From sequence record MT682711.1: a DNA stretch of 64,000 nucleotides; one strand, written 5' to 3'. This DNA comes from Escherichia phage vB_EcoM_FB. The notes beneath the pieces were generated by a model. It saw nothing but the letters and a program-made list of their open reading frames with translations. It did not search any database and had not been told where the DNA came from. Of this stretch, positions 1 through 64,000 are shown piece after piece; the stretch's first letter is position 1; every line of letters begins with the position of its first letter. The translations under genes were made by a program, and so were the position numbers.

Positions 1-49
1 TGCTCAGCGGAGGTCAAACACTTAATATTGTACATAATATTTCCTTAGA

Positions 50-2261
50 TTAAGCCGCTTCCACGGCTTTCATGAATTTAACAATTTGAGCTACAGAAGC
101 CTCGGTAATGGATGTTCCACGACGATACATGTAGTCCGAAACTAAATGGTAATCAGATTCAAACTGTACAGTCATTTTATCATTGTTGCTTGAAGCATTA
201 TCAGTCAACTTAAAAAAAGTATTGTTACAAATTTTCTTGATAACGGAAAGCTTATCATCAGTGATATAACCATGGAAATTCATATAACGGAATATATCAT
301 AGAAATTACTCAGACGAGTATATGCTTCAGTTACCGGCTTATCACTGAAATACTTGGTCATGAAATTAAGCTGAGGGAACTTAGCAATGATTTCAAGGTA
401 ATACCGAGCTCGAGTATTGCTACCAAGGTAGTCATCAACATCTACCGCGTCTAAGGCTTCAGCATAAGCTTCTAATGTAGCTTCCATCAAGCATTCGCAT
501 TGGCCTAACTTTTTAATCTTTTTGGCAATCTGAGGGCGAATGATATGGAATTCGGTAGCACCAATCAAATTAGCCATACGACACATGGTAGTGGTATTGA
601 TGTCAAAGATACCATAAGCTTCATCCATTCCCATAATATCAGAACGACTGCCAAACAGAACATAACCTGTAATTTCTTCTGCTTCGGCAGCAGTCAAATA
701 CATGGTCTCTTGTTGCCAGCGCCCGTCTTTAATGAACCAACGATAAGCACTCGGTGTTTTAGGACGCGGTTCTGATGAACGGACAGTAACCGGAATCCAT
801 GGCTTAACAATTTTATTCAGTTCAGAGACTTTATAAAAATGAATTGTGTCACCTTTAAAAAGTTCTTTAACCTTTTCAAGTTGTTGCATTTGCAACATTG
901 AATTTGGGTCGACAAAAATAAGGTCAGTTCCGTATTTAGGAATATTGTTCTCTTTAACAATTTTCTTAGCCGAAGCACTGTTGTCCATTGCCAGAGCCCA
1001 AAGACCTCGAACTAATGGCACACGACCTTTTTCATCATCATAAACAACATGGATTTCTTTCTTATTAATGCCTAATAAATTACTAAGTCCTGCTACCGAA
1101 GAAGTATTACCACTTGACTTAATTCGTTTCAAACGTGGGTCTGAAACGACTTCGTAAACCACACCTAAATTAATAAGGTCGTTTTGAAGTGTATAACACT
1201 GGTATAATTTCTCATATGTCAATTTTTCTGTAGTAAACAGGCTAGTTCCACCTTTTTTGGTAAGATAGTCACGAGCACTGTAACCAAGGTTAGAAAGGTC
1301 ACGATAAACATGGCGTGGATTATCAGATTCAACCCATTCCTATGTATCGTTTTTAAAGACCACTGCATCCAGTGCTTCGATACGGGTTGCAATATTTTCC
1401 ATCGTACGTTTATCAAGAGACAACACTTCACGAGAAGGAGCAATATCCAGTGAACCCATAGGGAACTTAATATAAACTACATCATGGCGAGTACGCATCC
1501 ACGTGCCTTTATTATAGGCGGAATCCAATGGATAAACAATACCACCATAAACTGCATAAAGTCCTGAACGTTCGAAGCTGCCATAATTTGTAGTGGTTAC
1601 AGGATGGTAATCGTCAAATTCAGGGAAATAATCAACTTCAACACCGTCTACATCACCAAGACCAATGAAAGGCCGCATGATATAACGAACTTCAGTTTCA
1701 AACTTACGGAAATCTTCTTCATCAACAGGAACCGTGATTTCGATACCTGTTTTATCACCTGGTTTCATAGGTTCTACGAAAGTAGGTTTAATCTGTGGTC
1801 CATCACCATCCATATATGCTACATAACCGCGAACTTCACCGTTATGCCATGAGGTAATATTAAACGTTTCGGTATAACTGAACGGAGATTTTGAACCAAG
1901 GCCAAAGCCACCGATGAAATCGTTAGAAGCCGTTTTGGATGACGCGAAATAAGAGTTGTACAAACCTGTTTCGTTTTCATCACCACGAATTTGGAAATCA
2001 CTCATACCCGGACCGAAGTCACGACATACAAAGCGAGGGTCCAGTTTACCAGGGACCTGTACTTTCCAACGTTCTTTATTACCATTCAGAATATGAGCAT
2101 CAATCATGTTAGTAATCAGTTCACGTACTACAGCAACGTACTTTATTACTATAAAGGTCTGATGACAAAATTTTAAAGACCTTAGGCGATGCCTGGATAG
2201 TAAAGCCTGTGGACTTAGCGCCATTACCAATGATTTGTTCTTTTTCGGTTTCAATAATCAT
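50..2261 (-). pseudogene. rIIA: rIIA-like membrane-associated GHKL ATPase, disrupted: +1 frame change near codon ~40 and an in-frame TAG at 1340-1342
   Basis: ATG at 2261 with upstream GAGAAAAAT gives [14 protein letters not shown]..., then the frame shifts into ORF 1340..2254 carrying the GHKL N-box ([11 protein letters not shown]) and G1 box (RDFGPGMS); amber TAG at 1340-1342 separates it from the in-frame ORF 50..1222; first gene of the T4 map by position. Confidence 0.7.
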
Positions 2262-2268
2262 ATTTTTC

Positions 2269-2472
2269 TCAATTCAGGTTACGTTTAAAAATATTTGCCA
2301 CTTCAAGGAGCTCGTCCTTAGTAGCGATGTCGTTGAGTATTTTATATCTGATTTCTTTAAAGCGTTCTTTAAAATCCTCAGCTGCATTGATATCAAAAAA
2401 TCGCTGGATTAACCGGAATTCTTTATGAACAGCTTTATCAAACAAATCAATATTCACTTTAAAGTTTGTCAT
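2269..2472 (-). CDS. hypothetical protein (rIIA.1 position)
   Basis: 67 aa ORF immediately upstream of rIIA, co-oriented. Confidence 0.5.
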
Positions 2473-2782
2473 TTTTAACTACCTCATGTTGAACATATTC
2501 TCTGGTAGAACCTAGTTCAGCCAGAATTCTTCTCATAGAACCCATTGTACTTTTGTGCTCTCTGTGGCGATACATTATCTCTAAAACCTTTTCCTGGACA
2601 ACAGGAGAGAGCGCCTGGTTATCTTTAATCTTTAAGGCAATAGATTTTACAGCCTTAAGGTATTCAAGTCCCTTACCGCTTGTAGTCACTACTCCTTCGT
2701 CCTTACAGTTACGAATGGCTGTTTCCATAAAGGATAGAGCCAGGTTGTCAGTGTTCACTATACTGTTATCTTGCATAATCAT
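2459..2782 (-). CDS. hypothetical protein
   Basis: 107 aa ORF; AGAGGTGAGA Shine-Dalgarno upstream of ATG. Confidence 0.55.
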   Translation of the reverse strand: MIMQDNSIVNTDNLALSFMETAIRNCKDEGVVTTSGKGLEYLKAVKSIALKIKDNQALSPVVQEKVLEIMYRHREHKSTMGSMRRILAELGSTREYVQHEVVKNDKL

Positions 2783-2785
2783 ATT

Positions 2786-2830
2786 CTCACCTCTTAGAGA
2801 ATCGTATCATACTTTTAATCAGTTGTAAAC
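2786..2830 (-). promoter_or_regulatory. early sigma70-type promoter-like element (GTTTAC -35, TACGAT -10)
   Basis: rc of 2825-2830 is GTTTAC, 18 nt spacer, TACGAT; sits just downstream of terminator hairpin. Confidence 0.4.
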
Positions 2831-2858
2831 CCCGAAAAGGGCCCGAAGGCCCTTATTA
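2831..2858 (-). terminator. intrinsic terminator-like hairpin with UUCG loop
   Basis: aagggcc-cgaa-ggccctt palindrome at 2837-2854; short U tract on minus strand. Confidence 0.45.
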
Positions 2859-2860
2859 GT

Positions 2861-3061
2861 TTAGTTACTTGAATCGACCTTATAGACTTGTCCGCGGGTT
2901 TGGTAAACTTCGCCGTCCCATGTCTCGACTGTAATAGTCACGTATTCTGCAAACTGAGGTCTAGTATCAGTCCAGATATAACCGTATTCACCGGTGACGA
3001 GCGTAACCCAGTACTTTCTCATAAAGTCTCCTTTTGTATGGCACCAATTAGTACCATACAT
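2861..3061 (-). CDS. hypothetical protein
   Basis: 66 aa ORF between gene 39 and terminator. Confidence 0.5.
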   Translation of the reverse strand: MYGTNWCHTKGDFMRKYWVTLVTGEYGYIWTDTRPQFAEYVTITVETWDGEVYQTRGQVYKVDSSN

Positions 3062-3066
3062 ATTTA

Positions 3067-4887
3067 TTACGACATCCAGGCCTTACGGAGTTGAGGGTCA
3101 TTACCAAGGAGCATTTCGAACTGTTCTTTCCAATCTTCAGGTAATTGAACAACATCAAATTTAGGGTCTTGAATCATTCGGCGGTATTCAGCTTTCTCAA
3201 GAGAACCTAGTCCTTTGATATACCGAATAGAATGTTTTGGTAGAGAGTCCTTAGCTTTGGTATAACTAGGAACATCATAGAACCATTCCTGTTCTTTACC
3301 AACCTGAGCAATAATCACCGGAGTTTTACAGAACCGTACTCGGCCTTGTTTGAACAATTCAGGCCATTGGCTAAAGAAGGCTAGCAATGATGGATAAATC
3401 GAACCAGTACCATCCACATCGGCATCAGTCATGATAGCAATATTACGATAGTTGGTTTTCTCTGCAGGTTCACCAATAACTAGTCCAGTGATTGCACAGA
3501 TATCAAATAGTTCTTTGTTCTTCATGATATCAACTGCAGGCATACCCCAGGTATTCATAACCTTACCACGTAATGGATAACCACCTTGAAGGTCTTTATT
3601 ACGGACTTCAATGAATGGACCCATAGCTGAATCGCCTTCGGTCAGGAACAATGTGGTATCAGCATCTTTACCATACATATTCGCCTTGATGTGCTTATGA
3701 ACCTTAGCTTTCAAAGCTTTCTTAGCGGCTTTAGTTTCAGCTGCCTTTTCGGCTGCTAATTTACGTGCTAAAGCAGCTTCGATAATGGGCATCAATACTG
3801 CTTCAGAATTAAGAATGCTTTTGGCCAACTTTTTAGTATCTAACTGAATATGACTACGGATTTCGCCATAAGGGCTAGTCAAACGCTCTTTAGTCTGGGA
3901 ATCAAAACGAAGGTTTTTCATTCCACGGACAAACATCAACATAGTTAGACATTCTTTAACTCGAGCCTTAGTTACTTCGATTTTATATTTCTTTTTAATA
4001 GCTGGAATCAATTCATCACACATATCATCCATTACGCATTCAATGTGATGGCCACCATTTTTAGTATGAATATTGTTCACATAAGTTAAATGACGGAATC
4101 CGTCAGGGCTTCGACCGATTGCAATAGAGCATGTTTCTTGTTCTTGAGTTACAACTTCTTCATCAAACTGCTTAGCATATTTTTTAAACTGGCCTTGAAC
4201 CTTTTTACCATTAAATTTAAATTCTATGTCGGGATAAACCACTGACAAGGTTTGCAAACGGTCTAAAGTAACATCTAAATAGATTTGGTCAAAAGCTGAC
4301 ATTTCAAAGTGGGTAAAATCTGGAATAAATTCAACCTTTGTTCCATTGGCTTTAGATGCTTTGGTTTTCCAAGAAACGTTATCAGCATTATTAGAACAAT
4401 TTACTGATAGCTCATTTTTGCCATCTGAAGTTACACCCGTAAACAACGTAGAGAAAATATTTGTTAAGCTCGAGCCTACACCGTTTTGGCCGCCCGTGAC
4501 CCGTTCTTTATCGTCGCCAAAGTTACCACCTGCCATAGTCTTGGTCCAGGCAGCCACAGGTCCTGGGATTTCTTCACCTTCAGGAGTGATAACCATAGCC
4601 TGCGGAATGCCACGACCATTATCTTCTACAGTAACTTTATTAGTTTTTAAATCAATACCAACTGAGATTTTATTTGCAAATTTAAAATTGGTACGAATGG
4701 CTTCATCAACAGAGTTATCAATGATTTCATCTACTAATTTGAGAACACCTGCAACATAACGAATTTTTTTAAATTCACCAAAGAGAAAACGTTCATGGTC
4801 CTCGAATGATACACTTCCTATGTACATTCCAGGGCGTTTAATAACGTGTTCTTTAATACTAAGCATTTCAATTTTATTATCAATCAT
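3067..4887 (-). CDS. 39: DNA topoisomerase II large subunit (GyrB-like ATPase), single fused 39+60-type polypeptide
   Basis: 606 aa; GHKL motifs IIDNSVDEA and EDNGRGIP; TOPRIM-like C-terminal region; T4 map position. Confidence 0.9.
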   Translation of the reverse strand: MIDNKIEMLSIKEHVIKRPGMYIGSVSFEDHERFLFGEFKKIRYVAGVLKLVDEIIDNSVDEAIRTNFKFANKISVGIDLKTNKVTVEDNGRGIPQAMVITPEGEEIPGPVAAWTKTMAGGNFGDDKERVTGGQNGVGSSLTNIFSTLFTGVTSDGKNELSVNCSNNADNVSWKTKASKANGTKVEFIPDFTHFEMSAFDQIYLDVTLDRLQTLSVVYPDIEFKFNGKKVQGQFKKYAKQFDEEVVTQEQETCSIAIGRSPDGFRHLTYVNNIHTKNGGHHIECVMDDMCDELIPAIKKKYKIEVTKARVKECLTMLMFVRGMKNLRFDSQTKERLTSPYGEIRSHIQLDTKKLAKSILNSEAVLMPIIEAALARKLAAEKAAETKAAKKALKAKVHKHIKANMYGKDADTTLFLTEGDSAMGPFIEVRNKDLQGGYPLRGKVMNTWGMPAVDIMKNKELFDICAITGLVIGEPAEKTNYRNIAIMTDADVDGTGSIYPSLLAFFSQWPELFKQGRVRFCKTPVIIAQVGKEQEWFYDVPSYTKAKDSLPKHSIRYIKGLGSLEKAEYRRMIQDPKFDVVQLPEDWKEQFEMLLGNDPQLRKAWMS

Positions 4888-4935
4888 GTTATTTCCTCAT
4901 GTAGTAGGAGAATATTATCCCATTTCACTTAAAGC

Positions 4936-4958
4936 ATAAAAGGGCCGAAGCCCTTAAT
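4936..4958 (-). terminator. UUCG-loop hairpin (terminator-like)
   Basis: aagggc-cgaa-gccctt at 4940-4955; weak U tract. Confidence 0.35.
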
Positions 4959-5214
4959 CAAATCGAATGGTCGTCTTTTTAAAGAATAACCCAGAACAAA
5001 CAGTTCCTTCAACCCTTTTACCTGTCGGACCTACAGCAATAAAGCCCGTACGTTGGAAATCATCTTCAGAGCAGCCAAATAGGTTGTATCCTGTGATTTG
5101 GATTTGTTCGTAGCCATTTGCATCCAATACACGGGTAGCATTATCGGCATCAGTACATCCAACCAAAGAAACTGCTAATACGAGAGCTGCAATAGAACGA
5201 TTAATATATTTCAT
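4954..5214 (-). CDS. putative lipoprotein
   Basis: 86 aa; N-terminal signal peptide with lipobox LVGC. Confidence 0.55.
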   Translation of the reverse strand: MKYINRSIAALVLAVSLVGCTDADNATRVLDANGYEQIQITGYNLFGCSEDDFQRTGFIAVGPTGKRVEGTVCSGLFFKKTTIRFD

Positions 5215-5220
5215 AATTTC

Positions 5221-5397
5221 TCACTTAGTCAGCAGGTCGTAAAAACCGCCATTAACATGTTTAGGAGCCGAGACTAACCGAACAGCCAGCCGATGGCAAT
5301 CAGGACAAACATCATTATCTCTTTCAGAGATTTTCTTGATTTTTTCGTATTCTTTTGCACAGTCTTCAGATTGGCATTTGTAATCATAAAGTGGCAT
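5221..5397 (-). CDS. small zinc-ribbon protein (FmdB-like CxxC...CxxC)
   Basis: 58 aa ORF below track cutoff, translated by hand: MPLYDYKCQSEDC...CPDCH; TAA of upstream gene abuts its ATG. Confidence 0.5.
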   Translation of the reverse strand: MPLYDYKCQSEDCAKEYEKIKKISERDNDVCPDCHRLAVRLVSAPKHVNGGFYDLLTK

Positions 5398-5398
5398 A

Positions 5399-5806
5399 TT
5401 ATTCCTTAAAGTGAGCTTTCAACATCTGGAAAACTGACCAGGCTTCAGAATTATTAGAGATAGTGATTTTAGTTAAAGGAAAATCACTCGGTTCGAATGG
5501 AGCTGCATCTTCAGACCGGTCTTCGTCTTCACTGTCAACTACAACCATTTCTGTAAAGAATTTACGCTCGCTTGGATATAAAACCATATCAGTGTTATCA
5601 CCATAAGCCAAGTCCACGTTCATCACATAACCTGCCGCTAATCTAACAGGGCAAAAACCTTCAGAATTGACAATGATATCTGCTATAGAAGAATTATTAG
5701 GATTCCTAATATTATGGGAATTCAGCTTACGGAATTCAGCTTCTGCCGCATCATCTTTAAAATAGTACCATTTACCTTTTTCAAATTCAAGTTCTTGATT
5801 AAGCAT
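5399..5806 (-). CDS. hypothetical protein
   Basis: Track ORF 5399..5899 trimmed to internal ATG at 5806, which overlaps the upstream stop (ATGCTTAA). Confidence 0.5.
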   Translation of the reverse strand: MLNQELEFEKGKWYYFKDDAAEAEFRKLNSHNIRNPNNSSIADIIVNSEGFCPVRLAAGYVMNVDLAYGDNTDMVLYPSERKFFTEMVVVDSEDEDRSEDAAPFEPSDFPLTKITISNNSEAWSVFQMLKAHFKE

Positions 5807-6017
5807 TATAAGTTTCCTTCCAGAAGTCGGTGCCTTCAGCAGTGATTTCACGGAACACTGCATAGATAGGGTTTTCATCACCTTGGTTTTCGTATACATA
5901 AACCGACGATAAATGAGAAAACGTATCAGAATGTTCCTTTTGAACCACGATTAAATCAGGGTTGAACAGAACATCTTCAAATTCTTCACGAGTCGAGTTC
6001 ACAGTAACTTTAGCCAT
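5799..6017 (-). CDS. hypothetical protein
   Basis: 72 aa ORF; GAGAGGAAAAT Shine-Dalgarno; promoter upstream. Confidence 0.55.
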   Translation of the reverse strand: MAKVTVNSTREEFEDVLFNPDLIVVQKEHSDTFSHLSSVYVYENQGDENPIYAVFREITAEGTDFWKETYNA

Positions 6018-6035
6018 TTTATTTTCCTCTCATTT

Positions 6036-6076
6036 GTTGATAGGGTAATCTTATCACTACCCTACCATATTGTATA
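6036..6076 (-). promoter_or_regulatory. early promoter-like element with TAAGAT -10 flanked by inverted repeat
   Basis: GTATAC ... TAAGAT ... TACCCTATCAAC; ggtagggta / taccctatc inverted repeat around the -10. Confidence 0.4.
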
Positions 6077-6090
6077 CTGTTTTTTAAACT

Positions 6091-6657
6091 TTATGCAAAA
6101 TGAATATCAGCATACTCGACGATAAAGCTCTCAGGAACAACCTTAAAGGTTCCAAGGAATACGATGTTATAGAGCTTAACGCCTTCTTCAACCCACTGGT
6201 CTGTGATGTAACCGGACATACTAGTGGTTTCATAAGTCGGACCATACTTGCAATTGTATTCAAACGGTTTAGGTGAAACGAAAAAGACACCTTTACCTAA
6301 TTTCCATTTAAAATCAACACCGACATGAGATTGGTCAATAGTTTCAACGTCTTGAGCTACTACGCCACGGATATCATTGCTTTCACATACATATCCATCA
6401 TGGGATTCAACTTCTTCAACTACAGGAGCGATGTATCCGGTAAATTCAGTAGATTCCAAGAATTTAGCACGCACATAACCGAATTGAGTTTCGGTCTGGC
6501 CATTTTTAGGAATGATACGCACTTTTACTTCAGAATTTTCTTCACTGACGCCTTCTTTAAGTTGGATGCTAACAACTTCAACTAAACGGCCCGCAGCTTT
6601 TGAACGAGACTTTTTGGATACACGAACAATACCGCCGATATCGGAAATAGTAATCAT
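6091..6657 (-). CDS. hypothetical protein, paralogue of 6730..7281
   Basis: 188 aa; C-terminal YITDQWVEEGVKLYNIVFLGTFKVVPESFIV matches WVTDQWVEDGVELLNVVHAGDFSVVPRSAVV in the neighbour. Confidence 0.6.
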   Translation of the reverse strand: MITISDIGGIVRVSKKSRSKAAGRLVEVVSIQLKEGVSEENSEVKVRIIPKNGQTETQFGYVRAKFLESTEFTGYIAPVVEEVESHDGYVCESNDIRGVVAQDVETIDQSHVGVDFKWKLGKGVFFVSPKPFEYNCKYGPTYETTSMSGYITDQWVEEGVKLYNIVFLGTFKVVPESFIVEYADIHFA

Positions 6658-6691
6658 AATTTTCTCTCTTGGTTAAAGGATTATTCTCCAT

Positions 6692-6728
6692 GAGAGCCAT
6701 TATAACATGGCTCTCGATAAAGTAAACT
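6692..6728 (-). promoter_or_regulatory. early promoter (GTTTAC -35, 17 nt, TATAAT -10) with the -10 inside an inverted repeat
   Basis: rc 6723-6728 GTTTAC; rc 6699-6704 TATAAT; gagagcc (6692-6698) / ggctctc (6709-6715). Confidence 0.55.
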
Positions 6729-6729
6729 A

Positions 6730-7281
6730 TTAATTCAATACATTAACCACTGCACTACGAGGTACTACACTAAAATCACCTGCATGGACAACGTTCAGAA
6801 GCTCAACACCGTCTTCAACCCATTGGTCTGTTACCCATCCACAGATAGGATTATCAAAAGGACGACGGATAGACACAGCAGCACACAGCAGGTCAGTAGG
6901 GTCTTGTTCGACTTCAACTTCTTGGAACAGGATGAACTCTGCTTCATAAACCAAGATTTTCTCTATTTTGTTATTATCTAATCGACGGCCGTGGATGACG
7001 TAAGATTTAGTAAACCAGTCACTTTTGGTAAATTCTTCAACAATAAATTCGCCTTCGCCAAAAACCTCAGTCAGAGTTTTATGGCCAGAAATCAAGGCCT
7101 TAGTTTTAATTTCAGGTTCAACCAGTTTGTAGGTTTTGCCGATTTCGATAGTCTGAGTATTCATAGCAGGTTCCTTAATTTCCAGTGGTTTAACAGGGCA
7201 TACATAAGTGCTTAAAACATCAAAATCAATCAGTTTAGCTGCCGGATTCGGGGTGTATTTAGGGTTGTAATTAAATTTCAT
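6730..7281 (-). CDS. hypothetical protein, paralogue of 6091..6657
   Basis: 183 aa; shared C-terminal domain with the neighbour. Confidence 0.6.
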   Translation of the reverse strand: MKFNYNPKYTPNPAAKLIDFDVLSTYVCPVKPLEIKEPAMNTQTIEIGKTYKLVEPEIKTKALISGHKTLTEVFGEGEFIVEEFTKSDWFTKSYVIHGRRLDNNKIEKILVYEAEFILFQEVEVEQDPTDLLCAAVSIRRPFDNPICGWVTDQWVEDGVELLNVVHAGDFSVVPRSAVVNVLN

Positions 7282-7787
7282 ATTGTTCTCAATTCAATAA
7301 AATCTACGAGTTCAGCATGGGATTTGCGGAACATTACTTGGCGGCCACCAATGACAACCTCATCTTCAGGGATTTCGTAAACGGCAAGATAGAATCCTTT
7401 AGAAGATAATTCTTCACGCTCTTCACGAGTGAACCAGCGCATCATATCATACTCACTGGCAAAAGCAAAATGGTAGAGATTAACAAACCAACCTGGAATA
7501 TAATCATCACAGCCTTCATAATCAGGCTGGTTCCACTTAGTTCGAATGGTTTTATTAGAATTTTCCACCAACAACTTGTCTTGACCTGGTAGTGGAATAT
7601 TTTTATTATTGGTATGGTGGTGTCTAAAATTAGGTTTGTCGAAACCTACTTCTAATAACCAACCTTCGCTCCATTCATCAAACGAGCCTCTATACGGTGT
7701 TAATTGGCGGCACTGTTGGTGAGTGATTGCTATAACATCGCTGTTATCTAAGATACTGAACGATGACTCCACTCGATAAATTTTCAT
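7278..7787 (-). CDS. hypothetical protein
   Basis: 169 aa ORF; GAGGAGAA Shine-Dalgarno; own promoter. Confidence 0.55.
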   Translation of the reverse strand: MKIYRVESSFSILDNSDVIAITHQQCRQLTPYRGSFDEWSEGWLLEVGFDKPNFRHHHTNNKNIPLPGQDKLLVENSNKTIRTKWNQPDYEGCDDYIPGWFVNLYHFAFASEYDMMRWFTREEREELSSKGFYLAVYEIPEDEVVIGGRQVMFRKSHAELVDFIELRTI

Positions 7788-7810
7788 TTTGTTCTCCTCA
7801 TGTTGATAGG

Positions 7811-7843
7811 GTAGATAATATCATGTCATGAGGAGAAGTAAAC
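7811..7843 (-). promoter_or_regulatory. early promoter (GTTTAC, TATTAT -10) with anti-SD in spacer
   Basis: rc 7838-7843 GTTTAC; rc 7815-7820 TATTAT; catgaggagaa (7827-7837) is the exact reverse complement of the SD region ttctcctcatg (7792-7802). Confidence 0.55.
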
Positions 7844-7847
7844 ACTT

Positions 7848-8522
7848 TTATCGATTTTTTATACTTAATGGGTCAGGATTCTCAGGGACATCTTCCAGAC
7901 CCAAGGCGTATCGTTGGGCATATTTAAGCATCAAGATATCCTTAGCACAGTCATGGATGGAGTCATGAGCAACAAAGCCATTCAATGTTCCGTTAGGCAG
8001 AGGACACATGCTCAATCCACGAGTTAGTGAATATGCTTCAATAGCTGTACGGATGTCACGTTGGTTCCAGAATTTAACCGGTTCTAATTTACTGGTATCA
8101 ATTTCATTCTCAGGAACACCTTCAGAACGATAAGCATCACGGATTAGGTCTACTAAGATAGGAAAGTCAAAGGACATTCCACGGCACCACATCTGAGATT
8201 TCCATTGGTCCACTTCGTTTTTACGGCAGTATTCCAGGAAATTACCGAGACCAATAGAAGTGGACACATCAATTTCAGATGGAGCCAGGTTTTTACGCGC
8301 TTCAGGCCCTTGCTCTTTCCACCACTGCAACGTGCTTTTAGAAAACAGTCGTTTATCACGTTGAGAAGCGAGGTCAAATTTAATACGAAGGCCTCGTTGA
8401 GTAAGCTCTTCAAACGTTTCTACAATCTCTGGATTAGGGTCGTAAGCAATTACGGCTAGGTCGATAACCGCTGCATTTTGAGTAGTGGCAAAGGTTTCAA
8501 AGTCAATAATTATATCTTTCAT
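7848..8522 (-). CDS. dexA: exonuclease A (DEDDh 3'-5' exonuclease)
   Basis: 224 aa; IIDFETF exo motif, HDSIHDCAKD C-terminal motif; T4 map position between 39 and dda. Confidence 0.8.
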   Translation of the reverse strand: MKDIIIDFETFATTQNAAVIDLAVIAYDPNPEIVETFEELTQRGLRIKFDLASQRDKRLFSKSTLQWWKEQGPEARKNLAPSEIDVSTSIGLGNFLEYCRKNEVDQWKSQMWCRGMSFDFPILVDLIRDAYRSEGVPENEIDTSKLEPVKFWNQRDIRTAIEAYSLTRGLSMCPLPNGTLNGFVAHDSIHDCAKDILMLKYAQRYALGLEDVPENPDPLSIKNR

Positions 8523-8758
8523 TTAACGTACCTCATAAGGTCTCGGATTTGGCCAACGGTGTAGTCTTCAATATAAACCGAAGAGATATTGTCGTCCATC
8601 AGATTTTGTACTGCAATAAAATCACTTTCAATCTCTTTAAGAGAGTTCAGGACAGTATGGGCCTTTTGCCTAATGCTGATATTATTTTGGTTGACTTTAA
8701 TAATATGTTCGGTTTCGAATTTCAACTTATAAAATTGGTCTTTAGTTACTTTAATCAT
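8519..8758 (-). CDS. hypothetical protein
   Basis: Track ORF trimmed to ATG at 8758 (MIKVTKDQ...) preceded by GAGGAAAAT, 8 nt after dda stop. Confidence 0.5.
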   Translation of the reverse strand: MIKVTKDQFYKLKFETEHIIKVNQNNISIRQKAHTVLNSLKEIESDFIAVQNLMDDNISSVYIEDYTVGQIRDLMRYVK

Positions 8759-8765
8759 ATTTTCC

Positions 8766-10097
8766 TCAAACGTAGTAGGCGTCAGTACGAGCACGAGTAA
8801 TACTAACATAAGCCAGCTGTGAAGCTAAATTCGCATCAGCCATATGCATGCATGGAGTATAGATGAAACTGTTTTGGACTGTAAGTCCTTGGGATTTATG
8901 AACAGTGCTCACAGGAAGAGCTCGAACCTTACTGAACATTCGCTTGGCTTTCCAGAAATCAGCCCACTTAGGTTTCTTACCACTACCACGCATGGCTTTG
9001 TACTCTGTAGCAACCTTAGCCAAGAAATAATGGAACTTCTCAACTGAAGCCTCATCGATAACCTTTAAATGCTCTACATAGTACTCGTCGTCTTCATCAA
9101 CAGATTCTACTTGCAGGTCCCAGTAATTAATCATTTGACGAGTGCCTACATCCTTAGCAGACAAAAACAACGAGGTATGGTTCACATCCAGAATACGAAC
9201 CATTTGTCCATTATTAAAAATGGTTTCAGAGAATTTCTTACCATCGTATTCAAGTTCCTTCATAAAAGGCTCTTGCATCACTAGGATTTCGCCCTTGATA
9301 TAAGGTGCATCGGTTTCATAAAGCTTTTTACGAATAATGCTATTCAGCTTTTCAACCGATTTATTGGTATAAGCAAACATCCTATTCTCAAACAGGGCAT
9401 CAGCATCTTTTACAATGGAAAAATAATTCATCATAAAATCTTTTAATGCTGTTTGGGATTTAAAACCATGGACACCATGTCCTTCGAATACACAATCTCT
9501 AAACCACCCACCATTACGGATTTCAGTAGCCACCTCAATGATAGGAGCATTACTACGCATCACTTCAGTCAAATGTAATTGTTTGATTTTTGGATGTGTA
9601 AAGAATGGAGACAACTGAGGGCTACCATCACTTCCAGGTTCCACTGGCTGTAGCTGAGCTCTGTCGCCAATCCCTAATACAGTACACCATGGTGGCACGG
9701 AGGATTCAATAATCTTAAACAGCTTACCGTCAATCATCGAGCCTTCGTCAACAACTAGAACATTACATTTGCTCAAGTCAGGAGCTTCGCGTTGTTCAAA
9801 GATGTCCTGGTCTTCGTACGTAGTAGGGTTAATTTTTAGAATTCTATGAATTGTTGATGCTTCTTGACCTGCGAGTTTCGACAATACCTTTTTGGCCGCA
9901 TGAGTAGGCGCAGTCAAAATAACTCCGAGTTCACCATTCTTGACTAGATGGTCAAGAATAAATTTGGTAAGGGTTGTTTTACCTGTACCAGCAGGACCGT
10001 TCAATGTAATCCATTCACCCTTACGTCGTTTAATAGCTTCAATGATTTCTTTAAAGGCCGTCCTCTGGCCGTTGTTCAAGTCTTCAAATGTAATCAT
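8766..10097 (-). CDS. dda: Dda DNA helicase (SF1)
   Basis: 443 aa; Walker A LNGPAGTGKTT; N-terminus and size match T4 Dda. Confidence 0.9.
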   Translation of the reverse strand: MITFEDLNNGQRTAFKEIIEAIKRRKGEWITLNGPAGTGKTTLTKFILDHLVKNGELGVILTAPTHAAKKVLSKLAGQEASTIHRILKINPTTYEDQDIFEQREAPDLSKCNVLVVDEGSMIDGKLFKIIESSVPPWCTVLGIGDRAQLQPVEPGSDGSPQLSPFFTHPKIKQLHLTEVMRSNAPIIEVATEIRNGGWFRDCVFEGHGVHGFKSQTALKDFMMNYFSIVKDADALFENRMFAYTNKSVEKLNSIIRKKLYETDAPYIKGEILVMQEPFMKELEYDGKKFSETIFNNGQMVRILDVNHTSLFLSAKDVGTRQMINYWDLQVESVDEDDEYYVEHLKVIDEASVEKFHYFLAKVATEYKAMRGSGKKPKWADFWKAKRMFSKVRALPVSTVHKSQGLTVQNSFIYTPCMHMADANLASQLAYVSITRARTDAYYV

Positions 10098-10393
10098 GCC
10101 AATTTTACTCGCTTAACATATAAAGTGTCTAAAACTAATTTAAGTTCTCGGGCTCGTTCTTCGGTAGGATATACTGTTTTAGTTTCCCACTTATCAAACC
10201 ACCATTTTCTAGGTGTGCACACCGTTTCAAGGCGTCCAAGCCGAAGATATCTTTTTGTTGACATTTCATAAACGGATAGAGCGGTATCGGCTCCAATCTT
10301 TGTCGAATACAAAGTCACTTCACCGGCCTCTTCTAATGGAATTTCGTACCCGTCTTTGTCCTTGTGAACTAATACGTATGCATAGTACATCAC
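10094..10393 (-). CDS. hypothetical protein (dda.1 position)
   Basis: 99 aa ORF overlapping dda start by 4 nt. Confidence 0.55.
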   Translation of the reverse strand: MMYYAYVLVHKDKDGYEIPLEEAGEVTLYSTKIGADTALSVYEMSTKRYLRLGRLETVCTPRKWWFDKWETKTVYPTEERARELKLVLDTLYVKRVKLA

Positions 10394-10394
10394 G

Positions 10395-11144
10395 TTAACC
10401 TCTAATCAGTGAAAAAATTGAAGCATTCAGCGGAAGACCTTTTTTCAACTTCATTTTGTCAATAAAAGAAAGGTGTTCTAAACGCTCCAGACCTTGAATA
10501 ATTTTATCATACATATCGTAACGCGTTTCTGCTTCAGACAATTTAAACTTGACACGCCAATCAGGCCCACCAATTAAAGATTTAAGACCCTTTTCCATAG
10601 TACCTATTGAAGCGTTAGAACCATGGATACGGGCCTTAACCGCGATGACAGAAGGGGTATTATCAGTGGCTCCTGATTTAATAAGGTCCTTAAGACGTTT
10701 TTCACGCTTTTTAAGACCTCTTTGGGTATCTTTAATATTTTTAACTATTTTACGAATTTTATAATAATTATCTGGGGTAACTTTAAAACTATTAGGCATT
10801 TTAGAACCACCTGAAATACGGGACGCTAAACGAGTCTGTGCACGTTTCAATTCATCTAAAGACAAATCAGCTCGCAACCCGTTGTACTTAACTTTAACCG
10901 GGATTACATTACCTTCGATATAACCTATATCGTTGTTAAAGCGTTCAAACGAAATCTTATCTTTATCTGAATTCTCATCAAAGCGCTCGCCTGAATATGC
11001 ACACACTTTTTGTTCAAGAAGTCTACGAACGTACTTACTAGACAGGTTAAAGTCCTTACCACGTTTTTTGGCAGAGGCTTTAGTGTGTTCGCGACGTTTG
11101 TAAACCTTTAACTCAAATTCATCGTTAGTTTTAATAGTAGGCAT
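10395..11144 (-). CDS. hypothetical basic protein at the T4 srd position
   Basis: 249 aa lysine/arginine-rich ORF between dda.1 and the ART pair; no secure motif. Confidence 0.5.
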   Translation of the reverse strand: MPTIKTNDEFELKVYKRREHTKASAKKRGKDFNLSSKYVRRLLEQKVCAYSGERFDENSDKDKISFERFNNDIGYIEGNVIPVKVKYNGLRADLSLDELKRAQTRLASRISGGSKMPNSFKVTPDNYYKIRKIVKNIKDTQRGLKKREKRLKDLIKSGATDNTPSVIAVKARIHGSNASIGTMEKGLKSLIGGPDWRVKFKLSEAETRYDMYDKIIQGLERLEHLSFIDKMKLKKGLPLNASIFSLIRG

Positions 11145-11174
11145 AATATTTTTCTCATCTTACGGACGATTAGC

Positions 11175-11213
11175 TGATAGGTCTATAGTATCATGTTGCT
11201 CGGTAAAGTAAAC
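11175..11213 (-). promoter_or_regulatory. early promoter (GTTTAC, TACTAT, AGACCTATCA leader)
   Basis: gtaaac at 11208-11213 and atagta at 11185-11190 on plus. Confidence 0.55.
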
Positions 11214-11282
11214 ACTTTTTTGCTTTAAATTTTCGACGGTATAATGAATCAAGGACTTTGCCTTTCAATTAAACCGGGTGGT

Positions 11283-11897
11283 TCAGTAAGAAAGAACGGA
11301 AAGATTCCAAATGGTGTAATTATTCCATTTAGGATTTCTCTCAATAGAGTCTACGCGCAGCGTAGTTCCCGCAGGGAACATCATCTCATCTTCATCATTG
11401 ATTAATTGTAAGTTTGCTACACGGGTAGATTCAGGAAATGCACCTGGGAACTCTTCAGGGGGCGCGGCACATAACATTTTAAAGATTTCTTCCTGATAAT
11501 TGTACACAAATGGTGCATCATTAATACAAAAGATATTAAATGTGCCGTAGAAGTTATAAGATGCGAAGTTACGAGCTACATTGAAATCTTTTGAGAAGCT
11601 CATTACTCGGTCGAATTCAATTACGGCACCTACACACATAGTAGATTCAAGATATGCCATAGTCTTCTTAGAAATCCCACGGTACAACTTGTCAGGCACT
11701 ACAGAAGTCAGGTTCTTACGAATAATTTTGTTCAGAGTTTCCTGGATAGTATCCGGTTTATTTTCCATACACTGCCAGAGGGTACTCTGTTCTAAATCAG
11801 AATACACCTCATCAATTTCTATCTGAGTATTCTCACGGAAATCATCGCATTTGGCATTGTTGATAAATTCTGCTAATTTATGGCTTGGATATAACAT
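11283..11897 (-). CDS. ADP-ribosyltransferase, ModA/ModB-like
   Basis: 204 aa; R-S-E type motifs (LYRG, SFS, E-rich); paralogue of the next gene; T4 modA/modB position. Confidence 0.65.
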   Translation of the reverse strand: MLYPSHKLAEFINNAKCDDFRENTQIEIDEVYSDLEQSTLWQCMENKPDTIQETLNKIIRKNLTSVVPDKLYRGISKKTMAYLESTMCVGAVIEFDRVMSFSKDFNVARNFASYNFYGTFNIFCINDAPFVYNYQEEIFKMLCAAPPEEFPGAFPESTRVANLQLINDEDEMMFPAGTTLRVDSIERNPKWNNYTIWNLSVLSY

Positions 11898-11910
11898 ATT
11901 ATTCTCCTCA

Positions 11911-11952
11911 GTTGATAGAAAGATAGTACCACAAGCTTCCTTGCCTGTAAAC
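11911..11952 (-). promoter_or_regulatory. early promoter (GTTTACA, TACTAT)
   Basis: gtaaac 11947-11952, atagta 11923-11928; leader CTTTCTATCAAC plus GAGGAGA SD. Confidence 0.5.
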
Positions 11953-12521
11953 TAAAAATCCAACATTTTTAAATGAATTGTTTTGTACTCGATTTCGTAC
12001 GGGTCCCTTTTGACGGTTTCGATTTCAACAATCTCAAATCTTGATAGGCTGGAGACCATGAACTCACATTCAGTTTCAACCATATCATAGAGGTCAATAC
12101 GGGTTTCATCTATTTCAAGCTCATCCACATTCCCTGCAAGAACAAGGTCGATAGCATGATTGTAGTAGTCGAAAATGAACGGTGCATTCCTGAGACTTAA
12201 AATGGTTTTGGTTCCATATTCCCATGCCCCTGCGAATTGACGAGCCTGAGAGTATTGTGTACTAAAAGAAGTAACTCGACCAGGAGACCATTGACAACCT
12301 ACTGAAAGGAGCTCTAATTGCTCAAGTTCTCTGGTGGTAATCCCACGATACAACTCTACTGGAACCGCTGAAGTAACATGCTTGCGAACCAGTTTGTCAA
12401 GGTCGTAATGGAAGTTAGGGTCTTTTTTAGCATCCAGACATTTTTCTAAAAGATTCTGTTCGTGTTTTGAGAATTTGGAATTGATTCGGTCTTGATAAAG
12501 ACATTTTTGTTCGATGTTCAT
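11952..12521 (-). CDS. ADP-ribosyltransferase, ModA/ModB-like
   Basis: 189 aa; LYRG...SFST...E motifs; tandem paralogue. Confidence 0.65.
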   Translation of the reverse strand: MNIEQKCLYQDRINSKFSKHEQNLLEKCLDAKKDPNFHYDLDKLVRKHVTSAVPVELYRGITTRELEQLELLSVGCQWSPGRVTSFSTQYSQARQFAGAWEYGTKTILSLRNAPFIFDYYNHAIDLVLAGNVDELEIDETRIDLYDMVETECEFMVSSLSRFEIVEIETVKRDPYEIEYKTIHLKMLDF

Positions 12522-12545
12522 ATGACCTCCAGTGATTTAGAGGTC

Positions 12546-12574
12546 ATTATAACATGAAGGGAGGAGGTGTAAAA
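12546..12574 (-). promoter_or_regulatory. early promoter with extended -10 (TGTTATAAT) abutting a hairpin that covers SD and start codon
   Basis: rc 12546-12551 TATAAT, GTTTTAC at 12568-12574; arms atgacctc (12522-12529) / gaggtcat (12540-12547). Confidence 0.5.
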
Positions 12575-12576
12575 CT

Positions 12577-12765
12577 TTATTTTACCCAAGGAGCCCAGGG
12601 TGGAGGGTCTAAGTAATAAGAAGCTAGGTCACTAAGAACATCTTTAGGCAACTTAAAACCATGCTTCTGTATAATCATATCAAGTTCGTTGACAAGGTCA
12701 ACAGGCGGCTCCTGAGTTGTTTCAGGCTCAGGGTCCGGAATGACAAACATATCAAATAAGTCCAT
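12577..12765 (-). CDS. hypothetical protein
   Basis: 62 aa acidic ORF. Confidence 0.45.
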   Translation of the reverse strand: MDLFDMFVIPDPEPETTQEPPVDLVNELDMIIQKHGFKLPKDVLSDLASYYLDPPPWAPWVK

Positions 12766-13256
12766 TAGTAACCACCGATAGGACCGTAGCCATACATACG
12801 AGCTCGCGCCTTAGCATCGCAAATAGCGTCTTCAGTCATGGTAAAGAGCAATCCAATATCAAAGTGTTTCCAAATCTGACGTTCGACTTCAGTAAGGTCT
12901 TCGGTAGCGGAAATCAAATATGTACGACCTTTAAGACGCTCATTTGCCATTTTATCTCTATCCTTATAGAAAATATCCATGGTTCCTTCGGCGTATGGGT
13001 CCGCCGGATAACGATAACCCTTGATATGTAATGCTTCAGCCAGGCTAAAAGGACAACCCTCAGCAACATCAACATTTTTATTATGATATGCCTTCATTAG
13101 AATATTTTCTGGTGGCTTAATATCTTTTAATCGTGTTTCTAGCTGGGTTATAGAATTCGTACCATTATCGACAAGGATAAGACACGCCGTAGCATCATAA
13201 GGACGCGTTTGTCCGGCAGAATCACGAACAAAGAATTCGAGTTCATAGACTTTCAT
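12765..13256 (-). CDS. hypothetical protein
   Basis: 163 aa ORF; AAGAGGAAAA SD. Confidence 0.6.
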
Positions 13257-13410
13257 TATGTTTTCCTCTTTTTAGTTTACCTACTAAAGGACCCTCCGGA
13301 ATTTTATTTTCTTGGATGTATTTCTCGTTTTCTTCCATCATTTTACTACCAATTTTAAGAAGCAAATCCAGTGCCTCTTTAGCTTGTTTTTCGGCCTCTT
13401 CAGTAGTCAT
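13243..13410 (-). CDS. hypothetical small protein
   Basis: 55 aa ORF translated by hand ([15 protein letters not shown]...); ATGA overlap with upstream stop. Confidence 0.4.
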
Positions 13411-13607
13411 GATTTATCCCCATAGATGTCACGCATAATTCTAAGAGCTTCGCGTTCTAATTTCTTTTCACGTTCCTCACGAACGCCTTTAAGAATCCAT
13501 TCTTCGGATTCACGTTTCATTTCTGCATTGGCTTGGTCTAACCATCCATCATCAAGATAATCGCCAGGACGGTCTAGCCAATCTTTAAGCCACGATAAAG
13601 GTTTCAT
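13407..13607 (-). CDS. hypothetical protein
   Basis: 66 aa ORF. Confidence 0.5.
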
Positions 13608-13930
13608 TAATCACACGAGCCGGACGATGAGTCGCAGCTTCCTGAGTCATAAGATGAATAAGACGAATCACCGGTCCATGAACTAACAGCAGCCGCAACC
13701 ATAATAGGAGTGGTATCAATATGGCTTGTGCGACGAGCTTCTAAATGTTCTTTAAACTTTTTAGAATTCAAAGGAAGGGCACCCAGGCCCACATTACCTG
13801 CTTTTTCAGGTTGCCGTATAACTTCTTCCATCATACCATCGCCCACATAAACATATTCCTTCAGACCTGAGATAGGAACCACCCCTTCACCAGGTTTGGT
13901 CTTGAAAAAATTCTTAAGCCAACGAATCAT
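13607..13930 (-). CDS. hypothetical protein
   Basis: 107 aa ORF with Ser/Cys-rich C-terminus. Confidence 0.5.
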   Translation of the reverse strand: MIRWLKNFFKTKPGEGVVPISGLKEYVYVGDGMMEEVIRQPEKAGNVGLGALPLNSKKFKEHLEARRTSHIDTTPIMVAAAVSSWTGDSSYSSYDSGSCDSSSGSCD

Positions 13931-14172
13931 AGGAAACCTCGTTTAAATTCAACTTTATCAATATCATCAGTCTCGTGACGGATTTCGGCATTAAATTCGA
14001 TAGAACCGTCTTCATGCATCATAAATGAATGGACAATAACTTCGGTATACCAAGGCGTATAGAAGTACTTTTTCAATACATGATTAGCGATAATTTCATC
14101 TAAAGTTTTATTTGGTTTAATCCAACGATTTAACATAGCATTCTCCTCTATAAGATAAGACCATCTTAACAT
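13927..14172 (-). CDS. hypothetical protein
   Basis: 81 aa ORF. Confidence 0.5.
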   Translation of the reverse strand: MLRWSYLIEENAMLNRWIKPNKTLDEIIANHVLKKYFYTPWYTEVIVHSFMMHEDGSIEFNAEIRHETDDIDKVEFKRGFL

Positions 14173-14198
14173 AACCTTCTTAGAAAGTAAACCCTTAA

Positions 14199-14226
14199 AA
14201 CCAAAAAAGGAACCCGAAGGTTCCTT
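14199..14226 (-). terminator. intrinsic terminator (UUCG hairpin plus U6)
   Basis: aaggaacc-cgaa-ggttcctt with rc TTTTTT tract at 14201-14208. Confidence 0.7.
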
Positions 14227-14230
14227 ATAA

Positions 14231-14464
14231 TTAAACTACTGGGGTAGGCGTAAACATCGCCGCGTTCTTAGTTCGCCAATCGGCTGCATCAGTTACTACA
14301 GTAGTGTATGCCGCCTTTTCAGAAGGAAATGTCTGATAGTGTGCATTCGCAATACGATGCTCGTTTGAATAGATTTCAAACGGGACAGATACTTCAACAC
14401 CTTTAACTTCTTTACCTTCACCAGCCGGATGCGTAAAGGTTTTAATATTAACGAAACCACCCAT
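14231..14464 (-). CDS. soc: small outer capsid protein Soc
   Basis: 77 aa; VNIKTF...HYQTFPSEKAAY matches T4 Soc as recalled; late promoter upstream. Confidence 0.85.
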   Translation of the reverse strand: MGGFVNIKTFTHPAGEGKEVKGVEVSVPFEIYSNEHRIANAHYQTFPSEKAAYTTVVTDAADWRTKNAAMFTPTPVV

Positions 14465-14495
14465 AATTAACTCCTTTGTTGTTTAATTACAGGTG

Positions 14496-14503
14496 TATTT
14501 ATA
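14496..14503 (-). promoter_or_regulatory. late promoter TATAAATA
   Basis: rc of tatttata at 14496-14503, about 30 nt upstream of soc ATG. Confidence 0.65.
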
Positions 14504-14505
14504 AC

Positions 14506-15027
14506 TTAATAACCTCGGTCCTGGCGAGCAAAGTTCTCGGCATTTTTCAGGTAATACAGTTTAAAGATTTCTTCAGCAGTCAGTCCAAGACCTTGGAACA
14601 TATTCAGAACAAAGTGCAGAATATCAATCATTTCGAATTTAATTTCGAGCTGGTCTTCAGGAGACAAATCGTTAATCAGGGTTTCACGACGTTCAGCATG
14701 TTGAGCTTTCCAAGGCTTCCATACAGCGCTCGCATCTTTTTCGCCATTGCTCATGCCACCAAGAGAAGTCAGAAGTTCGCGGAATTCATCATCAATATAA
14801 TCTTTCTGATTGCGCAACCAATCAACAACTTCACCTGCAGTAGCCAAGTCATCAGGATGACGGTTATATTCAGGTTTATCTTTAGCCAAACGGACTTGTA
14901 ATGATTTCTGCATATCAAGCATAACCTGCAGAGGGTCTTTATCTTCGTGAATCAGAGCATTAAAATAAGCTTCCTCAGCTTTATCAACACCAGCAATAAG
15001 TTGTGAGCATTCGTTAAAGTGTGCCAT
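14506..15027 (-). CDS. 56: dCTP pyrophosphatase (MazG-like)
   Basis: 173 aa; N-terminus MAHFNECSQLIAGVDKA resembles T4 gp56 as recalled; map position. Confidence 0.8.
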   Translation of the reverse strand: MAHFNECSQLIAGVDKAEEAYFNALIHEDKDPLQVMLDMQKSLQVRLAKDKPEYNRHPDDLATAGEVVDWLRNQKDYIDDEFRELLTSLGGMSNGEKDASAVWKPWKAQHAERRETLINDLSPEDQLEIKFEMIDILHFVLNMFQGLGLTAEEIFKLYYLKNAENFARQDRGY

Positions 15028-15118
15028 TATATTTTTTCCTTTTCAATTCATTAGTAAGTTAGATAATTATAAACTGTTAGATTAAAGCGAATAAATATTA
15101 TTTTAACAGGAGGATAAC

Positions 15119-15319
15119 ATGGGCAGTATTTTTTACCAAATCTGGAAATTGGCCGAAAAGAAAGACAAGAAAATGATGTTAGGTTTTCTTGCGCTAGACG
15201 TATTCCTTTGGAATCTTCTAGTAGTCCCTGTAGCCGCTAGCCAAGGGATAATTTTACCAGCGGTTACAATGGAACACGTATTAAGCATAATTGGATTCTT
15301 TAGCGGAGTTCCTGCCTAA
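15119..15319 (+). CDS. hypothetical small hydrophobic protein (plus strand)
   Basis: 66 aa; strong AGGAGG SD 7 nt upstream of ATG; fills the gap between convergent 56 and 61. Confidence 0.4.
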   Translation: MGSIFYQIWKLAEKKDKKMMLGFLALDVFLWNLLVVPVAASQGIILPAVTMEHVLSIIGFFSGVPA

Positions 15320-16344
15320 ATTTTAGAATATTTTGAAAGTCTCATTTTTGCCATTAAACCTTGGGCTATATTAGCTTTCATATATGCCAGTACATCATTT
15401 ATATCAGCTTTATCTTTCATAATCATATCATTTATATCTTTAGAAGGCCATGGAGCCTTGTCCCAGAATAGAACCCTTTCGCCAGCATCAACTAATCGTT
15501 GCATACGCTTAATTGTGTCAGGATGGCGGGGTTCATTGTCCATTACCCAGGCACGAGTTTCTTTACATGGAACCATAGCCAAGTCCAACGACCCGCCAGT
15601 AATTGCTATTGCATTCGGAACAAACAAAGAGTCAATAGGGCCTTCCATTACCCACACCAACTGACGTTCGTCAACTGTATCCATTCCATATATTTTTGTA
15701 GCTTGGTCATGAGCTTTTATTGTAATATATTTTTGTGGAGCATCTTTACGTAAGGCTCGACCCTGAAAACTTTCAATTTGTTTATTCTTATTGAAAATTG
15801 GAATAACCAAACGAGGCTCAGGCATTTCTTTAGAATAGGTCCCTGGATTGACAGAGTTCACCAATGCCGGCCATTCTTTAGTAAACCATAAGCGATTCCA
15901 TTTGTTTTCAGGAATGCAACGTAGTGTTACATATTTGATAATAGGATGGTCCTTTGGCATTCTATCCAGACGTTCACAGAAATTAAGCTTTTCGATGACA
16001 GGCATCTTGGCTTTAATCTTTTCTGATATCTCCACCTTAGGTGCAGCTTGTCTCCCGAACGATTGCTCTTTATGTTTCTCAAGAATATATTCTCGATATA
16101 AATCAGGCTCATATTCGTATAGATACTTCTTAATTCCTGCTGAATAGTCGCAGTTAAAACAGTGCAGCATTACAGAGCCGTCATTGGCTGGATAGGCCCA
16201 AAAACGAGCTTTGTTTTCATCTTTTAGGGAGTCGCCACATACACGACAACGGCAGTTTAATTTAAAATCACTACCGGTTACTTGTCTGAATTTAGGTTGG
16301 TAATTCAAGGCACGTACAGCAAATTCTCTATCGACATATGACAT
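15316..16344 (-). CDS. 61: DNA primase
   Basis: 342 aa (same as T4 gp61); N-terminal Cys-rich zinc-binding region; TOPRIM-like core. Confidence 0.85.
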   Translation of the reverse strand: MSYVDREFAVRALNYQPKFRQVTGSDFKLNCRCRVCGDSLKDENKARFWAYPANDGSVMLHCFNCDYSAGIKKYLYEYEPDLYREYILEKHKEQSFGRQAAPKVEISEKIKAKMPVIEKLNFCERLDRMPKDHPIIKYVTLRCIPENKWNRLWFTKEWPALVNSVNPGTYSKEMPEPRLVIPIFNKNKQIESFQGRALRKDAPQKYITIKAHDQATKIYGMDTVDERQLVWVMEGPIDSLFVPNAIAITGGSLDLAMVPCKETRAWVMDNEPRHPDTIKRMQRLVDAGERVLFWDKAPWPSKDINDMIMKDKADINDVLAYMKANIAQGLMAKMRLSKYSKI

Positions 16345-16382
16345 TATTTTTCCTTGGGCTCTAAATTAATAGAGCCATTATA

Positions 16383-16544
16383 TCATTCGTTTTCGGATTT
16401 TTCTTTACGCTTTTTAGATGGGATTTGTTCAGGCCCTTTGTTGACGACCGCGCCTGAGGTAGTTCCGGAGGCAATATTAGATGGGTTACCACCTGCATCG
16501 CCTGCGACCATATCTTCGTTCATAACTTCTTTAAAAGATTTCAT
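16383..16544 (-). CDS. hypothetical small protein
   Basis: 53 aa ORF translated by hand (MKSFKEVMNEDMVAGD...); CAGGAG SD. Confidence 0.4.
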   Translation of the reverse strand: MKSFKEVMNEDMVAGDAGGNPSNIASGTTSGAVVNKGPEQIPSKKRKEKSENE

Positions 16545-16557
16545 AGGCTCCTGGCCT

Positions 16558-16565
16558 TATTTATA
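16558..16565 (-). promoter_or_regulatory. late promoter-like TATAAATA
   Basis: rc of tatttata at 16558-16565. Confidence 0.4.
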
Positions 16566-16770
16566 TTACGAAAATAGCTTTATCACCATTCGCATCAGTG
16601 ACTTCATAGGTATCTTCATGATACAGTGGGATAATCCAAGTCACACCATCACCGGCAATAATATGGATAGCTTCTTGGTCCTTTGATACGATTTCATACT
16701 CTTCGAATAATTCGAATACAGAAATCTTAGAGCCCGTACACATTGCACTCATATTGTTCCCTTCTCTCAA
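16561..16770 (-). CDS. hypothetical protein
   Basis: 69 aa ORF. Confidence 0.45.
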   Translation of the reverse strand: MREGNNMSAMCTGSKISVFELFEEYEIVSKDQEAIHIIAGDGVTWIIPLYHEDTYEVTDANGDKAIFVI

Positions 16771-16948
16771 TCAGTTGGCGATGGGCCTTTTTAAGTTTAC
16801 GAAGCTGGCGCTTAGTCGGCCGTGCGACATAAGCTTGAGTAGTTACTCGTCCAAAAACACCATACTTAGGTGAAGGAGAATCGATAAAGACTTCCCACTG
16901 ACAAGAGTAACTATACACGGCTTTAGAGAATTGAGTTAAGACAAACAT
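16727..16948 (-). CDS. hypothetical protein
   Basis: 73 aa basic ORF. Confidence 0.45.
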   Translation of the reverse strand: MFVLTQFSKAVYSYSCQWEVFIDSPSPKYGVFGRVTTQAYVARPTKRQLRKLKKAHRQLIERREQYECNVYGL

Positions 16949-16949
16949 A

Positions 16950-17390
16950 TTAACCTCGATTCATAAAGGCATTAAAAATCTGGTCATCTATTGAATAAAC
17001 CGGAGCTTCCAGAATTTTCAACAGACTGTTTTTGATATACTTGCTAGGGATGTCCATATTAACGCGGTCGTTCAATTCGTTGTCTGGGAGGATGTCTTTA
17101 AATTCGAATCCATCAAACTCAACCTTGTCAGGAATACCTTCGGCGAAAAAATAAACCAATTGGTGCATTGTATTGCGAGAAAATAATTTAGACCTCACCG
17201 CAATAAGTTCTTGCCAATGGTTTAATTCTCTGTTAAGAAGTTTATGAGCCATTGTAATTCGATCATCGCTATCAACAAGAAAATAACCTAGGTATTGGTG
17301 GTCGTCGCTCCAAAACATCCTGTATGCTTGTGCATTTGGATTTTTACAACAAAGTTTTTTGATAACTAAATTTCTGTTAATCTTATTCAC
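16950..17390 (-). CDS. hypothetical protein
   Basis: 146 aa ORF. Confidence 0.55.
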   Translation of the reverse strand: MNKINRNLVIKKLCCKNPNAQAYRMFWSDDHQYLGYFLVDSDDRITMAHKLLNRELNHWQELIAVRSKLFSRNTMHQLVYFFAEGIPDKVEFDGFEFKDILPDNELNDRVNMDIPSKYIKNSLLKILEAPVYSIDDQIFNAFMNRG

Positions 17391-17676
17391 CTGTCACCTC
17401 TTTAACGATATTTTTGTTATCGAAATTGGCATCACAATACAAAACATAGTTATATTGCATAACACCACCTGAAGCTAATTGGTCTGACACTTCTTTAGCC
17501 ATATCAGGGCGGGCACGTTTAGTGATGTTCATGATATCAGCATAAATCTGATGTTCGACTGATTCTTGGTCTGCAGTCATAGACCATTCACAAAGGTCTT
17601 TATCCAATCCGGCAGTTACTGGAGCCGTGCCACATGATGCTACTGTAAGGATTGCTGCGATTAATAACTTTTTCAT
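17383..17676 (-). CDS. sp: Spackle-like periplasmic protein
   Basis: 97 aa with signal peptide (MKKLLIAAILTVASC); size and 61-41 interval position match T4 Sp. Confidence 0.55.
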   Translation of the reverse strand: MKKLLIAAILTVASCGTAPVTAGLDKDLCEWSMTADQESVEHQIYADIMNITKRARPDMAKEVSDQLASGGVMQYNYVLYCDANFDNKNIVKEVTGE

Positions 17677-17695
17677 TTTTAACTCCTCGTTAGTT

Positions 17696-17734
17696 GATAG
17701 GTCTATAGTATCACTACCATAGACCGTTGTAAAC
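17696..17734 (-). promoter_or_regulatory. early promoter (GTTTAC, TACTAT, AGACCTATCAAC)
   Basis: gtaaac 17729-17734, atagta 17705-17710. Confidence 0.55.
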
Positions 17735-17735
17735 T

Positions 17736-17975
17736 TTATTTTAACGAATCTTCCAAATAAATTTTACGGAATTTACGTTTTGTCTGACGAATCTGACGCT
17801 TAGTAGGCTTCACAGGAAAATCGAAGAACTCTACGTATTCTTGTTCATAATCGTTGTGGCCCACTGAAAGAACTAGTTCCCAGTTGTTTACGGTACGTTG
17901 GATAAACATATTATGCTTACCGAAAGATTTATTCCAAAAAGAGCTAGGAGTTGGTTTCATTAAGGTAATATTCAT
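17736..17975 (-). CDS. hypothetical protein
   Basis: 79 aa ORF. Confidence 0.5.
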   Translation of the reverse strand: MNITLMKPTPSSFWNKSFGKHNMFIQRTVNNWELVLSVGHNDYEQEYVEFFDFPVKPTKRQIRQTKRKFRKIYLEDSLK

Positions 17976-18116
17976 TTATTCCTCGCCTTCATGTTTATGA
18001 GCAATTTCTTCGAATTCGCTGTCACAGTCTAAACAGGTTGCGTTGTCCCAAGCATCAAATACTGCCTGGTCTTCACAGACCGAACAACCACATACTACAC
18101 ATTCAAATTCTTCCAT
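17976..18116 (-). CDS. small zinc-ribbon protein
   Basis: 46 aa ORF translated by hand (MEEFECVVCGCSVCED...CLDCD); butt-joined to both neighbours. Confidence 0.45.
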   Translation of the reverse strand: MEEFECVVCGCSVCEDQAVFDAWDNATCLDCDSEFEEIAHKHEGEE

Positions 18117-18311
18117 TTAGATTTCCTCAATACGGGCATCATGTTCATAAACTTCTACGTCGTCGACATACGCCTTAACCAAAATATTATTGACTTCAGC
18201 GAATTGGGTAGTCACCCACACGATATCGTTTTCACGCACTGAAGCTTCTTTGGTAGCGGTATCACCGTTGGCGAAATGGCCGACAAATTTTACTTTAATT
18301 GATTCAGACAT
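18117..18311 (-). CDS. dmd: Dmd antitoxin-like protein (anti-RnlA/LsoA)
   Basis: 64 aa; WVTTQFAEVNNILVKAYVDD resembles T4 Dmd as recalled; sits just downstream of 41 as in T4. Confidence 0.65.
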   Translation of the reverse strand: MSESIKVKFVGHFANGDTATKEASVRENDIVWVTTQFAEVNNILVKAYVDDVEVYEHDARIEEI

Positions 18312-18641
18312 TTAGATTTCCTCACAGAAGGCCCATTCAGCATGATAAACCGTAGCGCCTTTAGTATCATTTAAACAAACCACATCTACCGGAGCAATTA
18401 CACGATAAAGACGAGGTTCTCCTCCCACTGAACGAGCTGCACGTCCAGCATAAATCTTAGCCAAACCGATATCTTCAGTAAAGAACACACGATTTAGGTT
18501 TTTCTTACGACCGGTTTCAGACAGAACTCCTGTTTCCTCAGGAGGACAAAGCATATTACCGATATTAGCGACACTACAACTTCCATGGTAATACACTTTA
18601 TATTCTGCTTTACAGTCGATGGTTTTCATTTTGTTCTCCAA
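18312..18641 (-). CDS. hypothetical protein
   Basis: 109 aa ORF. Confidence 0.55.
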   Translation of the reverse strand: MENKMKTIDCKAEYKVYYHGSCSVANIGNMLCPPEETGVLSETGRKKNLNRVFFTEDIGLAKIYAGRAARSVGGEPRLYRVIAPVDVVCLNDTKGATVYHAEWAFCEEI

Positions 18642-18649
18642 GTTGATAG

Positions 18650-18682
18650 GTCTATAGTATCACGCCTACAGGAGATGTAAAC
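18650..18682 (-). promoter_or_regulatory. early promoter (GTTTAC, TACTAT)
   Basis: gtaaac 18677-18682, atagta 18654-18659. Confidence 0.55.
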
Positions 18683-18690
18683 CCTTAAAA

Positions 18691-18714
18691 ACAAAAAAGG
18701 AGCCGAAGCTCCTT
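18691..18714 (-). terminator. intrinsic terminator (UUCG hairpin plus U tract)
   Basis: aaggagc-cgaa-gctcctt at 18697-18714, A6 on plus at 18693-18698. Confidence 0.7.
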
Positions 18715-20152
18715 AAAATTTGATAGATGCTGCTAAATCGTCCAAATCACTTCTATTAACACGCGTCTGTCGATTGACCTCGGCCTGGCGATTCATCTCA
18801 CCTGTAGCCTCACGAACAGTGTTCACTGGGCCTGGGTTGGAATCATCTTCAACTTCGTACCAACGTTGATTTCCTTTCTTAACGCCAATCTTAAATTTGT
18901 TGTAGTAGCTCTTATCGCCATAACGAGATTTAAGCTGCTTAACCATCTGCATACCCATCTGAGCGAACTCTTCTGTCTCGACCACACCCAACATGAAGTC
19001 TGCAGTATGTGCAATACCAAAGGATTCAGCAATATCGGCCATATCGATTTCGGCTGCAACGTTCGCACCACGAGTAGTCTGGGCTGCAGTCCACAACAGT
19101 AATTTCTTCTCTACTGCAAGTCCACGTAGTTCTTCAGCAACCATCTTAATCAATCCGTAACTGTTTTCAGAGAAAACTTTCGTACGAGACGATGCACAGA
19201 TAGCCAAGTAGTCAACGATAACGACCTGTGGGACAAAGTTTTGTTTGAGCTTGTATTCGTTTAATAATGCACGGAATGTATCGGCATTAGCACCGCCAGT
19301 AGGATACTGTTTAATCTTTAAACGACCTAAAGTAGCAGTTGAACGCCATTTATCCATCTTAGCTTTATATTCAGGCCACGAGACGTGACCATCATCGATA
19401 TCATCCAGCGACACGTCCAGAAGGTTGGCATCGATACGCTTAGCACATACTTCCTCTGCCATCTCCATGGAGATATAAAGAACATCGTAACCAGATTGAA
19501 GATAATCAGCAGCCAATGAACAAAGACCAAGAGACTTACCTACGTTTGTTCCTGCCAACAATACGTTTTCAGTACCAAACTCAGCACCACCCTTGGTAAT
19601 CTTATTCAGAATATTAAGACGGAATGGAACCTTACGTGCTTTATCGGAATAACTTTTGAATCGTTCTTCATAGTCATCCATCCAGTCATGACCTAATTCA
19701 GAATCGAAACAAATCGATAATGCATCACGCATGATATCCGGAATAGCACCAATACCTGGAAGTTTTCTATTTTGTTGCTCAACCGGAAGGTCGGCATTAG
19801 TTTGGATTTCAATGATTTTTGAAGTTGCATTATACATCGCTGCTTTCTGAACGTATTTCTCCGTCTCTTTAACCAACCATTCTTGGTCTTCAGGTCCGGC
19901 ATTCAGTGAACTTAAAAGCTCTTTAGCGCCTTGGTGTTCAACTTCTGAAAGCGTACTGTTATCTAATGCAATGCTCAATGCGTTCTTAGAAGGCACTGCA
20001 TTATATTCATTGACATGTTTTTTAATTTCTTTGAAAAGGGTCTTTGCAGGACCCTGGTCAAAATAAGAATCATTCATATAAGGCCAGACCTTAGTGAAAT
20101 AATCACTATTGCCTAGCAGTTGAGCCAAAATAGTTTCTACCACTTCCACCAC
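18713..20152 (-). CDS. 41: replicative DNA helicase (DnaB family)
   Basis: 479 aa; Walker A GTNVGKS; RecA-like C-terminal domain; T4 position. Confidence 0.85.
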   Translation of the reverse strand: MVEVVETILAQLLGNSDYFTKVWPYMNDSYFDQGPAKTLFKEIKKHVNEYNAVPSKNALSIALDNSTLSEVEHQGAKELLSSLNAGPEDQEWLVKETEKYVQKAAMYNATSKIIEIQTNADLPVEQQNRKLPGIGAIPDIMRDALSICFDSELGHDWMDDYEERFKSYSDKARKVPFRLNILNKITKGGAEFGTENVLLAGTNVGKSLGLCSLAADYLQSGYDVLYISMEMAEEVCAKRIDANLLDVSLDDIDDGHVSWPEYKAKMDKWRSTATLGRLKIKQYPTGGANADTFRALLNEYKLKQNFVPQVVIVDYLAICASSRTKVFSENSYGLIKMVAEELRGLAVEKKLLLWTAAQTTRGANVAAEIDMADIAESFGIAHTADFMLGVVETEEFAQMGMQMVKQLKSRYGDKSYYNKFKIGVKKGNQRWYEVEDDSNPGPVNTVREATGEMNRQAEVNRQTRVNRSDLDDLAASIKF

Positions 20153-20466
20153 CTCTTAGATTTAATTTTATCCAGTTCTTCTTGTATTTGCATTGTAACA
20201 CATTTTTCTACATGAAGCGCCAGCTCTTCTTTTCGGTCTTCGGAAGGTGTTCCGAAATCAACCGACACTTTTCCATCTTTCTCAATAACAATATTCATCA
20301 CATAAACGATGTGAGCAGTGCCATCGGGTAAAGTAAGCATAATTTCCTGCTTAACCGAACCCATTGACTTACGGATTATATCTAACGATTTCTCATAATA
20401 ACGAGGGTCACTAGGACCCTCTTCGGTATCTTTAACAAAATTATCTAAATCAGATAAATCAGTCAT
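20137..20466 (-). CDS. hypothetical protein at the T4 gene 40 position
   Basis: 109 aa ORF between uvsX and 41. Confidence 0.5.
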   Translation of the reverse strand: MTDLSDLDNFVKDTEEGPSDPRYYEKSLDIIRKSMGSVKQEIMLTLPDGTAHIVYVMNIVIEKDGKVSVDFGTPSEDRKEELALHVEKCVTMQIQEELDKIKSKRWWKW

Positions 20467-21631
20467 CTAAATCCATCTCTTCTAAATCGTTTTCGATATC
20501 AGCGGCACTTTGGGTATTGCCACCTAATTTAACAGCAACGTTCTTAGAGACACGAGAGTTAATAAGGTCGTTAACCGCATCGTCCACTTCTTTAATAGAA
20601 TTAATTGCACCAAGCTTATACTTATTCTCGATTGCTTCACGGAACGGGGCATGTTTAAACAGCGGTCCCCAGAACTCAACACAATCAGTAGCTTTAGCAC
20701 GCCATGCTTTTTCTTCTTGAACCATTTCACCCGTGGTTTCGTCAAGGAATGCACGATTATACCAGCCAGCTTTAGGTTTCACGACAAAGCCAATATCAGT
20801 AGCCATTTCAAGCAATCCACTGAATGGATCAATACCACCTTCAAAGTTAACGGTGATAGGGAACGTTGATTTCTCTTTAACCGTACGAGATTTCTCAGCC
20901 TTCAGTGTGAAGTCATAACCAGTGAGCTCAGTACCATCTTTAACCTGACGTTTAGAGATAAAGAACACGGTAGAAGCAGAGTACAGAATACCAGTACCAC
21001 CACCCATAATCTCTTTAGGGTACATTCCACCAATTTCCATAGCAGTGTGGTTAATTGCTACACAAGGGATATCCTTGATGGTCAGATAAGGTGTTACGAT
21101 ACGGAACAGAGATTTCAGTGACTTAGCACGAGTCATATCACCTACAACTTTCTCGTTCAAAGCATCTTCGGTTTCTTTCTTAGAAGCAGTGTTACCAATG
21201 GAGTCGATAAAGATAATAACCTTTTCGCCACGAGTAATTTCTTCTAACTGGTTGGTCATATCAACTTTAAGCTGTTCGACTGACTGGATTGGTGTATGAA
21301 CCACACGTTCCAAATCAACACCCATCGAACGGAAATAAGATTCTGAAGCACCGAACTCAGAGTCATAGAACAAACAAATTGCGTCTGGATATTTCTTCAT
21401 ATATGCCGCAACCATGGTAAGTCCAAACAACGTTTTAAAGTGTTTAGATGGAGCAGCAAAGATTGTCAAACCTGATTGTAAGCCTGCATTCAACGCACCG
21501 CCTAATGCAATATTCAGCATAGGGATACGAGTAGGAACTTCGTCACGACCATTAAACAATTTAGATTTGGTCAGGTCGGCAGTCATTTTAGAAGTAGAAG
21601 CTTTAATCAAACGGGATTTTAAATCAGACAT
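20459..21631 (-). CDS. uvsX: UvsX recombinase (RecA-like)
   Basis: 390 aa; MSDLKSRLIKASTSK N-terminus and overall similarity to T4 UvsX. Confidence 0.9.
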   Translation of the reverse strand: MSDLKSRLIKASTSKMTADLTKSKLFNGRDEVPTRIPMLNIALGGALNAGLQSGLTIFAAPSKHFKTLFGLTMVAAYMKKYPDAICLFYDSEFGASESYFRSMGVDLERVVHTPIQSVEQLKVDMTNQLEEITRGEKVIIFIDSIGNTASKKETEDALNEKVVGDMTRAKSLKSLFRIVTPYLTIKDIPCVAINHTAMEIGGMYPKEIMGGGTGILYSASTVFFISKRQVKDGTELTGYDFTLKAEKSRTVKEKSTFPITVNFEGGIDPFSGLLEMATDIGFVVKPKAGWYNRAFLDETTGEMVQEEKAWRAKATDCVEFWGPLFKHAPFREAIENKYKLGAINSIKEVDDAVNDLINSRVSKNVAVKLGGNTQSAADIENDLEEMDLDD

Positions 21632-21644
21632 TATATTTTTCCAT

Positions 21645-21700
21645 AGGCATCATTATATTTTACTCACGTTTTAAGATAGGGTAATTATATCACTTCACAT
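21645..21700 (-). promoter_or_regulatory. promoter-like region (TATAAT, TACCCTATC leader)
   Basis: gtgaTATAATtaccctatc on minus; -35 imperfect. Confidence 0.3.
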
Positions 21701-21708
21701 TTACAGCG

Positions 21709-22602
21709 TTAAAGGACCACGTCCTCATAACTTGGCATTTCGTGCTCAGAATGGATATGGGCACCGAAATAAATGAATTCAGCCAGACCAGGATGGAATA
21801 CTAAACCGGGATTCTCATGATAAATGATATGTGGTCTTGATTTCAGAATCTGATAATATTCAACCTTACTCGGTTTGAATTTAATAATCTCTACATCAGG
21901 ACGATAGTCTTCGCGCTTAAATGAATCGTTCGGGTCGGTGATGTAAAGACGAGCACCTTCAGCCGCAGCTTGGTCTACAACTCTTTCGAATTGATAGCAT
22001 TTATCTGAGATACGGAACGGATGGAAAATACCATCAATTTTAATAGGCGCTAGACCTTCAGAGTAACGCTCAATTACTGCAGGATTAATTACCTTTTGGT
22101 CTACAAAAATCTTATCAGAGGACGCACCTCGTGACACCAGGACGTCTTTCTGGCATTGATTCAGGACTGTAGTATAAATCGAACGTTCAACTGAAGACAC
22201 GTCGATATCAATGAACTCATCGATATAATAACGAGGAACTTCAGGGTCCATTGTAATGTTAAAGTTGAATTGTACAGTCTGGGTACCATCATAACCTGTG
22301 ATATCGGTTATTAATCCTGAGCAGTCATAGTATTCGATTAACGAATCAACAACGAACTCATTTTCAGACCAAAAATGTTTACGGGTTTCATAAGCATTTT
22401 CTTTATACCAAAGCGGTACAAAATTCAGTTCAGGAAACAATTCAATACATTCTTTGATATCGCTCGAATTTCTAGGATAAGCCAGATAATCACCTGGGCG
22501 AGCACGGTTTAAATGGGGTTGAAAATTACCGTCCTTAAGGACGGCATATTCACCTGTTTCGTAACTACGCATACTGAAAATAGGAACGATAAACAGACTC
22601 AT
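21709..22602 (-). CDS. hypothetical protein at the beta-gt position; candidate DNA sugar transferase
   Basis: 297 aa with no resemblance to T4 beta-glucosyltransferase as recalled; function assigned by position only. Confidence 0.4.
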   Translation of the reverse strand: MSLFIVPIFSMRSYETGEYAVLKDGNFQPHLNRARPGDYLAYPRNSSDIKECIELFPELNFVPLWYKENAYETRKHFWSENEFVVDSLIEYYDCSGLITDITGYDGTQTVQFNFNITMDPEVPRYYIDEFIDIDVSSVERSIYTTVLNQCQKDVLVSRGASSDKIFVDQKVINPAVIERYSEGLAPIKIDGIFHPFRISDKCYQFERVVDQAAAEGARLYITDPNDSFKREDYRPDVEIIKFKPSKVEYYQILKSRPHIIYHENPGLVFHPGLAEFIYFGAHIHSEHEMPSYEDVVL

Positions 22603-23297
22603 TTCAGGAATCCTCGAACGTAGTCAAAATCACGTTCAAACACGTGTGCACTAACCATAGTATGGGAATACGTACCCAGACCAACACCACACTGTTCAGC
22701 AATAAAGGCCATCAGTTTACCCTGCAGATAGAAATCCAGCTGCATAACGATAGCACAGTTCTGTGAACGCATATGAGTGTGTGCATACAGACGTCCATCA
22801 CGAATATAATATGTTACCGAATCGGTACATGGATATTCTAGGGATTCGTCAGAATCAAGGAGGGCTTGGTCTTGTTCTTGGAGAATCTGGAACACAACTC
22901 TTCGCGAGTTAGGCTTTTCTTTAAGCTCTTTAAGTAGGGCTGGGAGTTGGGCCACAATTCGAGGTCCATAGAAAGTGTTGAAGTTTGCAGGCAATACGTC
23001 ACTTTTCGGCTTATCAATGAACTTAGCAACATTAGGGTATTCCTTAAATGCTTCGGCGGCGTCAGTACCACCAGAAATCATAAATTTCCAAAAGGATTCG
23101 GCATAATCATAGTTGATACGATTAATACGAGGGTCGGTGAATTTATAGGTGCTTGCATCCAGTACTTCTACCGAAGCAGAACCAATTTCATAACAACGGC
23201 CGATACGGGAATCAACTGCAAACTGTGGAGCTTCCAGGATTTCTTCGTTCATTTGCTTAAACGCATTTTCAAAACTAACAGCGGTAATGTGTTTCAT
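22599..23297 (-). CDS. 42: dCMP hydroxymethylase (thymidylate synthase family)
   Basis: 232 aa; catalytic-Cys region PCTDSVTYYIRDGRL...HMRSQN resembles the T4 gp42 active-site region as recalled. Confidence 0.7.
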   Translation of the reverse strand: MKHITAVSFENAFKQMNEEILEAPQFAVDSRIGRCYEIGSASVEVLDASTYKFTDPRINRINYDYAESFWKFMISGGTDAAEAFKEYPNVAKFIDKPKSDVLPANFNTFYGPRIVAQLPALLKELKEKPNSRRVVFQILQEQDQALLDSDESLEYPCTDSVTYYIRDGRLYAHTHMRSQNCAIVMQLDFYLQGKLMAFIAEQCGVGLGTYSHTMVSAHVFERDFDYVRGFLK

Positions 23298-23830
23298 TTA
23301 TTCACCTTATTTTCAATATATTCATTCAGTCGTTTTAATTCTACCATATCAACATTAAGCAAATTATTATGGCCGTCGTGATTTAAGATTTTAAACACGT
23401 TTTCAAAACATGTTTCATACTGCCGGATAGTTAGGTTGAACTCATCTTTGGTTAATTTAATAAGGTCATCTTCGAAGTCTTCATCTAATGGATTACGGGT
23501 TAAAATAACCTCAATAATACTGAATTCAGATTTAAACCCTTTCCAATCTTCCAGTTCTACATAAGGGTCCATTTCACCACGAAGGAATCCCGAGTAAACA
23601 ATATTACTTGGATAACCACGGTCAAGGATGTAAACGAAATTAGGGTCTAAAAACTTATATAAGGTTTCGACTAAAGCCTTATCATTATCAGTCCCTATTG
23701 AAATGCACTTACCATTAATCTTTTTAGGAAAATCAATAAGACGATATTTCTTATCAGACAAAAGTGATTCAATTAAAGTAGACTTCCCGGAATTATCCGG
23801 GCCGTCGATAACAATGATTTTTGGTTTCAC
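23294..23830 (-). CDS. P-loop nucleotide kinase-like protein
   Basis: 178 aa; Walker A IDGPDNSGKST near N-terminus. Confidence 0.5.
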   Translation of the reverse strand: MKPKIIVIDGPDNSGKSTLIESLLSDKKYRLIDFPKKINGKCISIGTDNDKALVETLYKFLDPNFVYILDRGYPSNIVYSGFLRGEMDPYVELEDWKGFKSEFSIIEVILTRNPLDEDFEDDLIKLTKDEFNLTIRQYETCFENVFKILNHDGHNNLLNVDMVELKRLNEYIENKVNK

Positions 23831-24201
23831 GGATGATATGCCTTATAGGTTTCAAGAGTTCCTTCACGAACCATTTCTTTAAAGTGGTCAGGACGGATTG
23901 CTCGGTCATCGATGATAAAAGTATAACTCGGCTTATGTGTAAGCAGATTGTGATATTTCAATCCAATCTTTTCAAGGTTCTTAACTAATGCAGGAACTAC
24001 TTCAACCAAGATTCGACCTGGGCCGCATGAAGTCATACCACGGGCAGTGAACAAGGTAATCTCGTACCCTTCATCATAAAGCTTATTAATCATGGACACC
24101 ATTTCGGTGTCCGGTTTAAAGTTTTCGTAATCACGGTCATCTTGCCAGTGAGTAATGGTATTATCGATATCAAAACACAGATGCATTAAATTTTCTTCCA
24201 T
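23827..24201 (-). CDS. HAD-superfamily phosphatase
   Basis: 124 aa; motif I FDIDNT (DxDxT), Thr in FTAR, Lys in HKP, DD in FIIDDRA. Confidence 0.6.
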   Translation of the reverse strand: MEENLMHLCFDIDNTITHWQDDRDYENFKPDTEMVSMINKLYDEGYEITLFTARGMTSCGPGRILVEVVPALVKNLEKIGLKYHNLLTHKPSYTFIIDDRAIRPDHFKEMVREGTLETYKAYHP

Positions 24202-25859
24202 TGTTTGTGGAGTTCGGTAGAACCTGTAGGTTTATATTTTACACCAGTTTCCTGGTCAAGCAAAACCCACTTATCAGGACAACGAGTGATAATTTGAGCC
24301 GTGATAGGGTCACGAACTTCATCGACAAATTCACCTGTAATAAGCTTACGCTTACGAGGATGCCGCTTCAGCAGCACACTCAGTTGGTATAGACCGTTGT
24401 AATAAGCACCTAGAGCTTTCAGAGGATTATTCTTAAAGTAACCTGCCAGTGCCATCCAAATAACGGCAATCCAGAGCTTGTGCTTAAATGTACACATCGG
24501 AATATCATCTAAAGGCATAACCTTTTCAATATCAACGAATACACGAGTTCCGTTACGAGTTAAGCCACCCCATAGAGGGTCAGAGTTAAATTTGTCATAA
24601 CCATCGATAGAATAAAGCACCTTAGCTTCATCATAAATCGCAGGGCCTTTAGAACTATTACCAAAATAACCACGTGGGTCGATGATTTTAATATTACCTT
24701 CGTCCGACAACATAATATTACTGTAGTGCGGGTCGCCATGAATAAGTTGGTACGGTTCTTTATGTTCAGACAGAATTTCTAAGGCGTGACGAAGAAGTTT
24801 TTCTGGGTCGCCTACCTTGAAGTCGTTAACATGGGTAATACCCTGTGGAGCAAAGCCTTCAATCAATCCGGCAATAGAAGCATTACGAATAAGGACCTTG
24901 TCCAATACTTCTTTCTTAACATCAGAATACCATTGCTCATCGGACGGATTATCGATAGTTCCACCGAATGAACGTAATGCACTAATGACCTTATAAACCA
25001 TGAGTACTTTAGTTTCTTTAGACATAAACCGATAGGCATCTGCCATAGTACGACCAAAGATACGTTCCATTTTAATGAATTCACCTGGAGCAAAGTCTAC
25101 AATGCTCGGAACGAATTCAGAATCAATAGAATTATACCAATTGATTTCTTTAGATTGGATTTCTTTACCTAATTCGTTGGTAGGTACTTTAATAGCCAGA
25201 TTCTCAGTGAACTCTAATTTATTAAATTCACGGTTAATTTCGGATTCTTCATGGGCCTTAGCCAGTTTCAATTTGTCACCGACATCAACTACAAAGTCCA
25301 GCTTACGTTCAGTCAAATAGACCATTGAATCCAGGTTATCAGCAAGGTCTTCACCATAATTAGAACGGTCGAAACCTGTCCAATTAGCCACCTGATACAA
25401 GCCAACTACGCCACCACCGGTACCAATTTCACGCAAGTACGGTTCTTCAAATGTAAAACGACAGTCAGTCCCATAGGTATAACAGTAGTCGTTATCCCAC
25501 TCAACTTTATGACCTTCAGGAATAATATCACACCAGTTAAACAAGACATTGTGCCCAATGATATCTTCGGCAATGCAATCGATAGCATGAGCCGAACCAT
25601 TGGCAACATCAACGTTACGAATAGTGAATTTAGGCTTATCACTATTAATCATGTTAATGGATTTAATATAGCCTTTAACGAGGTCGTTAAATTTGCTGTG
25701 AATAACCAGAATAATTTCATCTGATTGATTACTATACAAATCATACAAATGTTTTAATACAGTATGTTGTTTGTAGTTAACCAGTACCTTCGGGATTTCG
25801 TTGGTAATTGGATACAACCGTGAGCCAAGACCCGCGCCTAAAATAACAACCTTTTTCAT
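24186..25859 (-). CDS. bifunctional sugar kinase / sugar-1-phosphate nucleotidyltransferase
   Basis: N-terminal ILGAGLGSRL...PK.L nucleotidyltransferase signature; C-terminal HGDPHYSNIM and IIDPRGY kinase motifs (APH/choline-kinase type); start moved to ATG at 25859 (MKKVVILGAG) with GAGGAA SD. Confidence 0.6.
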   Translation of the reverse strand: MKKVVILGAGLGSRLYPITNEIPKVLVNYKQHTVLKHLYDLYSNQSDEIILVIHSKFNDLVKGYIKSINMINSDKPKFTIRNVDVANGSAHAIDCIAEDIIGHNVLFNWCDIIPEGHKVEWDNDYCYTYGTDCRFTFEEPYLREIGTGGGVVGLYQVANWTGFDRSNYGEDLADNLDSMVYLTERKLDFVVDVGDKLKLAKAHEESEINREFNKLEFTENLAIKVPTNELGKEIQSKEINWYNSIDSEFVPSIVDFAPGEFIKMERIFGRTMADAYRFMSKETKVLMVYKVISALRSFGGTIDNPSDEQWYSDVKKEVLDKVLIRNASIAGLIEGFAPQGITHVNDFKVGDPEKLLRHALEILSEHKEPYQLIHGDPHYSNIMLSDEGNIKIIDPRGYFGNSSKGPAIYDEAKVLYSIDGYDKFNSDPLWGGLTRNGTRVFVDIEKVMPLDDIPMCTFKHKLWIAVIWMALAGYFKNNPLKALGAYYNGLYQLSVLLKRHPRKRKLITGEFVDEVRDPITAQIITRCPDKWVLLDQETGVKYKPTGSTELHKQWKKI

Positions 25860-25919
25860 TATCTGTTCCTCAAGTGAATGTAGGTACATTATACACTATT
25901 TTTAATAAATTGGTATTGC

Positions 25920-26420
25920 TTAAATCTTATCTTTACCGATTTCAATACACTGTTCTATTGCCGCTGGTGCTTTGGTCTTGAGCTTATCGATTTGTTTCTT
26001 ATAATCACGAGCTTTACCGAAGCTCTCGGTTTCGAGCATTTCGTAATAACGAGCCTCGTGGATGGAAATCTGTAGATTGATATGGTTTACGCACATCGCA
26101 TACAGTTTCTGCTTTTTGTACAAATCATCTTGACGCTTCATTTCTGCCTGGTGTTTGGCTAGTACCGCTTCACGCTTGGACTCTTGTTCACGTTGGAATT
26201 CGATTTCTTGTTGAGCATATTTTGCACAGTTATTACCGCATTGATTATTAGCTCGGGTGTACACAAGTCCAGAACCTGCACGGAATTTCATTTCGCCATC
26301 GAATTGTTTCTGTTCAGCTGCGATACGAGCTTTACCAACTTCATCGGCCGAAACTGTATCACCATATTGGACCGCGCAACCTGATAGGAGCATACTCATT
26401 GCGATAATTAACTTTTTCAT
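25920..26420 (-). CDS. putative lipoprotein
   Basis: 166 aa; signal peptide with lipobox LSGC. Confidence 0.55.
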   Translation of the reverse strand: MKKLIIAMSMLLSGCAVQYGDTVSADEVGKARIAAEQKQFDGEMKFRAGSGLVYTRANNQCGNNCAKYAQQEIEFQREQESKREAVLAKHQAEMKRQDDLYKKQKLYAMCVNHINLQISIHEARYYEMLETESFGKARDYKKQIDKLKTKAPAAIEQCIEIGKDKI

Positions 26421-26427
26421 AATATCC

Positions 26428-26565
26428 TCAATTAAAACAGTTATACTTAATTTGTGCTATAAGAATAATCCATCCAATGATGAGTGTCGGAATCATTGGC
26501 GGAATTGCCACTGCCCAATAAATGGTAAAGGCAGTCATTATAAGAAATAAAATAATTATTTTCAT
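26428..26565 (-). CDS. small membrane protein
   Basis: 45 aa hydrophobic ORF translated by hand; ATGA overlap with imm stop. Confidence 0.4.
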   Translation of the reverse strand: MKIIILFLIMTAFTIYWAVAIPPMIPTLIIGWIILIAQIKYNCFN

Positions 26566-26798
26566 TGCTTAACAATAATGATTTGTGCGTTTGATTTACG
26601 TTCAGCGACGATAGCCCAGATTAAAGCCACTACCCAACCAATCATCGTCCAGCCTAACAGGAGATTAAGGAAGAAAATTCCGACATTACTACGAGTGCCT
26701 CGCAGAAGAGCCAGAATCCATGGTAAAAAGTAACCGATGAACATAATAACCAGAGAACCGAATCCTAAAACACCAGCACTAACGATTAAAGCTTCCAT
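26562..26798 (-). CDS. imm: superinfection immunity membrane protein (Imm-like)
   Basis: 78 aa, two TM segments, NLLLGWTMIGWVVALIWA motif; directly downstream of gene 43 as in T4. Confidence 0.55.
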   Translation of the reverse strand: MEALIVSAGVLGFGSLVIMFIGYFLPWILALLRGTRSNVGIFFLNLLLGWTMIGWVVALIWAIVAERKSNAQIIIVKQ

Positions 26799-26824
26799 TG
26801 TAATTTCCTCATGTAGTTGATAGG

Positions 26825-26858
26825 AAGGATACTACCACGTTCCTTGTGGTATGTAAAC
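26825..26858 (-). promoter_or_regulatory. early promoter (GTTTAC, TAGTAT)
   Basis: gtaaac 26853-26858; atacta 26829-26834; CCTATCAAC leader. Confidence 0.5.
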
Positions 26859-26860
26859 AC

Positions 26861-29572
26861 TTAAAAGTCGAACATATCAAATAATGTTGCTTTTTTCTCG
26901 TAGTCGATTTTAGCAGACTCAGTAAAACCGGTCAGAGGTTTGATAAAGGTCTTTTGGAACAGTACGTTGTAGTCCATCCAACGGAGGACTTGGTCACGAA
27001 TCTGAACCGGAAGTTCAATACCTGACGGCCATGCCATACAAGCTTCACCAAACGGGTTGCCTTCTTTAAGTGGCAGTACATATACCTTTTCACCATCAAC
27101 GATACGAGGCATAGTCAAATCACCTGCAGAAGCACGCATGTAAGCTAAGCAACCTTTGATGTGGTATGGACATTTAGAACCCGGGAATCCACCTTCATTA
27201 TATTTCTCGATGTTGTTAGCACTGGATACTGCTGCAATGCTTACATAGTTGAGTTCGTTAAATTCCTTATTAAACTGTTTGAAATATTCTTGCAAAGATG
27301 CCTCGCCTTCCTGAAGCATACGACGGATACATTCCTTCAGAGCTTTCTGAACTGCTTTAGGTGTACTTGATTTCTGAGTTTCAAGGCCCATGATTTTCAA
27401 GTGCGGTTCGGCATAACGAGTACCTTCCATGTCCCAAACGTTCAGTGCATAACGTTTCTTGCCTGTCCAGAATCCACCAAGACCTTTAGAACCAAGTGGA
27501 GGACCTGCGATAGCTTCTCGGTCCATGAACATCAAGTGTTGTTTGTTGTTCATGTATTCGCACATCTCACGGAAGCCTGCATCAATAGCTGGTTCCATAC
27601 GTTCACGTGCAAATTTATCTAAGAAGTCTACCCAGTGGTTAGTATCACGGAATTTATCTTCGCCTACTTTATTGATGATTGCATCTGCCTTAACATAAAT
27701 GGAGTCAGTATCACCGTAGAGCACGAACTTCTGGTTTTCAGTCTTACACACGCTATTCAGATATTCGTTAACCTTACGTTCAATCCATTGGAGGGCCATT
27801 TGACCAAACAATGTGATTGCAGTTGCGTTCCTGAGGTCATAGTAACGGAACCATACGTTACCAAGTGCACCATAAAGGGAGTTGATAAGCAACTTACGGT
27901 TAATCTGAGCCGTGTTACCTGCAACTTCAGTGAGCTCGGCTTTCTTCAACATTTCTCTTAAAGAAGGCGCTGACAGTGCTTTAATCTGGGCTTTGATTTC
28001 GTCAGAGAAGTCAAAACGATAATCGATATCCAGTGGACTATCAACCGAGAGATTAGGATTTTCCAATGCTTCTTTAATTAACTCACCATTACGCTGAGCT
28101 GCAAGCATGTAACCTTTATGTTCTTTACGCTGCAAGAATACCTTGGTGATTTCTGTCGGAATCACACCTTCACGGTCTTTATAATACATCATGCCGTTAG
28201 GAGAGCAACTGTAGGTGTCGCTAGGACGCGGAGCTGTTCCGGCAATATATTCATGTATCGGTGCGTTAGCGAATGTCCCTGCGATGGTCTCTGGGCTTAT
28301 ATTCACTTGTCGAATGATACTCGGGTACAGAGATGTAAGGTCGAAACTCATTACATATTTGTAAGCGTTAGGAATCGGTTCCTTAACGAAAGCACCAGGA
28401 TAAGGTTGGACCACGTGCGAACGAGCTTGTGGAATTACCTTGCCTTGTTCTTTAAGGCTATTAAAGATAATAGCGTCCCAAGTCTTAATTGGACTAAACA
28501 CCGACTGAATCTGCATCTTGGCATAATAACCCATGTCCAAACTCAGAAGAATGAACTGACGCTTCATATCAATCTGCACTACACGATATACGTCGATAAT
28601 GTTATAGGAAATATATCGTTGGTGGTTCGTCTCACGTAACTTGGAGATTGGGCCATCATATTTCAACTTACCTACTTTCAATTCATATTCAGAAACATAA
28701 TCCAGAGAATAAGAAGGCTGGTTGGTAAAGCTGAATTTTTTATACAGGTCGATATAATCCAGAACAGAGATACCGAACAATGTAATGATTTCACGAGCAC
28801 CGTACATGTTCTCGATAACTTTAACACGAGTTTTACGATGTGGGCTTAATCGCTTAGCAGTGTTCTCACCGAACAGATTTTTCAGACGGTTATAAACGTA
28901 TGGTACGTCAAACGACTCAACGTTCCATCCAGTCAAAATCACAGGAGTTTTCTGTTGCCAGAAATTCAAGTACTCAAGCATCATTTCTTCTTCAGAATTA
29001 AACGGAAGATAAACGATTTTGTCAATGATTTCTTGTGGAACTTCGTCACCGCCTTCGTCTTGGAGTTTCTCAGCGATTTTAATCGACCACTCTTCGACAG
29101 TACCATAAGGCGAAACTAAAAGGTCGAATACATAGAATTTATCGTCAATCGAGTCGTAGTGGGTAATGGCATCGATAGGATGTTTAGCCTGAGCTGGTTC
29201 AGGGAATCCATCAGGAGATGTTACCTCGATGTCGAAGTTAGCAATACGAATCTTAGAAGAATCATATTTGATTTCTTTACGATAGGTATCAGACAAATAG
29301 GCTAATTTATAGTCGTCCATACCCAGGGCTTCGAGACCCATATCATCCATACGTTTCATCCATTGGGATGCATCACGCATAGAATCGAATTCTTTCTTAA
29401 CACAACCCTTACCATAGATATCAATGTATTTTACGGCTTGCTCTGGATTAGCATGCATAAACATTGTAGGCTTGTATGGAACTTCACGACTACGTTCGTT
29501 ACCATTTTTATCGATGTAACGTTCGAGAATATTATCACCGATTTGTTCGACTGTCAAATAGAATTCTTGCAT
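26861..29572 (-). CDS. 43: DNA polymerase (family B)
   Basis: N-terminus MQEFYLTVEQIGDNILERYID resembles T4 gp43 as recalled; exo motifs FDIEV and YNIIDV; YGDTDS polymerase motif; start trimmed from the TTG-extended track ORF. Confidence 0.9.
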   Translation of the reverse strand: MQEFYLTVEQIGDNILERYIDKNGNERSREVPYKPTMFMHANPEQAVKYIDIYGKGCVKKEFDSMRDASQWMKRMDDMGLEALGMDDYKLAYLSDTYRKEIKYDSSKIRIANFDIEVTSPDGFPEPAQAKHPIDAITHYDSIDDKFYVFDLLVSPYGTVEEWSIKIAEKLQDEGGDEVPQEIIDKIVYLPFNSEEEMMLEYLNFWQQKTPVILTGWNVESFDVPYVYNRLKNLFGENTAKRLSPHRKTRVKVIENMYGAREIITLFGISVLDYIDLYKKFSFTNQPSYSLDYVSEYELKVGKLKYDGPISKLRETNHQRYISYNIIDVYRVVQIDMKRQFILLSLDMGYYAKMQIQSVFSPIKTWDAIIFNSLKEQGKVIPQARSHVVQPYPGAFVKEPIPNAYKYVMSFDLTSLYPSIIRQVNISPETIAGTFANAPIHEYIAGTAPRPSDTYSCSPNGMMYYKDREGVIPTEITKVFLQRKEHKGYMLAAQRNGELIKEALENPNLSVDSPLDIDYRFDFSDEIKAQIKALSAPSLREMLKKAELTEVAGNTAQINRKLLINSLYGALGNVWFRYYDLRNATAITLFGQMALQWIERKVNEYLNSVCKTENQKFVLYGDTDSIYVKADAIINKVGEDKFRDTNHWVDFLDKFARERMEPAIDAGFREMCEYMNNKQHLMFMDREAIAGPPLGSKGLGGFWTGKKRYALNVWDMEGTRYAEPHLKIMGLETQKSSTPKAVQKALKECIRRMLQEGEASLQEYFKQFNKEFNELNYVSIAAVSSANNIEKYNEGGFPGSKCPYHIKGCLAYMRASAGDLTMPRIVDGEKVYVLPLKEGNPFGEACMAWPSGIELPVQIRDQVLRWMDYNVLFQKTFIKPLTGFTESAKIDYEKKATLFDMFDF

Positions 29573-29628
29573 TTCATTTCCTTTATAGACGAGTGATTGT
29601 CTTTTGTTTGTTGATGAATCATTATACT

Positions 29629-29650
29629 CCAAAAGGGACCGAAGTCCCTT
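29629..29650 (-). terminator. intrinsic terminator (UUCG hairpin) upstream of gene 43 leader
   Basis: aagggac-cgaa-gtccctt at 29633-29650 with A-rich plus flank. Confidence 0.55.
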
Positions 29651-29653
29651 TGC

Positions 29654-29869
29654 TTAAATTTCTATTGTAAAACGTTTAATGGATGGATTGCCATATTCGT
29701 CTTTAGTTCTAATCATAGCCTGGAAGACTTGCTGTCCGGGATGTAATAACTTATGGAGGTCCTTTTGAAATTCTATTTGGAGCTCTTCGGAAAGGTCAAA
29801 AACAGTTTGAGTTGGAGAAAGTCCGTATACCTCTTTAAGACGTTCACACGTTTCAATTTCAAGAATCAT
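29654..29869 (-). CDS. hypothetical protein
   Basis: Track ORF trimmed to ATG at 29869 directly after regA stop (TAATATG). Confidence 0.4.
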   Translation of the reverse strand: MILEIETCERLKEVYGLSPTQTVFDLSEELQIEFQKDLHKLLHPGQQVFQAMIRTKDEYGNPSIKRFTIEI

Positions 29870-29870
29870 A

Positions 29871-30233
29871 TTAATTACCAATGGTGTACTTAGACAGTAG
29901 TTCCCAGTCATTTTTCTGCTTAAAGGAAATGACACGGAAGTTATTGGTGATTTCGAACAGTTCAGAGTCGTCTACGATATCAATCAGTCCCCACTCCTTA
30001 AGAAGCTGGGCAATTGAATCACGACGTTGGTAGTCTTCACCATCGATATCAACTTGGCGGCCATCCATACGCAACATCTCTTTAAAGTGGACGATATAGT
30101 ATAGCCCTTGCTTTTGCAGAATGTGGCAGGATTGATATAGTTTCTTTTCTTTATTATTAGCGATACCCATACGAGTTAGGGTCTCTTTCACTTTCAAGAA
30201 GTCTTCAGGTTGTTTCAGAGTAATTTCAATCAT
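29871..30233 (-). CDS. regA: translational repressor RegA
   Basis: 120 aa; MIEITLKQPEDF N-terminus; T4 position between 62 and 43. Confidence 0.85.
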   Translation of the reverse strand: MIEITLKQPEDFLKVKETLTRMGIANNKEKKLYQSCHILQKQGLYYIVHFKEMLRMDGRQVDIDGEDYQRRDSIAQLLKEWGLIDIVDDSELFEITNNFRVISFKQKNDWELLSKYTIGN

Positions 30234-30239
30234 TTTAAT

Positions 30240-30812
30240 TTACCATTCCAATGCTTTCTTTTTCAAGTCTTTTTGTTCTTTAACATTTTTAGTTACGGAT
30301 TTCAGGAATTCGTCCGTAACCAACCCTTTCATCTTCTTAAGCACTGCCGGAAGATGGCCTTTAATTTTATAAGTCTCGAGATAACGATAAGCGTCATCAT
30401 TATTAATTGAATGGTATTTCATCAATAAACGAGTAATAAAAACTACACTAACTTCATCATCATGGGCCTTAGCCCATTTACCAAACCTCTTACCCTTAGG
30501 AACAGCGTGTAAAAGATAGTTGAAATGACTTTGGTCATCAAGTTTCAGACAGTTAACCATTGCAGCCTGCATAATACAATCCACATGTTGGCTCAAACTA
30601 TTATCGAGCCAAAATTGATTGTAGTTTTCCGACTGAGCCAAGTTACGTTGGTTCTTACCATATGTGATATCGTTCATAATGGCAAACAATTCGTTTTCAG
30701 CCTTTTCTTTAAATGAATCGGCCAAGGCTTGAATAGCGGCATCGTTACGTTGTTTCCAAGCAACTTCATGTTCGTTCAGTTCAACGTCATCATCAAAAAG
30801 ACTTATAGCCAT
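30240..30812 (-). CDS. 62: clamp loader small subunit
   Basis: 190 aa; T4 position; overlaps gp44 stop. Confidence 0.8.
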   Translation of the reverse strand: MAISLFDDDVELNEHEVAWKQRNDAAIQALADSFKEKAENELFAIMNDITYGKNQRNLAQSENYNQFWLDNSLSQHVDCIMQAAMVNCLKLDDQSHFNYLLHAVPKGKRFGKWAKAHDDEVSVVFITRLLMKYHSINNDDAYRYLETYKIKGHLPAVLKKMKGLVTDEFLKSVTKNVKEQKDLKKKALEW

Positions 30813-31762
30813 TGGAGCTCCAGAGCAAGTTGGATGAACAGATAAGTCATGTGAATTTCTGGGTTAGCCGCAATACCGTGGTATTGGTTATTTTCACCGA
30901 CAATTTCATACATTCTAACAATGCTTGGCCCAGGCAATTTACCATAGAGTTCGTTAGCCAGCGCCATAATAAAGTTGGAATAGTCATTGACATGGCGTGG
31001 AGCTAATGCACGGAGTTCTTTAAAGTTTTTATCTTTAAGTGCAGCCACTACTTCATCAATAGGCGAATTGGTATTCATTACAATACTCAAAATGCCTGTA
31101 TCGATTTTACCACTGGATGAGTAACGGTCTAGTTGGTTAACTGTTTTACGGAAGTCAGGAAAGTTTTGTTTAACTAAGGCAGCAATAACTTTAAGGTCTT
31201 CGACTTCGATATTTTCGTTTTTACAGATTGCTACAGCACGATGAATCATTTCTTTCATCATGGATGTTTGGTCGGCCGGAGTGGCTTCACCAAATTTAAT
31301 AACACGACAACGGGATTGAAGTGGACCGATAATACCATCAATATTGTTTGCTGTAATAATTACAGAACAGTTTGAGGAATAGGCTTCTAAGAACGAACGA
31401 AGGTGACGTTGAGCTTCAGCAACACCGGCGCGGTCGAATTCGTCGATAACAATTACCTTACGCTTACCTTCGATAGATTTGGAAGATGCAAAACGAGTAA
31501 GTTCATTACGAACGAAATCAATACGGCAGTCAGAACCGTTAACAAACAACATGTCTGAATTTGTATCAGCACACAATGCTTTAGCTACGGTAGTTTTACC
31601 TGTGCCTGGTGAAGCAGAGACTAGGATAATGTTAGGGATTAGGCCCTTATTAACAATGGCTTGGAGGGTTTCTTTATCATGCGCAGGCAGAATACACTCA
31701 GATAAAGTACCTGGACGATATTTCTGTTCCCACATGAATTCATTATTGTTTACTGTAAGCAT
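30803..31762 (-). CDS. 44: clamp loader ATPase subunit (AAA+)
   Basis: 319 aa (same as T4 gp44); Walker A SPGTGKTT, Walker B VIVIDEFD. Confidence 0.9.
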   Translation of the reverse strand: MLTVNNNEFMWEQKYRPGTLSECILPAHDKETLQAIVNKGLIPNIILVSASPGTGKTTVAKALCADTNSDMLFVNGSDCRIDFVRNELTRFASSKSIEGKRKVIVIDEFDRAGVAEAQRHLRSFLEAYSSNCSVIITANNIDGIIGPLQSRCRVIKFGEATPADQTSMMKEMIHRAVAICKNENIEVEDLKVIAALVKQNFPDFRKTVNQLDRYSSSGKIDTGILSIVMNTNSPIDEVVAALKDKNFKELRALAPRHVNDYSNFIMALANELYGKLPGPSIVRMYEIVGENNQYHGIAANPEIHMTYLFIQLALELQWL

Positions 31763-31799
31763 ATTAATTCCCTCAGGTTTGTTTTACATTATACTCCAA

Positions 31800-31816
31800 G
31801 GGAGGAATTTCCTCCC
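31800..31816 (-). promoter_or_regulatory. perfect palindromic hairpin in the 45-44 intergenic region
   Basis: gggaggaatttcctccc at 31800-31816, between gp45 stop and gp44 SD; no U tract. Confidence 0.45.
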
Positions 31817-31822
31817 TATGCT

Positions 31823-32521
31823 TTAGAACGAGTGGCTTGAGCCTGCTTCCATAGCCAATACATAAGAAGCTTGTGAACCTTCAAACTTGGCTGCGAAACG
31901 AGCGTCCTGGCCTTCACCACGGGCCCATAACAATACATGGTAATCGGCAGGCATCATTTTCATATTAGTTTTGTTGATAATGAATTTGAATTCAGGGCCA
32001 TCATGGTCTGCAACCACTAAGGAATACAATGGACGGGCCAGGTCCTTATCATCAACTTGTTTGTAGCCATTGATTACAATTTTACCATTGTCTACAGTAA
32101 TAGCAAATGTATCAATACTCAGTCCAGAGGACACACGCATCAACTGCTGGTAATCTTCGGCTTTAAGGTCAAAAATAACTTCAGCCACCGGGAACGGAAT
32201 AGCTTTGCTTGGGAATGCAATTGTGCTTGGGTCGGCAATAGGCCACTTAATAGTTGAACGTTGGTCTTTAATAATTAAAGTGGTTTGGTCTTCACTTACC
32301 GAAACTTCAGCACTTTCAGATACCAATGACAGAATACTTAAGAAGCCGTTCAGGTCGTAGATTGCGGCTTCGATATCAAAGGTGTCATTTACAGTAGCTT
32401 CACCATAACTTGCACCCGTTACTGAACGAGTTAGAATAGTGTTACCAGGTTTAAGCATGATACCTGGGTTAATACCGGAGAAGTTTTTCAGAATGTTCAG
32501 AGTTTCTTTAGAGAATTTCAT
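31823..32521 (-). CDS. 45: sliding clamp
   Basis: 232 aa; clear similarity along its length to T4 gp45 as recalled (e.g. LLWA.G...AKFEG). Confidence 0.9.
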   Translation of the reverse strand: MKFSKETLNILKNFSGINPGIMLKPGNTILTRSVTGASYGEATVNDTFDIEAAIYDLNGFLSILSLVSESAEVSVSEDQTTLIIKDQRSTIKWPIADPSTIAFPSKAIPFPVAEVIFDLKAEDYQQLMRVSSGLSIDTFAITVDNGKIVINGYKQVDDKDLARPLYSLVVADHDGPEFKFIINKTNMKMMPADYHVLLWARGEGQDARFAAKFEGSQASYVLAMEAGSSHSF

Positions 32522-32549
32522 AATGTTTCCTTATCAAGTCAAAAATTAA

Positions 32550-33005
32550 TTAAGCAATAACGATCATTTGTTTACGAATGGATTCAGGCAGAGATTCAAT
32601 ATACTCTGGAATCTGGGAAGCAACAATAGCACCAGCTTCAAGCAGTTGTTCGTCAAAATCTACACAATAATCATCTTCGAGACGTTCAGAACCATCACGG
32701 TCGATAACCAGTTTAGCACCTGCGGCCAGTGAATCATTATAGTGGCGACGCATAATTTCTACCCACTTATCGGATACGTCGTTATCAATGATACCGTAGA
32801 GCATGAACTTAGTTTCTTGTGGAAGAGACTGCAGACGACGTGCAGAGTCGGTATCAATATTCAGTACCCATGATTTACGGATACGGTTTTGATTATGTGG
32901 GTTGGAATCAGTACGAATGGTTTTAACTTGGATATCTTTAACAGTAATAGCGTTAGCAAACATAATATTTTCTCTCATTTGGTTGGTAGATGTATTATAA
33001 ATCAA
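32550..33005 (-). CDS. hypothetical protein (rpbA position; true start probably an internal ATG near 32963-32978)
   Basis: Track ORF begins with TTG; internal ATGs follow. Confidence 0.5.
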   Translation of the reverse strand: MIYNTSTNQMRENIMFANAITVKDIQVKTIRTDSNPHNQNRIRKSWVLNIDTDSARRLQSLPQETKFMLYGIIDNDVSDKWVEIMRRHYNDSLAAGAKLVIDRDGSERLEDDYCVDFDEQLLEAGAIVASQIPEYIESLPESIRKQMIVIA

Positions 33006-33023
33006 TATTTTAAAGCACTTAAT

Positions 33024-33218
33024 TTAATCAAAGTATTCATAAACGAACCAGGCAGGATTCCTGTTCGACATGATTCTATCATACTCTGACTTAAAAGCAT
33101 TTCGGAGATAATCTTCAGTAACAAGATGTTCGTCTCCAGAGAAGTTATTAACTAAAACATACCGCTTTAGTTCAGGAACGGCCAACAAATGCTGGCCTGT
33201 TATAAAATTAGAAGCCAT
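33024..33218 (-). CDS. hypothetical protein
   Basis: 64 aa ORF. Confidence 0.45.
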   Translation of the reverse strand: MASNFITGQHLLAVPELKRYVLVNNFSGDEHLVTEDYLRNAFKSEYDRIMSNRNPAWFVYEYFD

Positions 33219-33225
33219 ATAAATA
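33218..33225 (+). promoter_or_regulatory. late promoter TATAAATA on plus strand
   Basis: tataaata at 33218-33225, 37 nt upstream of the HNH gene ATG. Confidence 0.55.
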
Positions 33226-33261
33226 TCTTTATCGGTCGCTGTATCAAATAAGGATTTGATA

Positions 33262-33978
33262 ATGAATTATAAATCAATATACGAAAAGCTTATTCAACGA
33301 GCAGTTAATAGAAATTTAACTACCTATAAAGAACGTCATCACATTATACCACAATGTATGGGTGGAACGGATGACGCTTTAAACTTGGTAGACTTAACAC
33401 CTGAAGAACATTACTTGGCTCATCAGTTGTTAGTTAAAATCCATCCAGATAATGTATCACTAGTCTATGCGGCAAGAATGATGACAATTAGCTCACCAAA
33501 TGCTGATAGGTCTAAAAATAAATTATTTGGATGGCTTCGTCGTAAGAATTCAGAAGTCCAAAAGGATAAAGAATTCTCGGAAGAAACCAGAAAGAAAATG
33601 TCGATTTCTGCTTTAAAAAAGCCTAGAGTTACCTGTCCACACTGTGGTAAAACCGGTTTGGTAGGCAATATGAACAGATGGCATTTTGATAATTGTCCTA
33701 AAGGCCCTAATAAAGTGGTTCATACTATACCAAAAGAACAAAAAGATAAAATATCAAACACTTTTAAGAATAAAGTATTTGAATTGGTTAATTGCCAGTT
33801 TTGTGGTATAGAAGGTAAGAAGAGCGTTATAGTAACCCATCAATATTTTTGCAAATTAAACCCTAACCGTAAAAAGAAAGAGGACCCTAAAATAAAGTGT
33901 CCTCATTGCGATAAAGTAGGAATACCTGCCAATATGAAACGTTGGCATTTTGATAATTGCAAATTAAAGCCTCAATAA
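33262..33978 (+). mobile_element. free-standing HNH homing endonuclease gene with C-terminal zinc-ribbon repeats
   Basis: ERHHIIPQCMGG...NLV.L...EHYLAH HNH motif; three repeats of CPHC.K.G...NM.RWHFDNC; only plus-strand gene in the replication cluster, inserted between 46 and the rpbA-position gene. Confidence 0.7.
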
Positions 33979-33983
33979 GAGGC

Positions 33984-35666
33984 TTATTCCAATACAGTAA
34001 ATCTACCGACCTTCTTCATTTGAAGGTGTTGTCCATACGATTGAGGGTCATGGTCCTTATGAGAAATTATAAAGATATTAGAATCTTCCAAAGAATTTAT
34101 AATATTAGATACACCTTTAATACCCTCTGCATCAAAACTTCCATCAAAAACTTCATCTAAAATTAAAGTGCTTATATGTATTCCCGAGACTCGAGAAGCA
34201 ATATCACGCCATGTAAACAATAAAGCCACATCTATTCTAGACTTTTCACCTTCACTAAATGAAGCATAACTAAAGTCTTCACGTCCACGTGATTTAATCG
34301 TCTCGTTGAATTCTTCGTCTAGGGTAAAGACGTAGTCAGCTTCCATAATCTTCAAATAAGAATTTATCTGCTTATTAAAGATAGGAATGTATTTCTTAAT
34401 AATGGAACCTTTAATACCAGTATCCTTCAACATTTCTGTCAGAATTCCACGATGATATTTTTCCATTACTAAGGACGATTTGGTAGAGACGATTTTATCA
34501 AGCTCTGCTTGAAGCGCGGCAATCTCTTCGGCATTACTTACGAACTCAGCAGCTGCTTGGTCGATTAATACTTTAACTTTTTTAGCTTTCTCTACGGCAG
34601 TAATGGCTTGTTGCTTATGAGTAGCTATCTGAGATTTAATAGCCAGCGCTTTATTACGTTGTTCGGTTACTTGGTCCTTAATGAGCTTGAGTTCTTGGTA
34701 CTGCTCATTAATCTTATCCAAAGATTTTTGAAGTTCAAAGTTCTTATCCTTAATTTTAGTAAGGATGTTTCCATGCTCTTCCAATCCTTGCATACACGTA
34801 GGGCAGTGGCCGCCTGTTTCGTATAATTTCACAACCTTAGTAAAGGTTGCCATATCATTCTTGATTGCAAATCCTTTATTGCTCAGGTCACTCATAGAGT
34901 CGCTAGGGTCATCACCAACGATGACATTGAGTAATTCATCAGTCAGGTTTTCTATATTGCCCTTCGCAGTCCTGGCTTCTTTAACTAGCTCGTCATACAT
35001 TACTTGTAGACGTGCTGCGTTCTCACCGGATAATTTACGCTGACGTTCTTCGTTGTCATTATAAATTTTAATCTGTTGGGTAATAGAATCCTGTTTAACG
35101 TCGATTACTTGGATTTGGCTATTAGTCTCACGAATCAAAGATTTGTTCAACTTATCCATATCCGCTAATACAGAAACCTCTAAGAGGTCTTCCACAAGCT
35201 TTCGGCGCGCAGGGGTCGACAAACCCATGAAAGGGGTATACCCTGCTGTACCAAGTACGACAATCTGTTTGAAACTGGTATATGACATTCCGATAAGCTG
35301 TTCAAATTCTGCTTGGAAGTCTTTACTGCTGGCAGATTCATCAAGACGTTCACCGCCACAAGAGATTTCAAAAATATTGGGTTTTTGCCCGCGCTTGATA
35401 TAGTATTCTTTGCCATCATATTCCATCCACAGTTCGACCAAAAGGTCTTTCTTATTACTTGAGTTAATCAACTGCCCTTTCTTAACATCACGAAAAGGCT
35501 TACCGAACAGAGCAAATGTAACGGCTTCAAGGAACGTAGATTTCCCAGCGCCATTTTTACCGGTGACTAAGGTCTTTTGGACCTTATCAAGTTGGATTGT
35601 AATAGATTGCTGACCTACCGACATAATATTTTTATACGTTACTTTCTTTAACTTAAACGTTTTCAT
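33984..35666 (-). CDS. 46: recombination ATPase (Rad50/SbcC-like)
   Basis: 560 aa (same as T4 gp46); Walker A GKNGAGKST; coiled-coil middle with CPTC zinc hook; C-terminal ILDEVFD. Confidence 0.9.
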   Translation of the reverse strand: MKTFKLKKVTYKNIMSVGQQSITIQLDKVQKTLVTGKNGAGKSTFLEAVTFALFGKPFRDVKKGQLINSSNKKDLLVELWMEYDGKEYYIKRGQKPNIFEISCGGERLDESASSKDFQAEFEQLIGMSYTSFKQIVVLGTAGYTPFMGLSTPARRKLVEDLLEVSVLADMDKLNKSLIRETNSQIQVIDVKQDSITQQIKIYNDNEERQRKLSGENAARLQVMYDELVKEARTAKGNIENLTDELLNVIVGDDPSDSMSDLSNKGFAIKNDMATFTKVVKLYETGGHCPTCMQGLEEHGNILTKIKDKNFELQKSLDKINEQYQELKLIKDQVTEQRNKALAIKSQIATHKQQAITAVEKAKKVKVLIDQAAAEFVSNAEEIAALQAELDKIVSTKSSLVMEKYHRGILTEMLKDTGIKGSIIKKYIPIFNKQINSYLKIMEADYVFTLDEEFNETIKSRGREDFSYASFSEGEKSRIDVALLFTWRDIASRVSGIHISTLILDEVFDGSFDAEGIKGVSNIINSLEDSNIFIISHKDHDPQSYGQHLQMKKVGRFTVLE

Positions 35667-35887
35667 GTATTGTTCTCACGAATTGTTTGTTCAGCATATT
35701 CTAGCATTTCTTCGGAAGAAGCAAACACGTCGTCAAGTTCCATGGCCCATGAAACACCTTCAGAATATTCAGAAGTGACATACATAGTTCCGGTATACCA
35801 AGAACCATCCACGTCCCATTCTACATTACCGAACCAGCCATCGCCAATATGAAAATCATGTTTATACATTTTCATCATTATAAGCAT
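35663..35887 (-). CDS. hypothetical protein
   Basis: 74 aa ORF between 47 and 46. Confidence 0.5.
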   Translation of the reverse strand: MLIMMKMYKHDFHIGDGWFGNVEWDVDGSWYTGTMYVTSEYSEGVSWAMELDDVFASSEEMLEYAEQTIRENNT

Positions 35888-36125
35888 CCTTGATGCATGA
35901 TTCAGCCATATGAATTAATGTTTCTGGAGTATCATCTACCATTACATTAAAGCTAAATTCCACAGCCCAATCAGTAGCAACATAAACTTTAATAAGCTCG
36001 TTGGTATCGCGAGTGCTCACGGCTTCAAACCAGAACTTAATGATATTCGTTTGGTTATCGTCATCAATAACGATGCAGTCGTGTTCTAGTTCAAGGCCTG
36101 ATTTTTTGAATTCATCTAAAGTCAT
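35862..36125 (-). CDS. hypothetical protein
   Basis: 87 aa ORF between 47 and 46. Confidence 0.5.
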   Translation of the reverse strand: MTLDEFKKSGLELEHDCIVIDDDNQTNIIKFWFEAVSTRDTNELIKVYVATDWAVEFSFNVMVDDTPETLIHMAESCIKDAYNDENV

Positions 36126-37144
36126 CGTGTAACCTCATTATAAAGTTGTGCGGCCATAGTCTTAAGGGCTTTAACATCGTCTTCAGTGTGGCCATCAGGA
36201 AGGGCATCGATATAATCATACATCATATCCAAGAGGGACTTAACTTCATCTTCCTCTTCAGAATCATCGATATCAACACTGTTATCTACCTTAGACACAA
36301 TACGTAAAGAGTGAACAACCTTTTCAAGTTCAGATTCGAACTTGGTAAGCCCGTCATCAATTTTATCGACTATAACACGAACCGCAATATTTGTAAAATC
36401 TTTGTAATCGATAGTCGCATTCGGATAATGAATCTTACGATGCCAACAAGTTTCATTGATGATGAAATCCATTTTATGGGTTTCTGTATCGAAAATCCAG
36501 AAGCCACGAGGGTCGTTCTCATCACCTGCAGTCAGGGTCCATGGCGTACCAATATACTTGACGTTTGCTGCATCAGAAATGGTGTGGAAGTGACCAGACC
36601 ATACTTGCTTATACTTCTTAAGGAAATCAGGTTCTAAACCATGTGATTTCATTCCTTTATAGAAATAGAAACCATTTAATTCCCAGTGGCCAATACAGAA
36701 ATCGGCAGTAGTATTTTTGATATGGTCCATGATATCGGTCGTGTTTTCTTCACACATCCATGGAATCAAATCAATTTCTGTACCATCAAAATTAACCGTA
36801 GTAGGTTTCTCAATAACCTTGATATGGTCGTATTTACCCAGAACTTCAGAAGCAGCGTTCGGAGTCAATGTGTTTTTGTAGTGCATATCATGGTTACCAA
36901 CGACCGTATACATGGTAATGCCGTTGGCTTTAAGCAAATCGGAGATTTCGCGAGCGAATTCCATACACTTATGGGTAATTGCTTTACGAACGTCAAAGAT
37001 ATCACCGTATTGAATCCATACAGTAATGCCATTTGCTTTAGAATAATTAATAGCGTCTTGGATACCTTGACGTTGGATATTTTGTACCCACACATCATCG
37101 GCCTTCACTCCAAGGTGCCAGTCACCTGTGTTTAATATTTTCAT
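36122..37144 (-). CDS. 47: recombination nuclease (Mre11/SbcD-like)
   Basis: Phosphoesterase motifs GDWHLG, GDIFD, GNHD; start set to ATG at 37144 (MKILNTGDW), giving 340 aa versus 339 in T4. Confidence 0.9.
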   Translation of the reverse strand: MKILNTGDWHLGVKADDVWVQNIQRQGIQDAINYSKANGITVWIQYGDIFDVRKAITHKCMEFAREISDLLKANGITMYTVVGNHDMHYKNTLTPNAASEVLGKYDHIKVIEKPTTVNFDGTEIDLIPWMCEENTTDIMDHIKNTTADFCIGHWELNGFYFYKGMKSHGLEPDFLKKYKQVWSGHFHTISDAANVKYIGTPWTLTAGDENDPRGFWIFDTETHKMDFIINETCWHRKIHYPNATIDYKDFTNIAVRVIVDKIDDGLTKFESELEKVVHSLRIVSKVDNSVDIDDSEEEDEVKSLLDMMYDYIDALPDGHTEDDVKALKTMAAQLYNEVTR

Positions 37145-37284
37145 AAGCCAAGCGCCGTTATTGCAATGCAAAATAAAATTATTGAAATGAACCCGTCAGG
37201 AGTGGAAAAGAATCCTATCCAACAAGCTCGTGTGAATGTGTAGAATGCCATGAATAACACGACATATCCTAAAAGTAGTTCCAT
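37141..37284 (-). CDS. small membrane protein
   Basis: 47 aa hydrophobic ORF translated by hand; TGAGGAGAA SD; ATGA overlap with gp47 start. Confidence 0.45.
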   Translation of the reverse strand: MELLLGYVVLFMAFYTFTRACWIGFFSTPDGFISIILFCIAITALGL

Positions 37285-37325
37285 ATGTTCTCCTCAGTTG
37301 GTTCATTTTATCATCCAAATATAAA

Positions 37326-37350
37326 GCAAAAAAGGAGCCTAAGCTCCTTT
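37326..37350 (-). terminator. intrinsic terminator (hairpin plus U tract)
   Basis: aaaggagc-ctaa-gctccttt at 37331-37350, A5 on plus flank. Confidence 0.6.
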
Positions 37351-37512
37351 ACCAACTAATACACCGTACAGAGGTTCGTGATTAGACCTGAACTTGATAG
37401 GCTTATAGGTAATAGTACCTTCATTTTCTGCTTTAATACGAGCGGCTTCAAATTGAAGTATCATCTCATTTTTGTCAGATTTAATCTTATCAAAATCCAT
37501 CGAATTCGTCAT
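37339..37512 (-). CDS. hypothetical small protein
   Basis: 57 aa ORF translated by hand; AAGAGG SD; stop lies in terminator hairpin. Confidence 0.4.
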   Translation of the reverse strand: MTNSMDFDKIKSDKNEMILQFEAARIKAENEGTITYKPIKFRSNHEPLYGVLVGKGA

Positions 37513-37570
37513 TCATACAACCTCTTAAACTTTTTCGTATTCGTCTTTCATTAGCCGCCTGTCCACGTTA

Positions 37571-37771
37571 TCATCGTTGCCACCATTTCTTAAGTTGATG
37601 AGAATCTACCCAAACCTTGGCTACGGGCTCAATCCGAAAAATTCCATCGGAATACTGGCCGACCATTTTATATTCGGTTTCGGACTGCTTAATACAGATA
37701 TTACCGTATGAGCGAAGTCTAAAGGCGGCTCCAATAAGAAGCCGTTTAAAGGGTTTATTTACTAGGGCCAT
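37571..37771 (-). CDS. hypothetical protein
   Basis: 66 aa ORF. Confidence 0.45.
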   Translation of the reverse strand: MALVNKPFKRLLIGAAFRLRSYGNICIKQSETEYKMVGQYSDGIFRIEPVAKVWVDSHQLKKWWQR

Positions 37772-38066
37772 TGACGATTTCCCAAATTTGTTTGCGGGTA
37801 GATTCCCACATCAATTGAACAAGTTCATCAGTAACAGGTTGACGGTAAATACCACGTAATTTAATTAAAGCGTACTTATATGCTTCAAAGTTGTTTTCAA
37901 GTACAGCGCCTTGGGCATGGAGATTTAAACGACGGATTTCACGAGCATTCTTCTTAAGAATCTTAGCCGCTTGAGAATTAGCTTCTTTAATATTGTGCTC
38001 TTCTAAACGTTGCTGGGCTTCTTCAATTTGCTCATCAGTCAATTGAGAAATGTCATGGCTTTGCAT
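37755..38066 (-). CDS. hypothetical protein
   Basis: 103 aa ORF. Confidence 0.5.
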   Translation of the reverse strand: MQSHDISQLTDEQIEEAQQRLEEHNIKEANSQAAKILKKNAREIRRLNLHAQGAVLENNFEAYKYALIKLRGIYRQPVTDELVQLMWESTRKQIWEIVNGPSK

Positions 38067-38067
38067 A

Positions 38068-38334
38068 TTAATCCTTTGGAGTCAATTCAATAGTGAAGTA
38101 GAAATTAGCGTTCTCAACATGATAACGATAATCTACGTTATTGTCAGGAGAAGTGAATTCAATATTCCTGACGTTAAGTGGGTCAATATCAATAGGAAGG
38201 CCTTTAACATCCCGTAATATCAATTTAATAAAATAAGGGAGTGCTTCGAAGTCTTCCATTCCATCTAAAAGTGGAGTGATATTAATCTGATGTTCCATAT
38301 AAAAAATCCAGTTCACCAACTTTAGGTTCGGCAC
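38068..38334 (-). CDS. hypothetical protein
   Basis: 88 aa ORF. Confidence 0.5.
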
Positions 38335-38839
38335 TCTTATCAGACCCTGGTGCTTTAGTTAAAGAGGTTTCATACTGAGTCATTTTGTCGTAGATATCTT
38401 GGATAAAGGTTTCATCTGCAATACCTACCATGTCGTCATCATTACTGTCATAGACATTATGGACGAAGTAGCTATATTTCTTTGCCATTTCTTTACGTTC
38501 TTTTTTGATACGCTGAACGAAGGCATTAAAACAAGCCATAGTGATATATGCATGTGGGTTGTCGTATTTTGTTTCGTCGAAATTGTGAAGACCTTTAATC
38601 GAAGCTTCGATTCCATCAGCTATCATTTCCTGCCGCCAAGATTGGGTATATCCTGAGAAGTTGAAACGCTTGCTGAGGCCTTCTGCTATAAGCATAATAG
38701 CCAATCCTATAGTATCATTTTGTCTAATGATTTTATTAGGGTCGGTGTTAGCATATAATTCCTGCTTCCAACTTGTAATAGCTTTAAGAAGCTCCTTGTT
38801 ATTTACATAATTATTTTTTGTTAACTTCACCTGATTCAT
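38282..38839 (-). CDS. 55: late-transcription sigma factor
   Basis: NYVNNKELL...[28 protein letters not shown]...[22 protein letters not shown] matches T4 gp55 as recalled; start set to ATG at 38839. Confidence 0.9.
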
Positions 38840-39506
38840 AAGCCCTCTTAAACCTATCAACTAGTGGTCTAAAATTATTTATCGTATATGGATAACCTAG
38901 TTCACAGCATTTGCGCCAGAATTTAGAATAACTAGGGCGTCCTTCCTTAATCCAAAGTTCATGGAACTCATCATATAATACATATGTTGGATTTTTAGCA
39001 AACTTGGAATAATTCTCTATAGAGTAATATTCTTTGTTCTTTTTACTTTTGGCCTCTCTAACTTCAGGATTAGCATTATACTCTTTATGGATTCGACGCA
39101 TCATTTCTCGATGCTCTTCATTTTCCCAAGACTTTTTAATAGAGTTGGAAACCCGCTCTTTATATTCAGGGTCCTGCCAGCGTTCGGTAACTTCTTTAGA
39201 CTGTTCTTCAAGTCTTTCCGGTGTCGGAGGAGCATAACCACCTATACCACCAGGTTTCATATTGACGCAGTTAGTTATTTCGGACATGGCATTTTCTACC
39301 AAAAGCTCTTCAAATTCAAAAGCAAGCTCACTTGTCTCAAAATAACATAAGGCCTCTATATTAAAAGAGCATTTCCCTGAGGCCTTAGCATCTTCTACGA
39401 ATTTGCCACTACCGACATACCCGTCATCTATAAATCCGGTGTGTTTACCGAAATAGTAATAAGTATCATTTTCGGATTTTATAGTGGTCATATAACAATA
39501 GTGCAT
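38811..39506 (-). mobile_element. GIY-YIG homing endonuclease gene (Seg-like)
   Basis: 231 aa; N-terminal YYYFGKH...GYVGSG GIY-YIG motif; basic C-terminal tail; stop overlaps gp55 start. Confidence 0.6.
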
Positions 39507-39563
39507 AATGATTAATCTTTAATTTAAATAATGAATCTATTATATACCAATTGGCTTAAAGCA

Positions 39564-39827
39564 TCAACGGAGTAAGCAATAAGCCTGAAATACGGTTTCA
39601 AGGATTTGTGTGAACTCGGAATAAGAAATTGTATCAGTACATCCATGTTCAGACATATATCCACAAAATTCTTTAAAAAGACCTGGATATTCGCGATGGT
39701 TGTATTTGGAAATATGAGACTTCCATACTAAAGAAGTCTCACCACAAACAAACTCAACATCCATACAGTTATCTATTAAGAAAAATCCGAGACCTTCGTA
39801 GGCGAGGGTGGTGGATATGGGTTTCAT
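39564..39827 (-). CDS. hypothetical protein
   Basis: 87 aa ORF. Confidence 0.5.
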   Translation of the reverse strand: MKPISTTLAYEGLGFFLIDNCMDVEFVCGETSLVWKSHISKYNHREYPGLFKEFCGYMSEHGCTDTISYSEFTQILETVFQAYCLLR

Positions 39828-40090
39828 TGTAGGAATCGAGCTCCTTCCAAGGCATCATCTAGGTTATCGAACTCGTCGACGTAATCAACACCGCCAACCT
39901 CATCTTTTGCATACAGCCAATACTGTTTAAACTCGTATTCAATAATAAAGTGGTCGCCTTCAATTTGAAGAACCCCATCACCATTAAATTGAACTGCATA
40001 ACCTGTAAAGCGGACATCATTCAAGAGTTCTTCTTTCATAGCAATCATTTCCAAGTTTTTATCGTAATTAGAGAGTTTTATTTTAATCAT
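39824..40090 (-). CDS. hypothetical protein
   Basis: 88 aa ORF. Confidence 0.5.
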   Translation of the reverse strand: MIKIKLSNYDKNLEMIAMKEELLNDVRFTGYAVQFNGDGVLQIEGDHFIIEYEFKQYWLYAKDEVGGVDYVDEFDNLDDALEGARFLQ

Positions 40091-40416
40091 TTCGCTGCCT
40101 TAACAATTTTCAGGTCAACAAATTTTTTCTTACGTTGGTTTTTCATACGACGGATAGTTTTATCAGAGATTTCACCAGGGGCCCAAGCTTTAGATTCTAC
40201 ACCAAAGGCAGCGACATCGAATTCATCGAGGATATATTGAACCAGAATTTCACGAATACCGTTCTTACCAATTTTCTGGTCTTTAGAGTGCATGATAGGT
40301 AACAGTTCAGCAACCCATTGGTCAAGAACCTGAGGAGTTACAAAACCAGTTTTCATCAGTTCGTTTACTTTATCGAAAGCGAAAGAGTTCAGTACGTTTT
40401 TAATAGCTTGTGACAT
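40087..40416 (-). CDS. hypothetical protein
   Basis: Track ORF trimmed to ATG at 40416 (MSQAIKNV...) preceded by TGAGGAAATTATT. Confidence 0.5.
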   Translation of the reverse strand: MSQAIKNVLNSFAFDKVNELMKTGFVTPQVLDQWVAELLPIMHSKDQKIGKNGIREILVQYILDEFDVAAFGVESKAWAPGEISDKTIRRMKNQRKKKFVDLKIVKAAK

Positions 40417-40484
40417 AATAATTTCCTCAGTTTTAAAGTTATAATCCGTAGGACCATTATACTCTGGTCCCAAGAGTTTGTAAA

Positions 40485-40685
40485 CTATTTTTGACTCATT
40501 GCACCTTTCCAGCCTTCGTACATCATTGCGGCGGAAATTAACAAAGCGCCTGAACAACTTGAATATTTGTGATTCCAAAACCAGTTCAGAAAAACTTCGT
40601 CATCAATACCTTGGGCTATCATATTTTCAAAGAACTGACGACGAGCTTCAGCAATTCGCTGTGATAATTTAGATTCAGGATTCAT
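40485..40685 (-). CDS. hypothetical protein
   Basis: 66 aa ORF. Confidence 0.4.
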   Translation of the reverse strand: MNPESKLSQRIAEARRQFFENMIAQGIDDEVFLNWFWNHKYSSCSGALLISAAMMYEGWKGAMSQK

Positions 40686-40813
40686 ATTTTCCAGTTACCG
40701 TTTTCATCAATAAATTTAATCCAGTCATTTACTGACCACTTAGTTGTATCGCCTTTTGGAGCAGAATTTAAAGTGTATAATCCTTGTTTAAAAAGCATTC
40801 GTTTGATATTCAT
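40682..40813 (-). CDS. hypothetical small protein
   Basis: Track ORF trimmed to ATG at 40813 with GAGGAAAAC SD. Confidence 0.35.
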   Translation of the reverse strand: MNIKRMLFKQGLYTLNSAPKGDTTKWSVNDWIKFIDENGNWKI

Positions 40814-40820
40814 GTTTTCC

Positions 40821-41114
40821 TCAGCTGTAACGATAACACTCGTTTGATTTACGTTTTGCAACACGATGAGAAGTATTATAATCCAAATCATCCTCAACGT
40901 ATACATCTTTTTTCAACTGACGAACTTCTTTACGCAGTTGACGATTCATCTCATTCTTGACTTCTGAATCAACGCCACGCATACGCTTCCATTTGTCTGA
41001 ACGGAAGATATTTTCTTCAACTTGTTCCTGACTTACGCCGTCCGGTGCTTTACGACGTCCGGAATAATAAAAATCTTTTACAGACAATTCTTTACGACGA
41101 ATAGTTTTACCCAT
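40821..41114 (-). CDS. hypothetical basic protein
   Basis: 97 aa ORF. Confidence 0.5.
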   Translation of the reverse strand: MGKTIRRKELSVKDFYYSGRRKAPDGVSQEQVEENIFRSDKWKRMRGVDSEVKNEMNRQLRKEVRQLKKDVYVEDDLDYNTSHRVAKRKSNECYRYS

Positions 41115-41116
41115 AG

Positions 41117-41371
41117 TTACCTCAGCAGTTTGTATCCAATAAGATTTTTAATGTATTGGACATCTTTGACATCCAAATCTAACTTAATATCTTTCAGGCG
41201 TTCGGCCAGAGTAAGAAATGATACACGTTTCCAATTCTTAACAGGACAGCAATAAGTTTTCGGGCCATTGGCGATTTCAATATTCTTATCAGTGACGGTG
41301 AGAAAAATCAGGCGCTCATCATCCAGATTAAGGGTGACGACATTTTTCATTGAATGTAATTTCAGGCTCAT
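41117..41371 (-). CDS. hypothetical protein
   Basis: 84 aa ORF. Confidence 0.5.
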   Translation of the reverse strand: MSLKLHSMKNVVTLNLDDERLIFLTVTDKNIEIANGPKTYCCPVKNWKRVSFLTLAERLKDIKLDLDVKDVQYIKNLIGYKLLR

Positions 41372-41550
41372 AATTTGATTTCCTTAGCTATTGAACAAAA
41401 CACGCTACGGTCACATACCATCATTGGAATATTTCTATGGTCCAGTACACGATACCATACGTCTGAATCGCTAGCAGCAATTACACGAACCGCACGCCCA
41501 TTCACCAAATAATACTGGTCGGCTTTAATTTCTTTATCTTGGATAGTCAT
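41368..41550 (-). CDS. hypothetical protein
   Basis: 60 aa ORF with GAGGAGAA SD and own promoter. Confidence 0.5.
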   Translation of the reverse strand: MTIQDKEIKADQYYLVNGRAVRVIAASDSDVWYRVLDHRNIPMMVCDRSVFCSIAKEIKL

Positions 41551-41561
41551 AATGTTCTCCT

Positions 41562-41608
41562 CATGTGTTGATAGGATAGACTATAACACGTGAGGAGAGG
41601 AAGTAAAC
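41562..41608 (-). promoter_or_regulatory. early promoter (GTTTAC, TTATAG) with anti-SD in spacer
   Basis: gtaaac 41603-41608; cacgtgaggaga (41587-41598) complementary to SD region ttctcctcatgtg (41555-41567). Confidence 0.5.
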
Positions 41609-41609
41609 A

Positions 41610-41927
41610 CTAATCTTCAATTAAATCTTGGTCATAACCAAGTTCAATCAAAAGCGATTTGAAGGCAGGAATATTTTCTATTTTCTTATTATCGACAAAT
41701 ATGACAGGATAGCGTATCGCTAAGCTCTTGAAGCCTGCACGTTTGGCCAATGATACTATAAGAGGCTTGTCGTATACTGCGCCTGACGGCGTCTGGTTAA
41801 TCACAGGATAGAAAGTATGTAGGATAGAAAGGGAATTTAGGAGCGATAGAACAGCAATGCACCCTGGACAGCGCATGACTGTCTCAGGGATACCGTAAAT
41901 CTCAATTTTAGTTAACTTTTGGTCCAC
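41610..41927 (-). CDS. glutaredoxin-like protein (NrdH-like)
   Basis: 105 aa; CPGC redox motif. Confidence 0.5.
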   Translation of the reverse strand: MDQKLTKIEIYGIPETVMRCPGCIAVLSLLNSLSILHTFYPVINQTPSGAVYDKPLIVSLAKRAGFKSLAIRYPVIFVDNKKIENIPAFKSLLIELGYDQDLIED

Positions 41928-42204
41928 AGGAAATAACTCCTTGGTAGTCCCAAGTTTTTAGAACTTCGTCTTCATTAGTTCCGTATGGGACGTAAATCTG
42001 GATAAGGAACCCGGTATCATCAAAAGAGAAATAGACAGTAGGTTTAATACCATGAATCTCTGACAGAGCATAGATGTCCTTGAGGTCGTCTTCCTTACCT
42101 TTAAAGAATTCAGGGTTCAGGTCACAGTCATGGAAGTACCAATCATCACCAAACTTGTCCCAAGCGGTCCAATTCAAAGCTACATATTCTTCAAAACGTT
42201 TCAT
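41908..42204 (-). CDS. hypothetical protein
   Basis: 98 aa ORF. Confidence 0.5.
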   Translation of the reverse strand: MKRFEEYVALNWTAWDKFGDDWYFHDCDLNPEFFKGKEDDLKDIYALSEIHGIKPTVYFSFDDTGFLIQIYVPYGTNEDEVLKTWDYQGVISCGPKVN

Positions 42205-42428
42205 TCTTTCACCTTCATCATTTTTGCAATAACACTATGAACAGCCTGGATTCGTTTGTCGAACTCGGACCCTTCAAGACCTTTTTCAGTACTCAGAGCA
42301 CCAATAATCATGAACAGCAATCCAAACGGAATAGCCAGGATTAAAAGGCATACGATAAACAGAACTAATGTAATATTGGCCAAGATATCAGAAACAGCAT
42401 TACGAAATTTGTTCATTAAAGAACCCAC
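42201..42428 (-). CDS. small membrane protein
   Basis: 75 aa with hydrophobic TM segment. Confidence 0.5.
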   Translation of the reverse strand: MGSLMNKFRNAVSDILANITLVLFIVCLLILAIPFGLLFMIIGALSTEKGLEGSEFDKRIQAVHSVIAKMMKVKE

Positions 42429-42557
42429 ATGTTAGTTACAACAAATAACCATTGAGCAGGATACTCAACACCCATACGGCGGATAATATCATTCATAGAT
42501 TCAGCTAGAGCATAGAATGTATAGCCATAAAAATTAATCATTTAAGCGATTTCCTCA

Positions 42558-43631
42558 TTAAGATTTCAAATAAGTTATATAACTTTCCAACCATTCAATC
42601 ATTTCTGATTTTTCGGTGGCAGTCATAGGATTAACTATATCCTTAAAACTGTTAAGCATTACTTGGGACGTAACTTTTGTTTTTTCGGATTTTACCAATT
42701 CAATAGAGCTAAGTTTTTTAATATGCTCTTCTTTGCTTTCGACTACTAATTTAATAGCTCTTCCGTCTTTAATAGCTTTATTAGCCTGTCCACGGGTCAT
42801 ACCATAAAACTCTTCTAACTCAGAATTGGATAAAAATTTTGTGCCTGAAGAAACATCTTGGAATTTATAACGTTGACGAGAAATATCAGGCGGAAGGCCC
42901 CAGCGGCCTTTAATAAGGTCGAGGGTTCCTTGAAGAAGCCTGGTTAGATGGTTGCTACTTAAATCATTATTACGAGCAAACTCGTTTTGATTTAGAACTT
43001 CCACTGCTTTATTTTCTTCATAGTCCCATATAGTAAATTTAGAGCAATTATAGGTAACAGAATGTTTTTCTGTTCTAGAACGGCCTAATTGCCACCCAGA
43101 TTTAATATACTCAGCAACTTCATCGGGTTTAACATACTTAGTTTTCTGGCCGATTTTGTACATCATGGGCCAGGAAACGTGTTCGTTTCCTTTATCAAAT
43201 TCCATCCATCTTGCAATATCATCTTCGGATAAATCGTCAAAGCAGTTAGGGTTGAAATGACCGCCAATTTGTTTGTTGAGCCACATAGGGTCTCGTAAAA
43301 CATCATTGGCTAATTGCATTTCCATTTCGGCCATAAGGGTTTTACCCCAAGTAGGATACCACCCTACAATAAGGTACTCTTTAGGGCTTATACCCTTTTC
43401 TATCATTGCGTTTACTTCATTAGATGATGATGTATAGGTTTTCCAATCAGATTCCTCAAATCCTTTTTTAGGACCACGCTTAAATGTGCATGGCGCGGCT
43501 TTGATTCGTTTCCAAATCTTTTTAGCGCCAACATATTTTTTACCGTCTTCAAAAGTGATTACGTAGACAAACCCGATATGGTTTTTAATATCGGTTTCTT
43601 CAAATACCGCCCAATGACCAAAATCTTGCAT
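42558..43631 (-). mobile_element. GIY-YIG homing endonuclease gene (Seg-like)
   Basis: 357 aa; N-terminal GFVYVITFEDGKKYVGAKK GIY-YIG motif; long basic C-terminal region. Confidence 0.55.
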
Positions 43632-43669
43632 GACCTATACCTTTAATAATAATTAGATATAGGTATTTA

Positions 43670-43855
43670 TTATTTTTCAAATGTGCTATAGAACGAGCGA
43701 TGCAACCGTTTAAATTGGCGAATCATCTTTTTGGTAGGACGAGTATACAATCCTACGCAGGTGGCCATAAACTGGTCAGTAGGACTTCCTTTGATAAGAA
43801 GTTTCCAGACCTTACCACCATTTAACTTTTCGGTATAGACTAATTTAGTTTTCAT
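43670..43855 (-). CDS. hypothetical protein
   Basis: 61 aa ORF. Confidence 0.45.
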   Translation of the reverse strand: MKTKLVYTEKLNGGKVWKLLIKGSPTDQFMATCVGLYTRPTKKMIRQFKRLHRSFYSTFEK

Positions 43856-44028
43856 CAGAACGCCCTATCAGAAAAGCGAAGTTGAGCTTCAAGCCAATGG
43901 ATATAATCTGCCGCGGCAAAAATTAAATCAGATTCTTCATCAGATAACTTACGAGAATCTGAAAGCTCGTAAAGCGAATGTTCAATTAGACGGCCTTTAT
44001 GCCGACCTACTTCAATTTTTGTACTCAT
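43855..44028 (-). CDS. hypothetical small protein
   Basis: 57 aa ORF translated by hand (MSTKIEVGRHKGR...); TGATG overlap with the downstream gene. Confidence 0.4.
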   Translation of the reverse strand: MSTKIEVGRHKGRLIEHSLYELSDSRKLSDEESDLIFAAADYIHWLEAQLRFSDRAF

Positions 44029-44068
44029 ACCCAAACTCTATATCGATTAATTCATTGTTTGAAGGTTC

Positions 44069-44098
44069 ATTATACTCTATTTCGGAATCGTTGTAAAC
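44069..44098 (-). promoter_or_regulatory. early promoter (GTTTAC, 18 nt, TATAAT)
   Basis: gtaaac 44093-44098; rc 44069-44074 TATAAT. Confidence 0.5.
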
Positions 44099-44153
44099 GG
44101 GTTCCTCTGGCTCGGTAGGTTCTATCGTATCCCACCGAGCGACATACCATGGC

Positions 44154-44462
44154 TTAACGGTCACACCACCAACTACTTACTTCAAAATCAGGTTCACCGT
44201 GTTCCCAGTACCAAGGACCGACTGGATGCCAATCACCGTGTTCATCTTCTTCAAATTCTTCAGATTCAAGGCCAACGTATTGCCATTGGACTTCATAAGC
44301 AGTGCCACCGATTACAACGGTGTTCTCGCCATATGGATGAGCTACAGCAAAGTCTACACCTTCTGCTTTAGCCAGCCAAACCATATATTCGTATAGTTTA
44401 TATTCTAGGTCATCTTCGGTACCATCACCTAGAAAAATGGTTTGTTCGTTTAATTCAATCAT
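44154..44462 (-). CDS. hypothetical acidic protein
   Basis: Track ORF trimmed to ATG at 44462 (MIELNEQ...), ATGA overlap with upstream small ORF. Confidence 0.5.
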   Translation of the reverse strand: MIELNEQTIFLGDGTEDDLEYKLYEYMVWLAKAEGVDFAVAHPYGENTVVIGGTAYEVQWQYVGLESEEFEEDEHGDWHPVGPWYWEHGEPDFEVSSWWCDR

Positions 44463-44620
44463 TTGAAGTTCCAGAATGAAGCACCAACCAGAAATAAAGG
44501 CCAACAAATCATAGACGTCAGCCATGAACAAAAGTCACCTGAATCATCTAATTTAGCTAGGGTCTTAGCATAACCAATACCGATGATAAGATACAAAACA
44601 ACCAACATTAATTCAATCAT
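44459..44620 (-). CDS. small membrane protein
   Basis: 53 aa hydrophobic ORF translated by hand; ATGA overlap with nrdC stop. Confidence 0.4.
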   Translation of the reverse strand: MIELMLVVLYLIIGIGYAKTLAKLDDSGDFCSWLTSMICWPLFLVGASFWNFK

Positions 44621-44880
44621 TTGAAATACGCTCGCAGTTGGTCAAAGCCACCAATATGACTTCCATCAGGGGCAAATACTTGCGGCATGGTCAAACCGAT
44701 TTGAGATTCGTGACCAAGCGCAGCCAGGAGTTGAGCAATCTTCTCATCATCAAATACGCCTTTTTCCGGCATCACGTTAATGAATTCGTAAGGTTGTTTC
44801 TTAACATCAAGCAGACGTTTGGCATTATCGCAGAAAACACAACGGTGAATATTTGAATCATAACCATAAACTTTAAACAT
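44617..44880 (-). CDS. nrdC: thioredoxin/glutaredoxin NrdC
   Basis: 87 aa; MFKVYGYDSNIHRCVFCDNAKRLL... closely matches T4 NrdC as recalled, including the CVFC motif. Confidence 0.85.
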   Translation of the reverse strand: MFKVYGYDSNIHRCVFCDNAKRLLDVKKQPYEFINVMPEKGVFDDEKIAQLLAALGHESQIGLTMPQVFAPDGSHIGGFDQLRAYFK

Positions 44881-44881
44881 T

Positions 44882-45118
44882 TTAAATTCCTAATATTTGT
44901 TTGAATGCTTCAGAACGGTCAAGTTCTGTTCCATATTTTTCCATGTGCTCATATTTTAAATTATACACATCAGATAGTATATTATTATACGAGCGAGTTA
45001 AAGCAGATTTCAATACTGAATAACTGTCCGGAAATTTACCATGCTCTTTATAATAAGCTAGAGTAAGTTCTCGGACTGCCTTATCGGCAGCCTCTACATA
45101 TTCTTTACGCTTTGCCAT
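44882..45118 (-). CDS. hypothetical protein
   Basis: Track ORF trimmed to internal ATG (MAKRKEY...). Confidence 0.45.
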
Positions 45119-45416
45119 TTTCGTCTCGCTCAAATCGGTGTTTACAATGGCGGCATTTGTAACGAAGATTACTAGTCCGCCAATGGACCAATTGAACCTG
45201 TTCTGTGCCGCACTTAAGACAGTTAGGAACATTCTTAGAAGCTTGTTCTCGTCGTGCGACCATAGCCATTACAGCATCCCAATTAACGGCATCACCATAA
45301 TCATCACAACCATGAATTTTACCAACCAATTCAACTTCAACATCCTCGGCTTTAATAAATTTCAATAAACCAGTATTAGATGCTGAAGCAATATCTTCAG
45401 CTAAACGTTGTTTCAT
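45105..45416 (-). CDS. zinc-finger protein
   Basis: 103 aa; C-terminal CLKCG...CRHCKH. Confidence 0.5.
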
Positions 45417-46423
45417 TTCAGCAGCTCCAGAGCCTGTTCAAGACGGTCTAAACGATTGGTAGACTCTTCCAAAAGTTTTTTGGCAGCAGTATATTGTCCG
45501 GCCAGTTTTTTGTTGATAGCAAGGGCATCTTTATACGCTTTTTCTAAGGCAACGACTTCTGGTAACTTGGATTTAGTAATTGGTGTAGGGGCCATGATAG
45601 GGCCGTTCAAGTCGTTAATCAAATCTTCTAATGTAGCAGGCTCTTTATCAGTGTTCACAATTTCCTCACATTTTTCTTGGTAAATTTCAGCGTCAGTTTT
45701 TGGAACGGTACATTTGATTTCACGGACTGTTACTAAGACTTCATATCCTTTCCAGCCTAAGTGGTGTTTAACTTCTTGGGTCTCATATTTCTCTACGGTA
45801 TCCATCAGAGCTAAAGCCTGTTCGATAGTATTCAAGGTATCGTAAGCAATATCTTGATACTTTACAACTTCCACATCATCTTTAGGTTTCCTATTAGGTG
45901 ACCAAATAACAGAAATAATAGCTTTTCCTTTATAACTATTTGTTTTAATCATGCAATTAGCCATCGGGTGAATAGTACGACAATCACCGGAAACTATAGT
46001 TTTAGAGGCCGCTTTGAGAATTAATGCAGAGTTAGCCTTGAATTCGCTAACCCAACGTTGCGGAAATAAACTATTAGGGTCCATACCTTTAATTTTGATA
46101 TAACCTTTTATGGTATCACCAAACCATTTGTAGCTAACAACACGGTTGGAACCTGGATATTTCTCTTTGCCAAACTCTGAAAGGATGTCCTTATTGACCA
46201 GTCGCGAAAGCAGTCGAGAACCTTTAAATGTTTTAATGATATCATGAACGCACAAACGGCCTGCAATCTTTTCGATTTCGGCTTTGAAACAGCGCGATAA
46301 TGCATCATCAATTTGGTCGACCCATTTATTGATATTAGAAACTATTACCACATATGGGGTTAATGGAGGGGTATTGGCAGTGATATACGTAGTAAAGGCA
46401 TTAATGTATTCAGTACGAGTCAT
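45413..46423 (-). CDS. hypothetical protein
   Basis: Start moved to ATG at 46423 (GAGGAGAA SD) because the promoter -10 lies between the two candidate ATGs. Confidence 0.55.
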   Translation of the reverse strand: MTRTEYINAFTTYITANTPPLTPYVVIVSNINKWVDQIDDALSRCFKAEIEKIAGRLCVHDIIKTFKGSRLLSRLVNKDILSEFGKEKYPGSNRVVSYKWFGDTIKGYIKIKGMDPNSLFPQRWVSEFKANSALILKAASKTIVSGDCRTIHPMANCMIKTNSYKGKAIISVIWSPNRKPKDDVEVVKYQDIAYDTLNTIEQALALMDTVEKYETQEVKHHLGWKGYEVLVTVREIKCTVPKTDAEIYQEKCEEIVNTDKEPATLEDLINDLNGPIMAPTPITKSKLPEVVALEKAYKDALAINKKLAGQYTAAKKLLEESTNRLDRLEQALELLK

Positions 46424-46450
46424 GATATTCTCCTCAGTAGATTTAAAAAG

Positions 46451-46480
46451 ATTATACTCCATCCATCCTTGGATGTAAAC
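46451..46480 (-). promoter_or_regulatory. early promoter (GTTTAC, TATAAT)
   Basis: gtaaac 46475-46480; rc 46451-46456 TATAAT. Confidence 0.55.
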
Positions 46481-46481
46481 A

Positions 46482-47384
46482 TTATTTTAGAGCTAATACT
46501 GCCGCGCGGAGCTTGTCACGCTGGAGTTCCATGTTCTTGATGCGAATCAATACGTCTTGGATACTCTTTTTCTCATCTTCGATCTGGCCGTTTAAACGGT
46601 GGATTGATTCCTGGAGGTGGTCCTCATGATACTTCTCGATAGGTTTCATCGTAGGGTTAGTAACAACCAAAGAATTATCAGGTTTAATTTTCCAATGATA
46701 CGGTTCAGAATTGAATGGACTCGGTACAGCCGTGGTTTTGAATCTGTCATAGGCTGCATACTGGCCTACGCTGTCACATGATACTGCAGAGATACGACGT
46801 TCCATTTGTGGTTCCTTTTGTTGGGATTGATAAGGGGCATAAGACAAAAGATATTCACGAGTTAGTTTAATATTAAAATAAACTGCATCAGCCCGCTCAA
46901 AACAATCAGCATATTCATCGGTTGTAACTTTATATGATTCTACTGCCTTAATACGGGTCATTGCCTCTCTGAATAAGGTTTCGAATGCTTCACGAAGGGC
47001 CTTATTACCTTTTGAGGTAGGACGGAAACGAACTTGAATACCGTCAGGCAGAATATTAATGACTAGGTTACGAGCCGTAAAATTAATATTCTTGATATTG
47101 ACAGGAACCGTAGAAATACGTCCTGCAGTAGCCAAGAGGTCTTTGATATTAGCTCGTAGTGTTGCACCAAACAGGTGGGCTGGGCTTCGGCAATAATCAT
47201 TTAAAGAACTAATATAAGTCCCTTTACGACCTACACCATAAGTATAATTACCATTACAAATATGGCCAAAGTCTGCCAGCCGATCGATAGCGATGCATTT
47301 AGTTATCTTAGAGTAAAGGAACGGCGAGCAAGAATATTCTTTACGTGTTTTAATGTTCATATCAAAGTCCAAATAATTTTTCAT
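46482..47384 (-). CDS. hypothetical protein
   Basis: 300 aa ORF. Confidence 0.6.
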   Translation of the reverse strand: MKNYLDFDMNIKTRKEYSCSPFLYSKITKCIAIDRLADFGHICNGNYTYGVGRKGTYISSLNDYCRSPAHLFGATLRANIKDLLATAGRISTVPVNIKNINFTARNLVINILPDGIQVRFRPTSKGNKALREAFETLFREAMTRIKAVESYKVTTDEYADCFERADAVYFNIKLTREYLLSYAPYQSQQKEPQMERRISAVSCDSVGQYAAYDRFKTTAVPSPFNSEPYHWKIKPDNSLVVTNPTMKPIEKYHEDHLQESIHRLNGQIEDEKKSIQDVLIRIKNMELQRDKLRAAVLALK

Positions 47385-47562
47385 AGAGTTTAGCTAAAGG
47401 CCAAGTCACAATAGAAACTATTCCAAATAAAGCAAGCACCGGCCAAATAAAGGTAGCGAATACTGCTTCGCCACCTGAGCTAATTTCCATATGTTTGCGG
47501 CCAATCAGAACAGTAATGAATCCTAATGCAAGGTACAGAAGAATAAAACCTGCGATTTCCAT
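47362..47562 (-). CDS. small membrane protein
   Basis: 66 aa, two hydrophobic segments. Confidence 0.5.
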   Translation of the reverse strand: MEIAGFILLYLALGFITVLIGRKHMEISSGGEAVFATFIWPVLALFGIVSIVTWPLAKLYEKLFGL

Positions 47563-47564
47563 AA

Positions 47565-48404
47565 TTAATCCTTAAGAAGATTTAGGATATCGATATATTT
47601 CTGGCGTTCAGCCTTGGCTTTAGCATTCAGACCAGAGAGTCGGAAAATCTCATCATCTTGTTGCTGAATTGTAACATTCAAGCAAGTAAGCAAATTGCTA
47701 AAATACTCGATTTGAGCTTGATGCTTCTCATTGCTGCGCACTGGTACAGGTTCCGGTTTAGGAGCTTCTGAATGACTCTTAACTTCATTACCTGGCTTAA
47801 CAAGTTTAATACGCCAGCCTGTACTGGTATTAACATTATCGAAGGTAAGAATACCGCTACGTTCGAGTTCAGACAAAGCCAATCGAAGATGGAATTTCCA
47901 GTTGTCGTATTGACAACCACTAAAAGTTGAAGTAAGATACTCGTTTTCGTTACCTGGTTGGTTGACAATATTAAAGATAATCCAATCACCTGAGCCATTA
48001 GTCTTAAATGGCATTTGCTTATCTTTACCTAAAGCTAGACGAGCACCTAGTGCTAGTAGACGTCGTTGGTTGGCATGAAGGTCTTGAACCACTTCGTCAA
48101 ATGACATCGCCGGGATTAAACGACCATAGAGGTCGTAGCCTTTGTTATAATTTTTAAGAATAATTTTGGCATTAGCACGAGACAACATACCTGTTTTACG
48201 AAGAGTTTTCATGACCCGGTCTTCTAAGGTAAACGACCTGGTCTTGTCAAAGATTTTAGTGAAGTCATCTTTAACAGTACAAACGTTGAACTTGTCCCAC
48301 ATCATATATAGAACCTTTTCAACCACTTCTTTAGAACTCGGAATACGACCAAATTTAATAACTTTTTTAACTTCAGAACGAATTTGATTAATTGCCTGTG
48401 ACAT
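47565..48404 (-). CDS. hypothetical protein
   Basis: 279 aa ORF; TGAGGAAATTATT SD. Confidence 0.6.
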   Translation of the reverse strand: MSQAINQIRSEVKKVIKFGRIPSSKEVVEKVLYMMWDKFNVCTVKDDFTKIFDKTRSFTLEDRVMKTLRKTGMLSRANAKIILKNYNKGYDLYGRLIPAMSFDEVVQDLHANQRRLLALGARLALGKDKQMPFKTNGSGDWIIFNIVNQPGNENEYLTSTFSGCQYDNWKFHLRLALSELERSGILTFDNVNTSTGWRIKLVKPGNEVKSHSEAPKPEPVPVRSNEKHQAQIEYFSNLLTCLNVTIQQQDDEIFRLSGLNAKAKAERQKYIDILNLLKD

Positions 48405-48467
48405 AATAATTTCCTCAGTAAGTAATTAAGAACCTAGAACCATTATACCATCCTTGGTATAAAGCGT

Positions 48468-48992
48468 TTATGCGAGAACCGTCTTTAAACGCTCTTCAAA
48501 TTTCTGAAGCAGAGCTTGGCGTTCAGCTCGTTGTGATTTGTACTGCTCGATACGACCTGAAGTGAGGGCGTACTGTTCGTTTACTGATTCCCGCATAAAT
48601 TCAGGAATTTCTTTACAAGCTTTGATTTCGACAAACTTGTCAATAACAGCTTGTTGTTCAGCAATCAGATTATCGAAATAAGAGATATCTGATTTAACGT
48701 TTGCCAGGTCAGATTCGGTAGGCATTAAACGTTTGTTACGTTCAGCTTGATAAGCTTGGTTGGTTTCACGACTCCAGTGAAGAGTACGTTTTTTGTTAGT
48801 ATTTTTATAGAGCTCTACAATACCTACTGAATCGATGATAACAATCCAGTTCCAACGGCTTTTGTAAATCTCTCCTCCAGATATGGTAATCTCATTTCCA
48901 CAAGCAGCATCGTTAAAGAACTTGCTTTGTTTTTCAGATTTGAAATTACCGTTATTAAAATTAATCAGTGAAAAAATATCTTTAGCGTTCAT
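48468..48992 (-). CDS. hypothetical protein
   Basis: 174 aa ORF; own promoter. Confidence 0.6.
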   Translation of the reverse strand: MNAKDIFSLINFNNGNFKSEKQSKFFNDAACGNEITISGGEIYKSRWNWIVIIDSVGIVELYKNTNKKRTLHWSRETNQAYQAERNKRLMPTESDLANVKSDISYFDNLIAEQQAVIDKFVEIKACKEIPEFMRESVNEQYALTSGRIEQYKSQRAERQALLQKFEERLKTVLA

Positions 48993-49004
48993 GTTAACCT
49001 CCAG

Positions 49005-49047
49005 TAGTTGATAGGTCTATAGTATCATTCCTACTGGAGATGTAAAC
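49005..49047 (-). promoter_or_regulatory. early promoter (GTTTAC, TACTAT) with anti-SD in spacer
   Basis: gtaaac 49042-49047; ctactggaga (49031-49040) complementary to SD region cctccagtag (48998-49007). Confidence 0.55.
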
Positions 49048-49049
49048 AA

Positions 49050-49391
49050 CTAATAGAAACTTTTTTCGCCGGCTTGTCCGCTAAACCAGGCTGATTGGGT
49101 ATTAGGTTTCCGTTGATGTTCAATACGGGTACGATATTCTTTTCTTATGGCACAGAGGTCATCCTGGAAGTCGCCTGCCAACTTTACCTGCTTACGGTCT
49201 AGATTTATTAAGGCCTGAGTCTTAGCTGCCAAGGCCAGTCTCTTGTAGTCTCCTTCTTCACAATCGGTTTTATAAACTCTATTAGCGTATCCTTCGATAA
49301 ATTCTTTATCATAGTCTTTGATAGACTGTTCCATGGCATTAGAGTACTTCAACTCTGCTTTTATAAGGTCATAACTAAATTGTTCAAACAT
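49050..49391 (-). CDS. hypothetical protein
   Basis: 113 aa ORF. Confidence 0.55.
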   Translation of the reverse strand: MFEQFSYDLIKAELKYSNAMEQSIKDYDKEFIEGYANRVYKTDCEEGDYKRLALAAKTQALINLDRKQVKLAGDFQDDLCAIRKEYRTRIEHQRKPNTQSAWFSGQAGEKSFY

Positions 49392-49400
49392 AATTTACCT

Positions 49401-50396
49401 TTATTTCAGAAGTGTAACTTCGGCAATTTCAGACCAATCATTAGAATCGGTAGCAATGAAATCAGCCAAATAGAGGGCGGTACGCAATGAAACATTACGC
49501 AAACGTGATACATTAGCCTTCATCCATGAGAGTGCCTGGTAAGTCTGAGCGTCAGTCAGACCACGTTTCTGCATCATATCTGTAGACAGAATAACATCTT
49601 CAACACGAACCATAATCTCTTCGTTAGAGTGAACGCCTAAGTCAAGATAAACGGAACGAGATACTAAAGCCTGAAGGTGTGGAGCAAGTTTAGTACCACG
49701 TTCTAATTCACGGTCAATATCAACGTTAGTGATGAATACGATGGTGCCTTCATACTCAAATTCTTTATCGATATTTTTATCATCAAGATAAGAACTTGAA
49801 GTGCTCCAGCATACCTTACGTTTCTCACCGGTGTCCAATGCCGCTTTCAGAAGGTTCAGGATATCCATATCAGAGAATACATCAACATCATCAATAAGAA
49901 GAACACTATTAGGGCCGCGGTTATTCCAAAGCTGCTCGTAAAGACCGATTCCACTAATCTTTCCGTTGATTGATTTATATTCGATAGTTTCATTTTCGTG
50001 GGCATTCTGTAATGCTTTATCCAATGAATATGTTTTACCAATACCTGCTGCACCAGAGATGATAAGGGAACGAATTTTACCATCGATGATTCCATTAGTC
50101 ATCATATTCATTACTTTAAAACGTTTGTTGATGCGGTGTTTCATTTCATCCTGGGATTCGGTTACGACTGCAGGGGTTTCAACACCTTCAGTCTCGATAT
50201 CAGATTTGAACACCCATACACCACGCTCTACGCCATCAATCTGAACAAAGACCTTACCATCGCCGAGGTGGGCTTCTGATTCATGAATTTTATTAGGGAA
50301 CCAGGTTTTACCTGAACTCATGAACGTACCAGAGATTTCATTACCGCGGTAGATGCCTTTGTTGATTTTGATAGTTAACATTTTATTATCCTTCAC
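49401..50396 (-). CDS. AAA-type ATPase
   Basis: 331 aa; Walker A GAAGIGKT, Walker B LLIDDVD. Confidence 0.6.
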   Translation of the reverse strand: MKDNKMLTIKINKGIYRGNEISGTFMSSGKTWFPNKIHESEAHLGDGKVFVQIDGVERGVWVFKSDIETEGVETPAVVTESQDEMKHRINKRFKVMNMMTNGIIDGKIRSLIISGAAGIGKTYSLDKALQNAHENETIEYKSINGKISGIGLYEQLWNNRGPNSVLLIDDVDVFSDMDILNLLKAALDTGEKRKVCWSTSSSYLDDKNIDKEFEYEGTIVFITNVDIDRELERGTKLAPHLQALVSRSVYLDLGVHSNEEIMVRVEDVILSTDMMQKRGLTDAQTYQALSWMKANVSRLRNVSLRTALYLADFIATDSNDWSEIAEVTLLK

Positions 50397-50411
50397 TCAT
50401 TTGTTTTGATA

Positions 50412-50445
50412 GGTCTATCTTAACACGTTTAATCAGGTTGTAAAC
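50412..50445 (-). promoter_or_regulatory. early promoter (GTTTAC, TTAAGAT, AGACCTATCAAAAC)
   Basis: gtaaac 50440-50445; rc 50417-50422 TAAGAT. Confidence 0.5.
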
Positions 50446-50463
50446 AATTTTTTGCACTAAACC

Positions 50464-50488
50464 CAAAAAAGGAACCCGAAGGTTCCTA
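50464..50488 (-). terminator. intrinsic terminator (UUCG hairpin plus U6)
   Basis: aggaacc-cgaa-ggttcct at 50470-50487, A6 at 50464-50470. Confidence 0.7.
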
Positions 50489-50681
50489 AATTGCACTCCA
50501 AAAATTATGGAATCTGATATAGTTTATAGCCAAGTTAACACAGCGTCTTATCTGCTTAGACGTGGGCTTACACACATACTTAAAATTGATTCGCCTACCG
50601 GTTTCTCTACAAACTACTTCAAGATACCAACGGCAGGTTTTATGAGGTCTTCCGTATGACAAGAAGACGTTGACTTCTTCT

Positions 50682-51692
50682 TTAGCGGTAATAAGCGTTG
50701 TGGTTGTCAAGGTATACCTCTTCGACAAATTTGTCCCAGAACTTCATATCTACCTTATCAGGCATACCGTTCTTGGCAGCCCAGACGGCATTGGTTTCGA
50801 CTTCATCGACGATTGCTTCAAGTTCAGCTTGTACATCTTTAAAAGCGTGTAGACCTTGTTTGATTTCAAGGATAAATGGAGCCGTACGTAAAGGATATTG
50901 AAGGTCACCGGTCATATAAATTTCCTTCAACTGGTATCCAGCACGATAAGCATGGCTCAGCGCTTTCCAGTCAATACCTTCGTTAGCTTCGGCCTTACGA
51001 GCGCGTTCACCATATTCGGCGTCCAGTTTATTCAGAGATTGCTTAAGCTCGATTAATGACAAAGTAGTTTGGTATTTGCGACCGAGAACAGTATAGAACG
51101 TCTGTGGACCAGTTTTCTCATGGTTATGGAATACCCATTCGCAGAATTCGTTCTCTGGGAGACGATGCTTAATATCTTCAACTTTAGTGCGACGTTGTTT
51201 AGTCGTACCATCTTCTTGGTAGTCAACCCACTGTTCAGGAATCTGGTTAACAATTGCCAGTACACCACGTAATGCAGCTAAACGAGAACCCTTAACACCA
51301 TACTTAGAAGCTTGCTTGCGGACGTACCCCAAATATGCTTTCATGTTAGTTGTATAAAACCGGGAACGGTTATCCTGGATAAACTTCCATACATCTGGTA
51401 AATCGGATTTGACTACCAGGTTAGCCGGAGTGTGAATCATGTCCAGAGCAACAGTTTCACCGTCAGCGGCCAGTTTAAAGAAATATTTCAGACTATAAAG
51501 TTCATGGTCAACATCGTCTTTAGTGTTTTTGGATGCCGTGTTATTCGTGTTCAAGTTGGTATGGTTCATGGCCGTACCTAACAGAATATTACGCGGATGT
51601 GGAACAAAGATTTCCTTAAAATCGACATCAGATTCCGGAGTACTTGTTCCATAAAGATGGCTACCGAAGTAGCCCTTCATAACTGTTCTCAT
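50682..51692 (-). CDS. polymerase-beta-superfamily nucleotidyltransferase-like protein
   Basis: 336 aa; N-terminal GSHLYGTSTPESDVDF (GS...DxD) signature. Confidence 0.5.
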   Translation of the reverse strand: MRTVMKGYFGSHLYGTSTPESDVDFKEIFVPHPRNILLGTAMNHTNLNTNNTASKNTKDDVDHELYSLKYFFKLAADGETVALDMIHTPANLVVKSDLPDVWKFIQDNRSRFYTTNMKAYLGYVRKQASKYGVKGSRLAALRGVLAIVNQIPEQWVDYQEDGTTKQRRTKVEDIKHRLPENEFCEWVFHNHEKTGPQTFYTVLGRKYQTTLSLIELKQSLNKLDAEYGERARKAEANEGIDWKALSHAYRAGYQLKEIYMTGDLQYPLRTAPFILEIKQGLHAFKDVQAELEAIVDEVETNAVWAAKNGMPDKVDMKFWDKFVEEVYLDNHNAYYR

Positions 51693-52141
51693 TTCTTCGC
51701 CTCAAAATGGATTACCGGACACATCTTAGATTTACGAGCTTTGATATATTGAATGAAAACGTTTTCTTTAGTTTCTCGGCCTTCACGCTCAGCTTTAATT
51801 CGTTCCCATTCTTTTTCTTCTTTACGTAAATCGTACCAGGACCAGAAATTCATTAGAGCATACACTAAACCAAATGCTACCGCCAGAATAAGGGCCATTG
51901 TAGCTAGTCCTAAAATAAACCCCAACCCTAAACCAACAGGAATACTTAATACAAAGAACTGGTCTAATACGCCAGCACCTGCAACAGTTAAGGCGAAGAT
52001 TGTACTACCTACAAGCACAGAACAAATAAAGCAGGCCCATACAATTTTCCAGAAGTAAGCACATAAAGAGTGTGGGCGAGAATAATGGCTATAAAAACGG
52101 TCGTGTAATTTAGTGTGCCAAGAGTTCGTATTGATAATCAT
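51689..52141 (-). CDS. membrane protein
   Basis: 150 aa, multiple hydrophobic segments. Confidence 0.55.
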   Translation of the reverse strand: MIINTNSWHTKLHDRFYSHYSRPHSLCAYFWKIVWACFICSVLVGSTIFALTVAGAGVLDQFFVLSIPVGLGLGFILGLATMALILAVAFGLVYALMNFWSWYDLRKEEKEWERIKAEREGRETKENVFIQYIKARKSKMCPVIHFEAKK

Positions 52142-52151
52142 AATATTTTCC

Positions 52152-52706
52152 TTAAGGGTTCATAGTTGGGATAATAGTGTTCAGGTATTTTACCAGAACT
52201 TTTAATTCGTCTTTAGTGAATACTACTTCAGCTTCACCATCGTGGGTCTGGATGATAGATAACATATCGCGACCTTGATATTGGTAGACACTGAATTCGG
52301 TATTATAATCGCCTTCTTCATCACCTTCAAAGGTTTCGCTTGAATGCATAATAGCATCACAACCAGGGATTTTCCACTCGAGCTCAGGTACACACTCTTC
52401 TTGGAAGAGTTTAAAAATTTTCTCTAAAAATTCTGAACGGTTTTTAATAGATAAACAAGCCCATTCGGTTTCCAGATTAAAGCCATTTTCACCTAGATAC
52501 AACCAGGCCACAACTTCATCGTTAATTTTAAAGACACGATTATGAGTTCGAATATACTGCTCTGCATCAATAACAGACAACTCGTACAGGTTCTGAATAT
52601 CTTGAATGGTCAAAACGACTGTATCATCTTCTTGTTTAAGCACGATTGCATTATCAATTACATCGGCAGTCAGGTCACCAAACAACCCAGATTTTTCAAT
52701 AATCAT
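52152..52706 (-). CDS. hypothetical protein
   Basis: 184 aa ORF. Confidence 0.55.
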   Translation of the reverse strand: MIIEKSGLFGDLTADVIDNAIVLKQEDDTVVLTIQDIQNLYELSVIDAEQYIRTHNRVFKINDEVVAWLYLGENGFNLETEWACLSIKNRSEFLEKIFKLFQEECVPELEWKIPGCDAIMHSSETFEGDEEGDYNTEFSVYQYQGRDMLSIIQTHDGEAEVVFTKDELKVLVKYLNTIIPTMNP

Positions 52707-52718
52707 TTTAATTTCCTC

Positions 52719-53009
52719 TTAACGGTTATGTTTTAAAATACTATAAAGAGCTTCTACTTGGCTTGCATCCAGGTAAATAACATCATCATCTTGCTCAATG
52801 GAAATACCACCAGTATTACCTGCAACAAAATTGCATTCGCACACTTCAACGGGACGGTATACGTCACCAACTGGATGCTCAGGCTCCAGAACAATCACAC
52901 CATTTTCAGAATTACCACTTGGGTCGTATAACATTACAGTTTCCTCGCTAACCATGAAAAGAATAAACCAATTAAAACAGGCCCTACAGCCATTATTAAC
53001 CAAGCCCAA
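52719..53009 (-). CDS. hypothetical protein
   Basis: 96 aa ORF. Confidence 0.45.
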   Translation of the reverse strand: MGLVNNGCRACFNWFILFMVSEETVMLYDPSGNSENGVIVLEPEHPVGDVYRPVEVCECNFVAGNTGGISIEQDDDVIYLDASQVEALYSILKHNR

Positions 53010-53025
53010 GGTTCAAGATAGTAAA

Positions 53026-53283
53026 TCATCTCATGCTCCTGTGCCAACAATTACGTGGCTCACGTTTAAAAATTTCATCATGCATTGATTGACAACCAAC
53101 ACAATATATCACACCCTTGATAGCTTTACGTCGTGCTTCAGGAATCTCTTCATCGCAATCAAAGCAATATTCAGCGGATTCACGTTCAATAGCCACTTGC
53201 TTACGAGCGTGTACAATAGCGGCTTGTACAACCGCTTCCATTTCGAGCTGTTCGGCTCCGTCCTTTGCAAAACCGACAGCCAT
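53026..53283 (-). CDS. TraR/DksA-family C4 zinc-finger protein
   Basis: 85 aa; CFDC-x17-CVGC with EIPEARRKAI between the Cys pairs. Confidence 0.6.
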   Translation of the reverse strand: MAVGFAKDGAEQLEMEAVVQAAIVHARKQVAIERESAEYCFDCDEEIPEARRKAIKGVIYCVGCQSMHDEIFKREPRNCWHRSMR

Positions 53284-53465
53284 TATGCTTTCAACTCATT
53301 AAGATACTCAACCAAGGCTGCTTTAGAGTTAGCCAAATCTCGTTTACATTGCTCTATTCCGGAATATGAATAGCCTTCACAATGTTCTACTGCAATATCA
53401 TAAGAATCACGTTCAATAGCAGTAGCGAGTTTAAGGATTTGTTCAATCTGTTCAGTAGTTAACAT
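53283..53465 (-). CDS. hypothetical protein
   Basis: 60 aa ORF. Confidence 0.45.
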   Translation of the reverse strand: MLTTEQIEQILKLATAIERDSYDIAVEHCEGYSYSGIEQCKRDLANSKAALVEYLNELKA

Positions 53466-53469
53466 ATTA

Positions 53470-53706
53470 TCACCAGTATTTGCTAATGGTAGAAATTAAT
53501 TCTTGGACCTGGGCTGTATTCAGTTTACATCCACAACCCTTTAATGTGTCTTTAAGGAGCCACGGTTCCTTGAGCTCGTCCTTTTCTAGACGAATTCTGT
53601 ATCCTCGATAATCGGCGAAGATACTTCGGTCGTCGAATATCTTAATCTCAAGGATACGACCGTTGATTTCATATTCTAACGAAACCGTAGTACTTGTAAG
53701 TTTCAT
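53470..53706 (-). CDS. hypothetical protein
   Basis: 78 aa ORF with own promoter. Confidence 0.5.
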   Translation of the reverse strand: MKLTSTTVSLEYEINGRILEIKIFDDRSIFADYRGYRIRLEKDELKEPWLLKDTLKGCGCKLNTAQVQELISTISKYW

Positions 53707-53725
53707 TCTGTTCTCCTCATTAGTT

Positions 53726-53763
53726 GATAGGTCTATAGTATCATGTTCCTAGAGGATGTAAAC
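53726..53763 (-). promoter_or_regulatory. early promoter (GTTTAC, TACTAT)
   Basis: gtaaac 53758-53763; atagta 53735-53740. Confidence 0.55.
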
Positions 53764-53771
53764 ACCTAAAC

Positions 53772-53801
53772 GAAAAAAGGTCCCACCGAAGTGAGACCTT
53801 T
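53772..53801 (-). terminator. intrinsic terminator (UUCG-type hairpin plus U tract)
   Basis: aaggtcccac-cgaa-gtgagacctt with A6 on plus flank. Confidence 0.6.
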
Positions 53802-53803
53802 GA

Positions 53804-54190
53804 TTATTCTAACGTTAGCAAATACTTGGTCTGGTAAAAGACACCAGTGATATCGTCCAAAGTCGACTGGATGGCCTTAGGAAGATTTTTGTAGATTTTA
53901 TCAGATGCTTTAATAAGTTCATCAAGAAAATCTATAGGGTCTTTAGGCAGTTCTGAAGCAGACGGCAGTGATGCTTTATATTCTTTGCCACTGAATCCAA
54001 GATATTGCTCACTAAATTGGTCCAGTGGTCCTTGAACTTCTACGTAATAGAAGTCATACGCTTTGTGTCTTGCATAGCTTTTGGTTTCTAAATGGGCTGA
54101 CTTAAAATAGGCTAAAGAAACCAACAGCCAGCCAATATAAGAATCTACTTCAGTCCCTCGACTAAGTACGAAATCATTGAATTTCATCAT
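53804..54190 (-). CDS. hypothetical protein
   Basis: 128 aa ORF. Confidence 0.55.
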   Translation of the reverse strand: MMKFNDFVLSRGTEVDSYIGWLLVSLAYFKSAHLETKSYARHKAYDFYYVEVQGPLDQFSEQYLGFSGKEYKASLPSASELPKDPIDFLDELIKASDKIYKNLPKAIQSTLDDITGVFYQTKYLLTLE

Positions 54191-54467
54191 CTACCTTCAT
54201 TAGTTTAACGTATCGTTCTCCGACCTCCCGACCTTCAATCGAGCAAGACACTATTGTATTGCAATTTGAAAGTTTCCAAGAAGCAGTTAAATAAGCCCAG
54301 TAGTCTTTAGAGGCCTTTACGCTAGGTTTACTCATTTGCGCATAAACTGGCATCGCACTACTAGCAAAGGCATCCATCAATTTAGGATCGGATTTGTTTG
54401 CTAGTGAAACTGTTGGGCTTAAACATCCGATCATAAGGATACAAGCCACTGTACGGAAAATACCCAT
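54174..54467 (-). CDS. secreted or periplasmic protein
   Basis: 97 aa with N-terminal signal peptide. Confidence 0.5.
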   Translation of the reverse strand: MGIFRTVACILMIGCLSPTVSLANKSDPKLMDAFASSAMPVYAQMSKPSVKASKDYWAYLTASWKLSNCNTIVSCSIEGREVGERYVKLMKVDDEIQ

Positions 54468-54556
54468 ACAAAAGTCCTTTGTTGTTTTATACTATTTGCC
54501 TTTCGGCCTTAACCGATAGCGATTACCAAAAGCTAAAGCTCTACGGTTAGTATTAT

Positions 54557-54564
54557 TATTTATA
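54557..54564 (-). promoter_or_regulatory. late promoter-like TATAAATA
   Basis: rc of tatttata at 54557-54564; about 90 nt from the next start, so weak. Confidence 0.3.
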
Positions 54565-54838
54565 GCTTTTTAAGCTTACGACAATAAGAATAGAACACGT
54601 CGTTAAAATTATATTCAACCCAATTCCTCTGTATAGGCGAGGTAATGGAAAGCATATAATGCGCTTTAATTAAATCCATCCCATTTTTATTAGGACATTC
54701 TTTATTATTAGCATTATACGTCGCTGCTACAACCTCTATCTCTCTTTTGTAAGCCACATCATCCATGATAGGCGAAAGAACAATATAAGAAATAGCCACA
54801 GCGAACGCTAGAATTAAAATCTTTGAATTTAGGTCCAT
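54560..54838 (-). CDS. membrane protein
   Basis: 92 aa with N-terminal hydrophobic segment. Confidence 0.5.
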   Translation of the reverse strand: MDLNSKILILAFAVAISYIVLSPIMDDVAYKREIEVVAATYNANNKECPNKNGMDLIKAHYMLSITSPIQRNWVEYNFNDVFYSYCRKLKKL

Positions 54839-54845
54839 AATACCC

Positions 54846-55418
54846 TCAACTCGTTATTTCTATCCAGTGCTTCCTGCACAATGACACGTAAGAATCGTTG
54901 CCACCTATAGAAACTTGGTCACCGTCCTTAATTGCGATACCATTTTGGATACGAGCTGTCATAGTAGCCTTACGTCCACAATGGCACACACCTTTGTACT
55001 CAACGAGTTTATCTGCTGTAGCCAATAATTCAGCAGAGCCAGGAAACAGTTTACCCTGAAAATCAGTTCTTAGACCGTAACACATGACCGGTATATTATA
55101 ATTATCTACTATCTTTGCCAATTGTTTTATTTGCAAAGGTTCTAAGAACTGTGCTTCATCCACAAACACGCAGTGGATATCTTTTTGAGATTCAGCCCAA
55201 CGATAGAACTCGTATAGGTCCATATCCGGAGTCACTGCATTAGCCTCTTGACTAATCCCTATACGAGACGAAATGGTATGGCTTGATTCTCTATTGTCTA
55301 TCGCAGGCTTTAAAAGGAGTACGCTCATACCTCGTTCTTTGTAGTTATGAGCGGCCGTTAGCAATGAAGCAGTCTTCCCGGAATTCATTGCCGCATAGTG
55401 AAAATAAAGTTGAGCCAT
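54846..55418 (-). CDS. tk: thymidine kinase
   Basis: 190 aa; P-loop AMNSGKT, Walker B FVDEAQF, zinc ribbon CHCG...C; T4 position. Confidence 0.85.
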   Translation of the reverse strand: MAQLYFHYAAMNSGKTASLLTAAHNYKERGMSVLLLKPAIDNRESSHTISSRIGISQEANAVTPDMDLYEFYRWAESQKDIHCVFVDEAQFLEPLQIKQLAKIVDNYNIPVMCYGLRTDFQGKLFPGSAELLATADKLVEYKGVCHCGRKATMTARIQNGIAIKDGDQVSIGGNDSYVSLCRKHWIEITS

Positions 55419-55427
55419 ATTACCTTC

Positions 55428-55634
55428 TTAAAGACTATTTACATAAGCAATTAATTCGTTTTCTTTCTCATCAAACCGACTGGCGAATTCTTCCTGGTGT
55501 TCGGCATCTATAGGGCCATATTCATCATAAAAAGAATTTGCTTCTGCATGCTCATCCAAAAGCTCATGGATAAGCTCAAATAATTTATCTTTCTGTTCTT
55601 TACTCAGACTCATAACCATTGCACCTTTAAGCAA
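55428..55634 (-). CDS. hypothetical acidic protein
   Basis: 68 aa ORF. Confidence 0.45.
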   Translation of the reverse strand: MLKGAMVMSLSKEQKDKLFELIHELLDEHAEANSFYDEYGPIDAEHQEEFASRFDEKENELIAYVNSL

Positions 55635-55822
55635 TATTCTTCTACATGCTGTTTACGTTTATTTTTATCTATAAAAGTATATTCAACATATTCGCCGATA
55701 TACCATTTATCGGTGTTGTGTTGACTTTTTATAGGGCATTTAGTTACTCGGGTTTCGGTCCAGCGTCGAATAATTTCCGCTTTGTTTTTAGGGTCAAACG
55801 GATGCGGGTAATGGGCTTTCAT
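55610..55822 (-). CDS. hypothetical protein
   Basis: 70 aa ORF. Confidence 0.45.
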   Translation of the reverse strand: MKAHYPHPFDPKNKAEIIRRWTETRVTKCPIKSQHNTDKWYIGEYVEYTFIDKNKRKQHVEEYCLKVQWL

Positions 55823-56261
55823 AATCTACCACCACTAAATTAATATCAGGAGTAAACAAATTAATCAATTGATAAACCTTGTCCCAATCACCACCGGCAA
55901 TACCACAACCGATGCGAGGAATATAAATTCTGGGTTTAAACAAAAGACCCTTTGCGGTACGGTTTAATTCTATCATACAGTTTACTAAAGCACCATAATC
56001 AAGATTAGGGCCTGGTTCGTATTGGGTGTATAAATTATAGCAAATTTGGCCCTTATTACCTGTGGCTTGAGTAAACGTGCCAAGTTTTTCCAAATTGCCT
56101 AAATAAGTGGTTTTATCAATAGCAAGAATAGGTGGATATGCCTTAGCCAATTGACCTGCTACACCTGAACCCATAGTATGAAAACAGTTACACCCATGAG
56201 CAACGTTATTACCCTGAAGAAACAGGGCGACGATATCGCCCTTAATATAATCAATAATCAT
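55794..56261 (-). CDS. possible macro-domain (ADP-ribose binding/hydrolase) protein
   Basis: 155 aa; Gly-rich GCNCFHTMGSGVAGQL and IGCGIAGGDW segments; assignment tentative. Confidence 0.35.
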   Translation of the reverse strand: MIIDYIKGDIVALFLQGNNVAHGCNCFHTMGSGVAGQLAKAYPPILAIDKTTYLGNLEKLGTFTQATGNKGQICYNLYTQYEPGPNLDYGALVNCMIELNRTAKGLLFKPRIYIPRIGCGIAGGDWDKVYQLINLFTPDINLVVVDYESPLPASV

Positions 56262-56614
56262 TTAGAGTTTAGCCCTCGGTTGTAAGAGTCAACGAGTCTG
56301 TCTACCATAGACGCGCATATTTCTTTGTACTTTTTATCAGACGGAACACATTCAGTAACGTTTAGACGTTGCTCGTATCTTTTAGAAAGGGTTTTCTCTT
56401 TCATTCGACGATGCTCGACGTCATTCTGTCCATCTTTAAAAGCAGCCGTTATTTTTGAACTGAATTCAATAACACATTCAGTATTACTTGGATGACAATA
56501 ATCTTTTGCTGTACGGGTAGCATACTCGACAATTGAATTATTGGTATCATCAACCTGTGACGCTAATACTCCCGGAGCAATCAACATAAGCGCTATAGTC
56601 ATCTGTTTAATCAT
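56258..56614 (-). CDS. secreted protein
   Basis: 118 aa with signal peptide. Confidence 0.5.
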   Translation of the reverse strand: MIKQMTIALMLIAPGVLASQVDDTNNSIVEYATRTAKDYCHPSNTECVIEFSSKITAAFKDGQNDVEHRRMKEKTLSKRYEQRLNVTECVPSDKKYKEICASMVDRLVDSYNRGLNSK

Positions 56615-57178
56615 TTAATATACCGCCTCAAACATCTTTTTAGATTTTAGGTAATTGGCCTTTTCTAGAACTTCCGAAGCATATTTACTACCTGCTTTGA
56701 AATTCCAGCCCGCATTATAAGAAGCAATCGCTTTTCTCAGGTCACCTTTGTGAACATTAATCCAATAAGACAGCTCAATGTAGGCCCAAGAGGCACTGTA
56801 CTGTCGGTTTTGGACCATACGAATTATTTCTTTATCTGACATCTTCCAACCTACCTGTTTAACACGACTTCTTAACGTAGGCAAGTAATTTTGGAACATG
56901 CCATAAGCATGGTGCTTATCTTTATTTAAACCTTGATTAATCCCAGCAGATGATTCCTGCCATAATAATCCAGCCATTATATATCCTAATCCTTTTTGAT
57001 TAGGGGTTTCTTTGAACTTTCCCGACTTTTGGTATTGTTCACCGAAAGCATACGCATAATGTAAATTATCTAGCTGGGTTTCTGTAAATACGGGTTCTGC
57101 TGCACTTACAGAAAACGAACCGCACATAATAGCCGCTATTAAAGAATATTTAAGTTTTTTTAGAAAAATCATAATCAA
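56615..57178 (-). CDS. secreted lytic transglycosylase-like protein
   Basis: 187 aa; signal peptide; LWQESS and AYGMFQ...YNAG SLT-type motifs. Confidence 0.5.
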   Translation of the reverse strand: MIMIFLKKLKYSLIAAIMCGSFSVSAAEPVFTETQLDNLHYAYAFGEQYQKSGKFKETPNQKGLGYIMAGLLWQESSAGINQGLNKDKHHAYGMFQNYLPTLRSRVKQVGWKMSDKEIIRMVQNRQYSASWAYIELSYWINVHKGDLRKAIASYNAGWNFKAGSKYASEVLEKANYLKSKKMFEAVY

Positions 57179-57884
57179 TAAGTCCTCGGTAATCTACATT
57201 AGGGAAGCCATTCTTAATTGCGATTTTACTAAATCTTCCACACTTTGGTTTATTATTATCTACCCATAATTTATATAATTGTGAATACATTGGTTCACGC
57301 CATATAGGAGCCTTTCGCAAAGAGGCCTTTTTCCTTTCTATAGTTTCCTTAGAATTTTGTATGGCTTTAAATTTTTGTCTATTTTCAGGATTTTCAAAAT
57401 ACTTAACCCGTTTTTCAGACATTTTAGCTTTTACTTTTGGCGAATTTAAAATTTCTTTGAGCCGTTCTTTAGAGCCTTCCTTTTCAAAATATTTTATTAA
57501 AGCCTTTGAATGGGCCGCCCTATTTTCATTTTTAGAGAAGAATAAAATTTTATTAATAGATTGCAGTTTTGAAAATGATTCTTTAGCCAACTTATAATTT
57601 TCAGCATCTACAAAATAAGACCTTTGCTTTGAATTTGAAGTAGAGCTCATATTTAGCCAAGCAAAATTCAACCCGTAGTGGTTTGGATTAGCTTTGGCTA
57701 AATACATATGGGCTAAATAGTGTTCGTCAGCATAAAGCTCGACTAAATTGTCTTGGGTGTCAGGACCACCAACACAACTCGGTATTATATGGTGCTTTTC
57801 TGTATAGGCATCATTAGGTGTATCCCTAGATAAGGCAGCATTTATTATTTTATAGTAGTCATATGGATATTTTATAGTTTCCAT
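57150..57884 (-). mobile_element. free-standing HNH homing endonuclease gene
   Basis: 244 aa; EKHHIIPSCVGG...NLV.L...EHYLAH closely matches the plus-strand HNH gene at 33262; basic C-terminal region. Confidence 0.65.
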
Positions 57885-57891
57885 ACTATCC

Positions 57892-58350
57892 TCACAAGTA
57901 AATAACTTTCGTGCTGGTTTTACCTTCTAAACGTTTAGAGTTAACAAATGCCATACGACATTTAAGGGAATATCCTTTATCAGGATGTTTACGGTCTACT
58001 GTCATACCTAGCCATAAGGTTTTATCGGTAATTTCGAGACGCAATGGACGATACACTTTACCAGGGACAATTTCGGATTCTACATCAGGTAGAGGTTCCT
58101 GGATTAAAAATTCATGAATTTCTTTAACATGGTTATGGAGTTGCTTGAATAAAGCAAAAACGTATTTTTCGTCGATTTCACGTTGGATAGCACGGTCCAA
58201 CAAGTGATTAGAGTACTTAATAAAGAAGGCTGGGACTCCGCTCTTGATGGCGGCTTTTTTGATGGACGTATTCAGTTCACGGAATTCGGTTTCGAACTGA
58301 CGACGTAATTTATTGCGGCGGATGAATACTTCTGAATTAATTTCTGACAT
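57892..58350 (-). CDS. regB: RegB site-specific endoribonuclease
   Basis: 152 aa; EVFIRRNKLRR...HLLDRAIQREIDE...LEITD resembles T4 RegB as recalled. Confidence 0.85.
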   Translation of the reverse strand: MSEINSEVFIRRNKLRRQFETEFRELNTSIKKAAIKSGVPAFFIKYSNHLLDRAIQREIDEKYVFALFKQLHNHVKEIHEFLIQEPLPDVESEIVPGKVYRPLRLEITDKTLWLGMTVDRKHPDKGYSLKCRMAFVNSKRLEGKTSTKVIYL

Positions 58351-58365
58351 TTTGTAATCTCCTGT

Positions 58366-58407
58366 AGTTGATAGGTCTATAGTACCACGTCTACAGGAGA
58401 TGTAAAC
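58366..58407 (-). promoter_or_regulatory. early promoter (GTTTAC, TACTAT) with perfect 10-nt anti-SD in spacer
   Basis: gtaaac 58402-58407; ctacaggaga (58391-58400) is the reverse complement of tctcctgtag (58358-58367). Confidence 0.6.
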
Positions 58408-58411
58408 TGCT

Positions 58412-58663
58412 TTATTCTTGGAATGGGGTAAGTTTTCCAGCAGCTGAACAAATTTCTACCAGTACAGGGTAAAACTCTTTCACTTGTTCAAGGCGTTGGG
58501 CTGCATACTGTACTTCACCTTCTTCGAGACAAGCCATTTGGTCGTCAAGCAAGTATTTGTGGTAGCCAGTACAGGCTTCACCGATAATACGCTGGAAATC
58601 TTGTAAACTTTCAATTTTCATCAGTATTTTTCCTCGGGTTGGAAAACGGAACGACACGCCCAC
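58412..58663 (-). CDS. hypothetical protein
   Basis: 83 aa ORF. Confidence 0.5.
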   Translation of the reverse strand: MGVSFRFPTRGKILMKIESLQDFQRIIGEACTGYHKYLLDDQMACLEEGEVQYAAQRLEQVKEFYPVLVEICSAAGKLTPFQE

Positions 58664-58899
58664 ATGCTTGCTTCTTTCAGACGGTCAATTGCATTACGAA
58701 TCTGGGTGATGCGTTCATGAGCCTGGTCTAGTTCTTGTTCATAAACCTCTTCGGTATCTAAGTTCATATAATGAGTAACATGTTCTTCTTCCAGAGCTTT
58801 AAACATTAACCCAAGACGAACTTCAGCATCTTTGATAGCTTTTACTTTACCGATTTTATCGTCGGTATGCGGCTTATAACCCTTGATATCTTCAATCAT
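58621..58899 (-). CDS. hypothetical protein
   Basis: 92 aa ORF. Confidence 0.5.
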   Translation of the reverse strand: MIEDIKGYKPHTDDKIGKVKAIKDAEVRLGLMFKALEEEHVTHYMNLDTEEVYEQELDQAHERITQIRNAIDRLKEASMWACRSVFQPEEKY

Positions 58900-59114
58900 T
58901 TCACTTCCTCGCCAGTTGCGATATCATATTCTACCAAACGAAGGCCTTCAGTCCAACCTTGCACGGAGATATAGGTAGTCGGGTAAATCATTTCTTTACC
59001 ATTCCACCGACCGCCATCCCAGACTTCCAGAAAGTCTTGTTCACCTGGTCCATTAAGCCATTCAACAAATCTTTTCAGAGCTTCTTCAGAACCTTCAATT
59101 GTCAATTTAGACAT
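58896..59114 (-). CDS. hypothetical protein
   Basis: 72 aa ORF. Confidence 0.5.
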   Translation of the reverse strand: MSKLTIEGSEEALKRFVEWLNGPGEQDFLEVWDGGRWNGKEMIYPTTYISVQGWTEGLRLVEYDIATGEEVK

Positions 59115-59403
59115 ATTTTTTCCAATCAGAAATCATATGAATCTCTTGGTCATAAGTCAAGAGACTACGAGCAATAATACCCTTACAAGGCCCTGAGATG
59201 AACTCGAGAGTGAAGTAAGGAACCTGTTTCATTAATCGGATACTAGGAGCATGACATCTAAAACGAGAGCCCTTAAAGGGCCCTGTCATGAATACATATT
59301 CCAATGGGTAGAAATAAGCATATTCGAAATTTGCAGTAAGGTCCTCTCTTCGAACCTTACGTGAGAAATAACAGAACTCAAAAAGTTCTTCATCAGTCAT
59401 CAT
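59107..59403 (-). CDS. hypothetical protein
   Basis: Track ORF trimmed to ATG at 59403, ATGA overlap with upstream stop. Confidence 0.45.
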   Translation of the reverse strand: MMTDEELFEFCYFSRKVRREDLTANFEYAYFYPLEYVFMTGPFKGSRFRCHAPSIRLMKQVPYFTLEFISGPCKGIIARSLLTYDQEIHMISDWKKYV

Positions 59404-59927
59404 TGCATTCCTATCACAAAGAACAGAGGCAAAGGCTTGTCGCCTTGGCACATAAATTTATTAATCATTACCTGGTAAGCTTCATAGAACTTATCCATCG
59501 CTGGAAGGCGCATTGGCTCTTCGATAATAATCAATAATCGAGTAACAGATAGTCCACGATACTTATGGAAATTGTCTTCATCAAGGAAACTGCGCACAGT
59601 ATCATAGACAACAAAACCAGGACCTTCGACTTGGAGATGTGGGTGTGCCTTAGAAACCTGTTTTATTACATTACAAATTTCTCGCGAGCGATGCGAAGAA
59701 CTCGACATAACAATCACATCATTACCCTTGGAAACCCAATCAGCGGCGAACTGGGCAAGGGCACTTGTTTTACCTGTTTGGCGTCCGCCATCAAGTCGAA
59801 GAGTACCAAACTCTTGCATTCTTGAAGCAGGTTCATACCATGTGTATTGGTCTGAGTCTAAACGTTCAATGGCGCGTTCAGCGAAGGCGTGCATTAAGGT
59901 TAGATAAATGGGAGTTAAAAATTTCAT
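59400..59927 (-). CDS. P-loop NTPase-like protein
   Basis: 175 aa; GGRQTGKTS Walker A-like, LLIIIEEP Walker B-like. Confidence 0.5.
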   Translation of the reverse strand: MKFLTPIYLTLMHAFAERAIERLDSDQYTWYEPASRMQEFGTLRLDGGRQTGKTSALAQFAADWVSKGNDVIVMSSSSHRSREICNVIKQVSKAHPHLQVEGPGFVVYDTVRSFLDEDNFHKYRGLSVTRLLIIIEEPMRLPAMDKFYEAYQVMINKFMCQGDKPLPLFFVIGMQ

Positions 59928-60087
59928 AGTAGTCTCTTAGTGGTGGGGCCATTCCTTGGCACATAATTCGTCCATGTATCCGTATGTAAACCCTTTACCG
60001 CACTTGGGCTCGACCTTATTACAGGTAGGGAAAGGTCCATCACTCAGAGGACGCGACGTTCATGAGGAGAGGGCCGGCTTGCCTTTA

Positions 60088-60387
60088 TTAGAAAGAACCA
60101 GAACCTCTAATTGTGTTCTGGCGACCTTTATTTTCTAATTCGGAGTGGTCGATTTCATATGCTTGTGCTACGCCAAAGGCCTTTTTAACTTTAGCTAAAG
60201 AACCTTTAGATGTAACAATATTAAAAGTATTACCTTTGGTAAAATCAACAAAATCGACTTGTACGCCCTGTTTACCGAGGCTTGCTACAATAGCATCAAC
60301 ATATTCTTGGTCTAAATTGCCTTGAACTCCAATTTGAAATGCTTTAGGAGCTTTGGCTTCTGTGATAAATTCTTGATAAGTTTTCAT
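60088..60387 (-). CDS. internal protein (IPII-like) with capsid targeting sequence
   Basis: 99 aa; N-terminal MKTYQEFITE|A resembles the T4 internal-protein capsid targeting sequence as recalled. Confidence 0.65.
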   Translation of the reverse strand: MKTYQEFITEAKAPKAFQIGVQGNLDQEYVDAIVASLGKQGVQVDFVDFTKGNTFNIVTSKGSLAKVKKAFGVAQAYEIDHSELENKGRQNTIRGSGSF

Positions 60388-60430
60388 TGTTATTCCTTAA
60401 GTTGATAGAAGTATTCTATCACGGATTTAA

Positions 60431-60847
60431 TTAAGCGTAAATAGCCTTGCCATAATGTTTGTACCAGGTAGGACGCTGTGCAATTTTTTCATCCAAACGG
60501 GTCTGAGATATAGCAATAGAAGCTTCGTGTGGAGTATAGTCACCACGGAATTCCTGAGGAATGTCACTAATGTCCTGGACAGTAGTATCCTTGATATTAA
60601 AACCACGTTTTAAACATTCGGCTATAAGCTCAATTTGTCGCTTACGTAAAAATTCAAGCTTATCGTAAAAGAATGTAACATGGCCTGTGCCAAGGATAAA
60701 AGTAGGACTGATTTTGAAATCACGGACACGTTTACCATTAGCAACATGCTTACGAACTGCACCGAAAACACGTGGTAATTCACGATATTCAGCCATTAAG
60801 TGTTGGTCAGCCAATTCAGATACTAAGGTAAGGTTGATACGAGTCAT
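60431..60847 (-). CDS. denV: endonuclease V (pyrimidine dimer DNA glycosylase)
   Basis: 138 aa; [29 protein letters not shown] resembles T4 DenV as recalled. Confidence 0.85.
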
Positions 60848-60865
60848 TTTTAATCTCCTGTAGTT

Positions 60866-60903
60866 GATAGGTCTATAGTATCATGACTACAGGAGATGTA
60901 AAC
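60866..60903 (-). promoter_or_regulatory. early promoter (GTTTAC, TACTAT) with perfect 10-nt anti-SD in spacer
   Basis: gtaaac 60898-60903; atagta 60875-60880; ctacaggaga (60887-60896) vs tctcctgtag (60854-60863). Confidence 0.6.
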
Positions 60904-60927
60904 AACTTTTATCAAGTATAGGCTTTA

Positions 60928-61524
60928 TTAATTACCACGGGCTGCATTAGCAACGGCGTAAGCGTACTGAATATTAGCGTCTTTAAACGTACCTTTAGAG
61001 GTATCTATCTCTGCCTTAAAGCCGCCTTTAACCATAACATCAGCAAATTCTTTACGGAAAGTCATTGCATCAAGACCTTTCCATGCGGATTTATGCTTGG
61101 CAAATTCAAGACCGGCGAAGTTAACTGCTTTAGCCAATTTATTATCAATAGTCCATTTACCTGCTTTAGGTACAAACACCGGGCCTTTCTGTTTAGAGAA
61201 CAGTTTTAAATTCCAGCGACGAAGGTCACCGTCAGCTTTAACAAAAGCTGCGTCCAAGTTACTAGCAACAACATCTTGGATATGGGCAAATTTAAGTCCA
61301 TCAGCTTCAATATTTAGGTCGTTACGCCAGCGAAGTCCTTCCCAGGCGAAAGCTTTAAAGTCGGAAGCTTTTGTAGCCAAGTACCGTTCAATAGGAGCTG
61401 TTTTAGCGTCAAAACCGTTTCCTGGGTTGTCAACGCCGTTTCCTTTGTAAGTCCACTCATCTTTATTAATGCCTTGGACCTTTCCTACAGAAGCTTCGGC
61501 GATAAATTCTTTATACGTTTTCAT
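60928..61524 (-). CDS. internal protein (IPIII-like) with capsid targeting sequence
   Basis: 198 aa; MKTYKEFIAE|A N-terminus. Confidence 0.65.
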   Translation of the reverse strand: MKTYKEFIAEASVGKVQGINKDEWTYKGNGVDNPGNGFDAKTAPIERYLATKASDFKAFAWEGLRWRNDLNIEADGLKFAHIQDVVASNLDAAFVKADGDLRRWNLKLFSKQKGPVFVPKAGKWTIDNKLAKAVNFAGLEFAKHKSAWKGLDAMTFRKEFADVMVKGGFKAEIDTSKGTFKDANIQYAYAVANAARGN

Positions 61525-61573
61525 ACGGGTTCCTTAAAGGTAAATATTTTAATTGGTCTGTTCAAGTAACTGT

Positions 61574-61606
61574 AGATATACTATCACAATTCTAGGAGAT
61601 GTAAAC
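61574..61606 (-). promoter_or_regulatory. early promoter (GTTTAC, TAGTAT)
   Basis: gtaaac 61601-61606; atacta 61578-61583. Confidence 0.5.
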
Positions 61607-62005
61607 TTATTTATGGGTCTTCATCCAATTCTTGAACAAAGCCGCGACGTCTTTCTCTTTAACGTTCAGTTTAATGTCCAACATTTTACCACCCGCTGCT
61701 CTGGTTTGGCGAATCTTAGCAGTACCGGTTTCGCCATTCCACTCAACATAATACTGTCCAGTGTTCATTGCAATACCATCACCGTAGTCTTCATTTTTAG
61801 AAGTGGTGAATGCTAGCTTCATAGTCTTAGATACACGAGCCTGCATGCCTGTCTGAAGGGCATTACGAACGCGAATAACCTGAGGAGTGGCCTGGGTCAA
61901 GTTCTCATTCAGTTCTTCAGTGAACTCTTCAGATTCAAACATCGCCAAAAGTTCTTTAGATGCAGGAATTACATTCTCTGCGATAAATTCATTATAAGTT
62001 TTCAT
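61607..62005 (-). CDS. internal protein with capsid targeting sequence
   Basis: 132 aa; [10 protein letters not shown]|N N-terminus; butt-joined to lysozyme gene. Confidence 0.6.
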
Positions 62006-62486
62006 ATGCTTTCCAAGTACCTGTTTTAAATGTTGAAATCACGCGCTTAGCACGATTAGGAGTTTGTTTATACCAACGGGATTGAGCCAGGTTAACTGCC
62101 GCATCGTTCCAACGTTTCTGTTGGAGCATACGTAAAGAGTTAGTGAACCCTGCTACGCCTGCTTCACCCATTTGGAAGACCATGTTAATTAAAGCACAAC
62201 GACGAACTTCGTCCAGTACATCATAAACAGGTTTCAATTTAGGATTACGCAGAATAGCTCTACGAGCATTTTCAACCGATCGATTAAAGAGTTGCTCGGC
62301 TTCAGCCATAGTAATACGACCATTACAAACTCGACCCATAAGCTTATCAAGTTCAGCGCGAGCAACGTCTTTAGATGGGTTCTTGGTAATCAACTGACCA
62401 ATGCCAATAGTCCAATAACCTTCGGTGTCTTTATAAAGATTTAAATCAAGACCTTCGTCTTGACGTAACATATCAAAAATATCCAT
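61992..62486 (-). CDS. e: lysozyme (endolysin e)
   Basis: 164 aa; catalytic E and D in [25 protein letters not shown]; similar along its length to T4 lysozyme as recalled. Confidence 0.95.
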
Positions 62487-62507
62487 AATACCTCCGAGTA
62501 TAGGAGG

Positions 62508-62515
62508 TATTTATA
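62508..62515 (-). promoter_or_regulatory. late promoter TATAAATA followed by anti-SD hairpin
   Basis: rc of tatttata at 62508-62515; tacctcc (62489-62495) / ggaggta (62503-62509) inverted repeat covers the SD. Confidence 0.65.
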
Positions 62516-62965
62516 TCAAAAGAGCGAACTCAAAACTTTATACATCGACGGGCCCATGACATATTCCCATTGCGGACGTTTAATCAAAGCGAACGCATCG
62601 AATTCAGGAATCGTACGGCCGTCAGGGAACGTATGGTAAGCTGTACATTTGCAATCCTTGAACTGCTCGTGTTCCACAGGCACTGTATATAAGAACAGAT
62701 GTAGATTCTTATTGCTTGAATATTTGAACTCACCTAGGTCTTTCAGGAATGCAGGATCGTATGCTGTGAATCCAATCTCTTCTTCGGTTTCGCGCATTGC
62801 CGCTTGAATAGGCTCTTCGCCTGGTTCGACATGACCTTTAGGAATGTCCCATTTATGACGCATGTTCTCTGGATTACGAGAGCCTGTTACACGACCCATG
62901 ACCAGTTCTTTATCAACGGTCATGAACAAAATACCTGCCGATAATTCCTTAGCTTTCTTACCCAT
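62516..62965 (-). CDS. nudE: Nudix hydrolase
   Basis: Nudix box GHVEPGEEPIQAAMRETEEEIGF; start set to ATG at 62965 (MGKKAKE), 149 aa versus 151 in T4 NudE. Confidence 0.8.
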   Translation of the reverse strand: MGKKAKELSAGILFMTVDKELVMGRVTGSRNPENMRHKWDIPKGHVEPGEEPIQAAMRETEEEIGFTAYDPAFLKDLGEFKYSSNKNLHLFLYTVPVEHEQFKDCKCTAYHTFPDGRTIPEFDAFALIKRPQWEYVMGPSMYKVLSSLF

Positions 62966-63194
62966 CGTCTCGTTCCCATGATTGTTTAAAAATATCTTGC
63001 ATAATAATTTGAAGTCTATTTTCTGATGATGGACTTTCACTATCAGACACTTGAAGCATATAGTCACCAATAGGACAGAACATATCCATATCGCTTTCTA
63101 AGTCTTCTTTAATTTTCTCTTCTGATGTTCCAGTATCATAGGAATACAGATAAGAATCACATGACTCAGATTTAATATAAATTGCAATGCTCAT
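62958..63194 (-). CDS. hypothetical acidic protein
   Basis: 78 aa ORF. Confidence 0.5.
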   Translation of the reverse strand: MSIAIYIKSESCDSYLYSYDTGTSEEKIKEDLESDMDMFCPIGDYMLQVSDSESPSSENRLQIIMQDIFKQSWERDDG

Positions 63195-63778
63195 TTACGG
63201 CATTCCTTAATAAAAGAGTTTAATGTATTTTTCTTAGTGATATCGTCATATACCTTTTTAACTTTAGAAATACGAAAAGGTACTTCGATAACAGAGGTCC
63301 ATAAAAATGATGCGATAAGACCTAAGATAGCAGCAGACATCGCTGAAGCGAATACACAAATAGGCAGGTCATTATCTGTTGGCAGGAAAAACCCTAGGAG
63401 TGGGAAAAATAATATACCCATCCAAACATAGAATCTAGAACTCACCAATTTGTCGTATTCATCACTCCAGGCACGGAAGCCGTATTTTTTGCTATAACAA
63501 ATCAATGGGTCTGGAGTCTGTTCTTTATGTGGTTCCGCTTGCCAGCCGTTTACGATGTAGCCCATTTTATATTCCTCAATTAAAAGCTGTTTCATTTCGG
63601 CAGTACAACCTGACCAATCTATTGTACTGGCTGAAAGACCTTCATCACCATCATCAAGATTTCGCCAGGACTTTTTAATAACCATATTTTCACCGCTTGG
63701 TACAATGATTCCGGCGTTTTCAGAACGACGGATGAAGTTTACATCGAGGCCCATACATCCGGGTTCATAAAGGGCCAT
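63191..63778 (-). CDS. membrane protein
   Basis: 195 aa with C-terminal hydrophobic segments. Confidence 0.55.
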   Translation of the reverse strand: MALYEPGCMGLDVNFIRRSENAGIIVPSGENMVIKKSWRNLDDGDEGLSASTIDWSGCTAEMKQLLIEEYKMGYIVNGWQAEPHKEQTPDPLICYSKKYGFRAWSDEYDKLVSSRFYVWMGILFFPLLGFFLPTDNDLPICVFASAMSAAILGLIASFLWTSVIEVPFRISKVKKVYDDITKKNTLNSFIKECRK

Positions 63779-63999
63779 TACCAGCCCTCCATAGGGAATT
63801 CAAGATAAACCTGAGCATTAACACGAATTTCATTGGTAATATTTTTAACACGGTCAGTGTTACGAGATACACGACCAAACCATCGCCATCCATTACTTAC
63901 CGTACGAGAACCAGTATGCCAGGTTTGCCAATCAAACTGCAAGAGCGTACGGTCCGGGGCTTCCCACTGCTTCAATTCACCTGATTCAATTTTAGCCAA
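63778..63999 (-). CDS. hypothetical protein, 5' end beyond the window
   Basis: ORF continues past the window edge. Confidence 0.4.
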   Translation of the reverse strand: MAKIESGELKQWEAPDRTLLQFDWQTWHTGSRTVSNGWRWFGRVSRNTDRVKNITNEIRVNAQVYLEFPMEGW

Positions 64000-64000
64000 G

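Follow-up and report, generated by a model that had tools for sequence, protein, structure and literature searches.

Between the lysozyme gene e and vs.8, the Escherichia phage vB_EcoM_FB (sequence record MT682711.1) carries three small genes that begin with almost the same ten codons and then run into bodies that look unrelated. What do the three proteins have in common, and what could they be for? The analysis covered a stretch of 64,000 nucleotides from one strand, referred to as the window. The phage is a Dhakavirus (JS98 group) and the window is 99% identical to phage QL01. The genes occupy the ipII/ipIII locus of T4. A preliminary description, made from the letters alone, had listed three ORFs starting with MKTY(Q/K/N)EFI(T/A)E, and all of them are present, on the minus strand (Table 1). 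The gene order is e-IP132-ipIII-denV-Ip7-like, where IP132 stands for the 132-aa protein. The 3′ end of e overlaps the start of IP132 by 14 nt, so that the IP132 start codon lies within the last codons of e. denV is a non-cassette gene within the array, between the genes for the 198-aa and the 99-aa protein. As the T4 record reads e-ipIII-ipII-denV-vs.8, the earlier remark that denV departs from the T4 order is correct. The head maturation protease and the scaffolding proteins are annotated at 101.5-103.7 kb in QL01, outside the present window.

Table 1. Features of the e to vs.8 interval (window coordinates)
Feature	Coordinates	Strand	Basis
Ip7-family internal head protein, 99 aa, between denV and vs.8	60088..60387	-	phrog_2667 'internal head protein', E 7e-43
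Tag-coding repeat copy 3, Ip7-like codons 1-10	60358..60387	-	repeat family D1 and pattern scan
Sigma-70-like early promoter (TTTACG, 17 nt, TAGAAT, TG-extended) upstream of Ip7-like gene	60413..60441	-	sequence scan
denV (endonuclease V)	60431..60847	-	Pfam Pyr_excise, E 1.3e-14; annotated denV in QL01, JS10, T4
Inverted repeat I2, PeSL-like stem-loop	60848..60902	-	17-nt arms, 88% complementary, 21-nt loop
Sigma-70-like early promoter upstream of denV	60875..60902	-	80% repeat of ipIII promoter (D3); conserved in T4, JS10
ipIII orthologue, 198 aa	60928..61524	-	87% identity to T4 IPIII, full length, E 6e-128
Tag-coding repeat copy 2, ipIII codons 1-10	61495..61524	-	repeat family D1 and pattern scan
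Sigma-70-like early promoter (TTTACA, 16 nt, TAGTAT, TG-extended) upstream of ipIII	61578..61605	-	sequence scan
IP132, tag-bearing, unannotated family	61607..62005	-	phrog_15461 'unknown function', E 5e-91
Predicted second prohead-protease site in IP132, codons 32-34 (L-N-E), then N35	61904..61912	-	motif scan
Tag-coding repeat copy 1, IP132 codons 1-10	61976..62005	-	repeat family D1 and pattern scan
e (lysozyme), upstream boundary of locus	61992..62486	-	Pfam Phage_lysozyme, E 1e-12
T4-type late promoter motif TATAAATA upstream of e	62508..62515	-	motif scan

When the window was scanned in six frames, an MKTY(Q/K/N)EFI(T/A)E N-terminus was found for these three ORFs only, the 99-aa ORF starting with MKTYQEFITE and the 198-aa ORF with MKTYKEFIAE. 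The 24-nt pattern ATGAAAACNTATNANGAATTTATC gave exactly three matches in the window, with no mismatches, and no match in 100 dinucleotide-preserving shuffles; none is expected by chance. The tag-coding DNA, with 87% pairwise identity over 30 nt, constitutes the top direct-repeat family (D1) of the region. Translation of the T4 record gives MKTYQEFIAE as the start of both IPII and IPIII, and all three ORFs fit the pattern MKT(Y/F)xEF(I)xE, which bears out the suggested likeness to the T4 capsid targeting sequence. At residues 8-10 each protein has the (L/I)-x-E motif of the prohead protease (ITE/A, IAE/A and IAE/N, the slash following Glu10), with Asn rather than Ala after Glu10 in IP132. The tag is invariant in the Ip7 family. 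MKTY.EFI.E is likewise invariant in an 11-sequence alignment of the IP132 family, in which body identity goes down to ~50%, and in both families the residues right behind the tag vary; close variants of the tag are MKTYKEFLAE in the Cronus homologue P0039 and MKSFDQYIME in P0040.

By analogy with T4, the tag would target the proteins to the prohead, into its scaffolding core, where a protease of the gp21 type would cut after Glu10, within the (I/L)-x-E motif. The mature proteins would have 89 (Ip7-like), 188 (IPIII) and 122 (IP132) residues and pI values of 9.0, 9.5 and 8.9, respectively, and would be basic like the T4 internal proteins. They would remain with the DNA inside the head and be injected together with it, and would therefore act before the expression of any phage gene. 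The tag alone is enough for packaging (PMC3012670). From the tag and the motif we infer that packaging and prohead-protease cleavage of the three proteins probably take place in the present phage as well. A literature search turned up neither virion proteomes nor N-terminal protein sequences from this phage group, and no accessible proteome of any phage with IP132 or this Ip7-like protein. In the passages available from the proteome of the Klebsiella ValerieMcCarty phages, IPII peptides occur and no match to the IP132 or Ip7 query peptides was seen.

Pairwise BLASTP of the three bodies after residue 10 gave no significant similarity, and profile-profile comparison of the proteins aligned them with confidence at the N-terminus only. 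Hence the bodies are, as had been claimed, unrelated by both methods. The 198-aa protein is now assigned as an IPIII orthologue and the 99-aa protein to the Ip7 family. Alignment to the T4 internal proteins, which it had proposed as a check, succeeded for the 198-aa protein (IPIII) and gave no body match to IPI or IPII for the other two. Pfam scans of the three proteins returned nothing above threshold.

The 198-aa protein falls into phrog_5341 ('internal virion protein', E 6.6e-115). It shares the tag, the cleavage motif and the ipII/ipIII locus with T4 IPIII (Ip3), but differs by an insertion of 6 residues close to the N-terminus (GVDNPG region) and by ~20 substitutions. T4 IPIII/Ip3 inhibits GmrS1/GmrSD2, a type IV restriction system of ECOR17. 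T4 needs IPIII for infection of ECOR17, and the IPIII deletion is rescued when the mature protein is made in the cell and not packaged (PMC9391042). By homology, the 198-aa protein most likely works like T4 Ip3, and among the three it is the only one with homology to an experimentally shown type IV inhibitor.

The 99-aa protein has both the tag and body homology in common with T2 ip7 (48% identity), and its nearest homologues are annotated as ip7 (phages VR5 and VR20) or internal head protein. The T2 gene, however, lies at the ipI locus by 57B, whereas the gene in the window lies in the ipII/ipIII locus. Its predicted fold is a generic ferredoxin-like one and uninformative, the single significant viral fold match being the MX01 'Ip7 protein'. 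Some Dhakaviruses carry a second, ~50% identical Ip7 copy: in MX01 there is a second match in addition to the named Ip7 protein, and the second copy of WG01 maps near the ipI-locus position of QL01. Tag, locus and size are close to those of T4 IPII, yet the 99-aa protein is not IPII: the similarity to T4 IPII ends after the tag. The window has no ipII gene, and both small proteins match T4 IPII over the tag only; true IPII is found in the relative UGJNEcP3 (93% identical) and an IPII homologue in Marfa. The Ip7 name is said to follow the nomenclature of Repoila et al. 1994; a literature search on 'Ip7' found nothing, and we know of no function for any Ip7.

IP132 matches 49 phage records and is called 'hypothetical' in all among the matches listed. 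Identity is 80-97% across E. coli and Klebsiella phages, with more distant, shorter versions in Erwinia and Serratia phages; an exhaustive HMM search with the IP132 profile gave seven representatives. The large bacterial proteins P0042 and P0043 match only via a repeated beta-hairpin motif, which was judged to be likeness at the level of the motif, not homology. The AlphaFold2 model, built from the 11-sequence alignment, was of low confidence (mean pLDDT 54), and its sole significant BFVD match was a homologue. At the predicted second protease site, L32, E34 and N35 show no variation across the family alignment. Residues 11-34, which are acidic, are probably lost there, and the predicted product (35-132) has 98 residues and a pI of 10.0.

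Beyond the tag, BLASTP and hhalign found no similarity of IP132 to IPI, IPII, IPIII or Ip7. T4 IPI* (Pfam PF11634) is an inhibitor of GmrSD from E. coli CT596 and, as a small basic injected protein whose leader is removed by the prohead protease, offers a model of function for both IP132 and the Ip7-like protein. The IPI leader has 19 residues (MKTFKEFTSTTTPVSTITE), in contrast to 10 here, and the bodies show no homology in either BLASTP or hhalign. GDG and ALFK strings, noticed by eye, had suggested that IP132 and the Ip7-like protein might be distant relatives of IPI*; this kinship was rejected because the hhalign alignment covers the tag only. Neither of the two bodies showed homology to any experimentally characterised inhibitor. 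IP132 appears, from its tag and cleavage motifs, to be a previously unrecognised internal protein, which would put one new family into the internal-protein catalogue.

The T-even internal proteins have been described as diverse defence proteins with only the tag in common (Rao and Black 2010, PMC3012670). T4 Ip1, Ip2 and Ip3 are all inhibitors of GmrSD type IV restriction enzymes, every one with a target different from those of the others, and both Ip loci have been argued to be hotspots for such inhibitors (Silas et al. 2025, PMC12373910). Bas37_0260, a further tag-bearing protein, inhibits McrBC (bioRxiv 10.1101/2025.11.20.689424). The idea that the diverged bodies may target different host defences agrees with this published model (PMC3012670, PMC12373910). 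On this analogy we hold it likely that the locus is a hotspot of the ipII/ipIII type with three small basic proteins behind one capsid tag, MKTYxEFIxE, that are packaged, injected and directed against nucleases. Their likeliest job would be to block type IV restriction, in which GmrSD- or McrBC-like nucleases of the host act on phage DNA that is modified, with a separate enzyme variant as the target of each body; for the Ip7-like protein and for IP132 these would probably be further targets of this type. Such a reading leaves the established picture of internal proteins unchanged, the swappable anti-restriction cassette being of an already known type, and IP132 would join a catalogue whose tested members all inhibit type IV restriction enzymes.

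The Ip7-like protein and IP132 could be packaged and injected and still act outside type IV restriction, on another defence system or sensor, on the host RNA polymerase or nucleoid, or in the exclusion of competing phages. We regard this as a minority possibility, against which stands the type IV inhibition found for every function-tested tag-bearing protein of these loci (Ip1, Ip2, Ip3 and Bas37_0260). It is less probable, and in our view unlikely, that the internal proteins have a mainly structural role, as counter-ions or condensing agents of the packaged DNA, and that their diversity reflects neutral drift in proteins that are basic and dispensable. All three mature proteins are basic, and NMR work has placed internal-protein lysines in contact with DNA phosphates (summarised in PMC3012670). 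However, bodies that are non-homologous to one another and yet well conserved within a family (87% from T4 to Dhakavirus for IPIII, 80-97% for IP132) do not look like a product of drift, and T4 Ip1-3 have specific anti-restriction phenotypes (PMC12373910).

The shared N-terminus might also be a recombination or translation-initiation module, with IP132, coupled to lysozyme, remaining cytoplasmic and unpackaged. In some genes the tag-coding repeat does reach into the leader, and recombination between repeats plausibly moves cassettes. IP132, moreover, overlaps e and has neither a promoter nor a canonical Shine-Dalgarno sequence of its own. The conservation is nevertheless at the peptide level: across 18 genes the codon changes in the tag are mostly synonymous (ACT/ACG/ACC/ACA, TAT/TAC, ATC/ATT), the tag peptide is kept in the Cronus and Marfa homologues despite unrelated leaders, and the (I/L)-x-E cleavage motif is retained throughout. 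We therefore consider such a module highly improbable, and favour a packaging tag on injected proteins.

The phage DNA probably carries arabinosylated 5-hydroxycytosine rather than glucosyl-hmC. If so, the GmrSD targets known from T4 may not apply, and the cognate nuclease of the IPIII orthologue may differ from that of T4 IPIII. IP132 occurs in T4-like lineages with, or reported with, a cytosine-arabinosylation cluster (Dhakavirus and Marfa-like Klebsiella phages). As a tentative proposal, to which we give a rather low probability, IP132 may be an injected anti-defence protein made as a two-stage precursor (tag, acidic propeptide and basic effector of ~98 aa) that neutralises a nuclease or sensor recognising arabinosyl-5-hydroxycytosine DNA. 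To our knowledge, there is no phage inhibitor of nucleases that recognise such DNA, and IP132 is a candidate probe for nucleases attacking arabinosylated phage DNA. Since internal proteins act before phage gene expression, they would help to set the host range, which is of relevance to the Dhakavirus and Klebsiella T4-like phages considered for therapy.

The motif TATAAATA upstream of e would allow late transcription of e and IP132, possibly with read-through into the downstream genes. With 5 matches in the window against ~7 expected, it is not enriched, and its weight rests on its position upstream of e. Early-promoter-like sites were not in excess either (6 in the region vs 6.9 expected in shuffled sequence). 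Three of them, all TG-extended, are at the expected intergenic positions, and two of these are 80% repeats of each other. The ipIII promoter adjoins the IP132 stop codon, and its sequence is also found behind e in both JS10 and T4; in both genomic positions of IP132, its stop codon adjoins the GTTTAC of the early-promoter -35 element. The inverted repeat I2 spans the -10 element and the Shine-Dalgarno sequence of denV.

This layout shows a partial resemblance to the PeSL (promoter-early stem-loop) cassettes of T4-type phages defined by Arbiol et al. 2010 (PMC2839356): sites like sigma-70 early promoters recur between cassettes, one stem-loop is clear, and content and order vary in close relatives. 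It differs in that the coding tag (30 nt, ~87%) is a second repeat and that a stem-loop is evident upstream of denV only. Homologous recombination is presumably how cassettes come and go and change from one intergenic slot to another; the homology for it could be supplied by the DNA of the common tag, by the leader, which is conserved, and by the early-promoter elements that recur. Besides the difference between T4 and the window or QL01, three further cassette orders were seen, in JS10, UGJNEcP3 and Marfa; such differing orders in close relatives are a further example of hotspot remodelling.

The three ORFs previously described as starting with a common ten-residue capsid targeting sequence (tag, MKTYxEFIxE type) proved to be real, all lying on the minus strand, and a six-frame scan of the 64-kb window found a tag-type N terminus in these three only. 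The 24-nt pattern ATGAAAACNTATNANGAATTTATC occurred exactly three times in the window with no mismatches, and had no match in any of 100 shuffled sequences. The first 30 coding nucleotides showed 87% pairwise identity and formed the region's top direct-repeat family. As had been claimed, the bodies behind the common start are unrelated: no significant pairwise similarity was found past residue 10, and profile-profile comparison aligned the three proteins confidently at the N terminus only. Overall, the observation was confirmed and its interpretation supported. Tag-bearing internal proteins are already well known, and two of the three genes are annotated as such in near-identical genomes. What is new is modest: recognition that the 132-aa protein (IP132) represents an internal-protein family so far unannotated, probably with a second site of processing, a record of cassette rearrangements around denV, and a tentative tie between the locus and arabinosylated DNA.

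Coordinates of features in the window
Feature	Coordinates	Strand	Description
Arabinosylation gene cluster	21709-26420	minus	RB69-type, cytosine arabinosylation
Thymidylate-synthase homologue	22599-23297	minus	in arabinosylation cluster
Kinase-like ORF	23294-23830	minus	in arabinosylation cluster
NTP_transferase + APH kinase fusion	24186-25889	minus	567 aa; 42% identity to RB69 ORF052c/053c
vs.1	56615-57178
244-aa ORF	57150-57884	minus	between regB and vs.1
regB	57892-58350
'Intergenic' stretch	59928-60087		160 nt, between Ip7-like gene and vs.8
IP99 ORF	60088-60387	minus	99 aa, start MKTYQEFITE
Promoter, IP99	60441-60413		TG-extended, sigma-70-like, upstream of gene
denV	60431-60847		Pfam Pyr_excise; between 198-aa and 99-aa genes
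Promoter, denV	60902-60875		TG-extended, sigma-70-like, upstream of gene
IPIII-type ORF	60928-61524	minus	198 aa, start MKTYKEFIAE
Promoter, ipIII	61605-61578		TG-extended, sigma-70-like, upstream of gene
IP132 ORF	61607-62005	minus	132 aa, tag at N terminus
IP132 core	~61715-61789		residues ~73-97
IP132 start	61992-62005		overlap with e (lysozyme gene)

The suggested likeness to the T4 targeting sequence also held, as T4 IPII and IPIII both start MKTYQEFIAE; T4 IPI starts MKTFKEFTSTTTPVSTITE. In the IP132 family, M1, K2, T3, Y4, E6, F7, I8 and E10 do not vary even among members whose bodies are only about 50% identical, residues 11-30 being the most variable stretch, and the Erwinia phage Cronus homologue keeps the tag as MKTYKEFLAE. 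In the Ip7 family, M1, K2, T3, E6, F7, I8, T9 and E10 are invariant. When 18 internal-protein genes were compared, the tag codons differed mostly synonymously and the upstream leaders had a mean identity of only 40%, which points to selection on the tag peptide. Each of the three proteins carries the prohead-protease motif (I)-x-E at residues 8-10, and the mature products are basic, as in T4. The head maturation protease and scaffold proteins are encoded by Escherichia phage QL01, which is 99.1% identical across the region (other Dhakavirus phages, JS98 group, 92-97%).

By homology, the 198-aa protein is identified as an IPIII orthologue (87% identity to T4 IPIII, E 6e-128; PHROGs family phrog_5341). 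The 99-aa protein is assigned to the Ip7 family: it matched phrog_2667 'internal head protein' (E 7e-43), is 48% identical to T2 ip7, has its nearest homologues annotated ip7 in VR5 and VR20 (283 phage records), and gave the MX01 'Ip7 protein' as sole significant viral structure match. Its identification as IPII was rejected, since similarity to T4 IPII ends after 12 residues. A relationship to the IPI family (PF11634) was likewise rejected for both Ip7 and IP132, hhalign showing none past the tag.

IP132 belongs to phrog_15461 ('unknown function') and was found in 49 phage records, being 'hypothetical' in every record among those listed. It formed 17 clusters among 5.8 billion proteins, and an exhaustive profile search returned 7 representatives. 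Structure prediction was of low confidence (pLDDT 54) and gave no functional lead. A further motif, L32-N33-E34 with N35 behind it, is invariant in the family and closes a variable stretch of acidic character (residues 11-34, pI 4.0). In the metagenomic protein P0040 (VELTE, then S) and in the Cronus homologue (FLAE, then S), similar (L)-x-E motifs precede the IP132-homologous domain. IP132 is therefore predicted to be cut a second time, leaving a 98-residue protein of pI 10.0.

P0040 (194 aa) is a two-domain relative of IP132. It begins with MKSFDQYIME, a variant of the tag, and its IP132 core is preceded by an unrelated N-terminal domain and by internal MTE and LTE motifs. The protein may represent two fused internal-protein cassettes, re-separated by the prohead protease. 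The core, the family's most conserved part, weakly matched repeated beta-hairpin units of two large bacterial surface-type proteins, P0042 and P0043, in multiple stretches (E 4e-5 to 7e-5), a likeness that is probably at motif level only.

The preliminary description correctly placed denV among internal-protein genes, unlike T4. In the direction of transcription, the order is nudE-e-ipIII-ipII-denV-vs.8 in T4 and nudE-e-IP132-ipIII-denV-IP99-vs.8 in the window and QL01. JS10 has e-ipIII-IP132-denV-IP99, with IP132 in the T4 ipII slot; UGJNEcP3 has e-IP132-ipIII-ipII-denV-IP99, its ipII being 93% identical to that of T4; Klebsiella phage Marfa has e-IP132-ipII-denV-ipIII-Ip7-like; and Cronus has e-(99-aa IP132 homologue)-denV. 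The window thus shows one of several arrangements of this locus, in which close relatives differ in the cassettes present and in their order.

QL01, the nearest relative, carries three further tag-bearing ORFs outside the window (at 67948-68412, 70413-70685 and 70687-70911 in the coordinates of the QL01 record), giving six tag-bearing genes per genome. Its ipI locus houses Ip9 and Ip8, and a third location, close to the tRNA region, holds gp136, an unannotated 154-aa 'hypothetical protein' starting MKTYNEFLTE.

Promoter-like sites in the region did not exceed the total in shuffled sequence, so the promoter calls rest on position and conservation. The ipIII and denV promoters are 80% repeats of each other (direct-repeat family D3) and are conserved in JS10 and T4. 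At denV, a 17-nt inverted repeat (I2) spans the -10 element and Shine-Dalgarno, resembling PeSL (promoter-early stem-loop) elements (PMC2839356). IP132 lacks a promoter of its own; its ATG falls inside the final codons of e, with a 14-nt overlap, and a late-promoter motif, TATAAATA, lies upstream of e. The IP132 stop codon abuts the GTTTAC -35 of the next early promoter in the window and JS10 alike, which suggests that cassettes would be exchanged at these promoter repeats.

The IP132 start is out of frame within GCA TAT GAA AAC TTA TAA (AYENL, stop), and Marfa shares the overlap. The T4 e terminus, TAT AAA AAT CTA TAA, is similar to the tag start, and a T4-type terminus may have given microhomology for the e/IP132 junction. 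Beside the Ip7-like gene, the 'intergenic' stretch holds out-of-frame remnants of the T4 vs.8 N terminus (PVIRSSPSAV; MCxGMA in another frame), and vs.8 starts about 40 codons later than in the T4 annotation, reflecting either decay beside the added cassette or a T4 annotation that begins too far upstream.

The proposal that the internal proteins act against different host defences is backed by the literature. T-even internal proteins have been described as diverse defence proteins with only the tag in common (PMC3012670). T4 infection of ECOR17 requires IPIII, which is still effective in tagless form if produced inside the cell (PMC9391042). A separate GmrSD type IV enzyme is inhibited by each of Ip1, Ip2 and Ip3; no fewer than 10 Ips have been reported, and the two Ip loci have been proposed as hotspots for inhibitors of this kind (PMC12373910). 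Bas37_0260, also tag-bearing, inhibits McrBC (bioRxiv 10.1101/2025.11.20.689424). For the IPIII orthologue, action like that of Ip3 is very likely; a comparable role is our best guess for the Ip7-like protein and IP132.

The window has an RB69-type arabinosylation cluster, and no alpha- or beta-glucosyltransferase is annotated in the region of QL01 examined; hence the phage DNA probably contains arabinosyl-5-hydroxycytosine, not glucosyl-hmC. Dhakaviruses and Marfaviruses are among the lineages predicted to make this base (2026 paper, PMC13326640), and the cluster is also present in Klebsiella phages with IP132. With such DNA, the phage may have to evade nucleases other than the glucosyl-hmC-specific GmrSD enzymes known from work on T4.

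The 244-aa ORF is missing from the 99%-identical QL01, where regB adjoins vs.1. No Pfam match backed an HNH domain in it; an HNH-like segment seen by eye, EKHHIIP...DNLVELYADEHYLAH, suggests a homing endonuclease.

Follow-up and report, generated by a model that had tools for sequence, protein, structure and literature searches.

Why does the promoter in front of denV carry, within its own spacer, a sequence complementary to the Shine-Dalgarno (SD) region of denV itself? The question arises at positions 60845-60903, on the minus strand, of a stretch of 64,000 nucleotides from Escherichia phage vB_EcoM_FB (MT682711.1), hereafter called the window. The flagged region is 99.8% identical to Escherichia phage QL01 and belongs to the JS98-like Dhakavirus group of the T4 subfamily; nearly every gene of the window lies on the minus strand. 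A preliminary description had listed five such sites and had proposed that a transcript started at the local promoter has a free SD, whereas a transcript reading through from upstream contains both arms and sequesters it.

The five minus-strand sites were found again with the sequences originally quoted. At each of them, the 10-14 nt directly 3' of the -35 hexamer are the reverse complement of the SD region of the next gene (Table 1). The genes concerned are denV, regB, nrdC.8, a 55.6-like open reading frame of 60 aa (CDS 41368-41550, just downstream of an nrdH-like gene), and a homolog of motB.2 assigned by synteny with T4 (CDS 7278-7787, downstream of a dexA-like gene). The 3' arm, which is the SD, lies about 10-20 nt downstream of the predicted +1 and the loops measure 21-27 nt. 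The arms of the denV and regB cassettes are identical. At 60848-60902 and 7787-7842, mismatched complementarity runs on into the TTTA of the -35 hexamer and the A-run before the AUG; counted in this way, the denV helix extends to 17 nt at 88%. The single mismatch reported for 41555-41608 is indeed present, within a pairing of 14 nt containing one C.A. For the site given as 49005-49047, the arms stand and so does the compensatory change (TGTAG/CTACA vs. AGTAG/CTACT), but the low coordinate does not, the 3' arm ending at about 48997-48998. The remark that RegB is encoded nearby was correct and understated, regB being the very gene driven by the 58358-58407 cassette. Besides these five sites, a second layout, in which the 5' arm covers the -10 box and the discriminator, occurs at a Mod-like ADP-ribosylase gene (phrog_832; CDS 11952-12521, minus strand). 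Its cassette has an extra short spacer arm, ACCTCC (12563-12568), complementary to GGAGGT.

Table 1. Coordinates, arms, and predicted SD-core accessibility of the promoter cassettes and associated genes of the window. The last two columns give the SD-core unpaired probability in RNA started at the gene's own promoter and in read-through RNA.
Feature	Coordinates	Strand	Elements	5' arm	3' arm	Pairing	Own promoter	Read-through
denV cassette (60902)	60845..60903	minus	-35 GTTTAC 60898-60903; -10 TACTAT 60875-60880; predicted start near 60868; ATG 60845-60847	ATCTCCTGTAGT 60886-60897	ACTACAGGAGAT (SD) 60853-60864	12 bp exact	0.36	0.000
denV (endonuclease V) CDS, controlled by the 60845-60903 cassette	60431..60847	minus	phrog_1183, E = 5e-63					
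regB cassette (58406)	58348..58407	minus	-35 58402-58407; -10 58379-58384; ATG 58348-58350	ATCTCCTGTAG 58391-58401	CTACAGGAGAT 58357-58367	11 bp exact	0.66	0.000
regB (GGAG-specific endoribonuclease) CDS	57892..58350	minus	phrog_1323, E = 7e-72; QL01 annotation 'site-specific RNA endonuclease'					
nrdC.8 cassette (49046)	48990..49047	minus	-35 49042-49047; -10 49019-49024; ATG 48990-48992; CDS 48468-48992	ATCTCCAGTAG 49031-49041	CTACTGGAGGT 48997-49007	11 bp, one terminal U.G pair	0.45	0.004
55.6-like ORF cassette (41607)	41548..41608	minus	-35 41603-41608; -10 41580-41585; ATG 41548-41550	TCTCCTCACGTGTT 41585-41598	AACACATGAGGAGA 41556-41569	14 nt, one C.A mismatch	0.67	0.000
motB.2-homolog cassette (7842)	7785..7843	minus	-35 7838-7843; -10 7815-7820; ATG 7785-7787	TTCTCCTCATG 7827-7837	CATGAGGAGAA 7792-7802	11 bp exact	0.59	0.000
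Second-layout cassette, Mod-like ADP-ribosylase gene (12573)	12514..12574	minus		ATGTTATAATGACCTC (-10 box + discriminator) 12540-12555	GAGGTCATATGAACAT (SD + AUG + first codons) 12514-12529	16 nt, 81% complementarity	0.55	0.001
Imperfect member	53706..53763	minus		ATCCTCTAG (spacer)	CTAATGAGGAG	CCTC/GAGG and TAG/CTA with bulge	0.61	0.022
Decayed member	18629..18682	minus		ATCTCCTGTAG intact 18666-18676	CTTGGAGA	TCTCC/GGAGA sole pairing		
ipIII promoter, orphan 5' arm	61578..61606	minus	short AATTGTG/TACAGTT hairpin straddles -10 box	ATCTCCTAG		no SD partner		

The flanking hexamers had been taken for early promoters, a reading which the sequence statistics bear out. The T4 early pattern GTTTAC-N17-TAnnAT, of sigma-70-like type, is matched 11 times in the window vs. 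0.3 expected. The cassette promoters have GTTTAC, a 17-nt spacer, a TG-extended TAnnAT, and an A at the seventh nucleotide after the -10 box. With a looser scan, about 20 intergenic early promoters appear on the minus strand of the window, each followed by an SD and an ATG. That the repeats arose by chance can be rejected on two counts. The window contains 6 exact inverted repeats whose arms measure at least 10 nt and whose loops measure 12-40 nt, where Markov-1 random sequence gives 2.07 +/- 1.5; three of them belong to these cassettes, all in the same register between -35 and SD. Moreover, a spacer/SD helix of at least 10 bp is present in 14.4% of 208 distinct promoter-to-ATG cassettes vs. 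0.19% when the spacers are shuffled.

Known classes of RNA structure were also considered. Rfam gave no match at gathering score over the whole window, on both strands. An intrinsic (Rho-independent) terminator is rejected, because the terminator scan called none at 60853-60897, 58357-58401, or 48997-49041 and no T-run stands behind the 3' arm, where the tail reads TTAAAAATG. An RNase III site is likewise rejected, the stems being too short by general knowledge. As for terminators located upstream, none of the five window promoters preceded by one has arms of at least 8 bp, vs. 5 of the 15 others; over 243 cassettes, this expected avoidance amounts to a trend, with a Fisher p of 0.04 raw and of 0.3-1.0, not significant, after collapsing by gene and arm.

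The preliminary description had called for a comparison of the two predicted RNA forms by folding. For the RNA of the own promoter, +1 was set at the A seven bases past the -10 box; the modelled read-through RNA had its 5' end some 30 nt ahead of the -35 hexamer. The read-through forms of denV, regB, and motB.2 are predicted to fold strongly (-30.9, -22.1, and -28.6 kcal/mol; z = -6.3, -2.3, and -5.3, respectively), and the promoter-started forms barely (-1.6, -1.4, and -0.7 kcal/mol). Accessibility was measured at the SD core rather than as a mean from -13 to +3, which separated the two forms poorly because the A-rich spacer between SD and AUG stays open. With this measure, the SD of the five cassettes is predicted to be sequestered on read-through RNA, as had been claimed, with an unpaired probability of at most 0.004 vs. 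0.36-0.67 in RNA from the own promoter. The read-through values lie below those of at least 96% of controls in which the upstream part was shuffled. The other half of the claim, a local transcript devoid of the upstream arm, agrees with the predicted start site: the -10 box stands in the loop together with the A located 7 nt downstream of it, so that the predicted start falls inside the structure and the local transcript would lack the 5' arm.

Most other promoters of the window have an SD accessibility like that of their shuffles in the folding test. The second-layout cassette of the Mod-like gene behaves as the five do. At the imperfect member, 53706-53763, masking is predicted to a level that 12% of shuffles attain; it is preceded by a UUCG-loop intrinsic terminator (53776-53801). 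The decayed member, 18629-18682, has kept its 5' arm, and its read-through SD masking is no different from that of shuffles; here too, a terminator stands directly upstream. Pairing at the 46479 promoter is weaker and rich in G.U. Finally, the ipIII promoter has an orphan 5' arm; in one relative (L109), a promoter of the ipIII type is joined to the denV SD and pairs with it.

If pairing with the SD matters, it should have left a trace in related phages, and covariation across homologous promoters had accordingly been suggested as a check. A 17-nt core free of both arms, TACTATAGACCTATCAA, was used as a query in public viral contigs. The window has about 7 copies of it, and 73 stretches of contig DNA contain it. 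The 77 distinct cassettes that bear it have many different spacers and leaders, with pairing in the matched ones only, and arm variants differ from one another by double changes (TGTAG/CTACA, AGTAG/CTACT, and, in relatives, ATTAG/CTAAT). Orthologous upstream regions were in addition obtained by protein similarity. In these promoters of T4-like phages, more than 25 different arm sequences keep the pairing, and all include the GGAG core. Among regB orthologs, the arms read TCTCCTGTAG/CTACAGGAGA, TTTCTCCTCTTTAT/ATAAAGAGGAGAAA and, in T4, TTTTCCTCTTGACTG/CAGTTAAGAGGAGAA; in two regB lineages, a short outer helix is stacked on an inner hairpin. The denV orthologs have at least 12 arm sequences in two layouts, one with the 5' arm in the spacer (TTCCTCCAAG/CTTGGAGGAA, CTCCGTTTG/CAAACGGAG, TCTCCTGTG/CACAGGAGA) and one with the 5' arm over the -10 box and discriminator (AGTGTTCTC/GAGAACACT, GATGTCTTCC/GGAGGACATC, ATGTCCTCCTA/TAGGAGGACAT). 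In both, the 5' arm stops at or before the predicted +1. By folding, the SD is masked in the read-through RNA of 28 of the 35 distinct denV upstream regions and 10 of the 18 for regB. At nrdC.8 and motB.2, the pairing is kept between the JS98 and T4 groups with differing arms, and a Mod-like gene follows the second layout in T4 as well as in the window.

Covariation was scored in windows anchored only on the GGA/CC core, whole-cassette MAFFT alignment having put some arms out of register. The result is positive. Over 34 distinct arm pairs, the score is 0.425, vs. 0.139 when partners are shuffled (reached in 0 of 500 trials) and 0.06-0.12 when registers are slid. When SD partners are swapped among denV or among regB orthologs, the cognate score is reached in 0 of 2000 trials each. 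One covarying position is occupied by GC 12 times, UA 10, CG 8, AU 3, and GU once, and is never unpaired. As the set of 34 holds only helices of at least 8 bp, its percentage of paired positions is biased, and the weight is carried by the shuffle and slide controls and by the diversity of pair types. Judged from these comparisons, complementarity rather than sequence is conserved in the arms.

The design extends to T4 itself. The early-strand regions of T4, scanned in the same way as the window, contain 29 candidate promoter-gene pairs. Masking of the SD specific to read-through RNA is predicted for nine of them, motB.2, modB, nrdC.8, regB, denV, e.8, 30.8, alc, and ndd.4, which indicates that it is general to T4-like phages and not the oddity of one cassette family. 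The design had been presented as built into a repeated promoter cassette; this describes the window well, but not as a special case, since T4 has the same design with unrelated arms.

We therefore return to the question with a model in which the SD-masking early cassettes probably act as translational insulators, tying the translation of a gene to its own early promoter. The model draws on the anatomy of the sequence, on predicted thermodynamics, and on conservation with compensatory change; what we infer is where transcription starts, how the RNA folds in vivo, and how translation and RegB cleavage respond. Each unit would consist of an early promoter of the sigma-70 type that holds, ahead of its start, a complement to the SD region of its own gene; this 5' arm would usually occupy the opening 10-14 nt of the spacer and in some cases the -10 box with the discriminator. 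Transcription from the local start would give a leader of about 20-25 nt without the 5' arm, in which the SD is open and the gene is translated; the open GGAG with its A-rich site would also be exposed to RegB. For a polymerase arriving from upstream, the 5' arm would be made first, and the SD, emerging about 25 nt later, would pair with it at once, presumably before any 30S subunit can bind. The read-through copies of the cistron would then be translationally silent. They would probably also resist RegB at the masked site, because RegB needs single-stranded RNA. The outcome would be a product limited in amount, whose synthesis is confined to a short immediate-early period and is independent of the upstream context. 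RegB, ModB, and Alc are proteins that plausibly must be limited both in amount and in time. More tentatively, and with somewhat less than even confidence, we propose that about one third of T-even early promoters are self-insulating modules: the SD would be masked in any RNA not started there, so that takeover genes sensitive to dose (regB, modB, alc, denV, and others) would be translated strictly in the immediate-early period, whatever their genomic context, and the same fold would confine RegB cleavage to promoter-started RNA. A single fold would in this way govern when the gene is translated, when its RNA decays, and how portable the shuffled cassette is. It would also go some way towards accounting for the fast cessation of early protein synthesis, which is poorly understood.

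Alternatively, the stems might be generic stem-loops of the PeSL type, serving as attenuators, terminators, 3'-end stabilisers, or patches of homology, with the SD as an incidental 3' arm. PeSL modules are indeed described as an early promoter, a stem-loop, and an SD/ATG, and one RB49/phi1 stem lowered lacZ output like a strong terminator (PMC2839356). Sister hairpins that leave the SD free occupy the same spacer position in the window (6692-6715 and 17700-17725), closing on or just after the -10 box. Outside the window, this class is found at T4 ipI, at T4 mobD.2, and in relatives with GGTCTATAG-8 nt-CTATAGACC, and it stands in for the SD-masking form at regB (L081-83) and nrdC.8 (L177-179, L182). 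Chimeric cassettes also exist, with arms in L066/L184 and with the ipIII-type promoter of L109. Since sister hairpins replace the SD-masking form in some lineages, stems may have a second function, and one without involvement of the SD may also be served at the spacer position. As an account of the SD-masking cassettes, generic stems nevertheless seem unlikely: there is no T-run, no terminator is called, and loops are 21-27 nt long; the independent arm variants all include the GGAG core; the second layout shifts the 5' arm yet keeps the SD as partner; and the SD lies outside all five published stem positions.

Protection from RNase could instead be the main role, the GGAG being hidden from RegB so that long transcripts survive for distal delayed-early genes, with the translation block as a side effect. 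RegB needs its 11-nt target, GGAGRAYARAA, to be single-stranded, structure being inhibitory, and the SDs of T4 regB and motB.2 are cleaved by RegB in vivo (PMC1702504). The masked sites of the window fit this consensus by sequence match, GGAGAACAAAA (7792-7802) at 11 of 11 positions and the others at 9-10 of 11, and the SD of regB itself is among them. In the predicted folds, the RegB-type site is single-stranded only in the promoter-started form, and only promoter-started RNA should, on this modelling, be sensitive to RegB. Because pairing of the SD necessarily keeps the 30S subunit out as well, the sequence cannot separate shielding from the translation block. Two observations make shielding as the main role decidedly improbable. 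GGAG SDs are equally common at early genes without an arm, for example at 17733, 11951, and 46479, and denV orthologs with a GGAGG SD and a tail that is not A-rich, hence poor RegB sites, keep the stem. In either reading, the likeness to the RegB targets lies in the GGAG and A-rich tail of the masked 3' arms (9-11 of 11 positions): those targets are defined as unstructured, whereas the masked cassette sites are predicted to be unstructured in one of two transcript forms only. Such transcript-form-specific exposure has not been described for RegB sites.

The stem could also be a device for translational coupling, in which ribosomes finishing the upstream open reading frame melt the stem and read-through translation depends on that of the upstream gene. 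Upstream stop codons lie 2-31 nt ahead of the -35 hexamer, and at four of the five sites the 5' arm starts 12-14 nt past the first base of the stop codon, so that a terminating ribosome might partly open the stem. However, at denV 31 nt separate the stop codon from the arm. At the other sites, the leading edge of a terminating ribosome (about +12 from the A-site codon) would just reach the start of the arm or stop short of it, so that at most one pair would be opened. Coupling leaves unexplained, moreover, that the promoter start is always inside the loop, and we give it little credence.

Of about the same standing, or slightly below, is the proposal that the inverted repeat acts in DNA, as a cruciform, as a protein site modulating the promoter, or as a recombination signal. 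The arms do flank the -10 box and the start site, and a recombination protein binding the stems was a speculation of the PeSL authors (PMC2839356). Yet loops of 21-27 nt disfavour cruciform extrusion, and the 3' arm is always the SD on the sense strand. The conservation of complementarity rather than of sequence argues against a sequence-specific protein at a DNA repeat. The end of the 5' arm at or before +1 in both layouts is required by the model of read-through masking and not by one acting in DNA. U.G pairs occur at T4 regB and nrdC.8, though too few for a test; a signature of the RNA strand (G.U tolerated, A.C not) could not be shown on the few data, with 8 vs. 10 cases at helix ends and just three internal mismatches in existence. 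Finally, that one chance self-complementary cassette was simply spread by recombination is scarcely credible: the core does recur as described above and the denV and regB arms are identical, but cassettes sharing the core vary in their spacers and SDs with the matched ones alone pairing, and orthologous promoters elsewhere pair with unrelated sequences and the other layout, so that the covariation data largely refute this idea.

Temporal control of phage genes has T4 as its reference system. Reviews of T4 place hairpins masking the ribosome binding site (RBS) only at late genes embedded in early transcription units and regard the rapid shut-off of early proteins as incompletely understood (PMC3014915); for RegB, a T4 review holds that production 'must be tightly regulated'. 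If translational insulation is real, RegB, ModB, and Alc would be held to a brief burst in spite of continuing upstream transcription of their coding regions. RegB targeting would gain a further dimension, that of the transcript form. The promoter cassettes by which genes are shuffled among T4-like phages would have a functional rationale for their conserved architecture, since a gene with its own insulator would be expressed alike wherever it landed. At about 60 nt, the design is compact and a potential synthetic-biology part for isolating genes from read-through.

Two families of known elements invite comparison. In the first, RBS-masking hairpins enclose a promoter at T4 e, soc, 49, and I-TevI, and also at I-TevII/III, segB, and Aeh1 mobE (PMC3014915, PMC2988022); for T4 e and I-TevI, the mechanism of long and short transcripts is experimentally proven, and the logic is counted as established by experiment for soc and 49 as well (PMC3014915). 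The gene e and I-TevI comparison drawn at the outset is apt. The known cases, however, enclose late promoters, and the genes known under such control 'are all late genes' according to a 2010 review (PMC2988022). The early cassettes share with this class an upstream segment that pairs with the SD and/or the AUG, found at the five sites with stems of 10-14 bp. By prediction, they would also have a promoter start inside the structure, with an open short form and a closed long form. Both occur in the same phage family. In the T4 class, the internal promoter is late (TATAAATA, gp55) and drives late genes, a feature absent from the early cassettes; these contain instead an early sigma-70 promoter, GTTTAC-N17-TG-n-TAnnAT, in front of early genes (regB, denV, mod-like). 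T4 late-gene hairpins silence early and middle read-through, whereas the early cassettes would silence read-through from upstream early, middle, or late transcription. Unlike the late hairpins, they have the 5' arm within the promoter's own spacer or -10 region, and they account for about 30% of early promoters. By analogy, the early-promoter version is best read as the mirror image of the T4 late-gene hairpins.

The second family is that of the PeSL cassettes, made up of an AT-rich upstream region, an early promoter, a stem-loop, and an SD/ATG, with stems interpreted as terminators or attenuators and as recombination sites (PMC2839356, PMC4122927). The JS98 group is mentioned only in passing in this literature (PMC2839356, PMC4122927), from which SD masking and translation are absent, the words 'ribosome' and 'translation' each occurring 0 times in PMC2839356. 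More generally, no description of SD masking from within an early promoter was found in the PeSL papers cited here, the 2010 T4 reviews, or the paper on RegB targets, though an older mention is possible. The cassettes of the window resemble PeSL in their sigma-70-like early promoter, AT-rich upstream region, and intergenic location followed by an SD and a start codon, in their repetition through early regions, and in the signs of recombination or indels that relatives show. They differ in the position of the stem: published PeSL stems occupy the -35/-10 interval, overlap either hexamer, precede the -35, or stand immediately ahead of +1 (PMC2839356), always upstream of +1, whereas here the SD itself, beyond the predicted +1, forms the 3' arm. 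The sister hairpins at 6692-6715 and 17700-17725 do fit the described positions. The pattern of stem and T-run that marks an intrinsic terminator is absent at the SD-masking cassettes. The SD-masking early cassettes belong to neither family as described: they work like the T4 e class and are built like a relative of PeSL.

At two of the window's SD-masking cassettes, those of the motB.2 homolog and denV, the fold is prolonged past the SD stem by outer helices (see the table below). In the motB.2 homolog, codons 3-5 contain TTTATCGA, the pairing partner of TCGATAAA, in which the upstream stop codon lies; the T4-type motB.2 loci share the GATAAA/TTTATC portion of this helix. The outer helices may additionally bury the AUG.

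Coordinates of features in the window and, for the ORF, in the compared JS98 locus L095
Feature	Position	Strand
Outer helix, motB.2 homolog	7845-7852 with 7771-7778	minus
Weaker equivalent outer helix, denV	around 60905-60915 with 60830-60840	minus
Second-class hairpin	6692-6715	minus
Second-class hairpin	17700-17725	minus
Second-class hairpin	40451-40471	minus
UUCG-tetraloop intrinsic terminator before early -35	53776-53801	minus
UUCG-tetraloop intrinsic terminator before early -35	50470-50487	minus
UUCG-tetraloop intrinsic terminator before early -35	about 18690-18712	minus
UUCG-tetraloop intrinsic terminator before early -35	about 14200-14222	minus
UUCG-tetraloop intrinsic terminator before early -35	about 2835-2856	minus
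Internal-protein-like ORF	L095 146-543 (JS98); absent from window, where its place corresponds to about 60904-60927	

A second class of hairpins is found inside early promoters: the spacer supplies the 5' arm, and the 3' arm lies at the -10 box or directly after it. The arm pairs are GAGAGCC/GGCTCTC, GGTCTA/TAGACC, and GGACC/GGTCC; relatives carry GGTCTATAG/CTATAGACC, and such hairpins also occur at the T4 ipI, mobD.2, and ipIII promoters (compared locus L075). Their whole stem lies upstream of +1, the SD is not contacted, and there is no T-run. In some lineages, regB and nrdC.8 have a hairpin of this class in place of the SD-masking one. The longest inverted repeat of the window, at 57650-57704, has a loop of 5 nt between 25-nt arms that are 76% complementary; it is located within the coding region directly downstream of regB and has no associated promoter.

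Composite terminator-promoter units were also observed, in which a canonical intrinsic terminator with a UUCG tetraloop is followed 12-24 nt later by an early -35 hexamer. At the promoters downstream of these terminators in the window, SD-complementary arms are degraded or absent, a link that does not reach statistical significance. A different composite design is seen at denV in phages whose genomes span about 350 kb (loci L122-L124 and L128). There, the -35 TTGAC forms part of the GC-rich hairpin GGGTTGACTTCGGTCAGCCC, after which come a T-run and then the -10 box; this element is a terminator carrying the -35 element of the next promoter inside its stem. The SD of these denV genes is unmasked.

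JS98 and JS10 have, between ipIII and denV, an additional internal-protein-like ORF of about 130 aa, devoid of its own early promoter and missing from the window. In the QL01 record, as compared with window positions 41548-41575, the start of the 55.6-like ORF seems to be placed in the promoter spacer, about 25 nt before the ATG that follows the SD. This start is probably mis-called, unless the offset is due to an indel between QL01 and the window.

Finally, some cassettes are chimeric. The JS98 nrdC.8 promoter (L066, L184) combines an ATTAG 5' arm from another cassette with a CTACT 3' arm, at the cost of one base pair. At the denV locus of one relative (L109), the denV SD is joined to, and pairs with, an ipIII-type promoter (TTTCTCCTAG plus the inner hairpin AATTGTGA/TCACAATT). 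Both chimeras look like products of recombination inside the loop, the same process as that proposed for the promoter-early stem-loop (PeSL) cassettes of T4-type phages.

Follow-up and report, generated by a model that had tools for sequence, protein, structure and literature searches.

The lysozyme gene e of Escherichia phage vB_EcoM_FB (record MT682711.1), located in the stretch of 64,000 nucleotides that we analyzed (hereafter, the window), very probably carries a T4 gene e-type switch that controls the timing of translation. During early infection, long RNAs coming in through the upstream gene nudE would be the only transcripts to include the gene, at their tail end. In this early RNA, AAUACCUCC would pair with GGAGGUAUU, placing the Shine-Dalgarno sequence (SD) inside a 9-bp hairpin; with the SD buried, it is proposed that 30S subunits cannot bind and that, therefore, no lysozyme is made. 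Once DNA replication begins, the gp55-RNA polymerase would recognise the late promoter box TATAAATA and start at about U62502. The resulting late RNA would be devoid of the entire 5' arm, making the strong hairpin impossible and allowing lysozyme to be translated. Behind this reading are the sequence elements of the leader, the orthology of the gene, the structures and energies predicted for the RNA, a gp55 homologue in the window, and a hairpin that has persisted in different lineages; how strongly translation is affected in this phage is something that we infer.

Since publications already cover both how the switch works and that T4-type phages conserve it, the finding is already known, and the e leader described here is a correct recognition of a known mechanism in a new isolate. 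Two details are new: a one-base deletion in this isolate with a predicted effect on two competing hairpins, and the observation that helix strength is kept while the base pairs change across genera. The comparative value of the latter is modest (depending on the genus, the helix has moved outward or inward, yet its strength is held at about -9 to -14 kcal/mol), and the known picture is unchanged, with the addition of a leader variant, possibly natural, that is one base shorter. Early lysozyme synthesis risks premature lysis, and a hairpin combined with an internal promoter is textbook temporal control without a regulatory protein. With an intact switch in another Dhakavirus isolate, the e gene, its start codon and its late promoter are also confirmed as annotated.

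The lysozyme gene (61992..62486, minus strand) encodes a T4-type lysozyme (endolysin) of 164 aa, identified with phmmer and with the Pfam family Phage_lysozyme. Its product matched T4 lysozyme chains over residues 1-164 (phmmer, E=9.1e-82), with 74% identity to T4 e. Immediately upstream, also on the minus strand, lies a NUDIX hydrolase gene (62516..62965; Pfam NUDIX E=7.6e-15), whose product is 61% identical to T4 NudE and which is annotated as nudE in relatives. The nearest related record is 97.8% identical to the window over 1.2 kb, and the genes of the relatives are annotated as nudE and e. By these similarities, we assign the source of the window to the JS98-like T4 relatives of the genus Dhakavirus, and the gene at 61992-62486 is identified as the T4 e orthologue in a conserved nudE-e context. 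The window also contains a homologue of gene 55, the late sigma factor reading TATAAATA (38285..38818, minus strand), detected by tblastn with T4 gp55 as query (79% identity over 179 aa, E=6e-95); judged by this homology, it is the trans-acting part of the switch. A tRNA scan of the window found no tRNA genes.

The intergenic space between nudE and e is 29 nt and is wholly taken up by box, hairpin and SD. The minus strand reads ...CTC TTT TGA, TATAAATA, CCTCC, TATACTC, GGAGG, TATT, ATG GAT ATT TTT GAT. An earlier sequence-only reading had given this order of elements for positions 62486-62515; all its parts read back as quoted, and its coordinates are exact. The UGA stop of nudE (62518-62516) abuts the late promoter box (62515-62508), which is an exact copy of the T4-type consensus and corresponds to positions -13 to -6 of the late promoter. 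The CCTCC motif (62507-62503; positions -5..-1) had been described as beginning within two bases of the box. The two are in fact adjoining, with an offset of 0 bases, so that the arm comes directly after the box. CCUCC had also been described as pairing with GGAGG. The SD is indeed paired with the upstream arm, but the helix has 9 bp rather than 5, and the last four bases of the promoter box are part of it. Its 5' arm, the anti-SD AAUACCUCC, spans 62511-62503 (-9 to -1 of the late promoter). Its 3' arm, GGAGGUAUU (62495-62487), is formed by the SD GGAGG (62495-62491) and the 4-nt spacer TATT (62490-62487), and ends at the base preceding the AUG (ATG at 62486-62484). The 7-nt loop between the arms, UAUACUC (DNA TATACTC; 62502-62496), includes the predicted late start, U62502 (or A62501). 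All of these leader elements are on the minus strand.

Folding predictions returned the 9-bp helix with its 7-nt loop both as the minimum free energy (MFE) structure and as the centroid structure, and the isolated early hairpin has an energy of -11.5 kcal/mol. In read-through RNAs of several lengths, the predicted probability that GGAGG is unpaired is 0.000, and the predicted cost of opening it is 10-11 kcal/mol. A stable helix between the SD and an upstream arm is thus predicted in long transcripts, as in a leader of the T4 e type. From the end of the window (64000) to the leader, the minus strand showed neither a sigma70-like promoter nor a terminator-like site. The best candidate promoter upstream of e in JS98 lies at a distance of ~3.4 kb, and no terminator separates it from the gene. 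Given that no promoter or terminator intervenes, transcripts entering from upstream should run into e, and early read-through RNA would reach e through nudE in this phage. No intrinsic terminator was scored on the minus strand at the leader itself, where the helix is followed by AUGGAUAUUUUUG and not by a U-run; on these two observations, we rejected the reading of the leader as a terminator. The only Rfam family matching the leader was Phe_leader, on the plus strand and at 19.6 bits versus a gathering threshold of 55 (E=0.74), and it was rejected.

The inverted repeat could alternatively act on the opposite strand or as DNA, either as an antisense (plus-strand) terminator or as an operator whose bound protein would block the late promoter. 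In JS98 (L086 3592-3613), the reverse complement of the hairpin together with TTTATATC scores as terminator-like, and operators overlapping late promoters are known for T4 intron endonucleases, e.g., I-TevI at its own late promoter (PMC2988022). However, the copy in the window is not scored as a terminator, and there is no plus-strand gene or promoter directed into the site: the sole nearby sigma70-like match on the plus strand (62460-62489) is inside the e start region, and the count of such matches is within chance. Nor is any candidate binding protein known for the operator version. We thus consider a role on the opposite strand or as DNA to be very improbable.

In T4, the late box is placed at -13 to -6 (Nolan et al. 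2006, PMC1524935). Applied to the window, this spacing puts the late +1 at U62502, the first base of the loop and one base past the 5' arm. Since the whole 5' arm then lies at -9..-1, it would be missing from the late RNA. The start expected at U62502 agrees with the sequence-only proposal that late transcripts begin inside or after the CCUCC arm. In RNAs starting at 62502 or 62501, the predicted opening cost of GGAGG is 5.3-6.1 kcal/mol, about 4.4-5 kcal/mol lower than in early RNA. As in a T4 e-type leader, the SD is thus predicted to be markedly more accessible in late than in early RNA, although no other leader that we examined shows so small a drop. The further proposal that late transcripts expose the SD is supported by the predicted fall in opening cost, but a G·U-rich hairpin of -5.4 kcal/mol is predicted to keep the SD partly covered.

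In this weak alternative hairpin of the late mRNA (62473..62497, minus strand), UCGGAGGUAUU (62497-62487) would pair with GAUAUUUUUGA (62483-62473, codons 2-4), leaving the AUG as a 3-nt loop. The stem includes four G·U pairs, and the -5.4 kcal/mol refers to the hairpin folded in isolation. The residual late opening cost is explained by this pairing with codons 2-4, as is the fact that the early-to-late drop is smaller than that of T4; in the folding model, then, the late mRNA is not fully open at its SD. According to de Smit and van Duin, a hairpin of -5.4 kcal/mol is reportedly near the stability below which structures in the initiation region cease to matter. Being close to that limit, the late hairpin is expected to cause little inhibition.

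The T4 e gene provides the experimental precedent. Its early long transcripts form an inhibitory structure and give ~100-fold less lysozyme (McPheeters et al. 1986, NAR 14:5813, via PMC3014915), while RNAs from either of two late promoters are translated well, as the 5' portion of the structure is missing from them (McPheeters 1986 via PMC3014915; the mapped late 5' ends of T4 were taken from the text of this review). Similar leaders have been predicted in closely related T4-type phages, with the late promoter in the region of the 5' strand (Uzan & Miller 2010, Virol J 7:360, Fig. 5A, PMC3014915). The sequence-only reading had equated the arrangement in the window with the one established for T4 gene e, and rightly so: the review states the proposed mechanism (PMC3014915), and the layout of the T4 leader matches. 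That reading had also named a comparison with the T4 e leader as a check, and the comparison gives the same order of nudE stop, box, anti-SD, loop, SD and AUG. The T4 leader (TAA-ttt-TATAAATACCTTCTATAAATACTTAGGAGGTATT-ATG) belongs to an orthologous gene with the same upstream neighbour, nudE, and the same gene order. It likewise has TATAAATA directly followed by a C/U-rich anti-SD arm, and it is identical in the SD GGAGG, the UAUU spacer, the AUG and the outer helix AAUACC.../...GGUAUU. The predicted hairpin energies are also similar (-12.3 kcal/mol in T4 and -11.5 kcal/mol in the window).

The two leaders also differ in several respects. The stem of the T4 hairpin is 11 bp long, one of them a G·U pair, and its loop measures 8 nt, in contrast to 9 bp and 7 nt in the window. 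T4 has two TATAAATA boxes, the second of them in the loop, whereas the window has one; by this comparison of sequences, the window has lost the second box relative to T4. With the same calculation, opening the SD of T4 costs ~14 kcal/mol in early RNA, and 3.4 (promoter 1) or ~1 kcal/mol (promoter 2) in late RNA, a range of 1-3.5 kcal/mol. The logic is shared with other late genes in early units for which hairpins sequestering the ribosome binding site are known, namely T4 soc, gene 49, I-TevI and segB, and mobE of phage Aeh1 (PMC3014915, PMC2988022). In all of these, RNA from a proximal late promoter leaves out the 5' arm, and transcripts initiated upstream are translationally silent. The genes concerned are other than e.

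A further difference from T4 bears on how tight the switch may be. From the nudE UGA to the first paired base (62511) there is a spacer of 4 nt, compared to 6-7 nt from the nudE stop to the helix in T4. Ribosomes terminating at the nudE stop might thus fray the helix and allow some early coupling. If so, the switch could be leaky through translational coupling: ribosomes ending at the UGA would open the helix, and the hairpin would set a coupling ratio instead of an off state. However, a ribosome at the stop would, from the known ribosome footprint, reach just the first one to three of the 9 bp, and early lysozyme in T4 is some 100-fold lower despite a similar arrangement (PMC3014915). Both points argue for a switch that is off early, and we find it hard to believe that coupling is the main function of the hairpin.

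Another explanation is that the hairpin mainly protects or processes RNA, by shielding the GGAG of the e SD from the nuclease RegB, or as a stability or processing element within the early polycistronic RNA. RegB cuts GGAG in the SD regions of early mRNAs (PMC3014915), and the window does contain a regB homologue (57901-58341, 58% identity to T4 RegB); SDs bearing GGAG are also buried in hairpins at several other genes of the window. Yet the same structure in T4 has been shown to block translation initiation (PMC3014915), and there is no obvious benefit in protecting an early message that is untranslated. Protection of the RNA also leaves unexplained why, in every lineage, the late promoter is placed so that it excludes exactly the 5' arm. 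We deem a mainly protective or processing role very unlikely.

For comparison, we collected e loci from IMG/VR and from T4 itself. Across 12 aligned leaders ATAAATAC is invariant, and only the first base of the box varies (T/A/G), in agreement with the published variability at position -13 of the late box (PMC1524935). The pairing partners do differ. In T4 and Dhakavirus leaders, they are AAUACCUCC(U) and (A)GGAGGUAUU. Those of L007 and L018 are AAUACCCCU and GGGGGUAUU; here, GGGGG has taken the place of the SD sequence and CCCC that of the arm. The corresponding pairs are CUCCUAUC/GAUAGGAG in PEi20-like leaders, ACCUCCUAU/AUAGGAGGU in PM2, and ACUCCUAUA/UAUAGGAGU in L017. In these relatives, the predicted cost of opening the SD is 8.6-15.6 kcal/mol in early and 1.1-4.4 kcal/mol in late RNA. 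In more distant lysozyme loci the hairpin fades, with 4-9 kcal/mol to open the SD in some 30-kb contigs and about 0-3 kcal/mol in remote homologues. One IMG/VR contig of 183 kb (L021, 1430-1500) contains an e homologue (65% identity) preceded by a 14-bp hairpin that buries the SD and costs 15.6 kcal/mol to open. CTAAATA, which has been reported as a variant late promoter in Aeromonas phage Aeh1, is present in the loop region of this hairpin and suggests the same switch on a different late box.

The closest leaders are those of other Dhakavirus genomes (JS98, IME08, Bp7 and others), which are 91-95% identical to the leader of the window over 80 nt (best, 95.1%). They have the same box and arms, and differ by an extra A. 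Where the window reads CTC-GGAGG, CTCAGGAGG is found in every one of 49 related GenBank records and in 4 IMG/VR contigs, so that the window has one A fewer, at 62496/62495. This missing base may reflect either natural variation or an error in sequencing. Relatives with the extra A have a 10-bp stem and a 6-nt loop, and their predicted SD opening costs are 11.3 kcal/mol early and 4.0 kcal/mol late, the latter compared to 6.1 kcal/mol in the window. With the deletion, the early stem is one pair shorter (9 instead of 10 bp), and the predicted late hairpin between the SD and the coding region is longer. The small early/late contrast of the window is due, in part, to this private one-base deletion.

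We also asked how far these observations could be expected by chance, namely whether the leader might be a chance palindrome, formed by an A/T-rich box beside a strong SD and a UAUU spacer and with no regulatory role here. Three results are in line with this possibility. The box TATAAATA is not enriched in the window (5 in 64 kb, versus 7.0 expected), the fold of the 71-nt region has a z-score of only -1.29, and a search for column-wise covariation was negative. As for the box, 5/5 copies are just upstream of an ORF on the same strand (a soc-like gene, a 53-aa ORF, an HNH endonuclease, a lipoprotein-like ORF, and e); it is the position relative to ORFs that is the informative feature, and not the count. 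The z-score of the whole-region fold is uninformative, and SD-opening energies and targeted shuffles were used in its place. After shuffling the 5' half of the leader, 0/500 sequences reached the energy of the real hairpin (0-1 of 500 across leaders). Occlusion of the SD by 10 kcal/mol or more occurred in 6/575 controls with shuffled upstream sequence (1.0%). Opening the SD of e costs 10.5 kcal/mol, against a median of 2.1 kcal/mol, and ranks 7 of 115 crude gene starts.

The comparison between lineages points in the same direction. All 11 distinct leaders have an SD-burying hairpin (11/11; -9.0 to -14.1 kcal/mol) with differing base pairs, so that the hairpin has been kept while the sequence and the register of its arms changed. 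When the 5' and 3' halves of 8 lineage representatives were recombined, the mean energy was -12.0 kcal/mol for cognate halves versus -9.4 kcal/mol for chimeras (permutation p≈1e-4, in an alignment-free test that treats lineages without correction for shared ancestry). The column-wise test counted paired cells in a covariance model alignment (MAFFT alignment, covariance model R1): 66.5% of the cells were paired, no better than in shuffles, and there was one double change. This negative outcome is explained by the alignment having kept the sequence register, while the register of the helix shifts between lineages; the ACCUCC and ACUCC groups are one column out of structural register. The column-wise test can therefore not serve as support, and the case for selection rests on the alignment-free test. 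Against these results, the origin of the leader as a chance palindrome appears very unlikely.

The sequence-only reading had taken the e leader as support for a promoter and hairpin reading elsewhere in the window. This was not borne out. Folding predicted no SD hairpin at the other four genes preceded by TATAAATA, with an early cost of SD opening of 0.1-3.4 kcal/mol, and the other SD-burying hairpins of the window are found at early sigma70-type promoters. One of the four is a soc-like gene (14231-14503, minus strand) with a AHYQTFPSEKAAY motif. Its TATAAATA box adjoins the stop codon of the preceding gene, and the soc-like gene lies 31 nt further on. Folding gave it no hairpin that would sequester the SD (1.1 kcal/mol to open in the early form), unlike what has been reported for T4 soc. 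Another is an ORF similar to HNH homing endonucleases (33218-33978, plus strand), located on the strand opposite to its neighbours and with a TATAAATA box in front. Its leader has an 8-bp hairpin (UAUCAAAU/AUUUGAUA), and the AAGG of its SD is presented in the loop, directly before the AUG.

The hairpins at early promoters follow a recurrent design on the minus strand: GTTTAC(A/T), an anti-SD arm (e.g., TCTCCTGTAG), GATACTAT, and further downstream CTACAGGAGA and the ATG. This cassette is located upstream of the ORF starts at 7787, 41550, 48992, 58350 (the regB homologue) and 60847 (denV). A variant form precedes the ORF start at 12521, and there are degenerate copies at 18671-18682 and at 61595-61606; all of these are on the minus strand. 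The anti-SD arm occupies the spacer between the -35 and -10 elements of a sigma70-type promoter, and the helix has 10-12 bp and requires 11-16 kcal/mol to open the SD. Compensatory swaps are seen between copies (TCTCCTGTAG/CTACAGGAGA versus TCTCCAGTAG/CTACTGGAGG, and CTCATG/CATGAG). The sequence GTTTACNNCTCC occurs 9 times, always on the minus strand, versus 3.1 expected. In T4 (locus L088), we found the same design at denV (9356), nearly base for base, and at regB (6741). According to the predicted structures, read-through RNA would bury the SD of a cassette gene, and RNA from the cassette's own promoter could not.

These early cassettes resemble the PeSL cassettes of T4-type phages, which are repeated between genes and consist of a sigma70-type early promoter, an SD, a start codon and a stem-loop that can be located within the -35/-10 spacer (Arbiol 2010, PMC2839356; Comeau 2014, PMC4122927). 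The likeness concerns the early cassettes only, since PeSL have an early promoter and the e leader a late one. We considered the PeSL literature as an account of the early-promoter hairpins of the window. It is related, but the stem-loops are described there as terminators or recombination linkers, and not as SD-sequestering (PMC2839356, PMC4122927), and we did not adopt it as an explanation. We found no description of an SD-sequestering early-promoter hairpin at denV or regB in the literature searched, a search mostly outside the older T4 literature.

Taken together with the cassettes, the e leader might be one case of a genome-wide rule of the T4 group, by which a gene is translated only from transcripts of its own promoter. 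The basis for such a rule would be the at least six early-promoter cassettes of the window (including denV and regB) and the denV and regB leaders of T4. Within this rule, the one-base deletion is predicted to weaken the early e hairpin and to strengthen the late hairpin between SD and coding region, and may tune lysozyme output or the timing of lysis. We put this forward as a tentative idea, about which we remain rather doubtful.

Downstream of e, we identified two internal-protein genes with the capsid-targeting sequence MKTY.EFIAE (60928-62005, minus strand), in an order opposite to that of JS98 (L086 4192-5227). The order in the window is e, a homologue of orf114 (96%), a homologue of ipIII (95%), and denV. 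There is a 14-nt overlap between the orf114 homologue and the end of e, and the early-promoter cassette copy at 61595-61606 is found between the two internal-protein genes. The swapped gene order is consistent with cassette-mediated shuffling.
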